A stretch of DNA of 64,000 nt from Gemmatimonadales bacterium (lineage in GTDB: Bacteria; Gemmatimonadota; Gemmatimonadetes; Gemmatimonadales; GWC2-71-9): positions 16,314 through 80,313 of the forward strand of contig JANRIU010000007.1 in the NCBI GenBank assembly GCA_033764615.1, read 5' to 3'. The translations under genes and the position numbers were made by a program. Below, piece after piece: positions 1-64,000 of the stretch. Numbering within the stretch: the first letter of the stretch is position 1; each line of letters starts with the position of its first letter. The notes under the pieces are model-generated. The model had not been told where the DNA came from and made no database searches. It worked only from the letters and a program-made list of their open reading frames with translations.

Positions 1-54
1 TGGCGGCAGGGCTGGAGGGTGAGTGGGGCAACGTAGCGGCGCCGGGCGCCGCTG

Positions 55-1482
55 TCAGCGCGGGGCGCCGACGACGGCCTCGGCCTCGATCTCCACGAGG
101 TACTCCTCGCCGATGAGCGGCGCCTGCACCATCGTGTTGGCAGGGAGGATGTGGCCGAACCGCTCGCCGTGCGCCCGCGCGATCGGCTCCCACTGGCGCA
201 CGTCCTTCACGAAGATCCGCGTGCGCACCACGTCTTCCAGCGAGCCCCCGAGCGACCGCAGCGACGCCTCGATCTTGTCGATGACGAAGTGCGCCTGCGC
301 CGCCGGGTCGTCGCCGCCGATGGCGCGCGGGCCGTGCGTGGCCGTCGTGCCGCTCACGCTGATGTGGTCGCCGCGGCGGACCGCGCGGCTGTACCCGGCG
401 AGCGGCTCCCACACGGTCCCCGAGAGCACGTACGTGCGGTCGTCGTGGCCGCGGCGCGCGGGCCAGGCGGGCGGGAAGGCGCGCACGTGGTGGCTCAGGT
501 CGCCCGAGGCGGTGAGGAACGGCGGGCGCCGGTACTCGTCGCCGCAGTCGCCGGGGATCGGGGCGAGCCCCGCCTGCGCGTCGGCGATCGCGGCGCGATC
601 GGCATCGTCAAGCCGGAGCGCGAGGACGCCGAGCGTCGCGTCGACGTGGGCGCGCTGGCCGAGGCGGGCACCGATGATGACCGACGCGACCCCGGGCATG
701 TCGAGCGCGGCGCGGCTCGCGACCGTCGCCAGCGCGACGCCGTGCCTCCGCGCCACGCCGTCGAGCGCGCGGAGCAGCGCCTGGAACGGCGCCCAGCCGC
801 CGGCCGCGCGGATGAAGCGGCCGTACTTCATCTGCGACCACGTCTCCAGCCGCTCCCAGTCGGGCTCCGGCGCGCCGAGCCAGCGGTCCGAGAGGAAGCC
901 GCCAGCGAGGGTGCCGTAGGCGAGCAGCCCGACGCCGTGCGCCGAGGCATAGGCGGCGAGCCGTCCGGCAGCGCGTCGGTCGAGGACGGAGCACGACACC
1001 TGGTTCGTGACCAGCGGGATCCCGCTCGCGACGGCGATGCGCAGGTGCGCCGTGTCGAAGTTGGTGACGCCGAGCGCGCGGACCAGCCCCTCGCGGCGCA
1101 GCGCATCGAGGTGGAAGAGGGCGTCGAGCCAGTGCGGGTCGGCGAAGGTCCACGCGTGGTACTGGAGCAGGTCGAGCGCGGGGACGCGCAGGCGGTCGAG
1201 CGCGCGCTCGACCGCGGCGCGCGCGGCGTCGGCCGTCACCGGGCCCGGCTCGGGGACCCACTTGGTGCAGAGCTGCACGGCGCGCCCCGCCCCCGCACCC
1301 GTCACGAACCGCCCCGCCACGAGCTCGGCCGATCCGTAGTGGTCCGCCATGTCGAACGCCGTGAGGCCCGCGTCGACGTACGGGAGCATGGCGGCCGCGG
1401 TGGCGTCGAGGTCGAGCGCGCGACCATCGCGCTCCATGTCGGCGAGCTGCCAGAGGCCGGTCAGGATCGGGGGCAGGGGCAT
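55..1482 (-). CDS. Aldo/keto reductase fused to a C-terminal RidA/YjgF (Rid family) domain
   Basis: AKR motifs (FDMADHYG, TKWVP, LDLLQYH, LGVTNF, NQV) followed by a Rid domain (WEPLAGYSRAVR, VSGTTA, DVVRTRIFV, HGERF, PANTMV, LVEIEAEA). Start re-picked at ATG 1482 (MPLPPILTGLWQ). Confidence 0.85.
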   Translation of the reverse strand: MPLPPILTGLWQLADMERDGRALDLDATAAAMLPYVDAGLTAFDMADHYGSAELVAGRFVTGAGAGRAVQLCTKWVPEPGPVTADAARAAVERALDRLRVPALDLLQYHAWTFADPHWLDALFHLDALRREGLVRALGVTNFDTAHLRIAVASGIPLVTNQVSCSVLDRRAAGRLAAYASAHGVGLLAYGTLAGGFLSDRWLGAPEPDWERLETWSQMKYGRFIRAAGGWAPFQALLRALDGVARRHGVALATVASRAALDMPGVASVIIGARLGQRAHVDATLGVLALRLDDADRAAIADAQAGLAPIPGDCGDEYRRPPFLTASGDLSHHVRAFPPAWPARRGHDDRTYVLSGTVWEPLAGYSRAVRRGDHISVSGTTATHGPRAIGGDDPAAQAHFVIDKIEASLRSLGGSLEDVVRTRIFVKDVRQWEPIARAHGERFGHILPANTMVQAPLIGEEYLVEIEAEAVVGAPR

Positions 1483-1486
1483 GGGG

Positions 1487-1518
1487 GGCGGACTGGCGGG
1501 AGGGCGGAAGGGCCGGCG
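1487..1518 (+). repeat. Octamer x4 element, degenerate (GGCGGACT GGCGGGAG GGCGGAAG GGCCGGCG)
   Basis: 8-bp period, 4 nt upstream of the AKR-Rid start codon. Confidence 0.5.
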
Positions 1519-1572
1519 GGACTCCGAGCGCTGAGAAGCTAGCCGCGGCCGGTGCGGCACGGCGCGGCCGGC

Positions 1573-3048
1573 CTACTCCGCCGGCAGCGTGGCGAACGTC
1601 GCGTGGAGGTCGCGCCCGGCGCGGCGGGCGGCGCGGCGCTCGCGCAGGTAGATCGCGGTGCCGACCGCCATGATGAGCAGCCAGACCGGCGTGGAGCGGA
1701 AGTACCACGCGTCGCGGGGTGCGGTGAGGTCGCGCCAGGTGTGCACGGCGAGCAGGCCGCCGAGCAGCGCGATCCCCGCCCACGCGAGCGGCGCCTGCAG
1801 GCGCCGGTCGGGCAGCACCGTCACCGCCGCGGCGAGTGCGGGGTTCCGCGCCGGCAGCGCGAGCACCGTCGCGCACATCAGCACGAAGTTCACGAGCATC
1901 GCGGTCACGAGGAAGTCGACGCCGAGGAAGAAGTCGCCCGCGAGGTGGCCGCCGAGGATGCTCACGGCGCCGAGCGCGGCGCTGCAGAGGATCGCCGCGT
2001 CCGGCGTGCGGCGCACGGGATGGAGGCGCGCGAGCTCGGCCGGCATGATGCCATCGTCCGCCCACGCGAACATGAGGCGCGAGACGCCGAGGAGCATCGC
2101 TGGCAGGTCCTTCGCGAGCGCCACGGCGGCGCCGGCCACCATCGGCACCGCCCATGCCGTGGGGAGCGCGCGCCCGAGGAGGCCCGGGGCCGTCACGTCG
2201 CGCGTGCGCGCCTCCTCCGCGAGCCAGTGCCACGGCACCGCGTGGTAGACCGCGGCGGTGAACGCGAGGTAGAACGCGCCGACGCCGACGATGGCGATGC
2301 CGATGGCGCGCGGCAGCGTGCGCCCGGGGTCGCGCGCCTCGCCGCCGGCCTGCGCGATCGCGTCGAAGCCGATGAACGACGAGAAGAGCAGCGCGGCCCC
2401 GGGCAGCAGCACCCCCCACGAGAAGGGCGCGGGCGCAGGCGGCGCGGCGGACGCGCCCGGCGCCGCCGCGGCGAGGAACGCCCCGGGCGACAGGCGCCAG
2501 CCCGCCACGATCACGACGGCGCCGAGGCCGAGGGTGAGCAGCATGAGCGGGACGAGCGTGAGCTGCAGCGTGCGGACGCCGCGCAGGTTCACGAGCGTGG
2601 CGAGGCCGAGCGCCGCGAAGGCGATCGCGAGGCGCACGGGGCCGCGCTCGATCGTCGCCGCCGCGCCGTCGAGGCCCGCGACGGCGCAGAGGTCGCGCAG
2701 GAACGGCGGCAGGACGTACGATACGACGCCGATGGCGATGGCGAGCGCCGCCCACTGCGAGAAGCTGGCGACGAAGCCGAGGTAGGGGCTGAGGCCGCGG
2801 CTCGCGTAGACGTAGCTACCGCCCGCGCGGGGCATCGCGGAGGCGAGGATGGCATAGGCGAGCGCGGCGAGGAGCGCCGGCACCGCGGCGAGCAGGTACG
2901 CGGGAACGACCCAGGGCCCGATGCCGGGCACGTGCCGCTGGATCATGAACGGGACGATATTGAGCCCCGCGCCGACCATCGAGCAGACACCGGTGGCGAC
3001 GAGGCCCCAGAGGCCCAGGTCGCGCGCGAGGCGCGGGCCGTCGCTCAC
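1573..3048 (-). CDS. APC-family amino acid permease
   Basis: About 12 hydrophobic segments, GAG motif in TM1, 'PRAGGSYVYASRGL', 'FIGFDAIAQAGGEARDP', 'SRLMFAWADDG'. Start re-picked at GTG 3048. Confidence 0.9.
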   Translation of the reverse strand: MSDGPRLARDLGLWGLVATGVCSMVGAGLNIVPFMIQRHVPGIGPWVVPAYLLAAVPALLAALAYAILASAMPRAGGSYVYASRGLSPYLGFVASFSQWAALAIAIGVVSYVLPPFLRDLCAVAGLDGAAATIERGPVRLAIAFAALGLATLVNLRGVRTLQLTLVPLMLLTLGLGAVVIVAGWRLSPGAFLAAAAPGASAAPPAPAPFSWGVLLPGAALLFSSFIGFDAIAQAGGEARDPGRTLPRAIGIAIVGVGAFYLAFTAAVYHAVPWHWLAEEARTRDVTAPGLLGRALPTAWAVPMVAGAAVALAKDLPAMLLGVSRLMFAWADDGIMPAELARLHPVRRTPDAAILCSAALGAVSILGGHLAGDFFLGVDFLVTAMLVNFVLMCATVLALPARNPALAAAVTVLPDRRLQAPLAWAGIALLGGLLAVHTWRDLTAPRDAWYFRSTPVWLLIMAVGTAIYLRERRAARRAGRDLHATFATLPAE

Positions 3049-3148
3049 CGGCGGCGCGGGGGGGACGGCGGCACGGCAGGCATGGCCTCGAAGGTAGCGG
3101 CGCCCCGCCGGGACGGCGGACGCCCATCGCGGGCGCCCGCCGCCACGC

Positions 3149-4489
3149 CTACCACTCGGCCGTGAGCGCCTCCAGCGGCTGCGCGACCTCGGCCGCCGCG
3201 GGCGGGTCCAGGTTCGCGAGTACCACAATCACGCGCCGGTCGGCCGGCACCAGCACGAGCTCCGCGTTGACGCCGGGCGCGCCGCCGGCCACGGCGATCG
3301 GGCCGCGGCCGCGCCGGCCATCGAGGAAGCGGTTGAAGAGGAGGTCGGTGTGCGCGGCATCCAGCAGGCGGTCGTCGAGCAGCGCGAGGCCGAGGCGCTG
3401 GAGGTCGGCGGCGGTGCTGAAGGTGCCGCCTGCGCTCGTGCCACGGGGCGGCAGCATCGTGTTCGGGGCGAGCGTGCCGCCGGCGCGCGTATACCCCGTC
3501 GCCACGTCGGGCCCGCCGCGCGGGAACGCGCCGCTGGCCGTCATGCCGGCGGGCTCGTACACGAGGCGACGGTGCGCCGCGTCGAAGTCGAGCCCGGTGA
3601 CGCGCTCCAGCACCGCGCCGAGCACGACGTAGCCGCTGTTGCTGTACCGCTCGCGCGCGCCCGGCTCGAACTCCAGCGGCCGGGCGGCGATGAGGGGCAG
3701 GTAGTCCGCGAGGCTCCGGAAGCGCGACGGGTCGGCGCGCACCTCCTCGTACCCGAGGTAGTCGCCGAGGCCCGACTCGTGCCGCAGCAGGTGGCGGATC
3801 GTCACGCGCTCCGCGACGGCGGGGGGGAAGCCGTCGACGTACCGACCCACCGGGTCGTCGAGGCGGAGCCGCCCGTCCTGGGCGAGGCGGAGGATGGCGA
3901 GCTGCGTCACGAGCTTCGTGATCGAGCCCAGGTCGACGCGCGTGTCGGGCGCCATGCGGATGCCGCGCGCGCGGTCGGCGAGGCCGTGCACCGAGCGATG
4001 CAGCACCCGGTCGCCACGGGTCACCTGCACGACGCCGGCGAAGCGGTCGACCCGCGCGAGCGAGTCGAGCCGCCGGGTGAGGTCCACCGAGGTGCGCACC
4101 CCGTCCAGCGCCGAGGCGTCGGGGCCGATGCGGATCCCCGTGATGCGACCCGGCGCCTCCGGCTCGTGCGTCACGGTGAGCCGCACGCGGCGCGCGCCGC
4201 GCGCGAGGCGCACCGCCACCTCGGCGGGGGACTGCCGGTCGAGCCGCGCCTCCGCGTCGCGGAAGTCGCGGTGCAGCTGGCCGAGCGTCTGCACGTGCAC
4301 CGCCAGCGGAACGGCGTCGCGGAAGTGGGGCGCCAGGTCGGTCGCGACGAACCGCGCGATGGTGGCGCTGTCCCCCGCACGGATGGCGCCGACGAGCGCA
4401 TCGAGGTGCGGGCGGGCGGGCGACTGCGCGCCGACGGGGGCGGCGGCGAGAAGGAGGAGGACGGCGGGGAGAAAGCCACGGGACTGCAT
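3149..4489 (-). CDS. Secreted serine hydrolase, beta-lactamase/PBP-like family
   Basis: Signal peptide MQSRGFLPAVLLLLAAAPVGAQ, SxxK (GSITK), 'LLRHESG', YxN (YSN). Start at ATG 4489. Confidence 0.88.
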   Translation of the reverse strand: MQSRGFLPAVLLLLAAAPVGAQSPARPHLDALVGAIRAGDSATIARFVATDLAPHFRDAVPLAVHVQTLGQLHRDFRDAEARLDRQSPAEVAVRLARGARRVRLTVTHEPEAPGRITGIRIGPDASALDGVRTSVDLTRRLDSLARVDRFAGVVQVTRGDRVLHRSVHGLADRARGIRMAPDTRVDLGSITKLVTQLAILRLAQDGRLRLDDPVGRYVDGFPPAVAERVTIRHLLRHESGLGDYLGYEEVRADPSRFRSLADYLPLIAARPLEFEPGARERYSNSGYVVLGAVLERVTGLDFDAAHRRLVYEPAGMTASGAFPRGGPDVATGYTRAGGTLAPNTMLPPRGTSAGGTFSTAADLQRLGLALLDDRLLDAAHTDLLFNRFLDGRRGRGPIAVAGGAPGVNAELVLVPADRRVIVVLANLDPPAAAEVAQPLEALTAEW

Positions 4490-4590
4490 GGGCGCGAACG
4501 CTCCGGTGATCGTTGCGGGGGAGGATGCGCCACGCTGCCTCCGGGTCGCGCGGGGAGGGGGCCGGCACGCCGATCGCCCGCTGCACGGCG

Positions 4591-5166
4591 TCACGGCGTC
4601 GCGCGATGCCCGGCTCCGTGCCGCACGGCGTACCGGCTCTGCACGAGCCCGTTCGCGAACGCCGTCGTCCCCTCGTGCACGAGCGTGACGTCGGCCGGGA
4701 GCGGCCCGAAGAGCGGCCGCCCCGCACCGAGCAGCACGGGGACGCGCGTGAGGATGAGCGTGTCCACGCAGCCGGCCGCGAGGAAGCGCTGGATCGTGAC
4801 GCCGCCGTCGAGGTACGCGTGGCAGAGCCCGCGCTCCGCGAGGCGCGCGAGCACCGCACCGGGGTCGCCGCCATCGTGGCGCACGCGGTCGGCCAGCGCC
4901 GCCGGCACGGCGGGCGGACGCGTCGCCAGCACCACGACGGGGACGCGGTACGGCCACTCCGGCAGCCCGAAGCCCAGCACCGTCTCGAACGTCGCCCGCC
5001 CCATGAGCACGACGTCGATCCCCGCCATGAACGCCGCGTAGCCATGGTCGTCCGCGGGGCCGTCGCCGCCCGGCGCGGGGAGCCAGTCGAGCGCGCCGTC
5101 GGGGCGGGCGATGAAGCCGTCGAGGCTCGTGGCGATGAACACGGAGACGCGGGGACGCGCGGTCAT
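4591..5166 (-). CDS. Dihydrofolate reductase-like (RibD C-terminal domain) protein
   Basis: 'FIATSLDGFIA', 'LMGRATFE', 'YLDGGVTI', 'PVLLGAGRPLF'. ATGA overlap with the upstream GNAT gene. Confidence 0.88.
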   Translation of the reverse strand: MTARPRVSVFIATSLDGFIARPDGALDWLPAPGGDGPADDHGYAAFMAGIDVVLMGRATFETVLGFGLPEWPYRVPVVVLATRPPAVPAALADRVRHDGGDPGAVLARLAERGLCHAYLDGGVTIQRFLAAGCVDTLILTRVPVLLGAGRPLFGPLPADVTLVHEGTTAFANGLVQSRYAVRHGAGHRATP

Positions 5167-5705
5167 GCGGGACGCTCCAGGAGGAAGGTGCGGAGGCGGT
5201 GGAGCGGTCCCTCCACCTCGGAGAGGGGCTGGAAGCCGCACCGCTCCAGCATGCGCGCGGAGGCGGCGTTCGGCGCGTCGGTGACGCCCGCGAGCCGCAC
5301 GAGGCCGAGCGCGCCGAACGCGTGCGCCACGAGGGCGCCGAGCGCCTCGGCGGCATAGCCGCGGCCCCACGCCTCCGGCGCGAGCGCGACCAGCGGCTCC
5401 ACGAGCCCCGCGAGCCGCGGCTCGTGCGCGGCGGCGGTGGTCACCGGGAGGAGGCCGGCGCAGCCGGCGCACGCCGGGTCGGCGGCGGCCGAGAGCCACC
5501 AGAGGCCGAGGCCCTGCGGCGCCGCGGCGGCCGCGTCGGCGAGGAGGGCGGCGACCTCGTCGCGCGCGAGCACGCGGTCGTCGCAGAGGTAGCGCCGCAC
5601 CTCCGCGCGCAGGAGCAGCGCGTGCAGCCGGTCGACGTCGGCCGCGGCTTCGCGCAGGGGACGGAGCACGAGCCGAGGCGTCAGGAGGTCAGGCCGCGCG
5701 TCCAT
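5163..5705 (-). CDS. GNAT N-acetyltransferase (RimJ/RimL type)
   Basis: 'TPRLVLRPL', 'WGRGYAAEA', 'NAASARMLERCGF'. Confidence 0.85.
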   Translation of the reverse strand: MDARPDLLTPRLVLRPLREAAADVDRLHALLLRAEVRRYLCDDRVLARDEVAALLADAAAAAPQGLGLWWLSAAADPACAGCAGLLPVTTAAAHEPRLAGLVEPLVALAPEAWGRGYAAEALGALVAHAFGALGLVRLAGVTDAPNAASARMLERCGFQPLSEVEGPLHRLRTFLLERPA

Positions 5706-6909
5706 GGCCCTCCAGGAAGTCGAGCTCGCGGCCGTACGTCTCCGGCTGGGCGCGGAGCGCCCAGGCCGCAGCGCCCATCGCCACCGCGCCCACCAGCGCC
5801 GCGGCGCCGACGAGGCCGAGCGGCGCGCGCAGCGCGAGGAACGCGAGCGTCATCGGCACGGCGGTGACGCGCACCAGGTTCGGGACGCTGGTCGCGACGG
5901 TGGCGCGGAGGTCGGTGCCGAACAGCTCGACCGCCATGGTGACGAGCACCGCCCAGTAGCCGACGCCGAAGCCGATCACGGCGCACGTGGCGTAGAGCGC
6001 GGCCGCGGTGCGCGGCACGCCGGCCAGGTACGTGACGATCCCGCCGAGGCAGAGCCAGAGGAAGGCGCCGACGGCGCGCTTGCGCGAGCACAGCGCCTGG
6101 CTGAGCGGCCCGCTCGCGAGGTCGCCGAGCGTGGTGCCGGCGTAGAACAGCAGCACGGCGCGCGCGGCCGTCACCTCGCCCGCGACGCCGAGCGCGCGCG
6201 CGAACTCCGGGGCGAAGGTGATGAGGATCCCGACGGCGAACCAGACCGGCATGCCGATGGCGATGGCGCGGAGGAAGCGCGCGGCGCGGTCGCGGTCGTC
6301 GAAGAGGCGGCGGACGTCGCCGCGGCCCGCCGCTGCACGCGCGCGCGCGAACATGGCGGAGTCGCGCACGCCGACGCGGAGCAGCAGCAGCGCCAGCCCC
6401 ATCGCGCCGCCGACGACGTACGCGGTGCGCCACGGCACCTGCTCGCCCACGAGCGCGGCGGCGACGGCGCCGAGCACGCCCATCGCGGCGACGATCGCCG
6501 TGGCGGCGCCGCGGGCGCGTGTCTCCACCAGCTCGCCGACGATCGTGAGCGCGGCGCCGAGCTCGCCTGCGAGGCCGAAGCCCGCGACGAGGCGGCACGC
6601 GACGTACGCGGGCACGGAGGTGACCGCGGCGTTGGCGAGGTTGGCGAGGGAGTAGCAGAGGATGGAGCCGTAGAGCACGGAGCGCCGGCCGCGGCGGTCG
6701 CCGAGGACGCCCCACGCGAACCCGCCGAGCATCATCCCGACGAGCTGCGCGTTCTGCAGGAGCGCGCCGACCTCGAGCGCGCGCGGCCCGGCGCCGAGCT
6801 CCTGCACGCTGGCGACGCGCACCACCGCGAAGAGCAGCAGGTCGAAGACGTCGACGAAGTAGCCGAGGCCGGCCACGAGGATCGTCGCCGCTGCCGCACG
6901 GAGCGGCAC
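5689..6909 (-). CDS. MFS transporter
   Basis: 'GYFVDVFDLLLF', MFS motif A 'GVLGDRRGRR', 'GLAGELG', 'ELFGTDLRATV'. Start approximate (GTG 6909). Confidence 0.88.
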   Translation of the reverse strand: MPLRAAAATILVAGLGYFVDVFDLLLFAVVRVASVQELGAGPRALEVGALLQNAQLVGMMLGGFAWGVLGDRRGRRSVLYGSILCYSLANLANAAVTSVPAYVACRLVAGFGLAGELGAALTIVGELVETRARGAATAIVAAMGVLGAVAAALVGEQVPWRTAYVVGGAMGLALLLLRVGVRDSAMFARARAAAGRGDVRRLFDDRDRAARFLRAIAIGMPVWFAVGILITFAPEFARALGVAGEVTAARAVLLFYAGTTLGDLASGPLSQALCSRKRAVGAFLWLCLGGIVTYLAGVPRTAAALYATCAVIGFGVGYWAVLVTMAVELFGTDLRATVATSVPNLVRVTAVPMTLAFLALRAPLGLVGAAALVGAVAMGAAAWALRAQPETYGRELDFLEGHGRAA

Positions 6910-6953
6910 GAGCTCCGGGGACGGGGCCGCCCCCGCCCCGCCCCGCGCGCCGC

Positions 6954-7268
6954 TCAGTATCCCTCGGCGCGCCCGAGCTGCGACTCGATGCTGCGCTGCA
7001 GCTTCTGCACCGCGCCGTCGAGCGCCTGCGGGATCGTGGCGGCGTCGTGGTGCACGGCCACGGGGGGGCGCCCCGAAAGGCGCGCCTCCAGCAGGCACCG
7101 CTTGTCGGCGGGGCCCGCCTTGTGCGCGTTCTCGTCCCGCAGGTGCACCTCGACGCGCGTGATCCGCTCGCCGAAGCGCCCCAGCGCCTCCGTGAGCACC
7201 CCCTCGACGTCCCGCACGAGCGTGTCGTCGGCCGTGATGTGGCTGTCACCGCTGATCTGGACCTGCAT
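6954..7268 (-). CDS. HPF/RaiA family ribosome-associated protein
   Basis: MQVQI..., 'ITRVEVHLRDEN', 'DKRCLLEARL'. Start at ATG 7268. Confidence 0.8.
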   Translation of the reverse strand: MQVQISGDSHITADDTLVRDVEGVLTEALGRFGERITRVEVHLRDENAHKAGPADKRCLLEARLSGRPPVAVHHDAATIPQALDGAVQKLQRSIESQLGRAEGY

Positions 7269-7388
7269 CCGGGTCTCCTCCCCGTGCGAACGAAGTGCCT
7301 GCGGAGGCGCCGTCGGCACCTCCCAGCCCGGACGATAGCGAATGCGTCACGGGCGTGGCGTCCTCCTGACCGGCAGGTAAGTTCGGCC

Positions 7389-9782
7389 GTGCGTTTTTCC
7401 ACCCTCCGGGCCCTGCCGGCCCTGCTCTGCCTTGCGGCGGCTGCCGCACCGCTGTCCGCGCAGCAGCGCGGCGTCGTGCGCGTCAGCGGCTACGTGCGCT
7501 CGGCGGAGTCGGGCGAGGTCATCCGCGGCGCGACCGTGCTGGTGGAAAACGGGCCGTGGCGCGCGGAGACGAACCAGGACGGCTTCTACGTCCTCACGGT
7601 GCCGGGCGGTCGCCAGGTGCTGCGATTCCGTGCGCTCGGCCACACCCCGCTCGCCGACACGCTGGAGCTCGCAGCGAGCCTCGTGCGGGACGTGCGCCTG
7701 CAGCCGGCGGCGTTCACGCTGCAGGAGCTGCGCGCGAGCGGGCGGCGCGACTCGGTCGCCATCGACCTCGAGACGCCGGCGATGTCCGTCGAGGCGCTCG
7801 ACGCCGGCACCATCCGCCTCGCCCCGGCGATCCTCGGCGAGGTCGACCCGATCCGCACGCTGACGCTGCTGCCGGGCGTGAAGCTCACGAGCGACGGCTC
7901 CACGGGGATCTCCGTGCGCGGCGGCACGCCCGACCAGAACCTGATCCTGCTGGACGAATCGACGATCTACAACCCGTCGCACGTCTTCGGCTTCTACTCC
8001 GTGTTCAACTCGGACGCGGTGGCCGACGTGAAGCTGTACAAGGGCGGCATCCCCGCGCGGTTCGGCGGCCGGCTCTCGTCGGTGCTGGACATCCGGCAGC
8101 GCGAGGGGAACGACCGCGCGTTCACGGGGCAGGCGTCGCTCGGCCTGATCTCGAGCCGCGCCTCGGTCGAGGGGCCGCTGCCGGGGAAGCTCGGCTCGTT
8201 CCTCGTCGCGGCCCGGCGCACCTACGCCGACCTCTTCCTCCGGCTCTCCAGCAACCCGGACATCAACCAGAACACCGCGTACTTCTACGACCTGAACGCC
8301 AAGGGGAACATCCGCCTGGGCGACCGCGGGTCGATCATGGTGTCGGGGTACTTCGGCCGCGACCGCTTCGCGGTGCAGGAGCGGCTCTCGACCGGCTGGG
8401 GGAACACGGCGGGCACGCTGCGGTGGAACCAGTCGTTCGGCGACCGGCTGTTCTCCAAGGTGTCGCTCACGTCGAGCGAGTACGACTACCGGCTCGACTT
8501 CCTGAGCCTCGGCCGCGACCTCGGCTGGACGGCGAGCATCGGCAGCACGGAGGCGCGCGTGCTGGAGACGCTGTACCTCTCCAACACGCAGCAGGTGGAG
8601 TTCGGCGGCGAGCTGATCCGGAACGCGCTGCAGCCCGGCAACGTGCAGCCGATCGGCCAGTCGCCGGTGCGGCCGGTGACGCTGCAGCCGCGCTTCGGCT
8701 GGACGTCGGCGCTCCACGCCGACCACGAGTTCAGCGTGTCGCCGGCGCTGTCGGTGCGCTACGGGGTGCGGTGGGCGGGCTTCCGGCGCGTCGGCGCGGG
8801 GACCACGTACCAGTACGCCGCGCCCGGCCCCGTCGTGTACGACGCGGTGCTCCAGCGCTACCAGCGCGGCACCATCGTGGACAGCACGGTGTTCGGCCCC
8901 GGCGAGACGATCACGTCGGCGAGCGGGCTGGAGCCGCGCCTCGCGCTCAACCTCCGGCTCTCGCGCACCGCGAGCCTCAAGGCGAGCGTCATGCGCACGC
9001 GGCAGTTCCTGCACCTCATCTCGAACACGAACAGCCCCACGCCGCTCGACGTCTGGGAGCCGGTGGGGCCGTACTTCCCCGCGCAGCGCGCCGACCAGGT
9101 GGCGCTCGGCTACGCCGGCACCTTCGGCGACGGCGCGTGGGAGCTGACCACCGAGGCGTACGTGAAGCGCCTCGACCGCGTGACCGACTTCGTGCCCGGC
9201 GCCGACCTCGCGCTCAACGACCGGCTCGAGACCGAGACGCTCATCGGCCGCGGGCGCGCCTACGGCTTCGAGGTGCAGCTGCGCAAGGTGACCGGGAAGC
9301 TCACGGGCTGGATCAGCTACACGCTCTCCCGCAGCGAGCGGCGCCTGCCCGGCATCGCCCCCGGCGATCCCGGCGTGAACGGCGGGCGCTGGTTCCCGTC
9401 GCCGTACGACCGCACGCACGACCTCGCCGTCGTCGGCTTCCACCCGGTGGGGCGCTCGTGGACGCTCTCGAGCGTGTTCGTGCTGACGAGCGGCCTGCCC
9501 GCGACGTTCCCGGTCTCGCGCTACCAGTTCAACTCGCTGCTCCTCTTCGAGTACGGCGACCGCAACGCCGCGCGCCTGCCGACGTACCACCGGCTGGACG
9601 TGACGCTCACGAAGGAATGGAAGCGGAGCCAGCTGCAGTTCGGCGTGTACAACCTCTACAACCGCTTCAATGCGCAGGGGATCGGCTTCCGCCAGGCGGA
9701 GAACGACGCGCTGCGCAGCGAGGCGACGCAGACGGCGCTGTTCGGCCTCGTCCCCTCCATCTCGTACCAGTTCCGGTTCTGA
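7389..9782 (+). CDS. TonB-dependent outer-membrane receptor with N-terminal carboxypeptidase-regulatory-like domain
   Basis: Signal peptide, plug motifs 'LPGV', 'VRGGTPDQNLILLD', 'KGGIPARFGGRLSSV', C-terminal 'YQFRF'. Start re-picked at GTG 7389. Confidence 0.9.
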   Translation: MRFSTLRALPALLCLAAAAAPLSAQQRGVVRVSGYVRSAESGEVIRGATVLVENGPWRAETNQDGFYVLTVPGGRQVLRFRALGHTPLADTLELAASLVRDVRLQPAAFTLQELRASGRRDSVAIDLETPAMSVEALDAGTIRLAPAILGEVDPIRTLTLLPGVKLTSDGSTGISVRGGTPDQNLILLDESTIYNPSHVFGFYSVFNSDAVADVKLYKGGIPARFGGRLSSVLDIRQREGNDRAFTGQASLGLISSRASVEGPLPGKLGSFLVAARRTYADLFLRLSSNPDINQNTAYFYDLNAKGNIRLGDRGSIMVSGYFGRDRFAVQERLSTGWGNTAGTLRWNQSFGDRLFSKVSLTSSEYDYRLDFLSLGRDLGWTASIGSTEARVLETLYLSNTQQVEFGGELIRNALQPGNVQPIGQSPVRPVTLQPRFGWTSALHADHEFSVSPALSVRYGVRWAGFRRVGAGTTYQYAAPGPVVYDAVLQRYQRGTIVDSTVFGPGETITSASGLEPRLALNLRLSRTASLKASVMRTRQFLHLISNTNSPTPLDVWEPVGPYFPAQRADQVALGYAGTFGDGAWELTTEAYVKRLDRVTDFVPGADLALNDRLETETLIGRGRAYGFEVQLRKVTGKLTGWISYTLSRSERRLPGIAPGDPGVNGGRWFPSPYDRTHDLAVVGFHPVGRSWTLSSVFVLTSGLPATFPVSRYQFNSLLLFEYGDRNAARLPTYHRLDVTLTKEWKRSQLQFGVYNLYNRFNAQGIGFRQAENDALRSEATQTALFGLVPSISYQFRF

Positions 9783-10645
9783 TGCGCGCGCGCCACGCCC
9801 TCGCCCTGCTGCTCCCGCTGCTCATCGCGTGCGAGCGGGTCGTCGACCCCGGGATCCCGGCCGGGCCGCTCCGGCTCGTGGTGGAGGGGGGCGTCGAGCT
9901 GCGGCCCGACAACGCGGCGGGTGCGCAGTCGCTCCGCCTCACCACCACCGATGCGTTCGCCAGCACCACCACGCCGCCCCCCGCCACCAACGCGACCGTG
10001 CGCGTGCGCGACGGGCAGGGCGGCAGCTGGAGCTACGCCGGCCCGGACGCCGACGGCCTGTACCGCACCACGGGGCTCGTTCCCGTCGTCGGCCGGACAT
10101 ACACGCTGGAGATCGGCTGGAACGGCGACCAGTACCGCGCGCAGGAGACGCTGCTGCCGGTGGCGCCGATCGACTCGCTCTACTTCATCTGGGTGGAGGC
10201 GGGGCCGTTCAGCGGCGACTCCGGCATCCGCGCCGCGATCGACTACACCGATCCCGCGGGCCGGCAGGACAACTACTACTGGGACCTGCTGGTGAACGGG
10301 CAGCGCCGGCTCAACACCGACCCGGGCAACCGCTTCCGCCTCATCAGCGAGGACCGCTTCTACGACGGCGGTCGCGTGACGCGGTACCAGCCGTTCGACG
10401 AGTCGGTGCTCGAGGTGGGCGAGCGGGTGCTGGTGCGGCAGCTGGCGCTCTCGGCGGCGGGGTTCCGCTACCACCGCGCGCTGCTGGAGCAGCAGTCGCA
10501 GGGGGGCGGGTCGCCGTTCTCGGTGCCGCCCGCGTCGGTGCGCGGCAACGTCGCCAACCTCACGCGCCCGGAGGCCCCGGCGCTCGGCTGGTTCCGCGCG
10601 AGCCAGGTGGCGGAGCGGGCGGCGACGGTGCCGCGGGTGCGATAG
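9782..10645 (+). CDS. DUF4249-like lipoprotein partner of the TonB-dependent receptor
   Basis: Lipobox (LLIAC), 'LVVEG', 'PIDSLY', 'DPAGRQDNYY', 'PPASVRGNV..LGWF'. Overlaps the receptor stop codon. Confidence 0.8.
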   Translation: MRARHALALLLPLLIACERVVDPGIPAGPLRLVVEGGVELRPDNAAGAQSLRLTTTDAFASTTTPPPATNATVRVRDGQGGSWSYAGPDADGLYRTTGLVPVVGRTYTLEIGWNGDQYRAQETLLPVAPIDSLYFIWVEAGPFSGDSGIRAAIDYTDPAGRQDNYYWDLLVNGQRRLNTDPGNRFRLISEDRFYDGGRVTRYQPFDESVLEVGERVLVRQLALSAAGFRYHRALLEQQSQGGGSPFSVPPASVRGNVANLTRPEAPALGWFRASQVAERAATVPRVR

Positions 10646-10662
10646 CGTCGGCGCGGCGGGCA

Positions 10663-11469
10663 TCACGGCGGCGGCGCCCCCCAGAGACGTGGCGTCACCA
10701 GCCGGAGCCCGAGCGTCCACCACGTCGGCAGCGGCGCCGCGCCCCCCACGCCGTGCCCCACCGTCGCGTCGACCTGCACCGCGTCGCTGACGAAGTGCCG
10801 GAGCCCTGCCTGCCACGCCTTGCCGGAGCCTGCCACGTACGGATCGCCCGAGAACAGCTCCGCGACCACGTGCAGCCCGCCGACGGCCCGGAGCTGCGTA
10901 CCCACGCCCCACGTGAGGATCGTGCGGTCGGTCGGCGCCAGCCAGAGGTGGTTCACGCCGAGGTTCGCGTGCAGCAGCACGGCGTCGCGCTCGCCGAGCG
11001 ACTGGCTGGCGATGGCGAACGTGAACGCGCCATAGCCCTCCGGCCTGAGGAGGCCGCTGCCGCCCGGCAGGAAGGAGCCGGCGACGAGCGCGACGCCGGG
11101 CCCCCGCCCGGGTGCATACGGTCGGAGCAGGAACTTCCCCTGCACGAGCGGCAGGGCGTACGTGAAGCGCCTGCCGCCCCCGCGCCGGTCCGCGCCGGCG
11201 ACACCGCCCACCGTGAGCTCGAGCCACGGCGTGGGCCCCACCGCAGCCAGCAGCCACTGCTGGGTCGATTCGTGGTCCCACCGGAACCAGCTCTCCGCCT
11301 GCGCCAGGCCGCCGCCTACCACGCGCGCGTCGTCGGTGATGAACGGGCGCACGTCCAGGCGCGTCGGCGGGGTCGCCGTCGGCCACTGCGCCGCGGCCTC
11401 GGCGACGGGCGCGAGGGCAAGCGCGGCGGCGCAGCCAGTGAGCCTCAGGGCGGATCGTGCGCGGCGCAT
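10663..11469 (-). CDS. Secreted hypothetical protein, probably an outer-membrane beta-barrel
   Basis: Signal peptide (ALALAPVAEAAAQ) and alternating aromatic/hydrophobic beta-strand pattern. Start at ATG 11469. Confidence 0.65.
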   Translation of the reverse strand: MRRARSALRLTGCAAALALAPVAEAAAQWPTATPPTRLDVRPFITDDARVVGGGLAQAESWFRWDHESTQQWLLAAVGPTPWLELTVGGVAGADRRGGGRRFTYALPLVQGKFLLRPYAPGRGPGVALVAGSFLPGGSGLLRPEGYGAFTFAIASQSLGERDAVLLHANLGVNHLWLAPTDRTILTWGVGTQLRAVGGLHVVAELFSGDPYVAGSGKAWQAGLRHFVSDAVQVDATVGHGVGGAAPLPTWWTLGLRLVTPRLWGAPPP

Positions 11470-11645
11470 CGTCGTTAGGGTAACCGCGCCGCGGCACGAG
11501 CGGCAGTCGGTACTGCGACTCCATTGCACGACGGATTCCCGCGACCACCGCTCGGCAAACCGTTGTGGCGCATGCGCAGCACCGTCGCACGCGCACGTCA
11601 CTTGTCGGCGGCGAGGTGCGCATCCCATCGTCCACGTGAGGCAGG

Positions 11646-12425
11646 ATGCCGCACACCGCGCAGGTATGGCTCCTGCGCGCGAAAGGGGTCGCCGACGGCG
11701 CACGGGCCGCGGCGCCACCATCTCCACCGCGGAGCCCTCCCACGTCGCGCATCCGTCCGCTCGCTGGCGCGCTGGTCGCGCTGGCCCTCGTCGCCGCGCC
11801 CGCCGACGCGCAGGTCATCTCGCTCAACACCGGCGTCGATGCCGGTGGCAACCTCCTCGCAAGTCAGGCCCTCGACCCGTTCTGGACGATCTCGCTCTAC
11901 GGGGGCGCGACGTTCACCGCCGCGCGCGTGGCGGCGCCCGGCCACCCGATCATCTGCTGCGGGATGGAGAGTGCCCCGAACACGGCGCGCTGGATCTCGG
12001 ATCCGTCCATCCAGCTGACGGGTACCGGCACCAGCTGGGGAGTCGGTCGCACGGTGTACGCGCGCCGCACCTTCGACCTCTCCGGCTACACCCTCTCCTC
12101 CGTGTCGCTGGACCTGGCGTGGCGCGTCGCCGACGTGCGGTGGGGCGTGTATCTCAACGGCGTGCTCCTCCCGAGCAGCCAGATCGGCAACTTCGGCTTC
12201 TCCTTCGGCGAGCAGCTGCAGGCAACGAGCGGCTTCAACCAGGGGTTGAACACGCTCGAGCTCCGCGGCTCGTCGGTGAACAGCATCTACGATGGCTTCT
12301 GGCTCGGCGGCGCCGTGCGCGGCGACTACGTCCCGCCCACCACCGTGCCGGAGCCGTCGACCTACGTGCTGCTCGGCACCGGCCTCGCCGGGGTGTTCGC
12401 AGTGGCGCGCCGCCGCCGGGCCTGA
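11646..12425 (+). CDS. PEP-CTERM sorting domain protein
   Basis: C-terminal VPEPSTYVLLGTGLAGVFAVARRRRA and signal peptide ending AAPADAQ. Start uncertain. Confidence 0.88.
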   Translation: MPHTAQVWLLRAKGVADGARAAAPPSPPRSPPTSRIRPLAGALVALALVAAPADAQVISLNTGVDAGGNLLASQALDPFWTISLYGGATFTAARVAAPGHPIICCGMESAPNTARWISDPSIQLTGTGTSWGVGRTVYARRTFDLSGYTLSSVSLDLAWRVADVRWGVYLNGVLLPSSQIGNFGFSFGEQLQATSGFNQGLNTLELRGSSVNSIYDGFWLGGAVRGDYVPPTTVPEPSTYVLLGTGLAGVFAVARRRRA

Positions 12426-12477
12426 TCCCCGGAGGTCGTCCAGCGCGCGCCGGTCGACCCGGGCGATCCCGAGGCGC

Positions 12478-12499
12478 GCGGGCTCCTACAGGAGCCCGC
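12478..12499 (+). terminator. Putative intrinsic terminator hairpin
   Basis: GCGGGCTCC-TACA-GGAGCCCGC 9-bp stem followed by a T-containing tract, downstream of the PEP-CTERM gene. Confidence 0.45.
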
Positions 12500-12551
12500 C
12501 CGTTCCCTTTCCGGTGACGGCGGCTCGCGGGCGCCGTTACGTTCCCTCGCG

Positions 12552-13814
12552 ATGCCCCTCCCCGGCGTCCTGCGCCACCCCGCCGCGCGCGTCCTCCTCG
12601 CCATCGCCGCCGGTGCCACGCTCGGCGCCGTCGCGCCCGCGGCCGCCGCGCCGTGCAAGGTGCTGGCGGACCTCTTCCTCAACGCCGTCAAGCTCGTCAC
12701 CGCGCCGGTCATCTTCCTCACGGTGGCGCTCGGCATCGCCGCCATGCGCGACCTCGGCCAGCTCGGCCGCGTGGGGCTCAAGGCGCTCGTCTACTTCGAG
12801 GTCGTCTCCACCGTGGCGCTCGCGATCGGGCTCGTGGTGGTGAACGTCACCCGCCCGGGCGACGGCCTCGACCTCTCCGCGCTCGCGAAGGCGGACGTGA
12901 GCCGCTTCGTGCAGCAGGGCGGCGCGCTCTCGTGGAGCGAGTTCGTCACGCACCTCGTGCCGGCGAGCGCCGTCGAGGCATTCGCCCGCGGGGACATGCT
13001 GCAGGTCGTCGTCGTGGCGCTGCTCGCGGGGATCGCGCTCGTCACCGCGGGCGGCGACGCCGAGCCGATCGTCGTCGCGATGGAGCGGCTCGCGAAGGTC
13101 GTCTACGCCGCCGTCGCCATCGTGATGCGCTTCGCGCCGCTCGGCGCGTTCGGCGCCATGGCGTACACAGTCGGCACGTTCGGCCTTCGCGCGTTGCTGC
13201 CGCTCGGCCGGCTGATGCTCGACGTGTACCTGACGATGGCGCTGTTCGTCGGCGTGGTGCTGTGGGGGATCGCGCGCTGGTCGGGCTTCTCCCTGTGGGC
13301 GCTGCTCCGCACCATCCGGGACGAGCTGCTGCTCGTGCTCGCCACGTCGAGCTCGGAGCCGGCCCTCCCGCGCATGCTGGCCAAGCTGGAGGCGTTCGGC
13401 TGCCACCGCTCCATCGTCGGGCTCGTGCTGCCGGCCGGCTACTCGTTCAACCTCGACGGCACGGCGATCTACCTCTCGATGGCCGTCGTCTTCCTCGCGC
13501 AGGTGTACGGCGTCGACCTCTCGATCGGCGCGCAGCTCGGCGTGCTCGGCGTGCTCATGGTCACGTCGAAGGGCGCGGCGGGCGTCACCGGCTCCGGCTT
13601 CATCGTGCTCGCCAGTACGCTCGCCGCGGTGAAGGTGGTGCCGGTGGAGGGGCTCGCCATCCTGCTCGGCGTCGACCGCTTCATGTCGGAGGCGCGCGCC
13701 ATCACCAACCTGTGCGGCAACGCGGTCGCGACGGTGGTGGTGGCGCGGGCGGAGGGGAAGTTCTCGGCGCCGCAGGCGCCGGCGGACGGGCGGTCGGGCG
13801 GACGGGCGGACTGA
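12552..13814 (+). CDS. dctA: C4-dicarboxylate:cation symporter (DAACS family)
   Basis: 'FLNAVKLVTAPVIF', 'GRVGLKALVYFEVVST', 'TSSSEPALP', 'GYSFNLDGTAIY', 'SKGAAGVTGSGF', 'GVDRFMSEARAITN'. Confidence 0.92.
   Translation: MPLPGVLRHPAARVLLAIAAGATLGAVAPAAAAPCKVLADLFLNAVKLVTAPVIFLTVALGIAAMRDLGQLGRVGLKALVYFEVVSTVALAIGLVVVNVTRPGDGLDLSALAKADVSRFVQQGGALSWSEFVTHLVPASAVEAFARGDMLQVVVVALLAGIALVTAGGDAEPIVVAMERLAKVVYAAVAIVMRFAPLGAFGAMAYTVGTFGLRALLPLGRLMLDVYLTMALFVGVVLWGIARWSGFSLWALLRTIRDELLLVLATSSSEPALPRMLAKLEAFGCHRSIVGLVLPAGYSFNLDGTAIYLSMAVVFLAQVYGVDLSIGAQLGVLGVLMVTSKGAAGVTGSGFIVLASTLAAVKVVPVEGLAILLGVDRFMSEARAITNLCGNAVATVVVARAEGKFSAPQAPADGRSGGRAD
13781..13812 (+). repeat. Octamer x4 element (GGCGGACG GGCGGTCG GGCGGACG GGCGGACT)
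   Basis: Read directly from the sequence; occupies the last codons of dctA. Confidence 0.8.
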
Positions 13815-13826
13815 CCGGCCGGCGAG

Positions 13827-14087
13827 CTACTTCGCCGCCGGGGGCAGCCCCTTCGCCTCGCGCCCGTTCGCGAGCATCCGCTCCGCGAAGTCGAGCCGCT
13901 CCTGCGTCTCGGCGAGCTGGGCGCGCAGCTCCTCGAGGTCATGCCGCATCGCCTCGAGCTCGCGCGGGTTGCCGCCCTCGGGCAGGGACGAGTTCCGGAT
14001 CGCCTCGGCGATGGCGCCGCCCATCGGCCCCCGGAGGATCCCCCAGATCGAGCCGAACACGATGGACACGATGATGATGCCTTCCAT
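13827..14087 (-). CDS. Small membrane-anchored coiled-coil hypothetical protein
   Basis: N-terminal hydrophobic helix plus C-terminal heptad 'LEELRAQLAETQERLDFAERML'. Confidence 0.7.
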   Translation of the reverse strand: MEGIIIVSIVFGSIWGILRGPMGGAIAEAIRNSSLPEGGNPRELEAMRHDLEELRAQLAETQERLDFAERMLANGREAKGLPPAAK

Positions 14088-14130
14088 GGGCGGAAGCTAT
14101 CGCGTTCCGTGCCGATGCGCCGGCCTCCCG

Positions 14131-14484
14131 CTAGCGCGGCCGGCGCGCCCGCAGCGCCGGCGGCGCCGCGCGCCACCAGGCGTCGTCGAGCAGCGCGGCG
14201 AGACGCGCGCGGGAGATGGCACCGAGCCGCACGAGCACCCACGGATGGTCGCGGTAGTGGTCGGTGAGGAAGAAGACGGTCGGCTCCGCGCGCAGCAGGT
14301 GCGCGCGCTCCAGCGCGTCGGTGCGCAGGACGAGCGTCTCCCCGTCCTCCTTGAGCCGGGCGAACAGCTTCCCCCGCACCTTGAGCGCCGGCGTGCCGTA
14401 CGATGTCGCCTCCTCGGCGCCAGGCAGGTCGCGCGCGATGGCGACCGCATCGGCGAACGTGGTGCGCCGGCGCCCGCGCGGCAT
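14131..14484 (-). CDS. MmcQ/YjbR-like protein
   Basis: 'LPGAEEATSYGTPALKVRGKLFARL', 'FFLTDHYRDHPWVLVRL', 'DAWWRAAP'. Confidence 0.8.
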   Translation of the reverse strand: MPRGRRRTTFADAVAIARDLPGAEEATSYGTPALKVRGKLFARLKEDGETLVLRTDALERAHLLRAEPTVFFLTDHYRDHPWVLVRLGAISRARLAALLDDAWWRAAPPALRARRPR

Positions 14485-14492
14485 GGTGGCGC

Positions 14493-15140
14493 TCAGTGCG
14501 CGCCCGCCGCGGCGATGAACGCCGCGAGCCGCGCCGAGTCGAGCCGGCCCTCGCGCCGGACGCCCGAGCAGACGTCGAGCCCGTGCGGCCGCACGGCGGC
14601 GATCGCCTCGGCAGCGTTGCCGGCGTGCAGACCGCCCGCGAGCCAGACGGGCACGCCGGCGGCCGCACGGATGCGCGCGCTCACCGACCAGTCATGGACG
14701 CGTCCCGTGCCGCCGAGTTCCTTCACGGCGAGCGCGGGGTTGCCGGAGTCGAGCAGCAGGGCGTCCACGTGCGGCGCGGCCGCGAGCGCCTCCGCGACCG
14801 ATCCGTCATCACGCACGTGGATCACCTGCACGAGCCGGACGCCGGGGAGCGCCGAGCGGAGCTCCGCGTGGGCCCCCGGCGGGAGCGCATCGACGAGCTG
14901 CAGGGTCGTCGGCCGGCAGCGCGCGTGCTGCGCCACGATGGCGTCGACCCGCGTGGCGCTGGTGAGCAGGAACGTCTCGGTCGCGGGCGGCACCGTCGCG
15001 ATGATCGCGGCGATCACCGCCTCGTCGATCACGCCGGGCCCGCTCGGCATCCGCGAGACGAGGCCGAGCGCGTCCGCGCCCGCGTCGAGGGCGAGGCGCG
15101 CCTCCTCCGCCGACATGATGCAGCAGACCTTGATGCGCAC
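14493..15140 (-). CDS. trpF: Phosphoribosylanthranilate isomerase (TrpF family), stand-alone copy
   Basis: 'RIKVCCI', 'GADALGLV', 'LLLDSG', 'LGGTGRVHDW', 'LAGGL', 'GLDVCSGV'. Start GTG about 15140. Confidence 0.82.
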   Translation of the reverse strand: MRIKVCCIMSAEEARLALDAGADALGLVSRMPSGPGVIDEAVIAAIIATVPPATETFLLTSATRVDAIVAQHARCRPTTLQLVDALPPGAHAELRSALPGVRLVQVIHVRDDGSVAEALAAAPHVDALLLDSGNPALAVKELGGTGRVHDWSVSARIRAAAGVPVWLAGGLHAGNAAEAIAAVRPHGLDVCSGVRREGRLDSARLAAFIAAAGAH

Positions 15141-15148
15141 CCGGCGGT

Positions 15149-15673
15149 TCAGACGCCGAACTGCCGCAGGTGATGGTCGATGTGCTTCCAGGCGAGGGTG
15201 CCCCAGTCGTCCCGCGAGAGCGGGCCGAACAGCGGATGCGCGGTCGGCACGGTGTCGAACGGGTGCGTGGGGAAGCGTTCGAGCAGCGCGAGGAACGCCA
15301 CGCGCTCCTCCTCGAGGCCGCGCGCCGGTCGCTCGACGATCTCGCGCACCGTCGGCGCGTTGCGCGGCATCGGCAGCACGCGGAGGATGAGCCAGCGCAC
15401 GGGCGCGAGGCGCGCAAGCGGCATGTCCTTCGGCGTCACCGGCAGCTCGCCGTAGGCCATGCGGAACGAGTCGACCAGGTGCGCGAGCATGCGCGGCGGG
15501 TCCATCGTGCCCCACAGCGCGCCGTCGGCGGCGGTGAGGCGCTGGGTGCGCGCCGCGATGGCGCGGCGGGCGTCGGTGTCGAGGAGGGTGGGCAGGCGGC
15601 GCTCCGGGAGGCGGGACCGCCTCAAGGTAGTGCCACCCTCCCGCTGGCCGCACACGCGCGGGCGTCGTAGCAT
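15149..15673 (-). CDS. DinB-like / DUF1569 protein
   Basis: 'WGTMDPPRMLAHL', 'HPLFGPLSRDDWGTLAWKHIDHHLRQFGV'. True start probably near 15595-15625. Confidence 0.8.
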   Translation of the reverse strand: MLRRPRVCGQREGGTTLRRSRLPERRLPTLLDTDARRAIAARTQRLTAADGALWGTMDPPRMLAHLVDSFRMAYGELPVTPKDMPLARLAPVRWLILRVLPMPRNAPTVREIVERPARGLEEERVAFLALLERFPTHPFDTVPTAHPLFGPLSRDDWGTLAWKHIDHHLRQFGV

Positions 15674-15700
15674 CCGGCGTCCCCCACCCGCCGGCCCGCC

Positions 15701-17851
15701 ATGCTCCTGCTGTCCGCGGCGCTCCTGCTCGCGCCGCCGCCGCCCGATTCACTCCGCTGGGCACAGCATGTCGCCCGCACCACCATCACGCGCGACGACT
15801 GGGGGATCCCCCACATCCGCGGCCGCAGCGATGCCGACGCCGTGTTCGGCCTCATGGTGGCACAGGCCGAGGACGACTTCCCGCGCATCGAGCGGAACTA
15901 CCTCTGCGCCCTCGGCCGGCTCGCGGAGGCGGAGGGGGAGGCCGCACTCTGGCAGGACGTGCGCGCGCGCCTCGTGGTGCACGAGGACTCGCTCAGGGCG
16001 ATGCATGCCCGCGCCCCCGGCTGGCTCCGCCGGCTGACGCAGGCGTGGGCCGACGGGCTCAACTTCCACCTCGCGCGCCACCCGGAGGTCCGGCCCCGCG
16101 TGCTCACCCGCTTCGAGCCGTGGATGCCGTTCGCCTTCAGCGAGGGCTCGATCGGCGGCGACCTCGAGGGCATCAGCCTCCCGGCGCTCGCGCGCTTCTA
16201 CGGCGGCCCGCCCGCGTCGCGCGCCGACGCCGTCCCGCCCGCCGACTGGTTCGCCGAGCCGACCGGCTCCAACGGCATCGCGATCCCCGCAGCGAACAGC
16301 GCGACCGGCCATGCGCTGCTCCTCATCAACCCGCACACGACGTTCTACTTCCGCCACGAGGCGCACGTCACGAGCGACGAGGGGCTCGACGCCTACGGCG
16401 CGCTGACATGGGGCCAGTTCTTCATCTACCAGGGGTTCAACCGCTCGGCCGGATGGATGCACACCACGAGCGGCGTGGACGCGGTGGACGAGTACCTCGA
16501 GACGGTGGAACGGACGCCGGCGGGCGCCACGTACCGCCACGGCGCGGGGACCCGACCCGTCGTCGAGGTACCGGTGACGATCCGCGTGCGCACCGCCAGC
16601 GGCCTCGAGGCGCGGCGCTTCACGCTGCTCCACACGCACCACGGCCCCGTGGTGCGCGAGCAGGACGGGAAGTGGGTGGCCGCGCGCTTCATGCGGAAGC
16701 CGCTCGAGGCGTTGCAGCAGTCGTACCTCCGCACGAAGGCGCGCGACTGGGCCGGCTTCCGCCGCGTGCTGGCGCTGCACGCCAACTCGTCCAACAACAC
16801 GCTCTTCGCGGACGGCCGCGGCGACGCGGTGTACGTGCACGCCAACTTCGTCCCCCGGCGCGACCCGCGCTTCGACTGGACGCGGCCGGTGGACGGGAGC
16901 GACCCCGCGACCGAGTGGGGCCCGCCGCACGAGGTGGAGGCATCGCCGTTCGTGCGCTCACCGGCCACGGGCTTCGTCTACAACACGAACAACTGGCCGT
17001 ACAGCGCGGCCGGCGCGGCCAGCCCGCGCGCCAGCGCGTTCCCGGCCTATTTCGACCGTGTGGGCGAGAATCCGCGCGGCATCCATGCGCTGCGCCTGCT
17101 GGAGGGGCGTCGCGGCTGGACGCTCGAGGCGCTGCTCGCGGCCGCGTACGACCCCGACCTCCCCGCCTTCGATGACCAGCTGCCGCCGCTCTTCCGCGAC
17201 GTGGACGCGCTGCCGGCCGCCGACCCGCGCCGCGCGCGCCTCGCCGAGCCGGTGGCGCTGCTCCGCGCGTGGGACCGCCGCTGGGGCGCCGACTCGCGGG
17301 CGACCACCCTGGCCGACGCATGGGGGAGCGAGCTCGGGCGCGTGGGCGCGCCCGTGATCCTGCGCGAGCGCGTGGATGCCTTCACGTGGATGCGCGAGCG
17401 CGCGACGGCGGACGAGCGGATCGGGGCGCTGCTCGCCGCGATGGACTCCCTCACCGCGCGCTTCGGCACCTGGCAGGTGCCGTGGGGCGAGGTGAACCGC
17501 CTGCAGCGCATCAGCCCCGCGATCGACCAGGCGTTCCGCGACGACGCGCCGAGCACGCCGGTGCCGTTCACCTCGGCGCGCTGGGGCTCGCTCGCGTCGT
17601 TCGGCACGCGGCGGCCCCCCGGCCAGGCGCGCCAGTACGGCACCACGGGGAACAGCTTCGTCGCCGTCGTCGAGTTCGGGCCGCGCGTGCGCGCGCGGGC
17701 CATCATGGCGGGCGGGCAGCGGGGCGATGCGGCGTCCCCCCATTTCGCGGACCAGGTCGCCCGGTATGCCGCGGGCGACCTCCGGCCGGTCTACTTCTGG
17801 CCGGACGAGCTGGAGGGGCACATCGAGCGGCGGTACCGGCCGGGGGAGTGA
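15701..17851 (+). CDS. Penicillin acylase family Ntn-hydrolase (acyl-homoserine-lactone or glutaryl acylase-like)
   Basis: 'ITRDDWGIPHI', beta-subunit nucleophile 'GSNG', 'LINPH', 'HTTSGVD', 'HHGPV', 'NSSNN', C-terminal 'HFADQ..Y'. Confidence 0.9.
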   Translation: MLLLSAALLLAPPPPDSLRWAQHVARTTITRDDWGIPHIRGRSDADAVFGLMVAQAEDDFPRIERNYLCALGRLAEAEGEAALWQDVRARLVVHEDSLRAMHARAPGWLRRLTQAWADGLNFHLARHPEVRPRVLTRFEPWMPFAFSEGSIGGDLEGISLPALARFYGGPPASRADAVPPADWFAEPTGSNGIAIPAANSATGHALLLINPHTTFYFRHEAHVTSDEGLDAYGALTWGQFFIYQGFNRSAGWMHTTSGVDAVDEYLETVERTPAGATYRHGAGTRPVVEVPVTIRVRTASGLEARRFTLLHTHHGPVVREQDGKWVAARFMRKPLEALQQSYLRTKARDWAGFRRVLALHANSSNNTLFADGRGDAVYVHANFVPRRDPRFDWTRPVDGSDPATEWGPPHEVEASPFVRSPATGFVYNTNNWPYSAAGAASPRASAFPAYFDRVGENPRGIHALRLLEGRRGWTLEALLAAAYDPDLPAFDDQLPPLFRDVDALPAADPRRARLAEPVALLRAWDRRWGADSRATTLADAWGSELGRVGAPVILRERVDAFTWMRERATADERIGALLAAMDSLTARFGTWQVPWGEVNRLQRISPAIDQAFRDDAPSTPVPFTSARWGSLASFGTRRPPGQARQYGTTGNSFVAVVEFGPRVRARAIMAGGQRGDAASPHFADQVARYAAGDLRPVYFWPDELEGHIERRYRPGE

Positions 17852-17867
17852 GCGCGGGCGGCGCGCA

Positions 17868-18293
17868 TCAGGCCGGGAGGAGGTCCAGACCGAGCGCCGC
17901 GGCGTTCGTCCGCACACGATCGTCACGGCTGAGCATCACGATCTGCCCGATGCGCTCCTGCAGGACGGCGGCCGTGGCGACATGCAGCGCATCGAGCGTG
18001 CGCACGGGCTCCACGGGGAAGCGGGCGGCGGCGCGATCAGCCACGGCGCGGCTGACCCCGACCACGTCCCAGCCCTGCTCCACCTCCGAAAGCAGCCGCA
18101 GGAGCGCGAGCTCGTCGCGCAGGTCGATCGCGCCGGCAGCACGATGGCGACGGATCGCGCGCGCGCACTCGATGCCGGTGAGCACCGACGCCACCACCCG
18201 CTCGGCGTCGCGCAGCGCCTCCCCCGCTCCCTCCGCGCCCGGCTCGCCAAGCAGCAGCGCGAGCACCGCGCTCGACTCGGCATACACGATCAT
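17868..18293 (-). CDS. vapC: PIN-domain toxin (VapC family)
   Basis: PIN acidic residues in 'YAESS', 'GIEC', 'TLDALHVATA', 'SRDDR'. ATGA overlap with the antitoxin. Confidence 0.8.
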   Translation of the reverse strand: MIVYAESSAVLALLLGEPGAEGAGEALRDAERVVASVLTGIECARAIRRHRAAGAIDLRDELALLRLLSEVEQGWDVVGVSRAVADRAAARFPVEPVRTLDALHVATAAVLQERIGQIVMLSRDDRVRTNAAALGLDLLPA

Positions 18294-18583
18294 CCGTCGT
18301 CGCGATCAGCGTCGAGCAGTCGCCGCGCCGTGCCGGCCGGCTGCCGCAGCGGCGTCGCCGGCCAATCCCGCGCCCGACGCACGGCCAGCCGCACGTCGCC
18401 GTCCGCCGCCATCCGCGCCAGCGCCTGCTCGATGGCCGACGACGGCTCCGCGGCCGGCCCGGGCCGCCGCAGCTCCGCCACCACACGCCCGCGGTCAGTG
18501 ACCAGCACAAGCTCCCCGTCCTGCACGTCGCGCAGCACGGCGCTGAGCCGCGCCTTGAGTTCCCGGATGCCGATGGTCCGCAT
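18290..18583 (-). CDS. Phd/YefM-family antitoxin
   Basis: 'MRTIGIRELKARLSAVLRDVQDGELVLVTDRGRVVAEL'. Lies directly upstream of the PIN toxin. Confidence 0.85.
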   Translation of the reverse strand: MRTIGIRELKARLSAVLRDVQDGELVLVTDRGRVVAELRRPGPAAEPSSAIEQALARMAADGDVRLAVRRARDWPATPLRQPAGTARRLLDADRDDG

Positions 18584-18631
18584 GGGAAAAATGTAGTCTC
18601 ATGTGACCACATGCGCACGTGCCGCCGTGGC

Positions 18632-19678
18632 TCAACCGAGCACGACCTGCCCGCGCGGCCCCACCACTTTCGCGCGCAGGGTGACCGGCCCCCGGCGGAT
18701 CGGCAGCACGAGGCCGACCGCCTCGAGCGCATCCCAGGCGCGCGCCTCCTCGGGGTGACTCGCCTCGAACGCGACCAGGTCGAGGCTCGCCTCGGTGAGC
18801 GACGCGGACGGATGCGGCGACGCACCCCAGTCGATGAGGAACGGCACCAGCCCGTCGCACGGCGCGACGGCGGGGTCGGTGAGCCGCCAGGCAAGCGGCA
18901 CGCCATCGTCTCGCACCCGGCGGCCCTCGATGGGCGCGCCGAGCGGGACGCCGAGCGCTGCGGCCCGTTCCGCGCGCGCATCGAGGTCGGGCACGCGCGC
19001 GGCCCACGTCACCAGCCGCGGCGCCGTCAGCGCGTCGAGCCCGAACGGCCTGGGGCCCGGGGGCGGCGGCAGCGACGGATCGGGCGCGATGATCTCGAGG
19101 TACGCGCCGACGCCCAGCCCGATGAGCGCGTTGTGCGTCCCCCACTGGGGATGCCGGCCGCCGGCGCGCGCGCGCATCCCCGTCAACCGCTCCACGTGCG
19201 CGACGCCCTCGTCCAGCGACGGCGCGCCAAGCACGAGGTGGTCGAGATGGGGGCGGAACCACTCCGCACTCCGCACGTGCCCGTCGACGCCGGTGGGGCG
19301 CCAGCGGTGGCCGTGCATGTCGAGCCACGCTCCCGGCGCGGCATCCGGCCGCGGCTCGGAGCCGCAGCGCAGCACGTTCCCGTCGGGGTCGGCCACCTGC
19401 ATCTCGCGCGCCCAGTAGTAGTCCTGCGGCGGATGGCGGATGAAGGCGCCGCGAGCGAGCAGTTCGTCGTGCAGCGCATCCGCGTCGCCGACGCCGATCC
19501 ACACCCATGACCCGGGCCGTCCCTGGTCGCCCTGCACGAGCATCAGGTGGCAGTCGCCGCGCCCGACGCTCACCATGTCGCCGGCATCCCAGTCGAGCGC
19601 GAAGCCGAGCGCCCCGATGTAGTAGCGGAGCGCCGCGCGCACGTCGGCGACGCGGAGGATGGGCGCGGCGGCGTGCAT
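18632..19678 (-). CDS. Two-domain VOC protein: bleomycin-resistance/glyoxalase domain plus Glyoxalase_3-like domain
   Basis: N-terminal 'PILRVADVRAALRYY..LGF', 'WAREMQVADPDGNVLR'; C-terminal 'LDHLV', 'GGRHPQWGTHNALI', 'YLEIIAPDP', 'PFLIDW'. Start ATG 19678. Confidence 0.78.
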   Translation of the reverse strand: MHAAAPILRVADVRAALRYYIGALGFALDWDAGDMVSVGRGDCHLMLVQGDQGRPGSWVWIGVGDADALHDELLARGAFIRHPPQDYYWAREMQVADPDGNVLRCGSEPRPDAAPGAWLDMHGHRWRPTGVDGHVRSAEWFRPHLDHLVLGAPSLDEGVAHVERLTGMRARAGGRHPQWGTHNALIGLGVGAYLEIIAPDPSLPPPPGPRPFGLDALTAPRLVTWAARVPDLDARAERAAALGVPLGAPIEGRRVRDDGVPLAWRLTDPAVAPCDGLVPFLIDWGASPHPSASLTEASLDLVAFEASHPEEARAWDALEAVGLVLPIRRGPVTLRAKVVGPRGQVVLG

Positions 19679-19680
19679 CG

Positions 19681-21423
19681 TCACGGCAGCACCCGCCCGC
19701 CGACCACCACCAGCACCGGCCGCAGGCGGAGCAGCCTCGCCGGTGTCTCGCTGGCGAGCGCGAACGGGTCGCCGTCGAGCACGGTGAGGTCGGCCTGCAT
19801 CCCGGGCGCGAGCGTGCCGCGCCGCGACTCGGCGAACGCCGCGCGCTGGGCCCACAGCGTGTAGCCGCGCACCGCCTCCTCGATCGTCAGCCGCTCCGCC
19901 GGCTGCCATCCGCCGGGCGGCACGCCGAGCGAGTCCTGCCGCGTGACCGCCGCGTGCAGGCCGTAGCCGAGCGCGAAGCCGCTGCCCGGCAGGTCGCTGC
20001 CGAGTGCGAGCGCCGCCCCCGCGCGCCGGAGCGAGCGCCACGCGTATGCGCCCGTGGCGCGCGCGGCGCCGAGGCGGGCGCCCGCCCACGGCGCGTCCTC
20101 CGGCGCGTGCGGCGGCTGCATGCTCGCGATGACGCCGAGCCGCGCGAAGCGGGGCACGTCATCGGGCGCGAGCACCTGCGCGTGCTCGACGCGGTCGCGG
20201 TGCGTGGTGTCGCCACGGCGCACGTCGGCGAGGAGGTCGAGCACCTCGCGGTTGCCGGCGTCGCCGATGGCGTGGATCGCGGCCTGGAAGCCGCGCCGCA
20301 TGAGCGCGCGGACCGCCGCGGAGTCGAAGCCGTACCCCGCCCCGGCGATGCCGCGCGTGCCGGGCTGGTCGGCGTAGTCGGCGAGGAGGCGTGCGCCGCG
20401 GCTGCCGAGCGCGCCATCGTAGTACGCCTTCACCGCGCGGACGGTGGCGCCGCCCCGTTCCACGCTGTCGGGCCCGCGCGCGAGCGCATCGCGCACGGCC
20501 GCCGTGTCGCGGGCGGAGAGCAGCGCGTGCACCCGGAGCGGCAGCGCGCAGCGCGCGGCGAGGCGCCGGAGCGCCGCGAGATGCACCGCGTCGACACCCG
20601 CCTCGTGCACGCCGGTGTAGCCCGCCCGGCCAAGCGCGCCGAGGCCGAGGAGCCAGTGGCGCTCCGCCTCCCGGTCGGTGGGCGCGGGCAGCGCGTCATC
20701 CAGCAGCGTCACCGCGCGGTTCCGCACCACGCCGCTCGGCGTGCCGTCGGCGGCGCGTTCGATGGTGCCGCCGACGGGAGCGGGCGTGTCGCGGCGGATG
20801 CCGGCCGCGTCGAGTGCGGCGCGGTTCGCCCAGCCCGCGAAGCCGTGGAGGCCGCGGAGGTAGACGGGATTGGCGGGGAAGCGGCGCGTGAGCTCGTCGT
20901 GCACGAGGCGGCGATCGGCCCAGGCGCCCTCATCCCACCCCTGCCCGAGGATCCACGCGCCGGGCACCGGGCGGCCCGCGGCCTTCACGACGCGGGCGAT
21001 CGCCTCCTCGGGCGTGCGCACGCCGACGAGGTCGATGCGCGCGAGCGAGGTCCCGAGTTCGACGACGTGGGTGTGCGCGTCGACGGCGCCAGGCAGCACC
21101 GTGGCACCGCGGAGGTTGCGGAGCACCGTCCGCGGGCCGACGAGCTTGATGATCGCCTCGTCGCTGCCGACGGCGATGATGCGGTCGCCGCGGATGGCGA
21201 GCGCCGTGGCGTCGGGCAGCCAGCGCCCGTCGGCGAACGGCGCGGAGGGCGCCGGCGTGCCATCGGGCGCGGGGTCGGGCCAGGCGAGCGTGTGGAGGCG
21301 GGCGTTGTGGAGGACCAGCGTCGGCGCCGTGTCGGGCGAGACCGGCGGTGCGCACGTGCCCTGCGCGCGGAGCGGCGCCGTCGCGAGCGCGGCGGCGAGC
21401 AGCGCGAGCGCCGACCGGCGCAC
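19681..21423 (-). CDS. Secreted amidohydrolase-3 (YtcJ-like)
   Basis: Signal peptide, 'DAHTH', 'HAIGD', 'RVEHAQ', 'ASMQP', 'GSD', 'GTLAPGMQADL'. Confidence 0.9.
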   Translation of the reverse strand: MRRSALALLAAALATAPLRAQGTCAPPVSPDTAPTLVLHNARLHTLAWPDPAPDGTPAPSAPFADGRWLPDATALAIRGDRIIAVGSDEAIIKLVGPRTVLRNLRGATVLPGAVDAHTHVVELGTSLARIDLVGVRTPEEAIARVVKAAGRPVPGAWILGQGWDEGAWADRRLVHDELTRRFPANPVYLRGLHGFAGWANRAALDAAGIRRDTPAPVGGTIERAADGTPSGVVRNRAVTLLDDALPAPTDREAERHWLLGLGALGRAGYTGVHEAGVDAVHLAALRRLAARCALPLRVHALLSARDTAAVRDALARGPDSVERGGATVRAVKAYYDGALGSRGARLLADYADQPGTRGIAGAGYGFDSAAVRALMRRGFQAAIHAIGDAGNREVLDLLADVRRGDTTHRDRVEHAQVLAPDDVPRFARLGVIASMQPPHAPEDAPWAGARLGAARATGAYAWRSLRRAGAALALGSDLPGSGFALGYGLHAAVTRQDSLGVPPGGWQPAERLTIEEAVRGYTLWAQRAAFAESRRGTLAPGMQADLTVLDGDPFALASETPARLLRLRPVLVVVGGRVLP

Positions 21424-21645
21424 CTACTCGCCCACCGCGTACGACTCGAGCCAGCCGCAGCGCGTGCAACGGTACGTGCGCACCGCATGCGTGTGGCGCC
21501 CGCCGATCTGCAGCCCCATCCACAGGCTCGGCTCGGGCGGCCCCTGCACCCACCGCTGCTCGGAGCGGCCGGCGTCGCTCTGGTCGAGGACGTAGCCGAG
21601 TTCCATCGGCGCCTCGCAGCGGAGGCAGGAGAGCGGTGTGCCCAT
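21424..21645 (-). CDS. Small zinc-ribbon protein (PF20097-like)
   Basis: 'CLRC...MELGY' and 'YRCTRCGWLESYA'. Start ATG 21645. Confidence 0.72.
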   Translation of the reverse strand: MGTPLSCLRCEAPMELGYVLDQSDAGRSEQRWVQGPPEPSLWMGLQIGGRHTHAVRTYRCTRCGWLESYAVGE

Positions 21646-21692
21646 GGCGCGACCCGGGAGGAGTGGTGGACAGCGGCCCACGACCCCTCAAC

Positions 21693-22886
21693 CTAGCCCG
21701 ACCCGCGACCGACGTTGTACGCCACCGCCCGCACGGTGAACTCGCCGTACGCGTAGCTGCCGCCCGGCGCGTCGTACCGCGCCTCGCCGAACGACGCGAT
21801 CCGCGCGGGGCCGTAGTCGCGATAGTCGCGCGCGGGCGTCGTCCAGCGGAGCCGCGTGAACGTCTTGCCGTCCGGCGACGCCGCCGAGCGGTCGTCCGAG
21901 ATGAAGTCGGCGAGCAGGCCGTCCTCGCCGAAGACGAGCGTGGCGCTCACCTCGTTGGCGCCGTGCGTGAAGTGCGCGATGGCCCGCCGGTCGTCGACCG
22001 CCTGCCAGCGGATCGCCGCGTCGACGAGTGACGCCGGCGCGAGCAGCGCCATGTCGTTCAGCATCGTGACCGACTCGGAGCGGTCCATGACGGGGCCGCG
22101 CGCGTCGACGATCGGCACGAGCCCGAGCGTGCGGACCTGCATGGTGGCGTGCCCGTCCGCGAGACGGTGGTACACCTCGACCGGGAGCCCGCCCTTCGTG
22201 GCATGCAGCAGGAAGAGGCGCGTGGGGCGGTCGAGGAAGCTCTGCTGGTCGGCGGTGAACGCCATCCACGGCGCGTCGGGTCCGCTCCGGATCCGCCCCT
22301 CGAAGCGCACGGCGAAGTTCCGCACGCGCGGACGGCCGACGGCGCCCACGAGCCGGAGATAGCGCTGCACGGGCGCGGGGAGCGGAGCGAGGTCGGCGTC
22401 GGTGACGAGCGGCGCGTCGACGGGGCGCGCAAGCCCCTCCTGCGCATCCTGCAGGAAGCGCGCGCGGTACGAGGTGGGCCCCGCCATGGCGGCGGTCAGC
22501 AGGGCCGCGCCCAGCAGCAGCACGTTCGGCACGGTGCCGGCCTTCGCATCGCCCCACGCGGCGACGATCACCGCCTGCGAGACGAGGGCGGCGGCGATGC
22601 CGACCGGCCACCAGGCGTCGGGCCGTGCGACGGCGAGCGCGACCGCCGCGAGCACGAGCATTGCGGCGAGGAGCCAGAGCAGCGCCATCCCGCGACTGAT
22701 CGGCTGCGCGAGCTGCGGCAGCTCGGCGAGGCCGAACCCCTTCACCACGCCGAGCAGGTGGATGAGGCCGTGCAGCGCGAGGAGCGCGAGGAGGACCCAC
22801 GGCAGCCGCCCGACGAAGGGGGCGGGTGCCGGCGGCGGCGGCGCGAGGCCGACGTCGTGCGGGAACAGGAGTGCGGAGGCGGTCAT
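21693..22886 (-). CDS. DUF6544-like protein with N-terminal membrane segment
   Basis: Four hydrophobic helices then 'DLAPLPAPVQRYL', 'PTRLFLL', 'WQAVDDRRA', 'F.SDDR'. Family assignment from recall. Confidence 0.7.
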   Translation of the reverse strand: MTASALLFPHDVGLAPPPPAPAPFVGRLPWVLLALLALHGLIHLLGVVKGFGLAELPQLAQPISRGMALLWLLAAMLVLAAVALAVARPDAWWPVGIAAALVSQAVIVAAWGDAKAGTVPNVLLLGAALLTAAMAGPTSYRARFLQDAQEGLARPVDAPLVTDADLAPLPAPVQRYLRLVGAVGRPRVRNFAVRFEGRIRSGPDAPWMAFTADQQSFLDRPTRLFLLHATKGGLPVEVYHRLADGHATMQVRTLGLVPIVDARGPVMDRSESVTMLNDMALLAPASLVDAAIRWQAVDDRRAIAHFTHGANEVSATLVFGEDGLLADFISDDRSAASPDGKTFTRLRWTTPARDYRDYGPARIASFGEARYDAPGGSYAYGEFTVRAVAYNVGRGSG

Positions 22887-23104
22887 CGGACCCTCCGGCC
22901 GGAGACGCCTCAAGGGTGCCACCGCACGCGTGAGGCGCGGCGACTGGTCCGCATGAAGCGGGCATCACCCCGCGTTCAGGGCCTCTTGCGCGGCGCGCGT
23001 GGCGCCGGCGCGGCGCCGGTCCTCCGGCCCGTTGCTTGCGCCTGGCGCGACTACGTTGGAGCGACTGGCCGACCCGCCCCGACACCACGAGCCCCGATCG
23101 CCCC

Positions 23105-24076
23105 ATGCGCCCCATCGGCATCCTGCACGAGCATCCCGACTGGTTCCGCCCGCTCTTCGCCGAGCTCGAGCGACGCGGGCTGCCGTACGAGCGGATCGAC
23201 GCCGCCGCGCACGCCTACGACCCCGCGGAGGCGGAGGTGCCGTACGCGCTGGTGGTGAACCGCGCGTCGCCGTCGGCATACCTGCGCGGACACGGGCAGT
23301 CGATCTTCCACACGCTGCAGTGGCTGCGGCACCTGGAGCGGCTGGGCGTGCCGGTGATCAACGGCGTGCAACCGTACACGGTGGAGCTCTCGAAGGCGCT
23401 CCAGCTCGACATCCTCGCGGAGCTCGGGCTGCCGTTCCCGCGGTCGCGCGTGATCAACGACCCGTCGATGGCGCTGGCCGCGGCGGAGGGGCTGCGCTAC
23501 CCGGTGCTGGTGAAGGCGAACATCGGGGGGAGCGGCGCCGGCATCACGCCGCACGCCTCGCGCGAGGCGCTCGCGGCGGCGGTCGCGGCGGGGGCGGTGC
23601 CGCTGGGCATCGACGGGACGGCGCTGGTGCAGGAGCAGGCGCCGCTCGCGGGCGGGCACATCACGCGCGTCGAGGTGCTGGACGGCCGCTTCCTCTATGC
23701 CATCAACGTGCATCCCGCCGCCGACTCCTTCAACCTCTGCCCCGCCGACATCTGCCAGACGACCGACGGCGCCGAGCTCGCGCGCGGCGCGTGCGCGGTG
23801 GACGCGGCACGCAACGGCATGCGCGTGGAGCAGGCGCACCCGCCCGCCGAGATCGTCCGCCAGGTGGAGCAGATCGCGGCGCGCATCGGGCTCGACGTGG
23901 GCGGGGTGGAGTACCTCGTGGACGCGCGCGACGGCCGGCACGCGTTCTACGACATCAACGCGCTCTCGAACTTCGTGGCCGACGCGCCGCGCGTCGTGGG
24001 GTTCGACCCGTTCGCGCGGTTCGCGGGCATGCTGGAGCGGCGGCTCGGGGCCGCCGCACACGGTCGGGCGGCGTAG
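23105..24076 (+). CDS. RimK-like ATP-grasp ligase
   Basis: 'VINGV', 'SKALQ', 'YPVLVKANIGGSGAGI', 'LVQE', 'GGVEYL', 'YDINALSNF'. Start ATG 23105. Confidence 0.85.
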   Translation: MRPIGILHEHPDWFRPLFAELERRGLPYERIDAAAHAYDPAEAEVPYALVVNRASPSAYLRGHGQSIFHTLQWLRHLERLGVPVINGVQPYTVELSKALQLDILAELGLPFPRSRVINDPSMALAAAEGLRYPVLVKANIGGSGAGITPHASREALAAAVAAGAVPLGIDGTALVQEQAPLAGGHITRVEVLDGRFLYAINVHPAADSFNLCPADICQTTDGAELARGACAVDAARNGMRVEQAHPPAEIVRQVEQIAARIGLDVGGVEYLVDARDGRHAFYDINALSNFVADAPRVVGFDPFARFAGMLERRLGAAAHGRAA

Positions 24077-24087
24077 CGCGCGGGGCG

Positions 24088-26340
24088 CTACCGGCGCCCG
24101 ATGTGGATCTCCTCGCCGCTCGCCGCCACCACCCGCCGCGTCGCGTCGAGCTCGGTGACGGCGAACAGGTTGAACGCGCTGAACCGGCCCTGCGTGCGCC
24201 AGGCGGTGCCATCCCACCGCACGGCCAGGCCCGAGCTGCCGACGGCGTAGCAGTCACTCGCCGAGCGGCACGATACGTCGAGCAGGATCGCCCCGGTCGT
24301 GAGGTCGCTCGTCGGCGTGATCCACGTGCTCGTGCCCGTGCGCCGCACGATCGTGCCGTTGGTCCCGACCGCCACGCAATCCGTCGCGCTCAGGCAGGCG
24401 ACCCCGAAGAGCGTCACGCCGACACCGGCGCCCGTCGTCTGCGCCGTCCAGTCGGTGCCGTCCCAGCGGATCGCGGTGCCGGCCGGGCCCACGGCGATGC
24501 AGTCGTCGACGGCGGCGCACGCCACGGCGTTCCAGTCGTTGTTGGACTGCACGGTCGCGGCGGTCCAGCTGCCGCCTGCGAGGCGCACGATGCGCCCGAG
24601 CTGGCCCACGGCGACGCAGCTCGTGGTCGTGGGGCAGGCGATGGCGTACAGCGCGTCGCCGGCGGCGGGGTTCGTCTCCGTCGACCACGCCGACCCGTTC
24701 CAGCGCGCGATCGTGCCCAGGCCGCCCACGACATAGCAGAGGTCGTCGGCCGGGCAGGCGATGCCGCGCAGCTGTTCGCCGACCGGCAGCCCCGTCGCCG
24801 GCACGCTCCAGCTCGTGCCGTTCCAGCGCGCCACCAGCCCGAAGCTGCCCGCGCCAAAGCACGACGTCGCGGAGCGGCAGGCGAGGTCGCGGATCTCGAG
24901 CGACGTTCGCGTGAGCGTGGTGACGGTCCAAGCCGTGCCGTTCCAGCGGAGCAGCGCGCCGCCCTGACCGGCGGCGACGCAGTCGGCGGCGGCAGGACAG
25001 GCCACGCCTCGCAGCGACTCGGTGACGCCGCTCGCCTCGGCGCTCCACGTCGAGCCGTTGAAGCGGCGGATCAGGCCGCTGGCGCCCACGACGACACACT
25101 CGCTCGCCCCGCGGCAGCGTACCGCGTTGAGGGTGGTGGTGGTCCCGCTCGTGGAGGCGTTCCACGCGCTCCCGTTCCAGCGGCGGATCGTTCCGCTCGC
25201 TCCCACCGCGGTGCAGTCGGTCGCCGTGACGCACGCCACGCCGAGGAGCACCGCGCTCGTGCCGCTCGAGACCGTCGCCCAGGCGCTGCCGTTCCAGCGC
25301 CGGATCGTCCCCGAGTTCCCGACGGCGACGCAGTCGTCCGCAGCGACGCAGGCGATGCTGCTGAGGCTGGCGCTGCCGGAGTTGAACGATTCGCTGCGCC
25401 ACGTGCTGCCGTTCCAGTGCAGGGCATCAAAGCCGTTCGTGGCCACGCAGGCGGACGCCGACGTACAGCTCACGCTGCCGAGCGAGCCGGTCGTCCCGCT
25501 GGCCTGCGCACGCCAGAGGCTGCCGTTCCACACCAGCACCCGCCCCCCCTGGCCGACGGCGACGCAGTGCATGCTCGTCGTGCAGCTCACGCCGCTGAGG
25601 TTGGTGATGAGGCCGGTGGCCGTCGCGGTCCACGAGGTGAGGTCCCACCGCACGGCTGCGCCGTTCGCGCTCACCGCCATGCAGAACGACGAACCGACGC
25701 AGGAGACGTCGTTGTACCGCGCCGCGCCGGCCACCTGACGCCAGCGCAGCTCGCCATCATCCTGCGGGAGCACCGCGCGGACGAAGACCGTGACGTCGAA
25801 CGCCGTCACCGTATTCGGCACCGACAGCACCACCGACTGCGCGCCCGACGTCTCACCGGGCAGGAGATTGCCCGTCAGCTGCCAGTACGGCTGCCCCGGC
25901 GCCGTGAAGCTGCCGGTGCCGCTCGCATTCGCCGCGCTGATCGTCCCGGAGCCGCCGGTCGCCGTGGCGGTCGCCAGCACCAGGCGGATGCCGTCGGCGT
26001 GCGCCGTGGTGCCGTCCGCGGAGCCGAGCGGCCAGGCCGTGAGGTTCGTGATGGTGACATCAAACGAGAACTGCTGCTGCGCGCCGCTGTAGGCGACGTT
26101 GCTCGACGTGAGCGTGAGGTACTCCCCCTGCCCGCCAAGCAGCACGGGCCCCGCGCTCAGGAGCGCCTGCGCGGCGGGCGCGCACCGCACCGCACGCGCG
26201 CCGACGTCGGCGCGGCAGCTGATGGCGGCGAGCGGCGGCTGGCCCCCGGACGGTGACGAGGGCTCGGGGGAGACGGGCGCCCCGCCACAGGCGGCGACGA
26301 GGAGTGCCGCGGCGGCGGCGAGGGAGCTGGCGGCGCGCAT
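24088..26340 (-). CDS. Large lipoprotein with an N-terminal beta-rich domain and 13 Cys-x5-Cys repeats plus one degenerate repeat (predicted beta-propellers)
   Basis: Lipobox LLVAAC, then about 40-aa repeats L-x-x-V-x-C-x5-C-x-A-V-G-x-x-G-x-x-x-R-W-N-G-x-x-W. Start ATG 26340 overlaps the upstream TGA. Confidence 0.85.
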   Translation of the reverse strand: MRAASSLAAAAALLVAACGGAPVSPEPSSPSGGQPPLAAISCRADVGARAVRCAPAAQALLSAGPVLLGGQGEYLTLTSSNVAYSGAQQQFSFDVTITNLTAWPLGSADGTTAHADGIRLVLATATATGGSGTISAANASGTGSFTAPGQPYWQLTGNLLPGETSGAQSVVLSVPNTVTAFDVTVFVRAVLPQDDGELRWRQVAGAARYNDVSCVGSSFCMAVSANGAAVRWDLTSWTATATGLITNLSGVSCTTSMHCVAVGQGGRVLVWNGSLWRAQASGTTGSLGSVSCTSASACVATNGFDALHWNGSTWRSESFNSGSASLSSIACVAADDCVAVGNSGTIRRWNGSAWATVSSGTSAVLLGVACVTATDCTAVGASGTIRRWNGSAWNASTSGTTTTLNAVRCRGASECVVVGASGLIRRFNGSTWSAEASGVTESLRGVACPAAADCVAAGQGGALLRWNGTAWTVTTLTRTSLEIRDLACRSATSCFGAGSFGLVARWNGTSWSVPATGLPVGEQLRGIACPADDLCYVVGGLGTIARWNGSAWSTETNPAAGDALYAIACPTTTSCVAVGQLGRIVRLAGGSWTAATVQSNNDWNAVACAAVDDCIAVGPAGTAIRWDGTDWTAQTTGAGVGVTLFGVACLSATDCVAVGTNGTIVRRTGTSTWITPTSDLTTGAILLDVSCRSASDCYAVGSSGLAVRWDGTAWRTQGRFSAFNLFAVTELDATRRVVAASGEEIHIGRR
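24091..25716 (-). repeat. Intragenic tandem repeat array of about 14 units of roughly 120 bp
   Basis: Recurring 'gccgttccagcg' and 'cgacgcagtc' motifs on the + strand corresponding to RWNG and DCVA in the protein. Confidence 0.85.
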
Positions 26341-26579
26341 CAGAATACCGTCGATCCGCCGCCCCCGATGATCCCGCCACCGCCAATGCCGCCGCCGGTC
26401 TGCAGCGTCAGGTCGGTGAGCGAGGGGAGCGACTCGAGCTGGGGAGGGGACCACGGCCGCCGGGCGGGTGCCGCCACGGTGGGCGGCGCCGCGGCGCTGT
26501 CGGGCTGGTCGGGCGGCTGGAGCGCGGGACGGATCACGGGCACCTCGGTGGCGGGGCGGCGAATCGTCGCCCACTCCAC
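26340..26579 (-). CDS. Small peptide with a lasso-type leader motif and a Gly-rich core (RiPP-like precursor)
   Basis: Ends RRPWSPPQLESLPSLTDLTLQTGGGIGGGGIIGGGGSTVF*. TGATG coupling to the downstream lipoprotein. Start (GTG 26579) uncertain. Confidence 0.7.
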   Translation of the reverse strand: MEWATIRRPATEVPVIRPALQPPDQPDSAAAPPTVAAPARRPWSPPQLESLPSLTDLTLQTGGGIGGGGIIGGGGSTVF

Positions 26580-26632
26580 GAGAACGCGGTGACGGTCGAT
26601 CCCTTCTCACCACCATCCGCCGCCGCGCCCGC

Positions 26633-27754
<1,122 letters not shown>

Positions 27755-28159
27755 CTACATCGCCCCGATCCCCGCCCGCGCCACCTGCTCGTCCTGCGCC
27801 GAGGTGGCGCCGCTCACGCCGACGGCGCCGACCACCTGGCCGTTCACCTCGATCGGCACGCCGCCCTGCACCGGCACGATCCCGGGGAACGTCATCAGCA
27901 CGGGGCGCCCAGCCGCGATGGCGTCCTCGAGCACCTTGGTCGTCCGCCGGAAGCGCGCCGACGTGCGCGCCTTCCCTTCGGCGTTCGCGACCGACGCGGG
28001 GTTGGCCTGGTCGTCGCGCTGGAGGAGGACGAGGTCGCCGGCGGCGTCGACGATGGCGATCGTGACGTGCCAGCCCTGCTCGCGCGCCTCGGCCTCGCCG
28101 GCCTCGGCGATGCGGCGGGCGGCCTCGAGCGTGACCTGCGGAGCGGAGCGCGTGGACAT
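27755..28159 (-). CDS. GlcG/HbpS family heme-binding protein
   Basis: 'VTIAIVDAAGDL', 'AEGKARTSA', 'QGGVPI..GQVVGAVGVSG..SAQDEQVA'. Start ATG 28159. Confidence 0.88.
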   Translation of the reverse strand: MSTRSAPQVTLEAARRIAEAGEAEAREQGWHVTIAIVDAAGDLVLLQRDDQANPASVANAEGKARTSARFRRTTKVLEDAIAAGRPVLMTFPGIVPVQGGVPIEVNGQVVGAVGVSGATSAQDEQVARAGIGAM

Positions 28160-28266
28160 GGGAGGGCGGGAGGCGGGGACGTGGCGCGGGGGTCGGCCGG
28201 CCTGCCGGCCGCACCGACCCCCGGGGAGCGCGCGGAAGATACCGCGTCGCGTGCCGCCCGCCCGGC

Positions 28267-30459
28267 CTACGCCCGCGTGAACTCCTCGCGGATCGGCAGC
28301 CGGCGCACGCGCCTGCCCGTCGCCTGGAAGAGCGCGTTGGCGAGCGCGGCCGCGAGCGGCGGCGTCCCCGGCTCGCCCACGCCGGTCGGGTGCGCCGAGC
28401 TCGGCACGATGTGCACGTCCACGCGCTTCGGCATCTCGGGCAGGCGGAGCGGCTTGTACAGGTGGAAGTTCGTCTCCTGCACCACGCCGTCCACCAGCGT
28501 GATCTCGCCATGCAGCGCGGCCGAGAGCGCGTAGCCGATGCCGCCCTCCATCTGCGCCCTCACCACGTCGGGGTTCACGGCGACGCCGCAGTCGACGGCG
28601 CACGTGACGCGGTCGACGGTGAAGCCGCCCTCCGGCTTCACCGTGACCTCCACCACCTCGGCGACGACCGTGTCGAACGACTCGTGCACGGCGAGCCCGC
28701 GCCCGCGCCCCTTCGGCAGCGGCGCGCCCCACCCCGACCTCGCCACCGCGAGGTCGAGCGCGGCGAGGTGGCGCGGCTTCCCCGCGTAGTGCTTCCGGCG
28801 GTACGCCGCGGCGTCCTCGCCCGCCATCGACGCCAGCTCGTCGATCACCGACTCGACGACGAAGCCGGTGTGCGTGTGCCCCACCGAGCGCCACCACTGC
28901 ACGGGCACCGCGTCCGCGATGACGTGGTTCTCCACCAGCACGTTCGGCACGGTGTAGGCGAGGTTCTTCACGCCCTCCACCGACGCGTCGTCCACGCCGC
29001 CGGCCTTGGCGATCCCCTCCGCGACGCCGGGCAGCCCCGCCATCGGCGACTGGCCGACGATCACGTGCTGCCACGCGACCGGCGCGCCCGCGGCGTCGAT
29101 GCCGGCGCGCACGCGGTGCACGTACATCGGGCGGAACCAGCCGGCCGCCTGGTCGTCCTCGCGCGTCCACTGGAGCTTCACGGGCGCGCGGCCCCGGATC
29201 GCCTTCGCGACCTCGACCGCCTCGAGGATGTAGTCGGAGCGGGGGTTCGCGCGGCGGCCGAACGAGCCGCCGGCCGGCAGCGTGTGGATCACCACCTGCT
29301 CCGGCGCGCAGCCGAGCGCCGCGGCGACGCCGAACTGGTCGCCCGACTGCATCTGCGCGCCGTACCACAGCTCGGCGCCGCCCGCCGGCTTGAGCTCCAC
29401 CACGCAGTTCATCGGCTCCAGCGTGGCGTGCGTGAGGTACGGCACCTCGAACGTCGCCTCCATCACCTGCGCCGCCTTCGCGAGCGCGGTCGCGACGTCC
29501 CCCTCGCGCCGGGCGACGCCGCCCGGCTGCTCGAGCTTCGCGCGGTACGCCTCGACCAGCTGCGCCGAGCCGCGCGTCTTCGCTCGCGAGCGGTCCCACG
29601 TGATGGCGAGCGCGTCGCGCCCCTGCTTCGCGATCCACGTGTTCCGCGCCAGCACCGCGACGCCGGTGGGGATGCGCACCACGTCCACGACGCCGGGGAT
29701 GGCGCGCGCCTTCGCGTCGTCCACGCTCGCGACCGTCGCGCCGAAGACCGGCGGATGCGCGACCACGGCGACGAGCATGCCGGGGCGCTTCACGTCGATG
29801 GTGTACTGGAGCGTGCCGCGGAGCTTGGGCGCGGTGTCGAGCCGCGGCACGTCGCGCCCGATGAGCGTCCACGCCGACGGGGCCTTGAGCGGCACGTCGG
29901 CCGGCACCGGCAGCGTCGCGGCGCGCGATGCCACGGCGCCGAACGTCGCCTGGCGGCGCGTGGCGAGGTGGCGCAGGACGCCGTTGCTGACGGTGACCGC
30001 CTCGGGCGGCACCTTCCACTGCGCCGCCGCCGCCTGCACGAGCATCGCGCGCGCGGTGGCGCCCGCCTTGCGCAGCTGGTCCCACGAGTTGTTGATGGAG
30101 CTCGAGCCGCCGGTCCCCTGCATGCCGCCCCACTGCAGGTTGCCGTAGCGCTTCGCGTCGGCCGGCGCCGACTCGACCACCACCCGGCGCCAGTCGGCGT
30201 CCAGCTCCTCCGCGACGATCGTCGCGAGGCCGGTGTAGGCCCCCTGGCCCATCTCGAGGTGCTTCGAGATGACCGTCACCGTGCCGTCGGTGCCGATGCG
30301 CACGAAGGCGTTCGGCGCGAACGGCGCGGGGAGCGCCGCGTTCACCGGCGGCTCCGCGCCCTCCAGCCGCACGCCGATCAGGAGCCCGCCCGCCGCCGCC
30401 GCGCCGGCGCGCAGCATGTCGCGCCGCGAGACCGCCATCGCCTGGTCGTCCATGGTCAC
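28267..30459 (-). CDS. iorB: Isoquinoline 1-oxidoreductase beta-like molybdopterin-binding subunit
   Basis: Tat-like 'SRRDML', 'HLEMGQG', 'TGGSSS', 'GGSFGRR', 'WWRSVGH', 'GVGEPGTPP'. GTGA overlap with iorA. Confidence 0.9.
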
Positions 30460-30914
30460 GCTCCCATCGTCGCGGCCGCGTCGTGGATCGCGGCGCGGAT
30501 GCGGACATAGGTGGCGCAGCGGCAGACGTTCCCCTGCATCGCGGCGTCGATGTCGTCGTCGGTCGGCTTCGGGTTGGTGGCGAGGAGCGCGGCGGCGGCC
30601 ATGACCTGTCCCGACTGGCAGTAGCCGCACTGCGGCACCTCGAGCTTCTGCCACGCCGCGCGCACCGCGGCGGCGGCCTTCCCTTGCAGCCCCTCGATGG
30701 TGGTGATCCGCTTCCCCTCGGCGGCCTTCACCGTCGCCGAGCAGGAGCGCATCGGGATGCCGTCCACGTGCACCGTGCACGCGCCGCAGAGCGCCATCCC
30801 GCAGCCGTACTTGGTGCCGGTGAGCCCGAGCTCGTCGCGCAGGGCCCAGAGGAGGGGCATGTCGTCCGGCACGTCCACGCGGACGCGCTTGCCGTTGATG
30901 TCGAGGAGAGCCAT
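30456..30914 (-). CDS. iorA: Isoquinoline 1-oxidoreductase alpha-like (2Fe-2S) subunit
   Basis: '[19 protein letters not shown]', '[10 protein letters not shown]', 'CRCATY'. Start ATG 30914. Confidence 0.93.
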
Positions 30915-30951
30915 GCTGGGGCCGTACCCGTGGGGAGTCGCCTGCAAGATA

Positions 30952-30983
30952 GGCGGACCGGCGGACGGGCGGACGGGCGGAAG
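30952..30983 (+). repeat. Octamer x4 element (GGCGGACC GGCGGACG GGCGGACG GGCGGAAG)
   Basis: Read directly; intergenic between pdxH and iorA. Confidence 0.8.
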
Positions 30984-31026
30984 CCGTCACCCGTGGCCTC
31001 CGGCCCGCCAGCCCTCCTGCCCCCCG

Positions 31027-31662
31027 TCACGGCGCCAGCCGCTCCCGCCGCCACCCGTCGCCCGCGCGCACGTAGCGGATGCGGTCGTGCAGCCGGCTCT
31101 CGCGGCCCTGCCAGAACTCGACCGTTTCGTGACGCAGGTGGTACCCGCCCCAGAACGGCGGGCACGGCACCGGCTGCCCCTCGAAGCGCGCGCGCACCTC
31201 CGCGAACTGCCGCTCGAGCGTCGCGCGGTCGGGCACGATGCTGCTCTGCGCGCTCGCCCACGCGCCGAGCTGGGAGTCGCGCGGCCGCTTGGCGAAGTAC
31301 GCCTCGCTCTCCTCGCGCGGCACCTGCGTCACGTGGCCGCGGATGCGCACCTGGCGCTCGAGCAGGTCCCACCAGAAGACGAGGCTCGCGTGCGGCCGCG
31401 TCGCGAGCTCGGTCGCCTTGGCGCTCGTGTAGTTGGTGAAGAACGAGAAGCCGTGCTGGTTGTACGCCTTGAGCAGCACCACGCGCGCGTCGGGGTGGCC
31501 GTCGGCGCCGATCGTCGCGAGCGTCATCGCGTTCGGCTCGATGATCCCCGCCTCGCGCGCCTGCTGGAACCAGCGGCCGAACTCGTCGGCCGGGTCGTCG
31601 GCGACGTCGCCCACGTCGAGCGACGCCAGCCGGTAGCTCCGGCGCAGCGCCTCGACGCTCAC
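31027..31662 (-). CDS. pdxH: Pyridoxamine 5'-phosphate oxidase
   Basis: 'EPNAMTLAT', 'RVVLLK', 'FFTNYTSAK', 'YFAKRPRDSQLGAWAS', 'EFWQGRESRLHDR'. Confidence 0.95.
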   Translation of the reverse strand: MSVEALRRSYRLASLDVGDVADDPADEFGRWFQQAREAGIIEPNAMTLATIGADGHPDARVVLLKAYNQHGFSFFTNYTSAKATELATRPHASLVFWWDLLERQVRIRGHVTQVPREESEAYFAKRPRDSQLGAWASAQSSIVPDRATLERQFAEVRARFEGQPVPCPPFWGGYHLRHETVEFWQGRESRLHDRIRYVRAGDGWRRERLAP

Positions 31663-33038
31663 GGCCGGACCAGGTGGTACTCCACCTGCCGCTTCCAGCC
31701 CCAGCGCGTCGCGCCGTCGGGCCCGACGACCATGTCCTCCTCCTGCGCCGAGCGGACGGGCTGGCCGTCCCACTCGGGCACCGGCGTCGTCACCTGCAGC
31801 TCGATGGAGAACCACATGTTCGGGATGACCGCGTGGTCGCCGCGGCCGGGCACGCCCTCCTGGTAGTCCCACAGGCCGATCAGCGGCCCCGCCCCGTGGC
31901 CGTGCACGCCGATCGGGTGCGAGTAGATCGTCCCGTCGAGGCCGTCGGCGGCGAGCCGGCGGCGCGTGCTCGCGAGGATCTCGTTGCCGGTGCGCCCCGG
32001 CCGGATCTCCTCCATGAGGATGTCCTGCGCGCGGTTCGAGTTGCGGAGCGCCTGCAGGAGCCCGGGCGGCGGCGCCGTCTCCCCCTCCCGCAGCACGTAG
32101 CCGACGTGCTGGATGTCGGTGTTGAGCCGGAGCGCCGTGATGCCGACGTCGCACCAGAGGTGGTCGCCGCGCTCGATCACCGGGTCCTCGCCGAGCCGCT
32201 CGGGCGTCCACCCCTTGCGCTGCACGTTCACGCTCGGCTGGAACCAGGTGCCGAGGCCGAGGTCGTTCACGCGCTGGCGGAAGAACCAGACGAGGTCGCT
32301 CGTGCGCGTCACGCCCGGTGTCACCACCTTGCCCGAGAACATCTCGTCGATCACCGACCAGGTGACCTCCACGAGCCGCTGGAACGTCGCTGCCTCCTCG
32401 GGCGAGCGCGTGGCGATGAGGTCGACGGCGAGCCCCTCCGCCGGCACGAAGCGGCGCGTCCACTTCTCGCCGAGGAACTTCCGCATCCCCTCCAGCTCAC
32501 CGGAGGAGAGCCCGTCGGCGAACGCCCAGGTGCGGCTGGTGTTGATCGCGATGCGCTTCGGGTCGTGCTCGGCGAGCACCTGCGCGAGCACCTCCCACTG
32601 CGAGTCGCCCCAGAGCTCGGCCTGCCGCCCGGTCGACTGCCCGCCCGACGGCACCGCCCTCTGCGAACGCACGGCCTTGAAGACGCCGCCCTGGCTCGTG
32701 CCCCCCAGCGCGATCCGCTCGACGCCCTTCGCGCCCTTGTCGATGAAGACGTAGATCGTCCGCCGGCGCGCGGCGAAGGTGGTCGGCGCGACGAGCGACG
32801 AGAAGACGGGATCCTCGTTGTACTCGCGCATCGGGATGACCCACGCGTCCACCTTGTGGCGGCGCAGGAGCGGCGGGAGCGCGTCGCGCAGGCGCGCGTC
32901 GAGCCAGCGCTGCTGGAGCGCGGCCTGCTCGCGCAGCGTGCCGAGCGGCCGCTCGGCGGTGACGGTGAGCTGCTGGGCGGCAAGCGGCGCGGCGGCGAAC
33001 GCGAGGAGCGCGGCGGTCGCGAGGCGGATGGTCGGCAT
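31659..33038 (-). CDS. Secreted M24-family metallopeptidase
   Basis: Signal peptide and pita-bread metal ligands 'CDVG', 'DIQH', 'HPIGVHGHG', 'SIE', 'EED'. Start ATG 33038. Confidence 0.85.
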   Translation of the reverse strand: MPTIRLATAALLAFAAAPLAAQQLTVTAERPLGTLREQAALQQRWLDARLRDALPPLLRRHKVDAWVIPMREYNEDPVFSSLVAPTTFAARRRTIYVFIDKGAKGVERIALGGTSQGGVFKAVRSQRAVPSGGQSTGRQAELWGDSQWEVLAQVLAEHDPKRIAINTSRTWAFADGLSSGELEGMRKFLGEKWTRRFVPAEGLAVDLIATRSPEEAATFQRLVEVTWSVIDEMFSGKVVTPGVTRTSDLVWFFRQRVNDLGLGTWFQPSVNVQRKGWTPERLGEDPVIERGDHLWCDVGITALRLNTDIQHVGYVLREGETAPPPGLLQALRNSNRAQDILMEEIRPGRTGNEILASTRRRLAADGLDGTIYSHPIGVHGHGAGPLIGLWDYQEGVPGRGDHAVIPNMWFSIELQVTTPVPEWDGQPVRSAQEEDMVVGPDGATRWGWKRQVEYHLVRP

Positions 33039-33087
33039 GCCGGGAAAGCTACCGCGGCCCGGGCACCGTCCCCGGCGGCCACGCCCC

Positions 33088-33972
33088 TCACTCCGCGCGC
33101 ATCGTCGCGAACTCGCCCGTGAGCAGGGATTCGCCCGTCGCCATGCGGCGCAGGTACTCGCCGAGCCGCCGCCGCCCCGCCACCGGGGCGACCGCATCCT
33201 CCACGCTCACGCGCGCGAGGAACGCCAGCGCGTCGCCCACGCGCGGCTGCGCCAGCCGCACGGCGCGCGCGGCACCGAGCGCGAGCGCCGCGGGCACGCG
33301 CAGCTGCCGCGCGCCGCCTGCCGCCTCCGCGATCGCGTCGAGGAGCGCCCGTCGGGTGAACACCTCGGGGCCGCCGACCTCGTGCAGCACGCAGTCGCTC
33401 TCGAGCGCGCGCAGGCACGCGTCGGCGAGGTCCGCCTCGTGGATCGGGTTCGTGCGCGCCGTGCCAGCGCCGAGCCGGGGCAGCACGCCGAGCCGCGCCA
33501 CGGGAAGCAGCTGCGCGAACGAGGCGAAGAAGCCGGTCGCGCGCACGAAGCGGACATCGAACCCGGCATCGGCGAGCGCCGCCTCCGCGCGCCGGTGCGC
33601 CTGCACGTAGCGCGTCCGTTCGGCCGCGCCCGCGGCCACGACGCTCACGTAGAGCACCCGGCGCACGCCGGCCGCCCTCGCCGCGCGCGCGAGCGCGACG
33701 GTGCCCAGGTGGTCGACCGTGTCGAACGTGGCGCGATCGCCCCAGCGCGCGGGGTCGAGCGAGGCACCGGCGCAGTGCACGATCGTGTCGACGTCGCGCA
33801 CGGCCACCTCGAGCGACGCGGCGTCCAGCAGGTCGCCGATGACGACGCGGTCGGCGAGCGGCGGGCGCGCCCCGCCGCGCGACAGCACCCGGATGGGCAG
33901 GCCGCGCGCGGCGAGGCGGGGCAGGAGCCGGCGGCCCAGGACGCCGCCGGCCCCCACGAGCAGGGTCCTCAC
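33088..33972 (-). CDS. NAD(P)-binding atypical SDR / NmrA-like oxidoreductase
   Basis: 'LLVGAGGVLG', 'GDLLD', 'VHCAG', 'RATGFF', 'NPIHEADLA', 'VGGPE'. Start GTG 33972. Confidence 0.82.
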   Translation of the reverse strand: MRTLLVGAGGVLGRRLLPRLAARGLPIRVLSRGGARPPLADRVVIGDLLDAASLEVAVRDVDTIVHCAGASLDPARWGDRATFDTVDHLGTVALARAARAAGVRRVLYVSVVAAGAAERTRYVQAHRRAEAALADAGFDVRFVRATGFFASFAQLLPVARLGVLPRLGAGTARTNPIHEADLADACLRALESDCVLHEVGGPEVFTRRALLDAIAEAAGGARQLRVPAALALGAARAVRLAQPRVGDALAFLARVSVEDAVAPVAGRRRLGEYLRRMATGESLLTGEFATMRAE

Positions 33973-34907
33973 CGGCGGACCCAGATGGGCGCCTCCGCGC
34001 GCCCGGGCCGCGCGAGCCGCGCCACCCGCGCGCCCTCGCGCGTCATCACCGCGATGTCGGAGTCGCCCTGGCGGTTCGCCTGCTCCTCCAGCACGTACGC
34101 GATCCGCTTCCCGTCCGGCGACCACGAGGGCGAGCGCCGGAACTCGGTGCCCGGCAGGGTGTTCACCGCGCCACCCGCCGCCGGCACCAGCGCGATCGCG
34201 AGCCCGTCGCTGCCGCGCTGCTCGGCCGCGATCGTCGTCCCGTCCGGCGACCACGCCGGCGCGAGGAAGGAGGCGACGGCGTTGCCCGGCGTCACCGCCT
34301 GCGCCTGCGTGCCGTCGGCGCGCATCACCCAGATCGCCAGCGGCCCGCCGCGGTTGCTCGAGAAGGCGATCCGCTGCCCGTCCGGCGACCACGCGCCGTC
34401 GTCATCCACCGTCACCGCGGGGAGCGCCGGGGGCGTGAGGTTCCTGCGGTTCGTGCCGTCGGCGTTCATGACCCAGATGTCCCCAAGGCCGTCCGCCTGC
34501 GTGCTCGTGTACAGGATCCGCGTGCCGTCGGGCGAGTAGCGCGGCGCGCGGAAGACCGCGCCATCGGCCCACACCAGGCGCTGCACGATGCGCTCGCGGA
34601 GGTCGTAGCGGTAGAGGTCGTAGGGATGCTCGTCATCGGTGTAGCGCGTGAAGACGACGAAGCGGCCGTCGGGCGAGAGGGTCACGTCCTTGGCGCCGGA
34701 CGTCGCCTCCATCATGATCGGCGCCGCGCTCCCGTCGGCGCGCACGCGCTCGGTCACCGTGCGGAACGGGCCGACCGCGCCCGGCAGGGTGTTCGTGTAG
34801 AGGAGGTCGAACGGCTCCTCGCCCGGACCGTTGGCGTTGTCGTCACACGCCGAGGCCAGCAGGGCGACGGTGAGCGCCGCGAGCGGCGCGAAGGGACGGC
34901 GGGACAT
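33969..34907 (-). CDS. TolB-like lipoprotein with PD40 repeats
   Basis: Lipobox LASAC and repeated 'WSPDG' and 'IWVMNADG' motifs. Confidence 0.85.
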   Translation of the reverse strand: MSRRPFAPLAALTVALLASACDDNANGPGEEPFDLLYTNTLPGAVGPFRTVTERVRADGSAAPIMMEATSGAKDVTLSPDGRFVVFTRYTDDEHPYDLYRYDLRERIVQRLVWADGAVFRAPRYSPDGTRILYTSTQADGLGDIWVMNADGTNRRNLTPPALPAVTVDDDGAWSPDGQRIAFSSNRGGPLAIWVMRADGTQAQAVTPGNAVASFLAPAWSPDGTTIAAEQRGSDGLAIALVPAAGGAVNTLPGTEFRRSPSWSPDGKRIAYVLEEQANRQGDSDIAVMTREGARVARLARPGRAEAPIWVRR

Positions 34908-34960
34908 GGGGAATGCCTTTCGCTTGGGGGTCATGGGGGTCATCGGGGTCGGTCGCCGGC

Positions 34961-35365
34961 TCACAGCGCGGCGCTCATGTCGGTGGTGCGGCCCGCCTGC
35001 ACCGTGAACGGCCGCGGGGCGCCGCCGGTGCGCACGTCGGCGCAGCCGAAGCTCCAGCACGCCTTGAGGTAGTAGGTGCCCGGGGGCAGGTTCCGCAGCG
35101 CGAAGCGCCAGGTGCCGGACTCGCGCGTCATCGGCGCCGTGATGGTCGAGGTCAGCTGCTCCTCGAACTCGGCCACCGAGCGGAACACGCGGACGTGGCC
35201 GCCGGTCGGCGGCGGGTTGTCCTCGTCGAGCAGCCGGATCGCGCCGGTCAGGGCGCCGGTCGTGGCGCCCGGATCATTCGCGTCCGAGCAGGCGGCCACG
35301 GTGGCGAGGCCGGCAGCGAAGAGCAGCTGGCGCACCTGCGCCACGGAGGGGGTCGGAAGGGACAT
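34961..35365 (-). CDS. Small hypothetical lipoprotein with a prealbumin/carboxypeptidase-regulatory-like fold
   Basis: Lipobox TVAAC and 'FALRNLPPGTYYLKA'. Start approximate. Confidence 0.6.
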   Translation of the reverse strand: MSLPTPSVAQVRQLLFAAGLATVAACSDANDPGATTGALTGAIRLLDEDNPPPTGGHVRVFRSVAEFEEQLTSTITAPMTRESGTWRFALRNLPPGTYYLKACWSFGCADVRTGGAPRPFTVQAGRTTDMSAAL

Positions 35366-35487
35366 CGTCATCGCTCCATCGATCGGGGTTCCACCGGCCA
35401 TCGCGTCGTTGCGTCCGGTGTCGTCGGGCGGTACGATAGGCCCCGTTTTCAATGTTTCATCAACCCGCCATCAACTGACCTAACTCG

Positions 35488-38295
35488 TTGCGGCTCAAGC
35501 TCTTCGGAAGCCCGGCGCTGCTCCGGGACGGCGTGCCGACGCAGGGCCAGGCAGCCCAGCGCCGGCGCCTCGGCCTGCTGATGGTGCTCGCCGTCGCCGG
35601 CCGCGATGGCGTGAGCCGCGACCGGCTCGTCGCCCTGCTCTGGCCGGACACCGACGAGACGAAGGGGAAGGCCTCCCTCGCCCAGGCGCTGTACGCCATC
35701 CGGAAGGAGCTGGGCGAGGACGCGATCGAGGGGACGACCGACCTGCGCCTGGGGCCGACGATCGCGTCCGATGTGTCCGAATTCCTGCAGGCGGTGGAGG
35801 AGGGGGACGACCTCTCCGCCGACAAGCTCCGCGCCGGGCCCTTCCTCGACGGCTTCCAGCTCCCGGGCCTCGCCGAGTTCGAGCGGTGGCAGGAGCAGCA
35901 GCGCGAGCGGTTCGAGCAGCAGTGGGTGGCGCTGGTGGAGCGGCGGGCGCGCGCGGCGGAGGCGCGGGGGGACTGGGCCGAGGCCGTGGCGCAGTGGCGG
36001 CGGCTCGCGGGCCACGACCCGCTCAGCGGCCGCTTCGCGCGCGCGCTCGTCCTGGCGCTCATGTCCCTCGGCGACCGCGAGAGCGCGCTCCGCCAGCTGC
36101 GCATCCACGCCGAGCTGCTCCAGAGCGAGCTCGGTCTCCGGCCGGACGGCGAGCTGCGCGCACTCGAGAAGGAGCTGCTGCTGCCGCAGCCGACGGGCGA
36201 GGTGCGGAGCCCCGTGGCGCGGACGCCGGCCGGCACGCCGGCCACCGCGGCCGCACCGCCCCTACCGCCGCCGGCCCCGGCGGCGAGCCCCGCCGTGGCC
36301 ACCGCCCCCGCACCGACGCCGCCCGAGGCACCCGCCGCGCCGCGGCGCCGCGTGCATCCCCTCGCCCTCATCGGCCCCGCCGTCGCGATCGTGGCGTCGC
36401 TCCTCGTCGTGGTGCTCGGCACGGGGCGCCGCGACCGTACGGCGGAGCGCGACCTGTTCACCCCGCTCGCCGCGACCTCGGCACCGGTGCTCGCGCTCGG
36501 CGCCGTGACGGCCGACAGCTCGGCCGCGCCCACCGCGCGGCTCATCGCCGAGATGCTCGCGACCGGGCTCGCCCAGCTGCCCGGCGTGGAGGTGGTGGCG
36601 AGCAGCCGCCTGCGCGAGCTCATCCCCGACACCGCCACCGACTCCGCGCGCGCGCTCGCCGACGCCGCGCGGCGTGCCGGCGCCGTCGACCTGGTGGAGG
36701 GGACGCTCGCCCGCCGCCCGGACGACCGGTACCGGCTCGACGTGCGCCTCGTGGCCCTCGCCGACGGCAAGGTCCGCGCGACCGCGCGCGGCGAGGGCGC
36801 CGACCCGCTCGCGCTGGTCGACGAGGTGACCGGCACGCTCGCGCGCGCGTTGCAGGTGGGTGCGCCGGCGCAGTCGCTCGGCGAGGTGTCGACCAAGTCG
36901 CTCGTGGCGTGGCAGTTCTACGAGGAGGGAATGCGCGCGTGGCAGGATGGGCGCGCGGCCGGCGCGCGCCTGCTGTTCGAGCGCGCGCTCGCCGAGGACT
37001 CGACCTTCGCGCTCGCCGCGTTCCGCGCGTCCTGGGTGGCGGGAGACCGCGCGGCGGAGATCCGGACGCTCGAGCGCGCGCGCCGGCTCGCGCGGCACGC
37101 GTCGCCGCGCGAGGCGCTGCTCATCCGCGCCGCGTGGGCCAACGCGGTCGACGATCCGTCGCGCCGGGCGGTGGCCGAGTCGCTGGTGGCCGCGTGGCCC
37201 GCCGACCTGGAGGCGCGGGTCGCGCTCGCCGAGGCGCTGCTCTGGAACGGCGAGACGGCGCCGGCGATCGCGCAGCTCCGCCACGTGGTGCGCGCGGACG
37301 CCGCGTCCATCGGCCCCGGGCAGGGCCAGGCGCGCTGCCTCGGCTGCGAGGCGCTCGGCCGGCTGCAGTTCTACTACCTGATGGCCGACTCGGTCGAGCA
37401 GGCCCTCGCGGTCGGGCGCGCCTCGGTCCGCCGCCAACCGACGGACGCCCCCGCCTGGAGCCGCCTCGCCGAGACGCTGATGGCCGCGGGACGCACGGAC
37501 GAGCTGCGCGGCGTGCTCGACACCGTGGCGCAGCTCGACGCCAGGCGCGCCGCCGGCCTCCGGCTGCTCCACGCCGTGCGCGAGGGCGACCTCGCCGGCA
37601 TCTCGCTCGAGCTGCCCCGCCTGCGGCTCGACACCGCGCGCGCCGCACGCGGCCGGCTCCACTGGACGGAGAGCCGCGCCTGGCGCGAGATGGGGCGGCC
37701 GCGCGATGCGCTCGCGCCGGCCATCAAGGCGAGGCTGCTGGTGCAGGACGAGTGGCCCGCGGGCGTCCTCCCCGCCGAAGCGACGCTCGAGGCGATCGCG
37801 GCGTTCGAGGCGGGCGACCTCGCGCGCGCCGCGGCGGTCTGGGACTCGATGGGCCGCCGCCCCGACCCGCGGGAGCCGCCGTCGCTGCAGGCGCGCCATC
37901 GCGTCTGGTTCGGCACGCTCGCCGCCGAGGCGCGTGCCGCGGGGGGAGACACGACGGGGCTCGCGCAGCTCGCCGACTCCTTCGCGATCGACGGCCAGCG
38001 CAGCGCCTACGGCCGCGACCGCCGCCTGCACCACCACCTCCGTGGCCTGCTGCACCAGGCCCGCGGCGAGGACGCGCAGGCGATCGCCGAGTTCCGCCAG
38101 GCGATCTTCTCGCCGGTGATCGGCTTCACGCGCACCAACCTGCACCTCGCGCGCCTGCTCGCGAAGGCCGGCCGCCGCGAGGAGGCGGCCACGCTCCTCC
38201 GCCAGGCGCTCCGCGGCAACCTCGACGGCGCCAACCTCTACGTCGCCCGGCGCCTCCTCCGCGCCGAGCTCGCGCGCCTCACCGGCGCGGGCTGA
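35488..38295 (+). CDS. SARP-like wHTH-BTAD transcriptional regulator with a transmembrane helix and TPR repeats
   Basis: 'SRDRLVALLWPD', 'LAQALYAIRKELG', 'GPFLDGF', 'DPLSGR', Pro-rich linker, one TM helix, then TPR-like helices. TTG start. Confidence 0.85.
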   Translation: MRLKLFGSPALLRDGVPTQGQAAQRRRLGLLMVLAVAGRDGVSRDRLVALLWPDTDETKGKASLAQALYAIRKELGEDAIEGTTDLRLGPTIASDVSEFLQAVEEGDDLSADKLRAGPFLDGFQLPGLAEFERWQEQQRERFEQQWVALVERRARAAEARGDWAEAVAQWRRLAGHDPLSGRFARALVLALMSLGDRESALRQLRIHAELLQSELGLRPDGELRALEKELLLPQPTGEVRSPVARTPAGTPATAAAPPLPPPAPAASPAVATAPAPTPPEAPAAPRRRVHPLALIGPAVAIVASLLVVVLGTGRRDRTAERDLFTPLAATSAPVLALGAVTADSSAAPTARLIAEMLATGLAQLPGVEVVASSRLRELIPDTATDSARALADAARRAGAVDLVEGTLARRPDDRYRLDVRLVALADGKVRATARGEGADPLALVDEVTGTLARALQVGAPAQSLGEVSTKSLVAWQFYEEGMRAWQDGRAAGARLLFERALAEDSTFALAAFRASWVAGDRAAEIRTLERARRLARHASPREALLIRAAWANAVDDPSRRAVAESLVAAWPADLEARVALAEALLWNGETAPAIAQLRHVVRADAASIGPGQGQARCLGCEALGRLQFYYLMADSVEQALAVGRASVRRQPTDAPAWSRLAETLMAAGRTDELRGVLDTVAQLDARRAAGLRLLHAVREGDLAGISLELPRLRLDTARAARGRLHWTESRAWREMGRPRDALAPAIKARLLVQDEWPAGVLPAEATLEAIAAFEAGDLARAAAVWDSMGRRPDPREPPSLQARHRVWFGTLAAEARAAGGDTTGLAQLADSFAIDGQRSAYGRDRRLHHHLRGLLHQARGEDAQAIAEFRQAIFSPVIGFTRTNLHLARLLAKAGRREEAATLLRQALRGNLDGANLYVARRLLRAELARLTGAG

Positions 38296-38304
38296 ACGCG
38301 TCGC

Positions 38305-40035
38305 TCAGCGGAGCGGCCGGAAGCGGAGCGGGAGCAGCTCCACCGGCTCGTCCACCGCGAGCGTGACCGTGAGCTCGGCGGTGTCGGTGCCGTGCGTCAC
38401 GAGCACCGCGACGGGGACGCCGGGCGGGATGCCGCAGATGGTGAAGAGCCCGGTGCGGTCGGTGGTCGCGCGCGCGGTCTTCTGCGTATAGCGGAGCGCC
38501 GCGCCCTGCGACGAGAACCCCTCGCGCCAGCTCGCCTCGAGCGTCGCCCCCTCCAGCGTGTGCCCCGCCGCATCCGAGAGGTGGCCGTGCAGCGCCGTGG
38601 CGGGGCGCCCCTCCGTCTTCGGGCCCGGCTTGCAGAGGAGCGGCAGCAGGCTCGCGGCCGGCGGGACGGCCCACGCCGCCTCGCCCCCCGCCAGCGTGTC
38701 GGCCTCGGCCGCGAGCCGCACCGCCGCCCCCTGCAGCGCGCGGATGCGCGGATGGTCTGCCTCCAGCGTGTACCGCCCCGGCAGCAGCCCCCCGAGCTCG
38801 GCGCGCCCGAGCGAGTCGGTGCGCGCCGACACCTCGGTGCCGCGCACGGTCACGAGGGCGTTCGCGAGGGGCGTGAGCGCCGCACGCGCGCTGTCGGCCA
38901 GCGCCACCCGCACGCGGCCCAGCATCTGGCCGAGGCGGAGGTCGCCGAGCTCGGCGAGCTGGCCGCCGTCCTCCTTGAGCCGCCGCACCACCCGCGCGCC
39001 GAACGACGCGCCGCGGATCGTGCCGGTGCGCGCGAGCTCCGACGGATTGAGGAAGTAGTTCTGCTGCACGCCGCAGACCGGCATCCGCACGAACCACCGC
39101 TCGATCACCCAGCGGCCGTCGGGCAGGCGGCGGTACCGCACCTCGCCGCGGGCGCTCGCATCCGCGCCGCAGGGCGGCAGGCGCACGTACGAGAACTCCA
39201 CGCGGCGCAGCTCGCGCGTGGCGAGCTCCACCCAGAGCGTGCCCGTCACGTCGCCGTGCTTCGGCGCGTCGGCCGCGGGCTCGAAGCGCAGCCCGATGAG
39301 GCCCGGCTCGCCCGGCGGCCCCGGCACCGGCGTCGTGCAGTGCCCCGCGAGGAACGCGGCCGACGTCACCATGCGCGCATCGGGGACGTGGTAGGTGAGC
39401 GTGTCGCCGTGCGGGACGATGAAGCCGGTGCGCGCCAGCGTGTCGGGCGAGAGGTTGATGAACGTCTCGCGGCCGATCCCCTCGTGCGACGCCTGCCGCT
39501 GGCTCACCACGGTCGCGCCGTCGCGGTCGAGCAGCCGCTCCCACGTGAGCGTGCGCGCCGCGAACGGCGGGAGGCGCCGCGTCACCTCCAGCGCCTCGAC
39601 CGCCAGGCGCACCTCCGAGATGAGCCGGTCGGCGAGCGGCCCCTCGAACGGCGGCCGCGGGCAGCGCATCCCCGCCTCGCTCACCAGCTCGGGCAGGTTC
39701 GTCGGGCTGCCGCGCAGGATGTAGCGGGGCGGCACCGCCGGCGGCACGGGGTCGGGGACGACGCCGGGGAAGCTGTCCGGGGCGAAGCCGATGCGCGCCA
39801 CGCGGAGCAGCACCGGCGCCTCCGCGCCCACGACGAGCGTGAACCGCCCGCCCTGCTCCGCGAGCCCCGTCGCGACGCGCACACCGTCCCGCTCCGCGGT
39901 CACGAGCGCACCGGTGAGCGCCTCCGGGTACAGGCTGTCGACCAGCACCCCCTGCACCACCTGCGCCGCCGCCGGCCGCGCCACGCCGAGCAGCAGCGCC
40001 ACGCCCCACGCCCCCGGCCCCCGGGCCCCGCTCAC
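38305..40035 (-). CDS. Secreted protein with carboxypeptidase-regulatory-like domains
   Basis: Signal peptide ending AAAQ, 'QVVQGVLVDS', 'RVARIGF', 'GLLPGRYTL', 'TDRTGLFTICG'. GTGA overlap with the upstream gene. Confidence 0.75.
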   Translation of the reverse strand: MSGARGPGAWGVALLLGVARPAAAQVVQGVLVDSLYPEALTGALVTAERDGVRVATGLAEQGGRFTLVVGAEAPVLLRVARIGFAPDSFPGVVPDPVPPAVPPRYILRGSPTNLPELVSEAGMRCPRPPFEGPLADRLISEVRLAVEALEVTRRLPPFAARTLTWERLLDRDGATVVSQRQASHEGIGRETFINLSPDTLARTGFIVPHGDTLTYHVPDARMVTSAAFLAGHCTTPVPGPPGEPGLIGLRFEPAADAPKHGDVTGTLWVELATRELRRVEFSYVRLPPCGADASARGEVRYRRLPDGRWVIERWFVRMPVCGVQQNYFLNPSELARTGTIRGASFGARVVRRLKEDGGQLAELGDLRLGQMLGRVRVALADSARAALTPLANALVTVRGTEVSARTDSLGRAELGGLLPGRYTLEADHPRIRALQGAAVRLAAEADTLAGGEAAWAVPPAASLLPLLCKPGPKTEGRPATALHGHLSDAAGHTLEGATLEASWREGFSSQGAALRYTQKTARATTDRTGLFTICGIPPGVPVAVLVTHGTDTAELTVTLAVDEPVELLPLRFRPLR

Positions 40036-41465
40036 CGCACCCCCACCAGCCCCTTCGTCGCCGCGATCATCTTCGGCGCGTCGTAGCCGACGCCGTCCTT
40101 GAACACGATCGTGGTGTTGCGGATCTCGGCAGGCCGCGCCACCGGGTCGCCGCGGATCACCTGCAGGTCCGCGGCCTTCCCCGCCTCGACCGTGCCGATC
40201 CGCGCGTTGCCCAGCACCTGCGCGCCGTTGGCGGTCATGATCTTCACCGCCTCCACCGGCGTGAAGCCCGCCTCGAGCAGGAGCTCGTAGTTGCGCTGGT
40301 CGCCGAAGCCGGGGAGCGCCCCGCCGTTCCCCGTCGGGTCGACGCCGCACGCGAGCAGGCCGCCCGCGCGCACGAAGGCGACCTCGTACTCCTGCGCCTT
40401 CCGGAACACGGCCGGGCTGATCGCGAACGCGCCGGGCTCGGCGAGGCGCGCGCGCGTGGTGAGGTACTCGTTCCGCACGTCGTTGCTCATCGCGTCGAGC
40501 ACGCGCTGCTCGAGCGGCGGCCGGTTCGGCACGAACAGCTCGTACACGGCGAGCGTGCTCGTCATCGCCACCTTGCGGCGGATCATCTCCCGGAAGGTGC
40601 GCTGCACCTCGGGGCCGTTCACGTCCAGGGTCGTGTACTTCGCCTCGAAGCCGGCCGGGCACTTGTCGGGCTCCTTGGCCGGGTCGTACTCGCTGTTGGC
40701 GAAGAGGCCGTGCTCCACCGCGTCGATGCCGGCGTCCACCGCATCGCGGTAGCCGACCGAGCAGAGGTGCCCCGTCACCTTGAGGCCGCGCTTGTGCGCC
40801 TCGTCGGCCGCGGCGGCCAGCACGTCCTTCCGCACGAGCGTGTAGAACTTGAGCCAGCTCGCCCCCTCGCTCGCCCAGTACGCCACCACGCGCCGCGCGT
40901 CCTCCGGCGTGACCAGCGCGTGCATCCCGCCCCCCGCGCCCGCGCCCGTGAGGTACGGCCCCGTGATGTGCATGCGCGGCCCGGCGACCATGCCGGCCTC
41001 GATGTTCCGCTTCAGGTTGATCTCGCTGTACGGCGACATCGAGCCGGTGGTGCGGATCGTCGTCACCCCGCTGGCGAGGTACAGCAGCGGGCCGGTGACG
41101 TTCATCTGCGTCGAGCGGAGCGACGTGGTGTAGAACGTGTGGTCGTGCATGCCGACGAACCCGGGCAGGACCGTGTGCCCCGCGAGCTCCATCCGCCGCG
41201 CGCCCGCCGGCACCGCCACCGACGCCGACGGCCCCACCGCGCGGATGACACCGCGCTCGATCAGCACCGTCTGTTCCGCCTTCGGCGGCGCGCCCGTGCC
41301 ATCCACCACGGACACGCCGACGAGCGCCACCACCGGCTCCGGCACGGTCACGTACGCCTTCGCCTGCGGCCCCAGCTGCTCGTATGCCTGCGCGCCGAGC
41401 GGCGCCGCGACGCCGAGCACCGCCACCGCCGCGACCGCCGCCCGTGCCCACCACGCTCCCGTCAT
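40032..41465 (-). CDS. Secreted amidohydrolase family protein
   Basis: 'VLPGFVGMHDH', 'GVTTIRT', 'VTGHL', 'EHG', 'GTVEAGKAADL'. Start ATG 41465. Confidence 0.88.
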   Translation of the reverse strand: MTGAWWARAAVAAVAVLGVAAPLGAQAYEQLGPQAKAYVTVPEPVVALVGVSVVDGTGAPPKAEQTVLIERGVIRAVGPSASVAVPAGARRMELAGHTVLPGFVGMHDHTFYTTSLRSTQMNVTGPLLYLASGVTTIRTTGSMSPYSEINLKRNIEAGMVAGPRMHITGPYLTGAGAGGGMHALVTPEDARRVVAYWASEGASWLKFYTLVRKDVLAAAADEAHKRGLKVTGHLCSVGYRDAVDAGIDAVEHGLFANSEYDPAKEPDKCPAGFEAKYTTLDVNGPEVQRTFREMIRRKVAMTSTLAVYELFVPNRPPLEQRVLDAMSNDVRNEYLTTRARLAEPGAFAISPAVFRKAQEYEVAFVRAGGLLACGVDPTGNGGALPGFGDQRNYELLLEAGFTPVEAVKIMTANGAQVLGNARIGTVEAGKAADLQVIRGDPVARPAEIRNTTIVFKDGVGYDAPKMIAATKGLVGVR

Positions 41466-43672
41466 CGCCCCTCCTCGTCGCCGACCGTGATCACCGCATG
41501 CATCCCCGACGCGAGGTGCTCGGGGACGTGGCAGTGGAGCATCCACCGCCCGGGGTTCTGGAACCACACCAGCACGTCCACCGTGGCACCCGCGGGCACC
41601 AGCACCGTGTCCTTCCACGCCCGGTCCGCCGCCGGCCGCCCGTTCACCGCCAGCACCACGAAGCGCTGCCCGTGCAGGTGGATGGGGTGCTGCATCGCGT
41701 GCAGCGTGTGCCGGTCGTTGCGGATCCGCACCTTCTGCACGCCGTCGCGCGGCACGCGCCACGCGATCTCGTGGTTCTCCTTCCCGCTCGCCACGTCGCG
41801 CAGGATCCAGCGCGCCTGCCTCGGCGTGGAGAGGACGTCCATCATCGGCATCGTGCCGACCCACTCCACCGGCTGCACGTACTGCGTGTCGGCCCGCATC
41901 GCCTGCTCGAGGCCGATGGGGAGCCCCGTCGGCTGCAGCGTCAGCAGCAGCTCGCGCTGCGGCGCGGCGTCGCGCCATGCGTCGAACCGGTCGGTCTCCT
42001 CGTCGTGGCGCGCGAGCGCGTCGAAGCCGCGCTGCGCCGGCGTCGGTGCCGCCGGCGTGTCGGCCGCCGAGACGACGAGCGTCGCCACCGTGTCCACCTG
42101 CGGGAAGTACGCCTGCTGCACCGGGTCGACGCCGAGCACCCGGTTCACCAGCGCGTAGCGGCCCGGCTGGTCGAGCCGCACGTCCACCGCCCACCGCTCG
42201 GCGGGGGCGATCGTCACGACGTCCACGCGCCGCTCCTGCTCCATCCGCCCCATGTCGGCCGCGACCAGCTTCATCGGCAGCGGCTCCTCGAACGCGAGGT
42301 TGAACGGCCGCACCCCCGCCGCGTTCGCGAACCAGAGCCGCACCACCTGCCCGGCGCGCAGCGCCAGCTCCGGTCGCACCGCGCCGTTCACGGTGATTAC
42401 GTTGCCGAAGCGCCCCATCAGCGCATGCGTCGGCCGCTCGGCGCCATGCGGGTACACCGTGCTGTCGCCCAGCAGGATGTCGTCGAGCAGCAGGACGTGC
42501 TCGGCGTCCACCGGCGCCAGCCAGTCGTCGCGCCGCGCCGCCACGCGGATCGTCCCCGCGAGGCCCAGGTCCATCTGGCGGTCCTCCCGCAGGTGCGGGT
42601 GGTACCAGAAGAGGCCGGGATCGGGGAAGGCGAGCCGGTACGTGAACGTGGCCCCCGGCGCGATCGGCTCCTGCGAGAGCCCGACCGCGCCGTCCTGCCG
42701 CCAGTCGTGCCGCAACCCGTGCCAGTGCACCGTCGTCGGCTCGCCGAGCGCGTTGACGACGCGCAGCGTGGAACGCAGCCCCTCCGTCGCGCGGAGCGTC
42801 GGCGCCGGCACCCGGCCGTTCCAGGCGTAACCCGTGAACGCGCGCCCGGCGAGCGTGCGCGCGAGCGGCGCGGTCACGAGCACCGCCGTGTCCTTCGCGC
42901 CGAGCACGATCGCCTCCGCATCGGGCGGCGCGGGCGGTGCGTTGGCCGGCGCGCCGCGGGCCGGTCGCGCCCGCGCGCGCGCGGCACCACGGGCGGCCGC
43001 GGCGGGCGGTGCCGTCGGCACGGGCGTCGCCGACGGCCACCACGGCGTCGCATCCGGCTGCAGCACCTCGAGGCCCGGCGGCATCGAGGTCACGCGCGGA
43101 TGCATCGGCGGCATCGGCCACGCGCCGTGCTGGTGCGCCCCCGCCTCCCGCGCGGGCAGGCGGCTCGAGCCGTGCGGCTGCATCAGGGCGCTCGGGCTCT
43201 GCGCTCGGAGCAGCAGCTTCCCCATCGTCGCGGGCGCGGTGTCGGCCTCCTCGGTCACGAAGAGCGTGAACACCGGCAGCGCCACCTCGCCCACGAGGTT
43301 GGCGCCGTTCCGCACGCGGCCGAGCCGGATGAGCGGCGCCATCGACGGCGGCGCCACCCACGCGACGTAGTGCGGCCCGCCGATCCACCGCGGTGACGGC
43401 CGGTGCCGCAGCCCGCTCAGCCGCATCCGGACCTGCCAGCGCACCACACCCTCCCGCGTGACCGGGATGCCGTACGGCGTCGGCGCGTAGTCCAGCTCGG
43501 CGTAGCCCGACATGGTGGTGACGTCGGGGACCGGCACGAGGTCGACGCAGTGCAGCGAGAGGTCGCCAAGCGTCGTGACGCTCGAATCGGCGCAGGTGAG
43601 CGGCGGCGGGCCGGAGGCGGCAGGCCGGGCCGGCGGTGCCTGCAGCAGCGTCAGAAGCATGAGCGGGGTCAC
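41462..43672 (-). CDS. Three-domain multicopper oxidase with an N-terminal extension
   Basis: All copper motifs present: HWHG, WYHPH, HPIHLHG, WMLHCHVPEHLASGM. Confidence 0.9.
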   Translation of the reverse strand: MTPLMLLTLLQAPPARPAASGPPPLTCADSSVTTLGDLSLHCVDLVPVPDVTTMSGYAELDYAPTPYGIPVTREGVVRWQVRMRLSGLRHRPSPRWIGGPHYVAWVAPPSMAPLIRLGRVRNGANLVGEVALPVFTLFVTEEADTAPATMGKLLLRAQSPSALMQPHGSSRLPAREAGAHQHGAWPMPPMHPRVTSMPPGLEVLQPDATPWWPSATPVPTAPPAAAARGAARARARPARGAPANAPPAPPDAEAIVLGAKDTAVLVTAPLARTLAGRAFTGYAWNGRVPAPTLRATEGLRSTLRVVNALGEPTTVHWHGLRHDWRQDGAVGLSQEPIAPGATFTYRLAFPDPGLFWYHPHLREDRQMDLGLAGTIRVAARRDDWLAPVDAEHVLLLDDILLGDSTVYPHGAERPTHALMGRFGNVITVNGAVRPELALRAGQVVRLWFANAAGVRPFNLAFEEPLPMKLVAADMGRMEQERRVDVVTIAPAERWAVDVRLDQPGRYALVNRVLGVDPVQQAYFPQVDTVATLVVSAADTPAAPTPAQRGFDALARHDEETDRFDAWRDAAPQRELLLTLQPTGLPIGLEQAMRADTQYVQPVEWVGTMPMMDVLSTPRQARWILRDVASGKENHEIAWRVPRDGVQKVRIRNDRHTLHAMQHPIHLHGQRFVVLAVNGRPAADRAWKDTVLVPAGATVDVLVWFQNPGRWMLHCHVPEHLASGMHAVITVGDEEGR

Positions 43673-43701
43673 TCCACAGAGTAACCCCGCTCACCCGATC
43701 C

Positions 43702-43733
43702 GGTCCGCCCGGCCGCCGGTCCGCGCGCCCGCC
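43702..43733 (-). repeat. Octamer x4 element, degenerate (+ strand GGTCCGCC CGGCCGCC GGTCCGCG CGCCCGCC)
   Basis: 8-bp period, between the cytochrome c stop and the multicopper oxidase start. Confidence 0.55.
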
Positions 43734-43740
43734 CGCGCGC

Positions 43741-44622
43741 CTACCCCCGCGGCGCCTGGAGGAAGCGCCATACCGCGTGGAGCTCCGCGTCGGTCATCTG
43801 CCCGGCCAGCCGCCACGGCATGAGCGTGTCGATCGGCGTCCCGTCGGGCCGCACGCCCGACCGCATCGCCCGGACGAACTGGGCCTCGGTCCACCCGTGG
43901 CTCGGGCCGCTCGCGGAGATGTTCGCGGCAGGCTTCCAGTCGGGCGGCGTCCCGGGGATCGGCCCGCCGGTGAGGTCCGCACGATGGCACCCCGTGCACC
44001 CGCCGATGTCGGCCAGGTACGTGCCGAGCGCCAGCGTGTCCCCCTCGGCGACAGTCGCGCGGCCCACCCGCTCGTGCGCGATGCGCTCGGCGCTCAGCAC
44101 CGGCAGCTGCCCCGCGACGAGGAGCGCGCGCCCCATGGGGCCAAGCGCCGTCGGCCGGACGGTGCGGTCCACCGGCGGCAGCGAGAGCAGGTACGCCGAG
44201 AGCGCGGCCTGGTCGGCGTCGGTGAGGCGCTGGTAGTCGTCCGACGGCATGAGCACGAGCGGACGGTCCCCCTCGCCGAGCCCATGGCGCACCGAGCGCT
44301 CCAGGACGGCCGCCGTGAGGCGCGCCCCGACGCCGCCGGCGCCGCGCGTCAGGTTCGGCGCCGACACCACGCCGAGCGCCGGATCGTCGATCACGACCTT
44401 GCCGCCGAAGTCGTCGCCGTGGCAGTCGGAGCACTTCATGATGCTCGTCGCCCGGTGCCGCCCGCGCGCCAGCGTCCCGGGCGTCGCCGCCGCGGCCGCC
44501 ACCGGCGTGTCCGGCGCCGCGATCGCCCGTGTCAGGCGCTGGCTGCTCGCCAGCCACACGCCTGCCAGCGCCAGCCCGGCGAGCCCCGCGAGCACACCCG
44601 CACCGATCGCCAACCCGCGCAT
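43741..44622 (-). CDS. Membrane-anchored di-heme cytochrome c
   Basis: Two CxxCH motifs (CSDCH, CTGCH), 'APNLT', 'LMPS', 'LMPW' and an N-terminal TM helix. Start ATG 44622. Confidence 0.88.
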   Translation of the reverse strand: MRGLAIGAGVLAGLAGLALAGVWLASSQRLTRAIAAPDTPVAAAAATPGTLARGRHRATSIMKCSDCHGDDFGGKVVIDDPALGVVSAPNLTRGAGGVGARLTAAVLERSVRHGLGEGDRPLVLMPSDDYQRLTDADQAALSAYLLSLPPVDRTVRPTALGPMGRALLVAGQLPVLSAERIAHERVGRATVAEGDTLALGTYLADIGGCTGCHRADLTGGPIPGTPPDWKPAANISASGPSHGWTEAQFVRAMRSGVRPDGTPIDTLMPWRLAGQMTDAELHAVWRFLQAPRG

Positions 44623-44740
44623 CACTCGCGCCACTGCCTCGCTCCTTGTGTGAGATGCGCGCCCTACGCCCGGGCCGCGCACATGGTTTCATGTTGCAAC
44701 ACACCTCGCATCTCCGGCGACGACGCCGCGCTCGCCCCAT

Positions 44741-44782
44741 CAGCCCCTCGCCCCCAGCCCCACGCCCCGGCCCCTTGCCTCC
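44741..44782 (+). repeat. Heptamer tandem repeat (CAGCCCC TCGCCCC CAGCCCC ACGCCCC GGCCCCT TGCCTCC)
   Basis: 7-bp period in the intergenic region upstream of the Uma2 gene. Confidence 0.55.
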
Positions 44783-44847
44783 TCGCCAACCCCGAGCCGA
44801 GCCTGCAGCATGCCGTCTTGCGCATCCCCGTCCCGGAGCCGCATCCT

Positions 44848-45417
44848 ATGGTCATGGTCCACCTGCCGCCCGGACGCCTTACCGTGCACGAGTTCCGCGC
44901 CCTGCCGTTCCCGGACGACGACGGGGCGCGACGCGAGCTGCTCGATGGGCGCGTCGTCGTGACGCCGATACCGCGGCCGGCGCATCAGATCGTCGTGCGA
45001 CGGCTGGTCACTGCCCTGGCCAATCATATCGCCCCCCACGGCCTCGACGATTGCGTGCTCCCCGGCGGCGACGCGGCCATCGATGACGGGAACCTCCTCG
45101 TCCCCGACGTGATGGTCGTGCCGCCTGCCGAACTCTCGCGGCAGTGGGAGTCGATCCGCACGCTGCTGCTCGCGGTGGAGGTCGTCTCGCCCGCGTCGGC
45201 CCGGCGCGACCGCGTGGAGAAGCGCCGCCTCTACCAGCGCAGCCAGGCGCGGACGTACTGGGTGGTGGACGTGGACGCGCAGCTCGTGGAGGAGTGGCTG
45301 CCGGCGGACGAGCGCCCGCGCGTCGTCACCGAGGCGCTGCGCTGGCGCTGGGAGCCCGCGGCTCCGGAGCTCGTGCTGCCGATCGACCGCCTGCTCGGAG
45401 CGCTTCCACCCGCCTGA
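44848..45417 (+). CDS. Uma2-family PD-(D/E)XK endonuclease-like protein
   Basis: 'RELLDG..VVTP.P...HQ', 'LVPDV', 'LAVEVVSP', 'DRVEKRRLYQ', 'YWVVD'. Confidence 0.88.
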   Translation: MVMVHLPPGRLTVHEFRALPFPDDDGARRELLDGRVVVTPIPRPAHQIVVRRLVTALANHIAPHGLDDCVLPGGDAAIDDGNLLVPDVMVVPPAELSRQWESIRTLLLAVEVVSPASARRDRVEKRRLYQRSQARTYWVVDVDAQLVEEWLPADERPRVVTEALRWRWEPAAPELVLPIDRLLGALPPA

Positions 45418-45430
45418 CCCCGGAGCCCCC

Positions 45431-45892
45431 ATGCCGATGCCGTCGCCCAGCCCCGAGCACCGCGCCCTCGAGCGCCTCGCCGGCGCGTGGCGCGGCGAGG
45501 AGGAGATCGCGCCGTCGCCGTTCGATCCGCAGGGCGCGCGCGCCGAGGGGCTCGTCACCAACACGGTGGTGGTCGACGGCTTCGCGGTGCAGCACGACTA
45601 CGTCCAGCTGCGCGACGGCGTCGCCAGCTTCCGCGGCCACGGCGTCTTCCGCTGGGCGCCCGAGCGGCAGGCCGTGGTGCTCTGGTGGATCGATGCGATG
45701 GGCGGGCCGCCGACGGAGTACGTCGGCGGCTGGGTGGGCGACGAGCTGGTGCTGGAGGCGCCGATCCCGGGCGGCTTCGCCCGGTCGACGTGGGTGTTCG
45801 ACGATGCCGGGCGCTATGCCCACGCGCTGGACGTGTCGCCGGACGGCGCGGAGTGGATGACGACGATGCGGGGGCGGTACCACCGCGCCTGA
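45431..45892 (+). CDS. DUF1579-like protein
   Basis: 'PEHRALERLAGAWRGEE', 'FRGHGVF', 'WWIDAMG', 'GRYHR'. Confidence 0.75.
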   Translation: MPMPSPSPEHRALERLAGAWRGEEEIAPSPFDPQGARAEGLVTNTVVVDGFAVQHDYVQLRDGVASFRGHGVFRWAPERQAVVLWWIDAMGGPPTEYVGGWVGDELVLEAPIPGGFARSTWVFDDAGRYAHALDVSPDGAEWMTTMRGRYHRA

Positions 45893-45916
45893 CGGCCCGC
45901 CCCCGAGGCGCGGCGC

Positions 45917-48900
45917 CTACTCCGCGCCCGACTCCGGAGTGACGCCGGCACCCGCCGGCTCCGGCGACCCGAGCAGCCGCCGCAGGCGGTGCATCGACGC
46001 CTCGCGCCACTCCACCATCACCTCGTAGAACGTCGGGATCACCAGCAGCGTCAGCAGCGTCGACGTGATCACGCCACCGATCACGGCGATGCCGAGCGGT
46101 GCCCGGAAGTCGGCGCCCTCGCCCTTGCCGTACGCCACCGGCAGCATGCCGGCGATGAGGGCGAGCGTCGTCATCAGGATCGGCCGGAGCCGCGTCTTCC
46201 CCGCCTCGATGATCGCGGCGCGCAGCGGCATCCCCTTCTCCTGCGCCCACTTCGCGAAGTCGATCAGCAGGATCGCGTTCTTCGCCACGATCCCCATCAG
46301 CAGGATGACGCCCATCAGCGACATGATGTTGAGCGTCTGCCCCGTCACGATGAGCCCGAGCACCACGCCGATCAGCGAGAGCGGCAGCGACACGAGGATC
46401 GCCACCGGGTCGAGGAACGACCCGAACTGCACCACCAGGATGAGGTACATCATCAGCACGGCCACGCCGAGGGCGATGAACACCTTGCTGAACACCTCCT
46501 GCTGGTCGCGCGCCTGCCCGCCCTGCGACAGCGTGATCCCCGGCGGCAGCGGCGCCTCGGCGGCCATCTTCGCGAGGATCCCCTGCAGCACGTCGTTGAG
46601 CGGGCGCCCCTGCACGTTGGCGCCGACGGTGATCACCTTGTCGCGGTCGAGGTGGTCGATCTGCGCCGGCGCGCGGCCGGTGCGCACGTCGGCCACCTGG
46701 CCGAGCGGGAGCGTCGCGCCGCCGGCCGGGAGCGTGAGCGGCAGCTGCGAGAGGTCGGCCGTGCGCGCGCGCGCCTCCGGCGCGAGGCGCACGCGCACGT
46801 CGCGCGTCTCGCCGGCGGGGTCGATCCAGTCGCCCGCGTCGATGCCGGCGAACGCCGGCCGCAGCGACTGCGCCACCTGGCCCACGGTCACCCCGAGCGA
46901 GCCGGCGACGCCGCGGTACGGCTCGATCACCACCTCCTCGCGGGAGGCGCGCGTCGAGAGCGACACGTCGGCCGCGCCCGGCACCGTCTTCGCCAGCTCC
47001 ATCAGCCGCTCCGCGTACGCCGCGAGCGCCTTCGCGTCGGGGCCGCGCAGCTGCAGCTGGATGTCCTTCATCGCGCCGGCGAAGCCGCCGCTGAAGACGA
47101 ACACCTGCGCGCCGCCGATGCGCGCGAGCTCCTCGCGCAGGATCCGCCCCATCTCGTCCTGCGAGACGCGGCGCTCCGTCTTCGGCACGAGCCGCACGAG
47201 CACGCTCGCCTGGTCCACGCCCGGCGTGCGCATCGGCAGCGGCGTGCCGATCACCGTGTACGTGTAGAGCACCTCGGGGTGCTTCCGCACGAGCTGCGCG
47301 ACCTCCTCGGTCTTCGCGCGCGTGTACTCGAGGTTGGCCGACGGCGGCGCCTCGACGATGATCTCCATCTCCGACCGGTCGCTCACCGGCACGAAGCCCG
47401 CGCCGCCGACCGTCGCCTGCAGCGCGATGGCGCCGACGAAGCTCGCCACCGCCAGCAGCGCCACCGCGATCCGGTGGTCGAGCGCCCAGCCGATGAGGCG
47501 GCCGTACCGCTCCGTCTGCCGGTCGAACCAGCGGTTGAACCGGTCGAGCAGGCGCGTCACCCACCCCTTCCGCTCCTCGGGGACGTGCGGGTCGGGCCAG
47601 TACGCCGAGAGCATCGGGTCGAGCGAGAACGACACGAACAGCGACACCAGCACCGACATCGCGATCGTGAGCGCGAACGGCTTGAACCACTGCCCCGAGA
47701 GGCCGGGGAGGAACGCGATCGGCACGAAGACGGCGATGATCGAGAACGTCGTCGCCGCCACCGCGAGGCCGATCTCGGCGGTCCCCTCGCGGCTCGCGGT
47801 GTAGTGGTCCTTCCCCATCTCCACGTGGCGCACGATGTTCTCGCGCACGACGATGGCGTCGTCGATCAGGATGCCGATGGCGAGCGAGAGGCCGAGCAGC
47901 GACATCGTCTCGAGCTTGAAGCCGAACGCCCACACCGCGATGAAGCTCGCGATCACCGAGACCGGCAGCGCCAGGCCCGTGATCACCGTGGAGCGCCAGC
48001 TGTTCAGGAACAGGAACACGACCAGCACCGTGAGCAGCGCGCCCTCGACGAGCGCCTCCTTCACGTTCTGCACCGCGCGCTCGGCGCGCTGCCCCTGGTC
48101 GCGCACCACGCTCACCGACACGCCCGCCGGCAGCGTCGGCTGGAGGCGGCGCAGCTCCGCCTGCACCCGGTCCGACACGTCGGTCGCGCTGTACCCCTTC
48201 GACTTCTTCACCTCGATCCCGACCGACGGCTTCGAGTTGTAGATCGCGAGCGTGCGCTGCTCCTCCGCCCCCTCGCGCACGCGCGCCACCTCGCCCAGGC
48301 GCACGATGCGCCCGCCGCGGTCGGCCACCACCAGGTTGCCGAAGTCGGCCGCGTGCTCGAGGCGCCCCTTGAGCCGGATGGTGCGCTCGTCATGCTGGCC
48401 CGTGAGGCGGCCGACCGGCGCGGCGAGGTTCTGCGCCTGCACCGCCTGCACCACCTGCGCCACGGTGAGCCCCGCGGCCTGCAGCCGCGCCGGGTCCACC
48501 TCGATCGTCATCTCGGGATAGACGCCGCCCACCACCTGCGCCTGCGCCACGCCCGGCACCGCGCGGATCGCGCGGACCACCGTCGGGTCGGCGATGAGGG
48601 TGAGCTCCTTCGGCGAGAGCGCGGGTGCCGCGAGCGAGAGCGAGAGCAGCGACTGCTCCGCCGGGTCCACCTTCGCGATGATCGGCTCCTCGATCTCCTG
48701 CGGCAGGTCGCCGCGGAGCTCGGAGAGCGCGTCGCGCACGTCCTGCGCCGCCTGGTCGACCCCCTTCTCGAACTCGAAGAAGATCGTGAGCTGCGCGAGG
48801 CCGTCCGTCGCGTTGGCGATCGTCTGGTTCCGGTCGACGCCCGCGATGCCGAAGATCTTCTGCTCGATCGGGTCGATCACCTCGCGCTCCACCGTCTCGG

Positions 48901-49066
48901 GCGAGGCGCCGGGGTAGATGATCCGCACCGCCACGATCGGCTGCGCGATGTCGGGGAACTCGTCGGTCTTGAGCTGGCCCAGCGACGCGAGGCCGAACAC
49001 GACGAGCGCGAGCATCGCCGTGATCGTGACGATCGGCCGCTTGATGGCGAAGTCGGAGATCCACAT
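45917..49066 (-). CDS. RND efflux permease (AcrB/AcrD/AcrF family)
   Basis: 1049 aa, 'GILIDDAIVVRENI', 'GIVAKNAILLIDF', 'RLRPILMTT'. Confidence 0.95.
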   Translation of the reverse strand: MWISDFAIKRPIVTITAMLALVVFGLASLGQLKTDEFPDIAQPIVAVRIIYPGASPETVEREVIDPIEQKIFGIAGVDRNQTIANATDGLAQLTIFFEFEKGVDQAAQDVRDALSELRGDLPQEIEEPIIAKVDPAEQSLLSLSLAAPALSPKELTLIADPTVVRAIRAVPGVAQAQVVGGVYPEMTIEVDPARLQAAGLTVAQVVQAVQAQNLAAPVGRLTGQHDERTIRLKGRLEHAADFGNLVVADRGGRIVRLGEVARVREGAEEQRTLAIYNSKPSVGIEVKKSKGYSATDVSDRVQAELRRLQPTLPAGVSVSVVRDQGQRAERAVQNVKEALVEGALLTVLVVFLFLNSWRSTVITGLALPVSVIASFIAVWAFGFKLETMSLLGLSLAIGILIDDAIVVRENIVRHVEMGKDHYTASREGTAEIGLAVAATTFSIIAVFVPIAFLPGLSGQWFKPFALTIAMSVLVSLFVSFSLDPMLSAYWPDPHVPEERKGWVTRLLDRFNRWFDRQTERYGRLIGWALDHRIAVALLAVASFVGAIALQATVGGAGFVPVSDRSEMEIIVEAPPSANLEYTRAKTEEVAQLVRKHPEVLYTYTVIGTPLPMRTPGVDQASVLVRLVPKTERRVSQDEMGRILREELARIGGAQVFVFSGGFAGAMKDIQLQLRGPDAKALAAYAERLMELAKTVPGAADVSLSTRASREEVVIEPYRGVAGSLGVTVGQVAQSLRPAFAGIDAGDWIDPAGETRDVRVRLAPEARARTADLSQLPLTLPAGGATLPLGQVADVRTGRAPAQIDHLDRDKVITVGANVQGRPLNDVLQGILAKMAAEAPLPPGITLSQGGQARDQQEVFSKVFIALGVAVLMMYLILVVQFGSFLDPVAILVSLPLSLIGVVLGLIVTGQTLNIMSLMGVILLMGIVAKNAILLIDFAKWAQEKGMPLRAAIIEAGKTRLRPILMTTLALIAGMLPVAYGKGEGADFRAPLGIAVIGGVITSTLLTLLVIPTFYEVMVEWREASMHRLRRLLGSPEPAGAGVTPESGAE

Positions 49067-49069
49067 CGG

Positions 49070-50263
49070 CTACCGTCCCCCTGCCCGCTCGAGCGGGCTC
49101 ACGGTGGCGGCGGAGCCGCGCACCTGCACCGGCGTCCCCGGCAGCACGTTCGTCGTCAGGCCGCTCAGCACGGTGTCCCCGCGCGCCACGCCCTGCGTGA
49201 CCTGCACCAGCTCCGCCACCTCGTCCGTCAGGCCGATCGTCACCGGCTGCCGCGCCACCTTCCCCTGCCGCAGCACCAGCACCGACGGCTGCGTCCCGCG
49301 CGTGTCGACCGCGCTCTCGGGCAGCGCCACCCCCTGCGCCCGCTCGGTCGCCACCCGCCCCTGCGCGAAGAGGCCGCTCACCAGCGCGCGGTCGCGGTTC
49401 GGGATCGTCACGTACACGCGCACCTGCCGCGTCTGCGGGTCGGCCGTCGGGTTGATGCGCGACACGGTGCCCGTGAACGGCCGGTCCCACCCCGTCACGA
49501 GGAAGCGCGCCTGCCCGCCCACCCGCACGCGCCGGAGCGCCTCCGCGGGCACCGCCGCATCGAGCTTGAGCACCGTCGGGTCCATCACCGTCACGAGCGT
49601 GCCCGACGCGCCCGGCCCCGCCACCGCCACGTCACCCAGGTTCACGCCGCGCTCGCTCACCACCCCCGCGAACGGCGCCGTCACCTGCGTCCACGCCAGC
49701 GCCTTCTCCGCCTGCACCAGCCGCGCCTTCGCGTCGTCCAGCCCCGCCAGCGCCTGCTGCGCCTGCGTCTGCGCCGTCTCCCACGCCGACTCGGCGACCG
49801 CCCCCGCGTCCTTCAGCGTGCGCAGCCGCGCCGCGTTCCGCTGCGCCTGCTCCGCCTGCAGCTCCGCCGAGCGCACGAGCGAGCGCGCCGCCGAGACGAG
49901 GTCGCGCTGCTGCGCGTCGTCGATCGTGAGCAGCAGCTGGCCCGCCGAGACGGCCTGCCCCTGCTCCACCAGCACCCGCGTGATCGTGCCGCCCACCTGC
50001 GCGCGGATCGCGGCCATCCGCTCCGGCAGCAGCGTCCCCGCGAGCGACGGCCCCGCCTCGAGGGTCGCCGTGTCGGCAATGATGATGTTCTCCGCGCCGA
50101 CCTGCACGGCGGGGGCGCTGCCGCCCGAGGCGGCCTGCGCCTCCCGCTTGCCGCAGCCGGTCGCGAGCAGCGCGAGCGCCGCGAGCGCGAGCGCGGCCAC
50201 CACGCCGAGCGGGCGGGCGAGGGCGGGGTCGTGGAGCCTGGGGGGACGGATCGTCGAACGCAT
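49070..50263 (-). CDS. RND periplasmic adaptor (membrane fusion protein)
   Basis: Lipobox LATGC, 'IRAQVGG', 'VTAPFAGVV', 'INPTADPQTR', 'GLFAQG'. Confidence 0.92.
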   Translation of the reverse strand: MRSTIRPPRLHDPALARPLGVVAALALAALALLATGCGKREAQAASGGSAPAVQVGAENIIIADTATLEAGPSLAGTLLPERMAAIRAQVGGTITRVLVEQGQAVSAGQLLLTIDDAQQRDLVSAARSLVRSAELQAEQAQRNAARLRTLKDAGAVAESAWETAQTQAQQALAGLDDAKARLVQAEKALAWTQVTAPFAGVVSERGVNLGDVAVAGPGASGTLVTVMDPTVLKLDAAVPAEALRRVRVGGQARFLVTGWDRPFTGTVSRINPTADPQTRQVRVYVTIPNRDRALVSGLFAQGRVATERAQGVALPESAVDTRGTQPSVLVLRQGKVARQPVTIGLTDEVAELVQVTQGVARGDTVLSGLTTNVLPGTPVQVRGSAATVSPLERAGGR

Positions 50264-51640
50264 CTATCGGCCACTTCCGGAAGCCGCCGCGACGGTCGCG
50301 AGCGGAAGGTCCCTGAGCAACGCGGCGCGCACGCGCGCCACACGGAGGTCGCGCGCCGCCTGCGCGCGGTTGGCATCGGCCTGCTGCAGCTGCAGCCGTG
50401 CCTCGGTGAGTTCGGTCTGGCTGCTGAGCCCCTCGCGGAAGCGCAGCTCGGCGATCGCGTACGCGCGCCGCGCCTGCTCCACGGTGCCGCTCGTCGCGGC
50501 CCACTGCGCCTCGCTCGCGTCGAGCGCGAGCAGGGCGTCGGTCGCGTCCTGCTGCGCCGCCTCCTGCGCCTGCCGCAGGCGGAGCGCGGCCTCGCGCCGG
50601 CTCGCCTCCGCCGCGCGCACGCCGCCGCCCAGGCGGCCGCCCGTGTACAGCGGCACGTCCACGCGCACGGCGAGGAACCAGTCCGTCAGGAAGCGGTCCC
50701 AGCTCGGGAAGACCGTGCTGCCGAAGCCGACGCGGCTGAACGAGCTCTGCACGCCGATCGACGGCAGCCGCTCCCCCTTCGCCGAGGCGAGCAGCGCGTC
50801 GCTCTGCCGCAGCGCCTGCTCGGCCTGCCGCACCGGGGCGCGGTCGGCCGTGGCCGAGTCGGCCGCCGGCCGCGCGACGGCGGCGAGCGAGTCCTCGATG
50901 AGCGGCGAGCTGAGCGCCGGCGCGGCGTCGGCCGGCAGGTTGAGCAGCTGGCGGAGCCGCAGGTACGCGAGCTCGCGCTGGCGCCGGTTGGCGATCGCCG
51001 CGGGCTTCGCGTTGTCGCGCGCGACGCGGGCGCGCAGCAGGTCGAACTCCGCCTGCGTGCCGACCTTCCGCCCCAGCTCCACGTCGGCCAGCGTCCGCTC
51101 GGCCTGGCGCAGCGTCGAGTCCGCGATGGCGACCAGGCGGTCGGCGAGGAGCGCGTCGTAGTAGGCGCGCGTCACGTCGAGCACCGTCTGCGCCTCCTGC
51201 GCCGAGAGCTCCACCTTCGCCCGCTCGGCGCCGAGCGCGGCGGCGCGTGTCTGGCCCGGCAGGCGGAAGTTCCAGATCGTCTGCTGCGCGGTGAGGTTCA
51301 GGTTCCACGCGTTGCGCTGGCCGAGCGGGAAGTTCCCGCCGCCCGGCGTCTGCAGCAGCGCGTCGAACTGCGACCTGAACGTGCGCGTGTACGTCGCCGA
51401 GCCGCTCAGCTGCGGAAGCCACGGCGCGCGCGCCTGCTCCCGCTGCGCCTCCGCGCGGAGCAGCTGCGCGCGCGCAATGCCGATCGCCTCGGAGGCCGGC
51501 GCGGCGAGGCGGAGCGCCTCGTCCAGGGTCATCGCAGCCGGCGACAGCGTCGCCGGCTGCTGGGCGGACAGGCGGACGGGCGGACGGGCGGACAGCAGCA
51601 GCAGCGCCGCTGCGAGCTTCGCGAGCGCTGCGCTACGCAT
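50264..51640 (-). CDS. TolC-family outer-membrane efflux protein
   Basis: 'TLDEALRLA', 'WLPQLS', 'VTRAYY', 'VPLYTGG', 'RFREGLSSQ'. Start ATG 51640. Confidence 0.9.
   Translation of the reverse strand: MRSAALAKLAAALLLLSARPPVRLSAQQPATLSPAAMTLDEALRLAAPASEAIGIARAQLLRAEAQREQARAPWLPQLSGSATYTRTFRSQFDALLQTPGGGNFPLGQRNAWNLNLTAQQTIWNFRLPGQTRAAALGAERAKVELSAQEAQTVLDVTRAYYDALLADRLVAIADSTLRQAERTLADVELGRKVGTQAEFDLLRARVARDNAKPAAIANRRQRELAYLRLRQLLNLPADAAPALSSPLIEDSLAAVARPAADSATADRAPVRQAEQALRQSDALLASAKGERLPSIGVQSSFSRVGFGSTVFPSWDRFLTDWFLAVRVDVPLYTGGRLGGGVRAAEASRREAALRLRQAQEAAQQDATDALLALDASEAQWAATSGTVEQARRAYAIAELRFREGLSSQTELTEARLQLQQADANRAQAARDLRVARVRAALLRDLPLATVAAASGSGR
51563..51594 (+). repeat. Octamer x4 element (GGCGGACA GGCGGACG GGCGGACG GGCGGACA)
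   Basis: Read directly; lies inside the tolC signal-peptide coding region. Confidence 0.8.
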
Positions 51641-52289
51641 TCGCCGACACCCCCACGTCCGCCCGTCCGCCCGTCCGCTCGTCCGCCGGCGCGTAAGCGC
51701 CGTGGCCGTCCGCCGGCGCGCCAGCGCCACCGCGCGCGCCGATGCCCCGCAACCAGATCGCCACCATCGGCGCCACCGCTTCGTCGCGCGGCGGGATCTC
51801 GGCGAGCATGTCGCCGAACGTGGCGGCGGCGTGCAGCGCGCCGAGCAGCATGCCGGCCGCTGCGCGGACGACGACCGACGCGTCCATCTGCCCCTGATCG
51901 CGAAGGGCGAACAGGTACCCCTCGAGGATGCGCACGTCGGTGCACTCCTGCGCGGGGCGCAGGATGTCGGGATGCTCCTCGAACTCGCCCATCAGCTTGC
52001 GATGCAGCGCGCGACGGGAGTGCACGTGGTCGTACCACGCGAACGACCACTCGAGCAGCTCGGCGTGCGGATCCCCCGGCACCTCGGGGAGGCGCGGCAA
52101 CTCGGCCTCCCAGGCGTGCTGCATCGCGGCCTGGATGAGGGCGTCCTTGGAGCCGTAGTGGCGGAAGATCGTGACTTCGTTGATCCCTGCGTCCTGGGCG
52201 ATGCGGCGCGTGGTGGTGCCGCGGTAGCCAGCCTCGGCAAAGATCTGGGCGGTCACGTTGAGGAGTTTGATCTTGAGATCGCTGGTCAT
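51633..52289 (-). CDS. TetR/AcrR-family regulator of the RND operon
   Basis: HTH 'GYRGTTTRRIAQDAGINEVTIFRHYGSK'. Start ATG 52289. Confidence 0.92.
   Translation of the reverse strand: MTSDLKIKLLNVTAQIFAEAGYRGTTTRRIAQDAGINEVTIFRHYGSKDALIQAAMQHAWEAELPRLPEVPGDPHAELLEWSFAWYDHVHSRRALHRKLMGEFEEHPDILRPAQECTDVRILEGYLFALRDQGQMDASVVVRAAAGMLLGALHAAATFGDMLAEIPPRDEAVAPMVAIWLRGIGARGGAGAPADGHGAYAPADERTGGRADVGVSANA
51656..51687 (-). repeat. Octamer x4 element (+ strand CGTCCGCC CGTCCGCC CGTCCGCT CGTCCGCC)
   Basis: Read directly; at the 3' end of tetR, inverted relative to 51563-51594. Confidence 0.8.
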
Positions 52290-52291
52290 GA

Positions 52292-52340
52292 AAGCAAGTA
52301 TACGCTTGCAATTCTGAATAAGCAAGTAGGTGCTTGCAAT
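52292..52340. promoter_or_regulatory. Two tandem palindromic operators (GCAAG-N6-CTTGC), probably TetR-bound
   Basis: GCAAGTATACGCTTGC at 52294-52309 and GCAAGTAGGTGCTTGC at 52322-52337, in an AT-rich patch immediately upstream of tetR. A half-site follows at 52353. Confidence 0.75.
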
Positions 52341-52568
52341 GCACCCGATGGTGCAAGTACGCTGGATGGCCGAGGAAGGTTTCGTGACGCCGATGGACGG
52401 CGCTGTCACGGGGGGGTGGTAGTCTGCGGCGAGAGAGGCAGCCACGCGCCACGCGATGCGCGGTCACCCATCACCGGATCGGAGCGACGAAGTGCGGCAG
52501 ATCAGGAGTCGACGGGCGCCAGCAGCGACGGTCAGTCCGCCGCGGCGTTCCGCCCGCGAGGCGCCACG

Positions 52569-52796
52569 ATGACGGGCCGGCCGGAGTCCGCGCCTCCGAT
52601 CGACGATCGCTTCGGACACCTACCCGACGGCGAGCCGCGATCCGGCGAGACCGCATCATCCACACCTGAGCCAACGTGGGCCTCGCGCCTCGGATGGCTC
52701 GTGCTCACCCCGTTCCTCTGGGCGCTCGCGATCGTGGGGGTGGTCGCGCTGGCCGTGGCGGTCGCGCTCGAGCGGTCACCGCCGCGGCGTCACTGA
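52569..52796 (+). CDS. Possible small membrane protein
   Basis: ATG 52569 with a C-terminal hydrophobic stretch (LGWLVLTPFLWALAIVGVVALAVAVAL). No family recognised. Confidence 0.4.
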   Translation: MTGRPESAPPIDDRFGHLPDGEPRSGETASSTPEPTWASRLGWLVLTPFLWALAIVGVVALAVAVALERSPPRRH

Positions 52797-53020
52797 GGAG
52801 GGGGGGGCGTTGGCGGAACGACGGGCCTGATGCCGTTCCGGGCATCGTCGTCGTTTCCCGGACCCGCCATGGGCCCTCGAAGCGCCGAGCGGGGCGGCGC
52901 ACGCACCCGAGGCCGGTTCGAGCTGGTTCGTGATCTGGTACCTGTCGCCCGCGGAGCTGGTCGCGTCGGCAGGCGCGCGCGCGTGGGGTGCGCGGACTCC
53001 CCCTCGCCCGACGCCCGCGC

Positions 53021-53359
53021 TCAGTGGGAGGCCGGCGACGGCCTCCCCGACACTCCCCTGCTCCGGTCGACCGGATACCGCTCGGCGTTGATCGCGAGCT
53101 TCTCGCGCACCGCGGCGTCGATATCGATGCCGAGGTCGTGGGCGAGGTAGGCGAGGAGGATGGTGACGTCGGCGATCTCGTGGCGCAGGTTGTCCGTGAC
53201 CGGCACCGGGTCGGCGTCGCGGCTCCAGCGGAACTCCTCCAGCAGCTCCGCCGCCTCCACGGTGATCGCGATCGCGAGATTCTTCGGCGTGTGGAACGGT
53301 TCCCACGCGCGCTCGGCGCGGAACGCGAGCAGCGCCTGCATCAGCTGGTCCGGGAGCAT
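53021..53359 (-). CDS. MazG-like nucleotide pyrophosphohydrolase (DCTPP1-like)
   Basis: 'WEPFHTPKNLAIAITVEAAELLEEFRW', 'EIADV', 'KLAINAERYP'. Start overlaps the HNH stop codon. Confidence 0.88.
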   Translation of the reverse strand: MLPDQLMQALLAFRAERAWEPFHTPKNLAIAITVEAAELLEEFRWSRDADPVPVTDNLRHEIADVTILLAYLAHDLGIDIDAAVREKLAINAERYPVDRSRGVSGRPSPASH

Positions 53360-54303
53360 CACGCCACCCGCTTCTCGAAGACGTTCTCGTTGTGCCACTG
53401 GAGGAGCTCGGGACGGGGCTGGTCCTGCGGCGCGCGCGGCAGGCTGCGCAGCGTCGTGCCGTGCAGTCGCGCGTACGCCTTCCCGTTGAACCACTGCTCC
53501 GCGATCCGGCCGCTCACCTCGATGCGGTGGTCGGGGGTCACGGTCACGAGCCCCACATCGAAGAGCTTGTGGAAGTCGGAGCGGAGCAGGAGCCCGTTCC
53601 ACGTGTTGTGCGAGCCGCCCTCGGCGACGCCGCGAATGTGCGCGGCCTCGAGCACCGGCAGCGTGTGTTCCCCCGTGATCGCGCACCGGCGCGCATACGC
53701 GTTCGTCACCAGCGCGCGGAACGCCCCCTGGCCCAGGCGCGGGCGACGCGGCACCGGCGCCCCGAACCCGACCTCGATGCGAGGCTCGCGCAGCATCTCG
53801 GCGCCGATCGGGAGCGCACCACGCCGCTCCTCCACGGCGCGCCAGAGCGCGGCGCCGTCGGCCGCCGCGGTGTCGTAGGTCCGGCCCGTGACGATGTTGC
53901 GCTGGAAGCCGTCGCCGAGCGGAATCCAGTCGCGCTCCTCGAGGAAGAACGGCTCGGCGAGGATGCTGCAGCCGATCTCGGGCGTGCGGCCATCGTCGCG
54001 CGCACGGAGCGGCCCGATCATGGCCGCCAGCTCGGCGTAGCCAGCGGCGCCATTGCCCTCGCCGAAGGCGTCCCAGGCCAGCGGCAACGGCAGCGACTCG
54101 TACTTCACCAGGTAGCCGCCGCCAGCGACGTGATGGTACGGCCTCTTCAGCTTGAACAGGAACGGCGTCCCCTCCGGCAGCCGCGTGAACGGCGCCCGGC
54201 CGCTCGGGTGCCAGAAGTTCACGTCGTCGAGCGGGCGCCGCTCATGGCGGTCGCGCAGGAAGCGGTACCAGGCGTTGTCGGTGACGCCGACCCAGAAGCG
54301 CAT
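53359..54303 (-). CDS. HNH endonuclease with an uncharacterised N-terminal domain
   Basis: C-terminal HNH_2-like 'CAITGE...LEAAHIR...NGLLLRSDFHKLFDVG'; N-terminal 'VGVTDNAWY...VNFW...FLFK'. Confidence 0.88.
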   Translation of the reverse strand: MRFWVGVTDNAWYRFLRDRHERRPLDDVNFWHPSGRAPFTRLPEGTPFLFKLKRPYHHVAGGGYLVKYESLPLPLAWDAFGEGNGAAGYAELAAMIGPLRARDDGRTPEIGCSILAEPFFLEERDWIPLGDGFQRNIVTGRTYDTAAADGAALWRAVEERRGALPIGAEMLREPRIEVGFGAPVPRRPRLGQGAFRALVTNAYARRCAITGEHTLPVLEAAHIRGVAEGGSHNTWNGLLLRSDFHKLFDVGLVTVTPDHRIEVSGRIAEQWFNGKAYARLHGTTLRSLPRAPQDQPRPELLQWHNENVFEKRVA

Positions 54304-54366
54304 GATGAGATCAGCCGAGGAACCCGCGCTGGCGAGGACACGACCGATCGGGGCGGCCCGTGTCGC

Positions 54367-55794
54367 TCACGGCACCTCCCGCACGCCCACCATCCGGTCC
54401 CCCTGCATCACGCCGTCCACCACGTCCATCCCCTCCACCACCTCGGCCCACACGGTGTAGGCGCCGCGCAGGCGCGCGTTGTCCCGCAGGTTCACGAACC
54501 ACTGCATGTCCCCCGTGTCGTGCCCGCGCGTGCTCATCCCCACCGTGCCGCGCGGGTGCGCGAGCGTCCCCAGCTCGTCGCGCAGGAACTGCGGGTACCC
54601 CACGTACTCGTTCGCCCCGGGGCTCCCGCCCTGGATCACGAAATCATGCTCCACGCGGTGCCACGTGAGCCCGTCGTAGTAGCCGCGCCGCGCCAGCACG
54701 AGGATCCGCGCCGCCATCACCGGCGCCACGTCCCCCCGGAGCCGCACCGTGAAGCGCCCGCCGCCGCTCGCCGAGTCCATGCTCACCCGGAGCCGCACCT
54801 CGCGGCCGAGGGCGAGCGCCGCGGCCTCGTCCGGCACCTCGTCGACGCGCGGCGGCGGCCGGTCGTCCGCGGCGGTGCCGCCCGCGGCCTCGAGCAGCGC
54901 CGCGCGCACGTCGCGCTCGCTCTGGTTCCCCCGCGCCACCCACCGCGCGAACGCGGCCCGCGCGCGCGGCGCCACGTCCGTCCGCGGCGACCCCTTGAGC
55001 GCGAGCGCCGCCGCGCGCACCGGCTGCACAGCCGGCGCGTCGAGCAGGGGGAGGTACACGCTGTCCATCGCGTGGCCCGCGAGCCGCGAGAGCGCGAGCA
55101 CCGCCGCCTCCTGCACGTTGCCATCGCCGTCGCGCGCGAGGCGCACCAGCGTTGCCGTATCGGCGAGCGTCGCCGCCGCGCGCGCCGCGGCCACCCGGAG
55201 CCACGGCTCCGCGTGCGTCACGAACGCCGGCAGCACCGGCCGCACACGCGCCGGATCGAGCCGCGCGAGCGCGACCACCGCCTGCGCCGCCGCGTGCCAG
55301 CTCACGCCGCCCGCGCGCCGCGGCACGACGCGATCGGGCCGCGCCACGAGCCACGCGCCGAGCACCTCCGCGATCCGCCGGTCGCCCGCGCAACGCGGCG
55401 GCACCAGCTCCGCCGCGCGGAGCCGCACCGGCCACGAGGGATCGTCGAGCCCGCCCGCGAGCGCCGCGCAGTCGCTCTCCTTCACGAGCGCGCGGAAGCG
55501 GCGCCGCCAGTCGGGCTCGGGCCACGCCACCGACGGCGCCGCAGCCGGCGACAGCGAGTCGCGCCGGGCGAACGTGGAATCGGTGATGCGGGCGCGGGCC
55601 CGCGCGGCTAGCGCGCGGAGCCGCGCATCCGCGTTCGCCGCCGCCGCCGCGAGCGCGGCATCCCCCGCGTCGCGCCGGTCCTCGGCGCGGAGCACGCGCA
55701 GCACGAGCGCGGTGTCGGCGGCGGTGAGCGCCTGGGCGTGGAGCGGGACCGCGATCGCGAGGGGGACGAGGCACGATAGGAGGGCTCGGCGCAT
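54367..55794 (-). CDS. Secreted HEAT-repeat protein with a C-terminal cyclophilin-type peptidyl-prolyl isomerase domain
   Basis: 'YYDGLTWHRVEHDFVIQGG', 'GTVGMS', 'QWFVNL', 'YTVWAEVVEGMDVVD'. Start ATG 55794. Confidence 0.85.
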   Translation of the reverse strand: MRRALLSCLVPLAIAVPLHAQALTAADTALVLRVLRAEDRRDAGDAALAAAAANADARLRALAARARARITDSTFARRDSLSPAAAPSVAWPEPDWRRRFRALVKESDCAALAGGLDDPSWPVRLRAAELVPPRCAGDRRIAEVLGAWLVARPDRVVPRRAGGVSWHAAAQAVVALARLDPARVRPVLPAFVTHAEPWLRVAAARAAATLADTATLVRLARDGDGNVQEAAVLALSRLAGHAMDSVYLPLLDAPAVQPVRAAALALKGSPRTDVAPRARAAFARWVARGNQSERDVRAALLEAAGGTAADDRPPPRVDEVPDEAAALALGREVRLRVSMDSASGGGRFTVRLRGDVAPVMAARILVLARRGYYDGLTWHRVEHDFVIQGGSPGANEYVGYPQFLRDELGTLAHPRGTVGMSTRGHDTGDMQWFVNLRDNARLRGAYTVWAEVVEGMDVVDGVMQGDRMVGVREVP

Positions 55795-55863
55795 GCGCCG
55801 CAAGCAGCCCGCGGGCGGGCGGCCGCGCAAGGGGGGCGACCGGCCGGCCGCTACCTTCCGTGC

Positions 55864-56112
55864 ATGGCCGAGACGCCCACACCCGAGCAGCAGCGCGCGC
55901 TCGTCGCCCGCTGGCGCGAGGCGGGCCCGGCGCTGCAGCGCCTCCGCGACGCCGAGCTGGCCGCGATGAGTGACGCCGACACGCCTGCGGCGATCGACGC
56001 GTTCGCCGGCCTCGACCGCCTCGCGCTGGCGAGTCATCCGCCGGCGCCATGGTCGGGGCTCGTGGAGCAGCAGCGGCTCTTCCAGCGCTGGCGCGAGCGG
56101 CACGGGTCCTGA
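55864..56112 (+). CDS. Hypothetical 82-aa helical protein
   Basis: Clean ORF between flanking genes, with 'WREAGPALQRLR' and 'SGLVEQQRLF' motifs. Confidence 0.65.
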   Translation: MAETPTPEQQRALVARWREAGPALQRLRDAELAAMSDADTPAAIDAFAGLDRLALASHPPAPWSGLVEQQRLFQRWRERHGS

Positions 56113-56124
56113 CCCGCGCCACCC

Positions 56125-56156
56125 CGTCCGCCATGCCGCCAGCCCGCCCGTCCGCC
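56125..56156 (-). repeat. Octamer x4 element, degenerate (+ strand CGTCCGCC ATGCCGCC AGCCCGCC CGTCCGCC)
   Basis: 8-bp period, between convergent genes. Confidence 0.6.
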
Positions 56157-56157
56157 C

Positions 56158-58158
56158 CTAACGCGGCCGCAGCACCACGAAGTCCGTCTCGTCCTTCGCC
56201 GCCTCGCGCAGCCAGGCGAGCACCTCGCCCGCGGCCGAGGGCGGCAGCACTACGCCGCGGTCGGCCGGGCGCAGCGTCCGCCGCACCACGAGCGTGTTCC
56301 CCTCCTGCGCGTACGTCACCTCGAACGTCCCCGGCGCGCCGACGGCCTTCACGCCGTCGGGCAGCTGCGCCGTCCAGCCATCCGGCAGGCGGATGCGGCT
56401 CTCCGTCACCGACGTGGTGCGGCCGAACGTGTCGCGCAGGTCGATCGGGAAGCGGCGCGGCGTCTTCCGCTCGATGGCGTCGGCGAGCTGCGCGAAGCTC
56501 CGCCCCATCGCCGGCGGCTTGAGCGTCAGGATCCAGCTGTCGCCCGCGCGCTTGGCCACCTGCGGCGCCTTGAAGAAGAGCGCGAAGCGAGGCGCCTGCG
56601 TGAAGTCGCGCCCCTCGCTCACGAGGAGCGAGTCGGGCGTCGCGTTGGCGAAGAAGTTCTGCGCCGCCGCCTTCGCGAACCCCTCGCGCGCCTTCGCGTC
56701 CACGCCGTCCGGGAACTGCGCGCGGAGCCGCAGCAGCCCCGCCCCCGTGCCCGACTGCGTGAGCGCCACGGTGAGCTGCCCCGTCGGCGTGAGCGTCCCC
56801 GCGATCGTCTCCACCGTGCTGTTGGCCGCGGGGCCGCCGTCCGGCAGCGTGACGCGGTCGATGCGCTGCAGGTCGCGCACGACGAGGCCGAACTGCCCCG
56901 CCACGTTCGGCGGCAGCTCGCCGAACGGCACGAGGTCGGCGGTCAGGTCCGCGAACTCGGCGCCGCGCCCGCGGTCCAGCGCCGCGATGACGTGGTTGAA
57001 CTGGTTGATCGACACGAACGCGGTGTCGACGCGGCCGATGGCGTTCAGCAGCACCGGCCACGCCGGCACCCCCATCCAGCGCAGCGCCGCCACGAAGAGC
57101 GTCGCCTTGTCCTTGCAGTCGCCGAAGCCGTCGGCCATGACGGCCTGCGGCGTGCGCGGCTGGTACCCGCCGAGGCCGAGGGACACGGACACGTAGCGGA
57201 TGTCCTGCGCCACCCAACGGTGGATGGCGCGGATCGAGTCCTCCTGCGTGCGCGCGTCCTTCACGAGCTCGCGGAGCTTCGCCGTCACGGCGGGCGTGAG
57301 CGAGTCGCGCCCCTTCGCGAGCCCCGCGTACCAGCGGCCCACGTCCTCCCACGTCCCGGTGCCCGCGAGCGTCACCGTGCCGACGACGTCGTTCGAGTCG
57401 GCGGCGAGCGGCTCGGGCTCGAGCTTCGGGATGTCGGCCGCGGCCCACATCCGCACCACGCGCGCCGGGGAGCGGCCGACGGCCTTGAGCTGCTGCACCT
57501 TCGGCTCCATCCCCATGTTGCGCGCCACCAGCTTCGCGTCCATCGCGGCCGGCAGCTCCACCACGTAGCGCGAGCGCGCCACGCTCGTCCCCGCGTGCAG
57601 GCGCCACCCCTCGAGGAAGTCCCCCGCGCGCGACGGGCTGGTGACCTTGTAGCTCCAGCTGATGTCGATGATGCTCCCCTCGGTCACGCCGGCGAGCGAC
57701 ATCCGGTAGACGCGCTGCTTCTGGTACACCGGCGCGATCTCGCGCGCCGGGATCTCCCCCTCCTGCACCACCGCGGGCTTCGCGCTCACGAGCTTCCCGG
57801 AGCGCGAATAGACCCGCGCCCAGTTCAGCACGAACGCCTCGCGCTCGGGCAGGTAGCCCCAGCTGTGCTCGGCGCTCTCCTCGATCGCCTCGCGCTTGAG
57901 CACCTGACGCACCTGGCGGAAGGTGCGCGTCCCCTTGCCCTGGGCGTCGAGGATGATGACGCCGTCGTCGAGGATGAGGTGCGTCGCGTCGTCCGGACGC
58001 TCCTTGGGGTCGATGGCGAGCTTGAGCAGCGAGTCGGTCCGCACGCTCGCGTCGCCCAGCTTCGTGATGCGCGGGGCCTGGGCGGCGGCGGGAACGGCGG
58101 CGAGGGCGAGCAGGGCGGCGACGGCGAGCGCCGGGTGCATGCGGCAGGTCCTGGACAT
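56158..58158 (-). CDS. DUF3857 plus transglutaminase-like domain secreted protein
   Basis: Signal peptide, 'IRYVSV..G.GGYQPR', 'GDCKDKATL', 'FNHVIA'. Start may be 58140. Confidence 0.85.
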   Translation of the reverse strand: MSRTCRMHPALAVAALLALAAVPAAAQAPRITKLGDASVRTDSLLKLAIDPKERPDDATHLILDDGVIILDAQGKGTRTFRQVRQVLKREAIEESAEHSWGYLPEREAFVLNWARVYSRSGKLVSAKPAVVQEGEIPAREIAPVYQKQRVYRMSLAGVTEGSIIDISWSYKVTSPSRAGDFLEGWRLHAGTSVARSRYVVELPAAMDAKLVARNMGMEPKVQQLKAVGRSPARVVRMWAAADIPKLEPEPLAADSNDVVGTVTLAGTGTWEDVGRWYAGLAKGRDSLTPAVTAKLRELVKDARTQEDSIRAIHRWVAQDIRYVSVSLGLGGYQPRTPQAVMADGFGDCKDKATLFVAALRWMGVPAWPVLLNAIGRVDTAFVSINQFNHVIAALDRGRGAEFADLTADLVPFGELPPNVAGQFGLVVRDLQRIDRVTLPDGGPAANSTVETIAGTLTPTGQLTVALTQSGTGAGLLRLRAQFPDGVDAKAREGFAKAAAQNFFANATPDSLLVSEGRDFTQAPRFALFFKAPQVAKRAGDSWILTLKPPAMGRSFAQLADAIERKTPRRFPIDLRDTFGRTTSVTESRIRLPDGWTAQLPDGVKAVGAPGTFEVTYAQEGNTLVVRRTLRPADRGVVLPPSAAGEVLAWLREAAKDETDFVVLRPR

Positions 58159-58227
58159 GGGAGCGGATTCTACCCCGCTGCCGGGCGCCCGGAGCGCGGC
58201 GCGGCCCGGCGGGGCCCGTGCGCCCCG

Positions 58228-58797
58228 CTACGCGCCGGCCTGCTGGCGCACGGCGCAGTCGGCGCACATGCTGTGCGACACGCGGTGCTCGCGCCGCTCG
58301 AACGTGGGGCTCGGCGCGTGCCAGTAGCCGAAGGCATCCTCCACCCGGCCGCACCACGCGCATCGGTGCAGCAGCGGCGCGTCGTGCGCGAACGGCTCCC
58401 CCTCGGCGCGCCGCGTGAGCAGCCGCTCGATGGCGACGAAGCGCTCGATCCCGCCGTCGATCCCGCGCACGGCGAGGATGCGGAGATGGATCCAGTACGG
58501 CCGGCCATCGCGATGGTAGTTGACGATCTCGACGTCGACGTCGCGCCCCTCGGCGAGCCCGTCGCGGATCGTGCGGATGGTCTCGGGATCCGTGAGGGGG
58601 CCCTGCAGCAGGTCGCCCGGCCGGCGGCCCAGCATCTCCAGCATCTCGTGCCCGCAGATCGACGCGATCGCCTGGTTGGTCCAGAGCACGCGCCGCTCGG
58701 CGTCCGTGATGATCACCCCGTCCTCGAGCGTGTCGAGGACGGCGCGAAAGGCCGCCGAATCCGCCGAGAGCAGCGGAGCGCGCATGGGCATGAGCAT
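58228..58797 (-). CDS. PAS-domain protein (LOV-like, lacking the photoactive Cys) with a C-terminal Cys/His zinc-ribbon-like tail
   Basis: 'VIITD...WTNQA', 'GRRPGDLLQG', 'NYHRDGRPYW'; tail 'CAWCGRV...SHSMCADC'. Confidence 0.8.
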   Translation of the reverse strand: MLMPMRAPLLSADSAAFRAVLDTLEDGVIITDAERRVLWTNQAIASICGHEMLEMLGRRPGDLLQGPLTDPETIRTIRDGLAEGRDVDVEIVNYHRDGRPYWIHLRILAVRGIDGGIERFVAIERLLTRRAEGEPFAHDAPLLHRCAWCGRVEDAFGYWHAPSPTFERREHRVSHSMCADCAVRQQAGA

Positions 58798-58886
58798 CGG
58801 AAGCCGCCTGTCTCCGTGACAACAGGGAGCGCTCACTCGGATCGCGGAGGCGAATATCGCCACCGGTACCGGCTCGCGCATCCCCC

Positions 58887-58919
58887 GGCGGGCGGAACCC
58901 TGATGGGGCGCCGCCCGCC
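58887..58919. terminator. GC-rich hairpin downstream of the sulfurtransferase gene
   Basis: GGCGGGCGG ... CCGCCCGCC 9-bp inverted repeat. Confidence 0.4.
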
Positions 58920-58926
58920 ACCGGCG

Positions 58927-59823
58927 TCACGGCCGTTCGATCGGCAGCCCCACCCCGTTCCCCCACTCCGTCCACGAACCGTCGTAGTTGCGGACGTTCG
59001 CGAAGCCGAGGAGGTAGGTGAGCGCGAACCACGAGTGGCTGGAGCGCTCGCCGATGCGGCAGTAGACGATGGTCGGCGCGTCCTTCGCGAGGCCGTGCTC
59101 GGATTCGTAGATCGTGCGGAGCTCGGCGGCCGGGCGGAAGGTGTGCGTCGCCGGGTCGACCGCGCGCGCCCACGGGATCGAGCGGGCACCGGGGATGTGG
59201 CCGCCACGGAGCGCGCCCTCGCTCGGGTACTCGGGCATGTGCAGCCGCTCGCCGCGGAACTCCTCGGGGCTCCGCACGTCGACGAGCGCGCCGCGCGCGC
59301 GGACGTGCGCCAGCACCTCGTCCCGGAAGGCGCGGAGGCCGGCATCGTCCCGCTCCTGCCGGATGGTGATGGCGCCCTCCGGGTGGCGCGGCGCGTCGGT
59401 GACGAGCGGCCGCCCCTCCTCCGCCCAGCGCAGCCGCCCGCCGTCCATCAGCCGCAGCTTCGCGACGCCGAACAGCGTGAACACCCAGAAGGCGTACGTC
59501 GCCCACCAGTTGTTCTTGTCGCCGTAGAGGACGATGGTCGTGTCGTCGTCGATCCCCTTCGCGCGGAGCAGCTGCTGGAACCGCTCGCGCCCGACGTAGT
59601 CGCGCTGGATCTGGTCGTTGAGGTCGGTCACCCAGTCCAGCTTGACGGCGCCGGGGATGTGGCCCGTCTCGTACAGGAGGATGTCCTCGTTCGACTCGAC
59701 GAGGCGCACCTTCGGGTCGTGCAGGTGCTGCGCCACCCAGTCGGTGGAGACCAGCACCTCGGGGTGGGCGTATCCACGCTCGCTGATCGGCGTGACGGGC
59801 GGCAGGGTCTGCTCGGCGGACAT
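58927..59823 (-). CDS. Tandem-domain rhodanese / sulfurtransferase (SseA/CysA type)
   Basis: 'GHIPGAV', 'DVRSPEEF', 'GGHIPGA', active site 'YCRIGERS', '[10 protein letters not shown]'. Confidence 0.93.
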
Positions 59824-59954
59824 CAGGGTCGGCTCCATCCGTGGGGCGCGAGAAAACAGGACTCCGATAGTGCGAGCGAAAGGGTCGCAATGTCAAGCGC
59901 GGCCCTCCCGCCTGCCTTGGTGGTGACGGGGCACGGGAAGCGTATGCTTCGGGC

Positions 59955-60383
59955 ATGACTCGTCTCGCCATGGTCGCGGCCCTCGCGCTCGTCGCCAGCG
60001 CTCCGCTCGCCGCGCAGGAGAAGGCCCCGCGCAAGGATGTCGTCGTCAAGTCGAAGCCCGTCGCCCTCGAGCCGTCGTTCCAGGGCCGGCGCCTCTCCGA
60101 ATACGTCGCCGATCTCTCGTCGGACTCGCCGTCGACTCGGCACCACGCCGCGTACGCCATCTGCGGCTTCGGCGCGGCCGGGGCGCCCGCCGTGCCGGGG
60201 CTGATCAAGCTGCTCGATGACGATCAGGCCGTGGTGCGGTACCCCGCCGCCGTCTGCCTGGGCGAGATCGGACCGGCGGCGAAGGATGCGATTCCCGCGC
60301 TCGAGAAGGCGGTCGACGACCGCTCGGACGACGTGGGGCACATGGCGCGGAAGGCGTTGAAGAAGATCAAGGGAGAGGGGTAG
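59955..60383 (+). CDS. Secreted HEAT/PBS-lyase repeat protein
   Basis: Signal peptide ending PLAAQ, 'AVPGLIKLLDD', 'VRYPAAVCLGEIGP', 'AIPALEKA'. Confidence 0.75.
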   Translation: MTRLAMVAALALVASAPLAAQEKAPRKDVVVKSKPVALEPSFQGRRLSEYVADLSSDSPSTRHHAAYAICGFGAAGAPAVPGLIKLLDDDQAVVRYPAAVCLGEIGPAAKDAIPALEKAVDDRSDDVGHMARKALKKIKGEG

Positions 60384-60518
60384 GGCAGGCGGGCGGGCGG
60401 CGCGCCGATCGCTGTCATCGCGAGGGCGCACAGCGCCCGAAGCGACCTTGTGTGCCGACGCTCTTGAACCGAAGTATCCCGATGTCCGCACCACCCGACT
60501 AGAGCCATCCTCTTGCGT

Positions 60519-60537
60519 TTATCTGTGATAACAAATA
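60519..60537. promoter_or_regulatory. AT-rich palindrome upstream of yceI-marR, possible MarR operator
   Basis: TTATC-TGT-GATAA inverted repeat followed by CAAATA, within an AT-rich promoter-like patch. Confidence 0.45.
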
Positions 60538-60595
60538 TCGTGTAGCCGGCAGTTATTTGCAGATCAGACCCAACAACCTTCCGGAGCTCCCTCCC

Positions 60596-61138
60596 ATGAC
60601 CGCCACCGCCGCACCCGTTGCCATCGCCACCTGGACCATCGACCCGGCCCACTCCGAGCTCACCTTCCGCATCCGCCATCTGATCGGCAAGGTGCGCGGC
60701 CGCTTCACGGGCTTCGCGGGGACGCTCACCGCCGACCCGGCGCAGCTCGCCGAGGGGCGCGTGGAGGTCACCATCGAGGCCACCACGATCGACACGGCGA
60801 ACGCCATGCGCGACGAGCACCTCCGCTCCCCCGACTTCTTCGACGTGGCGACGTTCCCGACGATCGCGTTCGCGAGCCGCGCGTTGCGCGTCGACGGCGA
60901 GCGGCTCGTGGTCGAGGGGGACCTGACGCTCCGCGGCGTCACGCGTCCGGTGACGCTCACCGGCGAGGCGCTCGGCCAGGTGCGGGACCCGTGGGGGCAG
61001 GATCGCCTGCTCTTCGAGGCGGCCGGCTCTATCGACCGGCGCGAGTTCGGCATCGTCTTCAACCAGACGCTCGACACCGGCACCCTCCTGGGCGACACGG
61101 TCGAGATCGGGATTACGTTGCAGGCAATTCGTCAGTAG
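60596..61138 (+). CDS. yceI: YceI-family polyisoprenoid-binding protein
   Basis: 'WTIDPAHSEL', 'VRGRF', 'IDTANAMRDEHLRSPDFFDV', 'DPWG', 'IDRREFGI'. Start ATG 60596. Confidence 0.9.
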   Translation: MTATAAPVAIATWTIDPAHSELTFRIRHLIGKVRGRFTGFAGTLTADPAQLAEGRVEVTIEATTIDTANAMRDEHLRSPDFFDVATFPTIAFASRALRVDGERLVVEGDLTLRGVTRPVTLTGEALGQVRDPWGQDRLLFEAAGSIDRREFGIVFNQTLDTGTLLGDTVEIGITLQAIRQ

Positions 61139-61148
61139 CATCTAGGGC

Positions 61149-61637
61149 ATGGCCGTCCGCCCCACCCTCCAGGAAGAGCTCCGCCAGCGGCGCCCGTTCG
61201 CCCATGCGGAGGAGGAAGCGTGGATCAGCATCGTGCGGACGGCCGACCACCTGCAGCGCGGCATCGCCGAGCTGCTGAAGCGCCACGAGCTGACGATCAC
61301 GCAGTACAACGTGCTCCGCATCCTGCGGGGCGCGGGTGCGGCGGGGCATCCGTGCCGCGAGGTCGGCGAGCGGATGATCACGCGCGAGCCGGACGTGACG
61401 CGCCTGCTCGACCGCATGCAGGATCGTGGCTGGGTGCGGCGCGAGCGGAGCGAGGCCGACCGGCGCGTGGTGATCGCGACGATCACGCCCGACGGGCTGG
61501 AGATCGTCCGCCGCCTCGACGAGCCGATCGCCGAGCTCACGCGCCAGCAGCTCACGCACCTCGGCGACGAGCAGCTTCACCGGCTGCTCGACACCCTGAC
61601 CGCGATCCGCTTCCCGAACGGCGACGGCAAGGCGTAG
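61149..61637 (+). CDS. MarR-family transcriptional regulator
   Basis: 'LTITQYNVLRIL', 'PDVTRLLDRM..GWV.R', 'DRRVV...IT..G'. Confidence 0.92.
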   Translation: MAVRPTLQEELRQRRPFAHAEEEAWISIVRTADHLQRGIAELLKRHELTITQYNVLRILRGAGAAGHPCREVGERMITREPDVTRLLDRMQDRGWVRRERSEADRRVVIATITPDGLEIVRRLDEPIAELTRQQLTHLGDEQLHRLLDTLTAIRFPNGDGKA

Positions 61638-61680
61638 CGGACCATCGGTTCCGGCCGTCCTCGGCCGGACGACCGGAACG

Positions 61681-61720
61681 ACGACGCCCCGCGTCTCCCT
61701 CGGGAGGCGCGGGGCGTCGT
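61681..61720. terminator. Bidirectional terminator-like hairpin between convergent genes
   Basis: ACGACGCCCCGCG-TCTCCCTCGGGAGG-CGCGGGGCGTCGT, a perfect 13-bp outer stem with an extendable inner stem. Confidence 0.65.
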
Positions 61721-61734
61721 GCGTGCGGAGCCGC

Positions 61735-62424
61735 TCAGCGCCGCCGACGCACCATGCCGACGACGGCGACGAGCCCGCTGCCGAGGAGCACCATGGTGGA
61801 CGGCTCGGGGACGACCTGCCCGCCGTCGATCGCGCCGCCGACGCCCCAGAAGCCCTGGGCGCTGTTGAGGGAGGCGAGTGCGTTCGCGTTGAGCGCGAGG
61901 TTCTGGAACGTGCCATTCATCGACGCATCCACCGAGAAGCTGCCATACCCGACGCCGCTGCCGAGATCGGCGTAGTCCGCCAGCGAGTTGGCGGAGCCGA
62001 GCGCACCCGCGTTCGTCACGTCCCAGAGGGAGTAGGTCAGCGACGACGAGGTGGCGAGGAATCCGGGCGGGGAGAGCGGGTTCCAGAGCCGCAGCTCGGC
62101 GCTCGTGATGGCGAGGCCCGGCCGCAGCTCGAAGACGAAGAAGTTGCGGTGGACCTCATCGCCGCCGTTGCAGACGTCGGACGAGCCGCACTTGCCGGCG
62201 ATGTAGTTGTTGATGCCGACACCGTTCGTGCCGCCGGTCGACTCGTACCAGCCCCGCCGGGACGCGTTCAGCACCAGGGCACCACCGTTGAGCACGAGCT
62301 GCGACCAGGTGGCCGGGCCCCCAGTCGTCCAGGCCCACATGTGGTTGCTCGGATCGGCCCTGAGCGGCTGCACGGTGAGGACAGAGAGGACGGCCGCGAG
62401 GGCGGCGAGACGGGACCGGCGCAT
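61735..62424 (-). CDS. PEP-CTERM sorting domain protein
   Basis: C-terminal VPEPSTMVLLGSGLVAVVGMVRRRR and signal peptide ending QPLRA. Confidence 0.9.
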   Translation of the reverse strand: MRRSRLAALAAVLSVLTVQPLRADPSNHMWAWTTGGPATWSQLVLNGGALVLNASRRGWYESTGGTNGVGINNYIAGKCGSSDVCNGGDEVHRNFFVFELRPGLAITSAELRLWNPLSPPGFLATSSSLTYSLWDVTNAGALGSANSLADYADLGSGVGYGSFSVDASMNGTFQNLALNANALASLNSAQGFWGVGGAIDGGQVVPEPSTMVLLGSGLVAVVGMVRRRR

Positions 62425-62543
62425 GATGACTCCGAGAGCAAGGGGTGTTCACTTACTGTGGCACGTCCAGTCCCCGACGCGCAAGAGTGGCGCACGCGCC
62501 ACACCCGACGTCGCCTTCCGGGGACAGCGTTGCGGCGCCGCCG

Positions 62544-64000
62544 CTACATCCGGAACAGGTAGCTCAGCTTCAGGAAGAACCCGTCCTGCGTGCGGCGGAA
62601 GTCGCCGTCGCCGCGGGGGTCGCCGTTGCGCAGGATGGCGCCGTAGCCGGCGTAGAGCACGGTGCCGGGGTTCGGGAAGTACGAGAAGAGGAAGTCGCCG
62701 CGGACGCGCGCGCTCCGCGTGGCCCCCGCCCGCGTGAGCGCGCCCGTGGACGCGTTCCGGAAGTAGATCGGCAGGTCGGTGCGCGAGTAGTCGCGCAGCG
62801 AGTCGACGCGCTGCAGCGCGTACTCGCCGATGAAGCGCACGAAGATGGTGCGCGAGAGCTGGTACTCCATCCGCACGCGCGGCACGTTGCGCGTCGCCAC
62901 GCGCGTGCCGTCGCCCACGCGGTCGTACGCCTCGAAGTTCCACGTCCCCGCCACGCGCAGCTGCCGCGTCGGCCGCAGGTTGAGCGTCGTGTTGAGGATG
63001 TAGATGCTCGCCGACGACCACTCGAAGAAGTTCTGGTCCTGCCCCCAGATCGCCGACACGTCGAGCGAGAACGCCTTCCACTGCGGCGTGTTGAACGCCA
63101 GCACCCAGTCCAGGTTCGGCAGCGTCGGCGTCCCCGTGTACGGGATCGTGTCGACGAGCCGGCTCTGCGGCCGCGGGCGCAGCAGCACGTAGTTCTGGTA
63201 CAGCCCGGGGTCGTAGCCGAAGCGCTCGATGAACACCGACGCGCCCACGCCCCAGCCGCCGCGGAGGCGGTAGTTGGTGTTGACGTGGAACTTGAGGTCC
63301 TGCACGTCGCGCCCGTTCACGAACTCGTCGTAGCGCCACGTGCCGTCGGTCATGAAGCCGACGGTGTACGACTCGAGGAAGGCGCCCGGCTTCCCGAAGG
63401 TGGTGAAGCGGTGGTCGCCGCCGATGCGCACGATGCCGGGCCGCGGGATGAAGCCGGCCTGCGCGTCGAAGCGCGGGCTGATGCCGCGGAACTGGTAGCG
63501 CAGCGCGAGGCGGCGGCCGCTCACGTTGAAGCGCAGGTCCCAGAGCGGCGCCAGCGCGTCCGACACGCCGGGCGCGCCCGTCGCCGTGAGCGCGCCCTGG
63601 AACTGCAGCGCGAAGATGCGCCCGAAGACGAGCCGCGTGTCCATGCCGCCCACGCGGTTCCAGCTCCCGCCATCGATCTTGTCGGTGTAGACCATCCCGA
63701 TCCGGCTCTGCCGGCCGATGTCGCGCTGCAGCCGCAGGATGTTGAACACGGGGTTGTCGAGCCCGGTGGCGCTCGTGGTGCGCGCGTCCACCGCCGAGAG
63801 CAGGCCGATGTCGAAGCCGCTCGCCTTGCCCGTGAGCTTCACCGCGCCCACGGGCTGCACCACGCGCCGGGTGTAGACGATCTGGTTCGGCAGGCCGAAC
63901 TGCTCGATCCCCTCGAGGAAGAACGGCCGCCGCTCCGGGAAGAAGACCGCCACGCGCGGGTCGATGGCGAACTGCGTGGCGTCGGCCTCGACGTCCGAGA
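62544..64000 (-). CDS. DUF5916-type outer-membrane protein, 5' part outside the window
   Basis: 'DVEADA...FFPERRPFFLEG', 'YTRRVV', 'KLTGK', C-terminal 'FFLKLSYLFRM'. The frame is open to the window edge. Confidence 0.82.
   Translation of the reverse strand, partial: SDVEADATQFAIDPRVAVFFPERRPFFLEGIEQFGLPNQIVYTRRVVQPVGAVKLTGKASGFDIGLLSAVDARTTSATGLDNPVFNILRLQRDIGRQSRIGMVYTDKIDGGSWNRVGGMDTRLVFGRIFALQFQGALTATGAPGVSDALAPLWDLRFNVSGRRLALRYQFRGISPRFDAQAGFIPRPGIVRIGGDHRFTTFGKPGAFLESYTVGFMTDGTWRYDEFVNGRDVQDLKFHVNTNYRLRGGWGVGASVFIERFGYDPGLYQNYVLLRPRPQSRLVDTIPYTGTPTLPNLDWVLAFNTPQWKAFSLDVSAIWGQDQNFFEWSSASIYILNTTLNLRPTRQLRVAGTWNFEAYDRVGDGTRVATRNVPRVRMEYQLSRTIFVRFIGEYALQRVDSLRDYSRTDLPIYFRNASTGALTRAGATRSARVRGDFLFSYFPNPGTVLYAGYGAILRNGDPRGDGDFRRTQDGFFLKLSYLFRM

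Follow-up and report, generated by a model that had tools for sequence, protein, structure and literature searches.

To our knowledge, lasso-type B1 recognition and B2 cleavage were long assumed to serve lasso cyclisation alone. Lasso leaders carry YxxPxL at positions -17 to -12 and a threonine at -2 (PMC10368454), and [Y/W]xxPx[L/V/I/F/A] is the leader motif bound by discrete lasso RREs (PMC13381572). The clusters of phosphorylated lasso peptides (paeninodin, pseudomycoidin and Bsf of Bradymonas) encode split B1 and B2 proteins together with a kinase (K) and a nucleotidyltransferase (N) (PMC9266682, PMC10368454). The first cyclase-less offshoot of lasso-type machinery is LPP, reported from capsule loci of Bacillota (Popov et al., Nat Commun 2026; PMC13381572), which has a SpI-like (SipW-type) peptidase, an MsbA-like exporter and a Tyr-type leader, and no radical SAM enzyme (PMC13381572). 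Both in LPP and in the phosphorylated lasso clusters, Ser3 of the core is polyphosphorylated (PMC9266682, PMC10368454, PMC13381572).

Here we analysed a 64-kb stretch of DNA from a Gemmatimonadota genome, hereafter the window. We consider it probable that a small ORF in this window is the RiPP precursor of an undescribed Gemmatimonadota family, matured by a remote cluster of radical SAM, PqqD, B2 peptidase, kinase and nucleotidyltransferase genes and tied to a lipoprotein. The window would thus hold a satellite copy, made up of precursor and lipoprotein, with the maturation genes at another locus of the same genome.

The proposed precursor ORF and its partner lipoprotein

The features of the precursor-lipoprotein pair are collected in Table 1. 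A sequence-only reading of this DNA had described a lasso-type leader followed by a Gly-rich core, in an ORF whose stop codon overlaps the start of a lipoprotein gene, and the sequence agrees with that description. The ORF ends with RRPWSPPQLESLPSLTDLTLQTGGGIGGGGIIGGGGSTVF before the stop, and the junction between the two genes reads TTCTGATGCGC, with the stop and start codons sharing one nucleotide in TGATG. Four GTG codons, at 26579, 26543, 26537 and 26477, are candidate starts and would give products of 79, 67, 65 and 45 aa, respectively. Because members of the family are usually 52-74 aa long, the true product of the window gene may have 65-67 aa, with an internal GTG start at 26543 or 26537.

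Table 1. Positions of the precursor-lipoprotein features within the window
Feature	Position	Strand	Basis and remarks
Precursor peptide gene	26340..26579	(-)	79 aa from GTG at 26579; ORF and sequence
Leader recognition and cleavage motif WSPPQLESLPSLTDLTL	26403..26453	(-)	Conserved columns, lasso register
Predicted 20-aa core QTGGGIGGGGIIGGGGSTVF	26343..26402	(-)	Stop codon at 26340-26342; cleavage site predicted from the lasso B2 rule
Partner lipoprotein, 750 aa	24088..26340	(-)	ATG overlaps precursor TGA
N-terminal beta-sandwich domain, residues 37-200	25741..26232	(-)	Conserved Cys pair ISCRADVGARAVRC; family-specific part
Tandem beta-propellers, ~14 blades	24091..25728	(-)	AlphaFold2 model; one C-x5-C pair in most blades

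The reading frame of the precursor has a GC3 of 0.89. When the window copy was compared with a paralogue located on another contig (C42), 12 synonymous and 6 non-synonymous codons were found between PW and the stop. Based on these two features, on the spread of the family and on the pattern and profile matches described below, we judge that the ORF is coding and under purifying selection rather than a chance ORF. A promoter and terminator scan found nothing, and a search of public sequencing runs for the stretch, as evidence of expression, found none.

The window leader, WSPPQL...T-L followed by Q as the first residue of the core, carries [Y/W]xxPx[L/V/I] at -17 to -12 and Thr at -2; its residues include W-17, P-14, L-12, L-9, P-8, L-6, T-5, L-3, T-2 and L-1. 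The predicted core contains 11 Gly and neither Asp nor Glu, and the core of the C42 paralogue is likewise devoid of both.

The lipoprotein begins with MRAASSLAAAAALLVAAC, a signal peptide plus a lipobox that fits the rule [LVI][ASTVI][GAS]C, so that lipidation is predicted. Its homologues, and the fusions described below, all keep the hydrophobic segment followed by the lipobox Cys. Scans against Pfam and NCBIfam assigned the protein to no family. An AlphaFold2 model (mean pLDDT 88) places the strands of the beta-sandwich domain at residues 40-190, a region with conserved columns across 26 homologues. The top Foldseek matches of the propellers were generic tandem propellers (2ymu, Aip1 (1nr0, 1pgu), Gemin5 and GH74), and their relatives in sequence belong to the widespread Ycf48/PSII_BNR-like repeat family. 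A paralogue of the lipoprotein is encoded on C42, paired with the second precursor. The convergent ATP-grasp gene beside the lipoprotein gene (23036-24076) was rejected as a graspetide maturase, as it is RimK-like and its presence is not conserved with the family.

Family distribution, proposed maturation genes and fusions

A degenerate DNA pattern built on the leader matched 112 stretches in 596 Gb, when ~17 were expected by chance according to our own information-content estimate, and the real matches, which shared this core, came nearly all from Gemmatimonadota. Out of 1.84 billion representative proteins, a profile search retrieved 321 matches at E<=1e-3, and 25 of the 401 genomes of the phylum carry members. 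The family is nearly confined to Gemmatimonadota. Neither Pfam nor NCBIfam scans assigned the peptide to a family, and full-text literature searches, whose coverage is incomplete and leaves novelty unproven, returned no description of this system. Weak tblastn matches of the peptide (E 0.001-0.01; L039-L043, G033, G190, G113, G293, G327 and G246) were rejected, since they fell in Arg/Pro-rich frames of other genes.

Soils are rich in Gemmatimonadota, a phylum whose specialised biochemistry is hardly known. Soil and sediment metagenomes contain hundreds of members of the family.

Sequence conservation follows the lasso register. Among 137 family representatives, W-17, P-14, L-9, P-8, L-6, L-3 and L-1 were invariant and T-2 was present in 136; position -12, occupied by Leu, Val or Ile, was nearly invariant as well. 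The cores are Gly-rich, 13-22 aa long and mostly end in G-G-S-T-V-F or ...S-T-V-I-P. Position +2 was Thr or Ser in all 113 cores compared, while Gly occupied +3 in 89 and +8 in 104 of them. The homologue search that the sequence-only reading had proposed thus returned a family that keeps both the leader motif and the Gly-rich tail, with W, P, L and the -2 Thr in the positions which that reading had assigned to them.

For the 64-kb window, the same reading had stated that RRE, peptidase and radical SAM genes are absent, and tblastn agreed for those of the system, with all the matches on other contigs. The cluster lies on contigs C97 and C42, in the order radical SAM enzyme, TolB-like lipoprotein, PqqD (RRE), lasso-type B2 peptidase, HprK-like kinase, NTP_transf_5 nucleotidyltransferase and second precursor-lipoprotein pair. 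The ends of both contigs share an exact overlap of 20 nt across which the nucleotidyltransferase ORF reads, and this places the second precursor beside the cluster. Since the window copy and the enzymes sit on different contigs, the window precursor would be processed in trans.

The sequence-only reading had made itself depend on the presence of RRE and B2 proteins in peptide-carrying genomes, and we found one of each in the host, a PqqD RRE and a lasso-type B2 peptidase. The PqqD gene is located two genes downstream of the radical SAM gene, and its product matches PF05402 at 62 bits, with the lasso-specific NCBIfam PqqD models below cut-off (51.7 vs 70). The B2 peptidase matches Transglut_core3 (PF13471) at 55 bits and the lasso B2 model NF033537 also at 55 bits (cut-off 33); its Cys and His are conserved, as is an Asp/Glu at His +12 in the sequences where the alignment extends that far. 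The nucleotidyltransferase matches NTP_transf_5 (PF14907) at 51 bits. The kinase is weakly HprK-like (PF07475, Hpr_kinase_C, 21.7 bits; TIGR04352, 28 bits) and has an intact GKTT P-loop.

The radical SAM enzyme matches PF04055 at 71 bits and contains the CxxxCxxC motif, which reads MLLGFALTQHCNLRCPHC. Six Cys are found at its C-terminus (PCQ..., GCLSLCC... and PCLRC), and its closest solved structure is PqqE (6c8v, E 1.8e-9). There was no Pfam SPASM match at E<=0.01, and the NCBIfam maturase families matched at the N-terminal core only, all far below cut-off. Because no SPASM match was obtained and no curated family cut-off was reached, the chemistry of the enzyme cannot be read from homology.

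The gene directly after the precursor in 91 non-redundant loci was the radical SAM gene in 43 cases and a lipoprotein gene of the partner's type in 26, and in a further 7 the precursor was fused. The genes are commonly arranged as PEP > rSAM > lipoprotein(s) > PqqD > B2 > HprK > < NTase, and the TGATG overlap is present in a minority of the family loci. The conserved neighbours in 22 loci included no exporter, no C39 or ABC transporter and no SpI-like peptidase.

The association was also visible at the genome level. Across the 401 genomes of the phylum, the peptide was present in 25 and the radical SAM gene in 27, with 24 genomes carrying both, and Transglut_core3 (B2) scored over the cut-off in 23 of the 25 peptide carriers. 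Two carriers, both of them incomplete assemblies, show gaps: in G108 the radical SAM gene is absent and the B2 match falls below the cut-off, and in G334 there is no B2 match. The N-terminal domain of the lipoprotein was found in 29 of the 401 genomes, 22 of which carry the peptide.

In-frame fusions between precursor and lipoprotein were found in 24 of the best 150 family representatives (~16%), in proteins of ~100-840 aa that reach ~780-840 aa at full length. The precursor match lies near the N-terminus in these proteins, directly before the signal-peptide hydrophobic segment and the lipobox, and, between paralogues, codons on both sides of the GGSTVF-GLLLA junction vary synonymously. AlphaFold2 modelling of a natural fusion, taken as a proxy for a complex, gave no confident contact of leader or core with the lipoprotein, residues 1-56 being disordered (pLDDT ~33). 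These natural fusions, together with the genome-level co-occurrence of the lipoprotein N-terminal domain, bear out the link between precursor and lipoprotein that had been drawn from the window alone. As far as we found, the recurrent fusion of a precursor to a lipoprotein signal peptide has no precedent among RiPPs.

Alternative readings and proposed maturation

A true lasso precursor, closed into a ring by an Asn-synthetase-like enzyme from another locus of the genome, would agree with the lasso-type character of leader, B1 and B2, with the two full-length Asn_synthase genes of the genome (on contigs C45 and C40) and with the Asp or Glu found at core positions 7-9 in 24 of the 113 family cores. 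However, those 24 are a minority, acidic residues showing no conservation at these positions, and the cores of the window and of its paralogue have none at any position. When the asparagine synthases of the host were used as tblastn queries, nothing was found in ~100 family loci, and the gene that tracks the peptide is instead the radical SAM gene. Moreover, both synthases start like ordinary AsnB enzymes, with MCGI... as the class-II amidotransferase nucleophile. We regard the chances of this explanation as close to negligible. As the family loci contain no macrolactam synthetase and the window core has no acidic residue, the product should not be a lasso peptide, in agreement with what the sequence-only reading had proposed.

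An RRE, an HprK-like kinase and an NTP_transf_5 protein form the conserved core of LPP and phosphorylated lasso clusters. Together with the invariant Thr/Ser at core +2 and the absence of a cyclase, this would fit a linear phosphorylated, possibly glycosylated peptide of the LPP/paeninodin kind, with the kinase as the defining enzyme and the radical SAM enzyme either accessory or acting elsewhere, for instance on the lipoproteins. Yet it is the radical SAM gene that is most tightly linked to the peptide, as it directly follows the peptide gene in 43 of 91 loci and is shared by 24 of 25 carrier genomes, and the kinase match is weak. In addition, the family has a B2 peptidase and no exporter among its conserved neighbours, where LPP has a SpI-type peptidase and an MsbA-like exporter. 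For these reasons we think this explanation unlikely. We give even less credence to the idea that no RiPP is made and that the sequence is an export-related element, either a detached or lengthened N-terminal part of the signal peptide of the lipoprotein or a double-glycine leader for a C39 peptidase-transporter, with an incidental similarity to lasso leaders. What speaks for it is that 24 of 150 representatives place the sequence directly before the hydrophobic segment and lipobox, that the core start, ...TGG, loosely resembles a Gly-Gly site and that the copies in this genome overlap the lipoprotein start codon. But leader positions -17, -14, -12 and -2 are nearly invariant and fall exactly where the RRE and B2 rule puts them; peptide, radical SAM, PqqD and B2 genes co-occur in loci and in genomes; and about half of the precursors precede a radical SAM gene and no lipoprotein. 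Nor is a C39/ABC transporter gene found among the conserved neighbours, and the fused subfamily is devoid of Gly-Gly at that site (TL|ASAIGG, TL|LSPIGG). We also discarded a Tat signal, which the RR before W might suggest: RK, KK, RQ or KH often stand in its place, without a Tat consensus after them.

Our preferred reading is that of a RiPP precursor matured by the remote cluster. The PqqD protein would bind the leader as a handle and present the peptide to the other enzymes. The kinase would phosphorylate a hydroxyl of the core, the best candidate being Thr/Ser +2 by analogy with Ser3 in BsfA and LppA, and this phosphate may afterwards be decorated by the nucleotidyltransferase. The radical SAM enzyme, with its PqqE-like core and Cys-rich C-terminal domain, would install the class-defining modification in the Gly-rich core, and B2 would presumably cut after Leu-1. 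The resulting peptide would work together with the beta-sandwich/propeller lipoprotein family. On the whole, the analysis supports the sequence-only reading, in which a peptide with a lasso-type leader would be matured in trans to give a product that is no lasso and has a link to the lipoprotein. We also observed that lipoproteins of this type are encoded inside biosynthetic clusters.

In the fusions, the modified core would lie on the cytoplasmic side of the inner membrane, at a 1:1 ratio with the exported lipoprotein, a location that fits poorly with a secreted peptide that binds its lipoprotein. With low confidence, we suspect that the signal-peptide region of the lipoprotein is what the modified Gly-rich segment acts on or is released from, and that this segment is not a freely secreted antibiotic. 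We also put forward tentatively, as a somewhat doubtful possibility, that the RiPP machinery (RRE, B2 peptidase, kinase and radical SAM enzyme) has the N-terminal part of a lipoprotein signal peptide as its substrate; modification and leader removal would then license, time or mark the export of the entire beta-propeller lipoprotein family or, alternatively, yield a modified membrane peptide derived from the signal peptide. The modified core would then be the n-region in the fused forms and a separate co-translated peptide in split forms such as that of the window. If so, RiPP maturation and lipoprotein biogenesis would be connected in a way not known before. The fusion to a lipoprotein signal peptide offers a concrete handle on the biological role of the family.

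Comparison with described systems

If the proposed precursor assignment is true, the lasso front end is combined with a radical SAM enzyme throughout a Gram-negative phylum, in a new RiPP class with an unusual Gly-rich core that is almost free of side chains. This raises the chemical question of how a radical SAM enzyme acts on such a peptide.

The nearest systems in the literature are phosphorylated lasso peptides and LPP. With the phosphorylated lasso clusters, the family shares the [Y/W]xxPxL leader with Thr at -2, the discrete PqqD-type RRE, B2, an HprK-like kinase and PF14907. A hydroxyl also lies near the start of the core in both, as Ser3 in Bsf and as Thr/Ser +2 in the Gemmatimonadota family. 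In contrast to those clusters, the family loci have no macrolactam synthetase (C) and, among the conserved neighbours of 22 loci, no ABC exporter (D), and the window core has no acidic residue at 7-9. It further differs by the radical SAM gene beside the precursor, by two kinds of lipoprotein, by the coupling or fusion of the precursor to one of them and by its occurrence in the phylum Gemmatimonadota.

As in LPP, whose product is presumed linear, a cyclase is absent and the cluster encodes an RRE, an HprK-like kinase and an NTP transferase; the LPP RRE binds a leader of the [Y/W]xxP type, as that of the family would do. Unlike LPP, the family has a B2 peptidase, a Trp-type leader, a radical SAM neighbour and lipoprotein partners.

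A stand-alone PqqD together with a radical SAM enzyme is also found in PqqE/PqqD, MftC/MftB and the SynChlorMet proteins ScmC/D/E/F (NCBIfam, uncharacterised), and the radical SAM enzyme belongs to the sequence neighbourhood of PqqE, MftC and ScmE-F. The Scm cassette shares, in addition, an HprK-like protein in the cluster. Nevertheless, scores against the PqqE, MftC and Scm families are far below their cut-offs (e.g. 63 bits vs 265 for MftC), and the enzyme has no Pfam SPASM match. The substrates differ as well, since the family has a Gly-rich core ending in Val-Phe in place of the Glu/Tyr of PqqA or the Gly-Val-Tyr of MftA, and a lasso B2 peptidase accompanies it here.

The precursor-lipoprotein pair of the window

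The sequence-only reading had proposed a 79-aa peptide with a lasso-type leader, possibly processed in trans into a non-lasso product, whose stop codon overlaps the start of a lipoprotein gene, and our analysis supports that interpretation. Precursor and lipoprotein genes here form a satellite pair of an undescribed RiPP system that is found across the phylum, derives from the lasso type, lacks a cyclase and includes a radical SAM enzyme. The TGATG overlap was found as described, with two bases common to the peptide TGA and the lipoprotein ATG (junction TTCTGATGCGC). GC3 reaches 0.89 in the peptide frame, which fits a real gene in a high-GC genome. GTG codons at 26579, 26543, 26537 and 26477 are candidate starts and, because family members mostly have 52-74 aa, the true product could be 65-67 aa long.

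Neither protein matched any Pfam or NCBIfam family. The lipoprotein begins with a signal peptide carrying a lipobox (MRAASSLAAAAALLVAAC), followed in the AlphaFold2 model (mean pLDDT 88) by a disordered linker, a beta-sandwich spanning roughly residues 40-190 and ∼14 propeller blades. Foldseek returned generic tandem propellers and nothing else, and the repeats belong to the widespread Ycf48/PSII_BNR-like family; the beta-sandwich is the system-specific part. Directly upstream of the precursor (gap ∼53 nt) lies a light-dependent protochlorophyllide reductase gene, which suggests (bacterio)chlorophyll metabolism in this genome; its adjacency to the peptide is not kept at other family loci. The RimK-like gene on the other side fell under every curated cut-off and is not conserved with the peptide family.

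Features of the window, recurrent neighbours of the precursor gene and related loci
Feature	Location	Strand	Description
Precursor peptide ORF	window 26340-26579	minus	79 aa, GTG start, C-terminus ...APARRPWSPPQLESLPSLTDLTLQTGGGIGGGGIIGGGGSTVF before the stop
Lipoprotein ORF	window 24088-26340	minus	750 aa
Protochlorophyllide reductase gene	window 26633-27688	minus	TIGR01289 LPOR, 443 bits vs cut-off 331
RimK-like ATP-grasp gene	window 23036-24076	plus	convergent with lipoprotein gene, stop codons 11 nt apart
Neighbour: radical SAM enzyme (rSAM)			∼335 aa, MLLGFA.TEHCNLRCPHCIRDD...
Neighbour: lipoproteins of window type			
Neighbour: TolB-like PD40 lipoprotein			
Neighbour: PqqD protein			∼90 aa
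Neighbour: Transglut_core3 peptidase			
Neighbour: HprK-like P-loop protein			
Neighbour: NTP_transf_5 nucleotidyltransferase		opposite	
Second precursor copy, partial rSAM gene	G059:C10:838024-838849		precursor apparently truncated (leader match only)
Distant rSAM homologues	G097:C56:329-1318; G170:C136:20877-21857; G270:C5:613753-614748		40-43% identity

A conserved peptide family with a lasso-type leader

The same genome carries a second pair on contig C42, in which a peptide ending in ...PWVAPELRLLPSLTDLTLQTGGGIGGGGIVGGGGSTVF overlaps, again by TGATG, a paralogous lipoprotein 33-43% identical to that of the window. From PW to the stop codon, comparison of the two peptide genes shows 12 synonymous against 6 non-synonymous codon differences, and five of these 6 fall at variable leader positions. 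Clear members were found in 25 of 401 genomes sampled across the phylum, often in several copies. A degenerate leader DNA pattern matched 112 stretches in a 596-Gb species collection, nearly all from Gemmatimonadales, Longimicrobium/Longimicrobiaceae or 'bacterium HR33' MAGs and with the same core type, and a profile run against 1.84 billion representative proteins yielded 321 matches at E<=1e-3. At the sequence level, the peptide gene is thus real and represents a conserved family. In one genome (G059), a second, apparently truncated precursor copy precedes a partial rSAM gene (230 of 334 residues covered), as if a duplicated cluster were decaying there.

The strict leader pattern was fitted by 137 of the best 150 profile matches (321 in all). 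W-17, P-14, L-9, P-8, L-6, L-3 and L-1 were invariant in these 137 representatives, position -12 was L, V or I, and T-2 was present in 136. Core length ranges from 13 to 22 aa. Position +2 is Thr/Ser in 113 of 113 cores, +3 and +8 are Gly, and a Gly-rich spacer that varies in length leads to a C-terminus of the type ...G-S-T-V-F or ...S-T-V-I-P. RiPP precursors typically combine a strongly conserved leader with a core that varies. Lasso precursors carry YxxPxL at -17 to -12 and Thr at -2 (PMC10368454), discrete lasso RREs bind [Y/W]xxPx[L/V/I/F/A], whose Trp variant characterises the kinase-containing paeninodin group (PMC13381572). The proposed leader register is lasso-type, with an exact fit for the window peptide given cleavage between Leu-1 and Gln+1, where the B2 peptidase would cut; the leader would be bound by the RRE, and phosphorylation would probably occur at core +2.

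Longimicrobium cores carry two Cys 6-7 residues apart (...CGVGGSTCF, ...IPCGSSTVCP; APIEADCGVGGSTCF, GGGIPCGSSTVCP) in a region that consists of Gly, Ser, Thr and Val alone in other members, which suggests a disulfide or thioether ring (MAG loci L073, L075, L076, L101, L105, L114, L115, L117, L127 and L138).

Maturation genes and association with the lipoprotein

Recurrent neighbours were identified at 22 loci with 10-kb flanks by our own gene calls and clustering, with identities from family scans. The RRE and B2 genes expected elsewhere in the host genome were located on contig C97 where, after priA, an rSAM gene is followed by genes for a PD40 lipoprotein, PqqD (PF05402, 62 bits), B2 (PF13471, 55 bits; NF033537 'lasso peptide biosynthesis B2', 55 bits vs cut-off 33) and an HprK-like protein, up to the contig end. 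The final 20 nt of C97, reverse-complemented, match the final 20 nt of C42 exactly, and an NTP_transf_5 ORF reads across the join; C97 and C42 are therefore adjacent, and the locus continues with the nucleotidyltransferase, on the opposite strand, precursor 2 and lipoprotein 2. Since maturation locus and second pair lie together, the window pair, on contig C9, is a satellite copy. By tblastn, this genome has a single B2 and PqqD locus. The window peptide would be processed in trans. No exporter gene was conserved in the clusters. In two class-level relatives (L047, G105:C3; L053, G272:C78), a conserved protein of ∼480-515 aa with the motif ...CQYFGAKEECQYCDINHNW... follows the HprK-like gene; the cluster may there have gained a second Fe-S or radical enzyme.

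The rSAM contains a CxxxCxxC motif and six C-terminal Cys, has no Pfam SPASM match and scored below all curated NCBIfam cut-offs; partial matches were best to MftC, ScmE/F and StsB. Among solved structures it is nearest to PqqE, the partner of PqqD. Metagenomic homologues form >600 clusters, all labelled just 'radical SAM protein'. The enzyme would modify the peptide. Distant homologues in three genomes with no detectable peptide of this family (G097, G170, G270) may point to a sister system that uses another precursor.

Of 91 non-redundant precursor genes, 43 are followed by the rSAM gene (gaps from a few nt up to ∼140 nt), 26 by a lipoprotein gene and 13 by some other gene; another 7 are fused to a lipoprotein, and 2 are truncated at a contig end. 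Across the 401 genomes, 24 of 25 peptide carriers have the rSAM gene and 24 of 27 rSAM carriers the peptide, 23 of the 25 have a Transglut_core3 match over the cut-off, and 22 of the 29 genomes with the lipoprotein N-terminal domain, often in many copies, carry the peptide. Cluster composition and co-occurrence are shown at the sequence level. The beta-sandwich domain is present in 7 genomes that lack the peptide as well, and its copies (G105, 9; G272, 7; G148, 6; G183, 5) exceed the precursor genes in number.

The proposed link between peptide and lipoprotein, also seen in adjacency and co-occurrence, is illustrated by natural fusions, which make up 24 of the best 150 profile matches and include 3-4 tandem genes in one genus (G292, G101) and in other MAGs. 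A ∼20-aa N-terminal stretch is followed by leader, core (LSPIGGGGGIGGSTVF), hydrophobic segment (GLLLAAGLLFGIGA), lipobox Cys and lipoprotein. No start codon lies inside, synonymous variation among paralogues spans the core/hydrophobic-segment junction, and GGSTVF is kept while the hydrophobic segments differ. As 'Rosetta stone' cases, such fusions strongly indicate that the peptide and the lipoprotein would act together. They place the core at the n-region of the signal peptide, on the cytoplasmic side, where maturation enzymes work. In one AlphaFold2 fusion model, residues 1-56 were disordered, compatible with docking or its absence. Within a genome, cores are nearly identical and lipoproteins strongly diverged, so that the pairs hardly resemble variant-specific couples of toxin and immunity protein.

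The product and known systems

The claim of a ring-incompetent core also stood. Acidic residues are absent from the window core, only 24 of 113 family cores have one at positions 7-9, and an Asn-synthetase homologue was absent from every family locus examined; the two Asn_synthase genes of the genome lie on other contigs, and their proteins begin with MCGI..., as in ordinary glutamine-dependent AsnB. The window product is not a lasso peptide.

A literature search, of incomplete coverage, found no paper describing this Gemmatimonadota family. RRE-Finder had left uncharacterised ∼300 lasso-type discrete RREs beside radical SAM enzymes (PMC7470986). The kinase and nucleotidyltransferase pair also occurs in the paeninodin, pseudomycoidin and Bsf lasso clusters, where polyphosphorylation and further decoration affect a Ser (C-terminal, or Ser3), with B1 assisting (PMC9266682, PMC10368454), and a cyclase-less relative is provided by the linear polyphosphorylated peptides of Bacillota, described in 2026 (PMC13381572).
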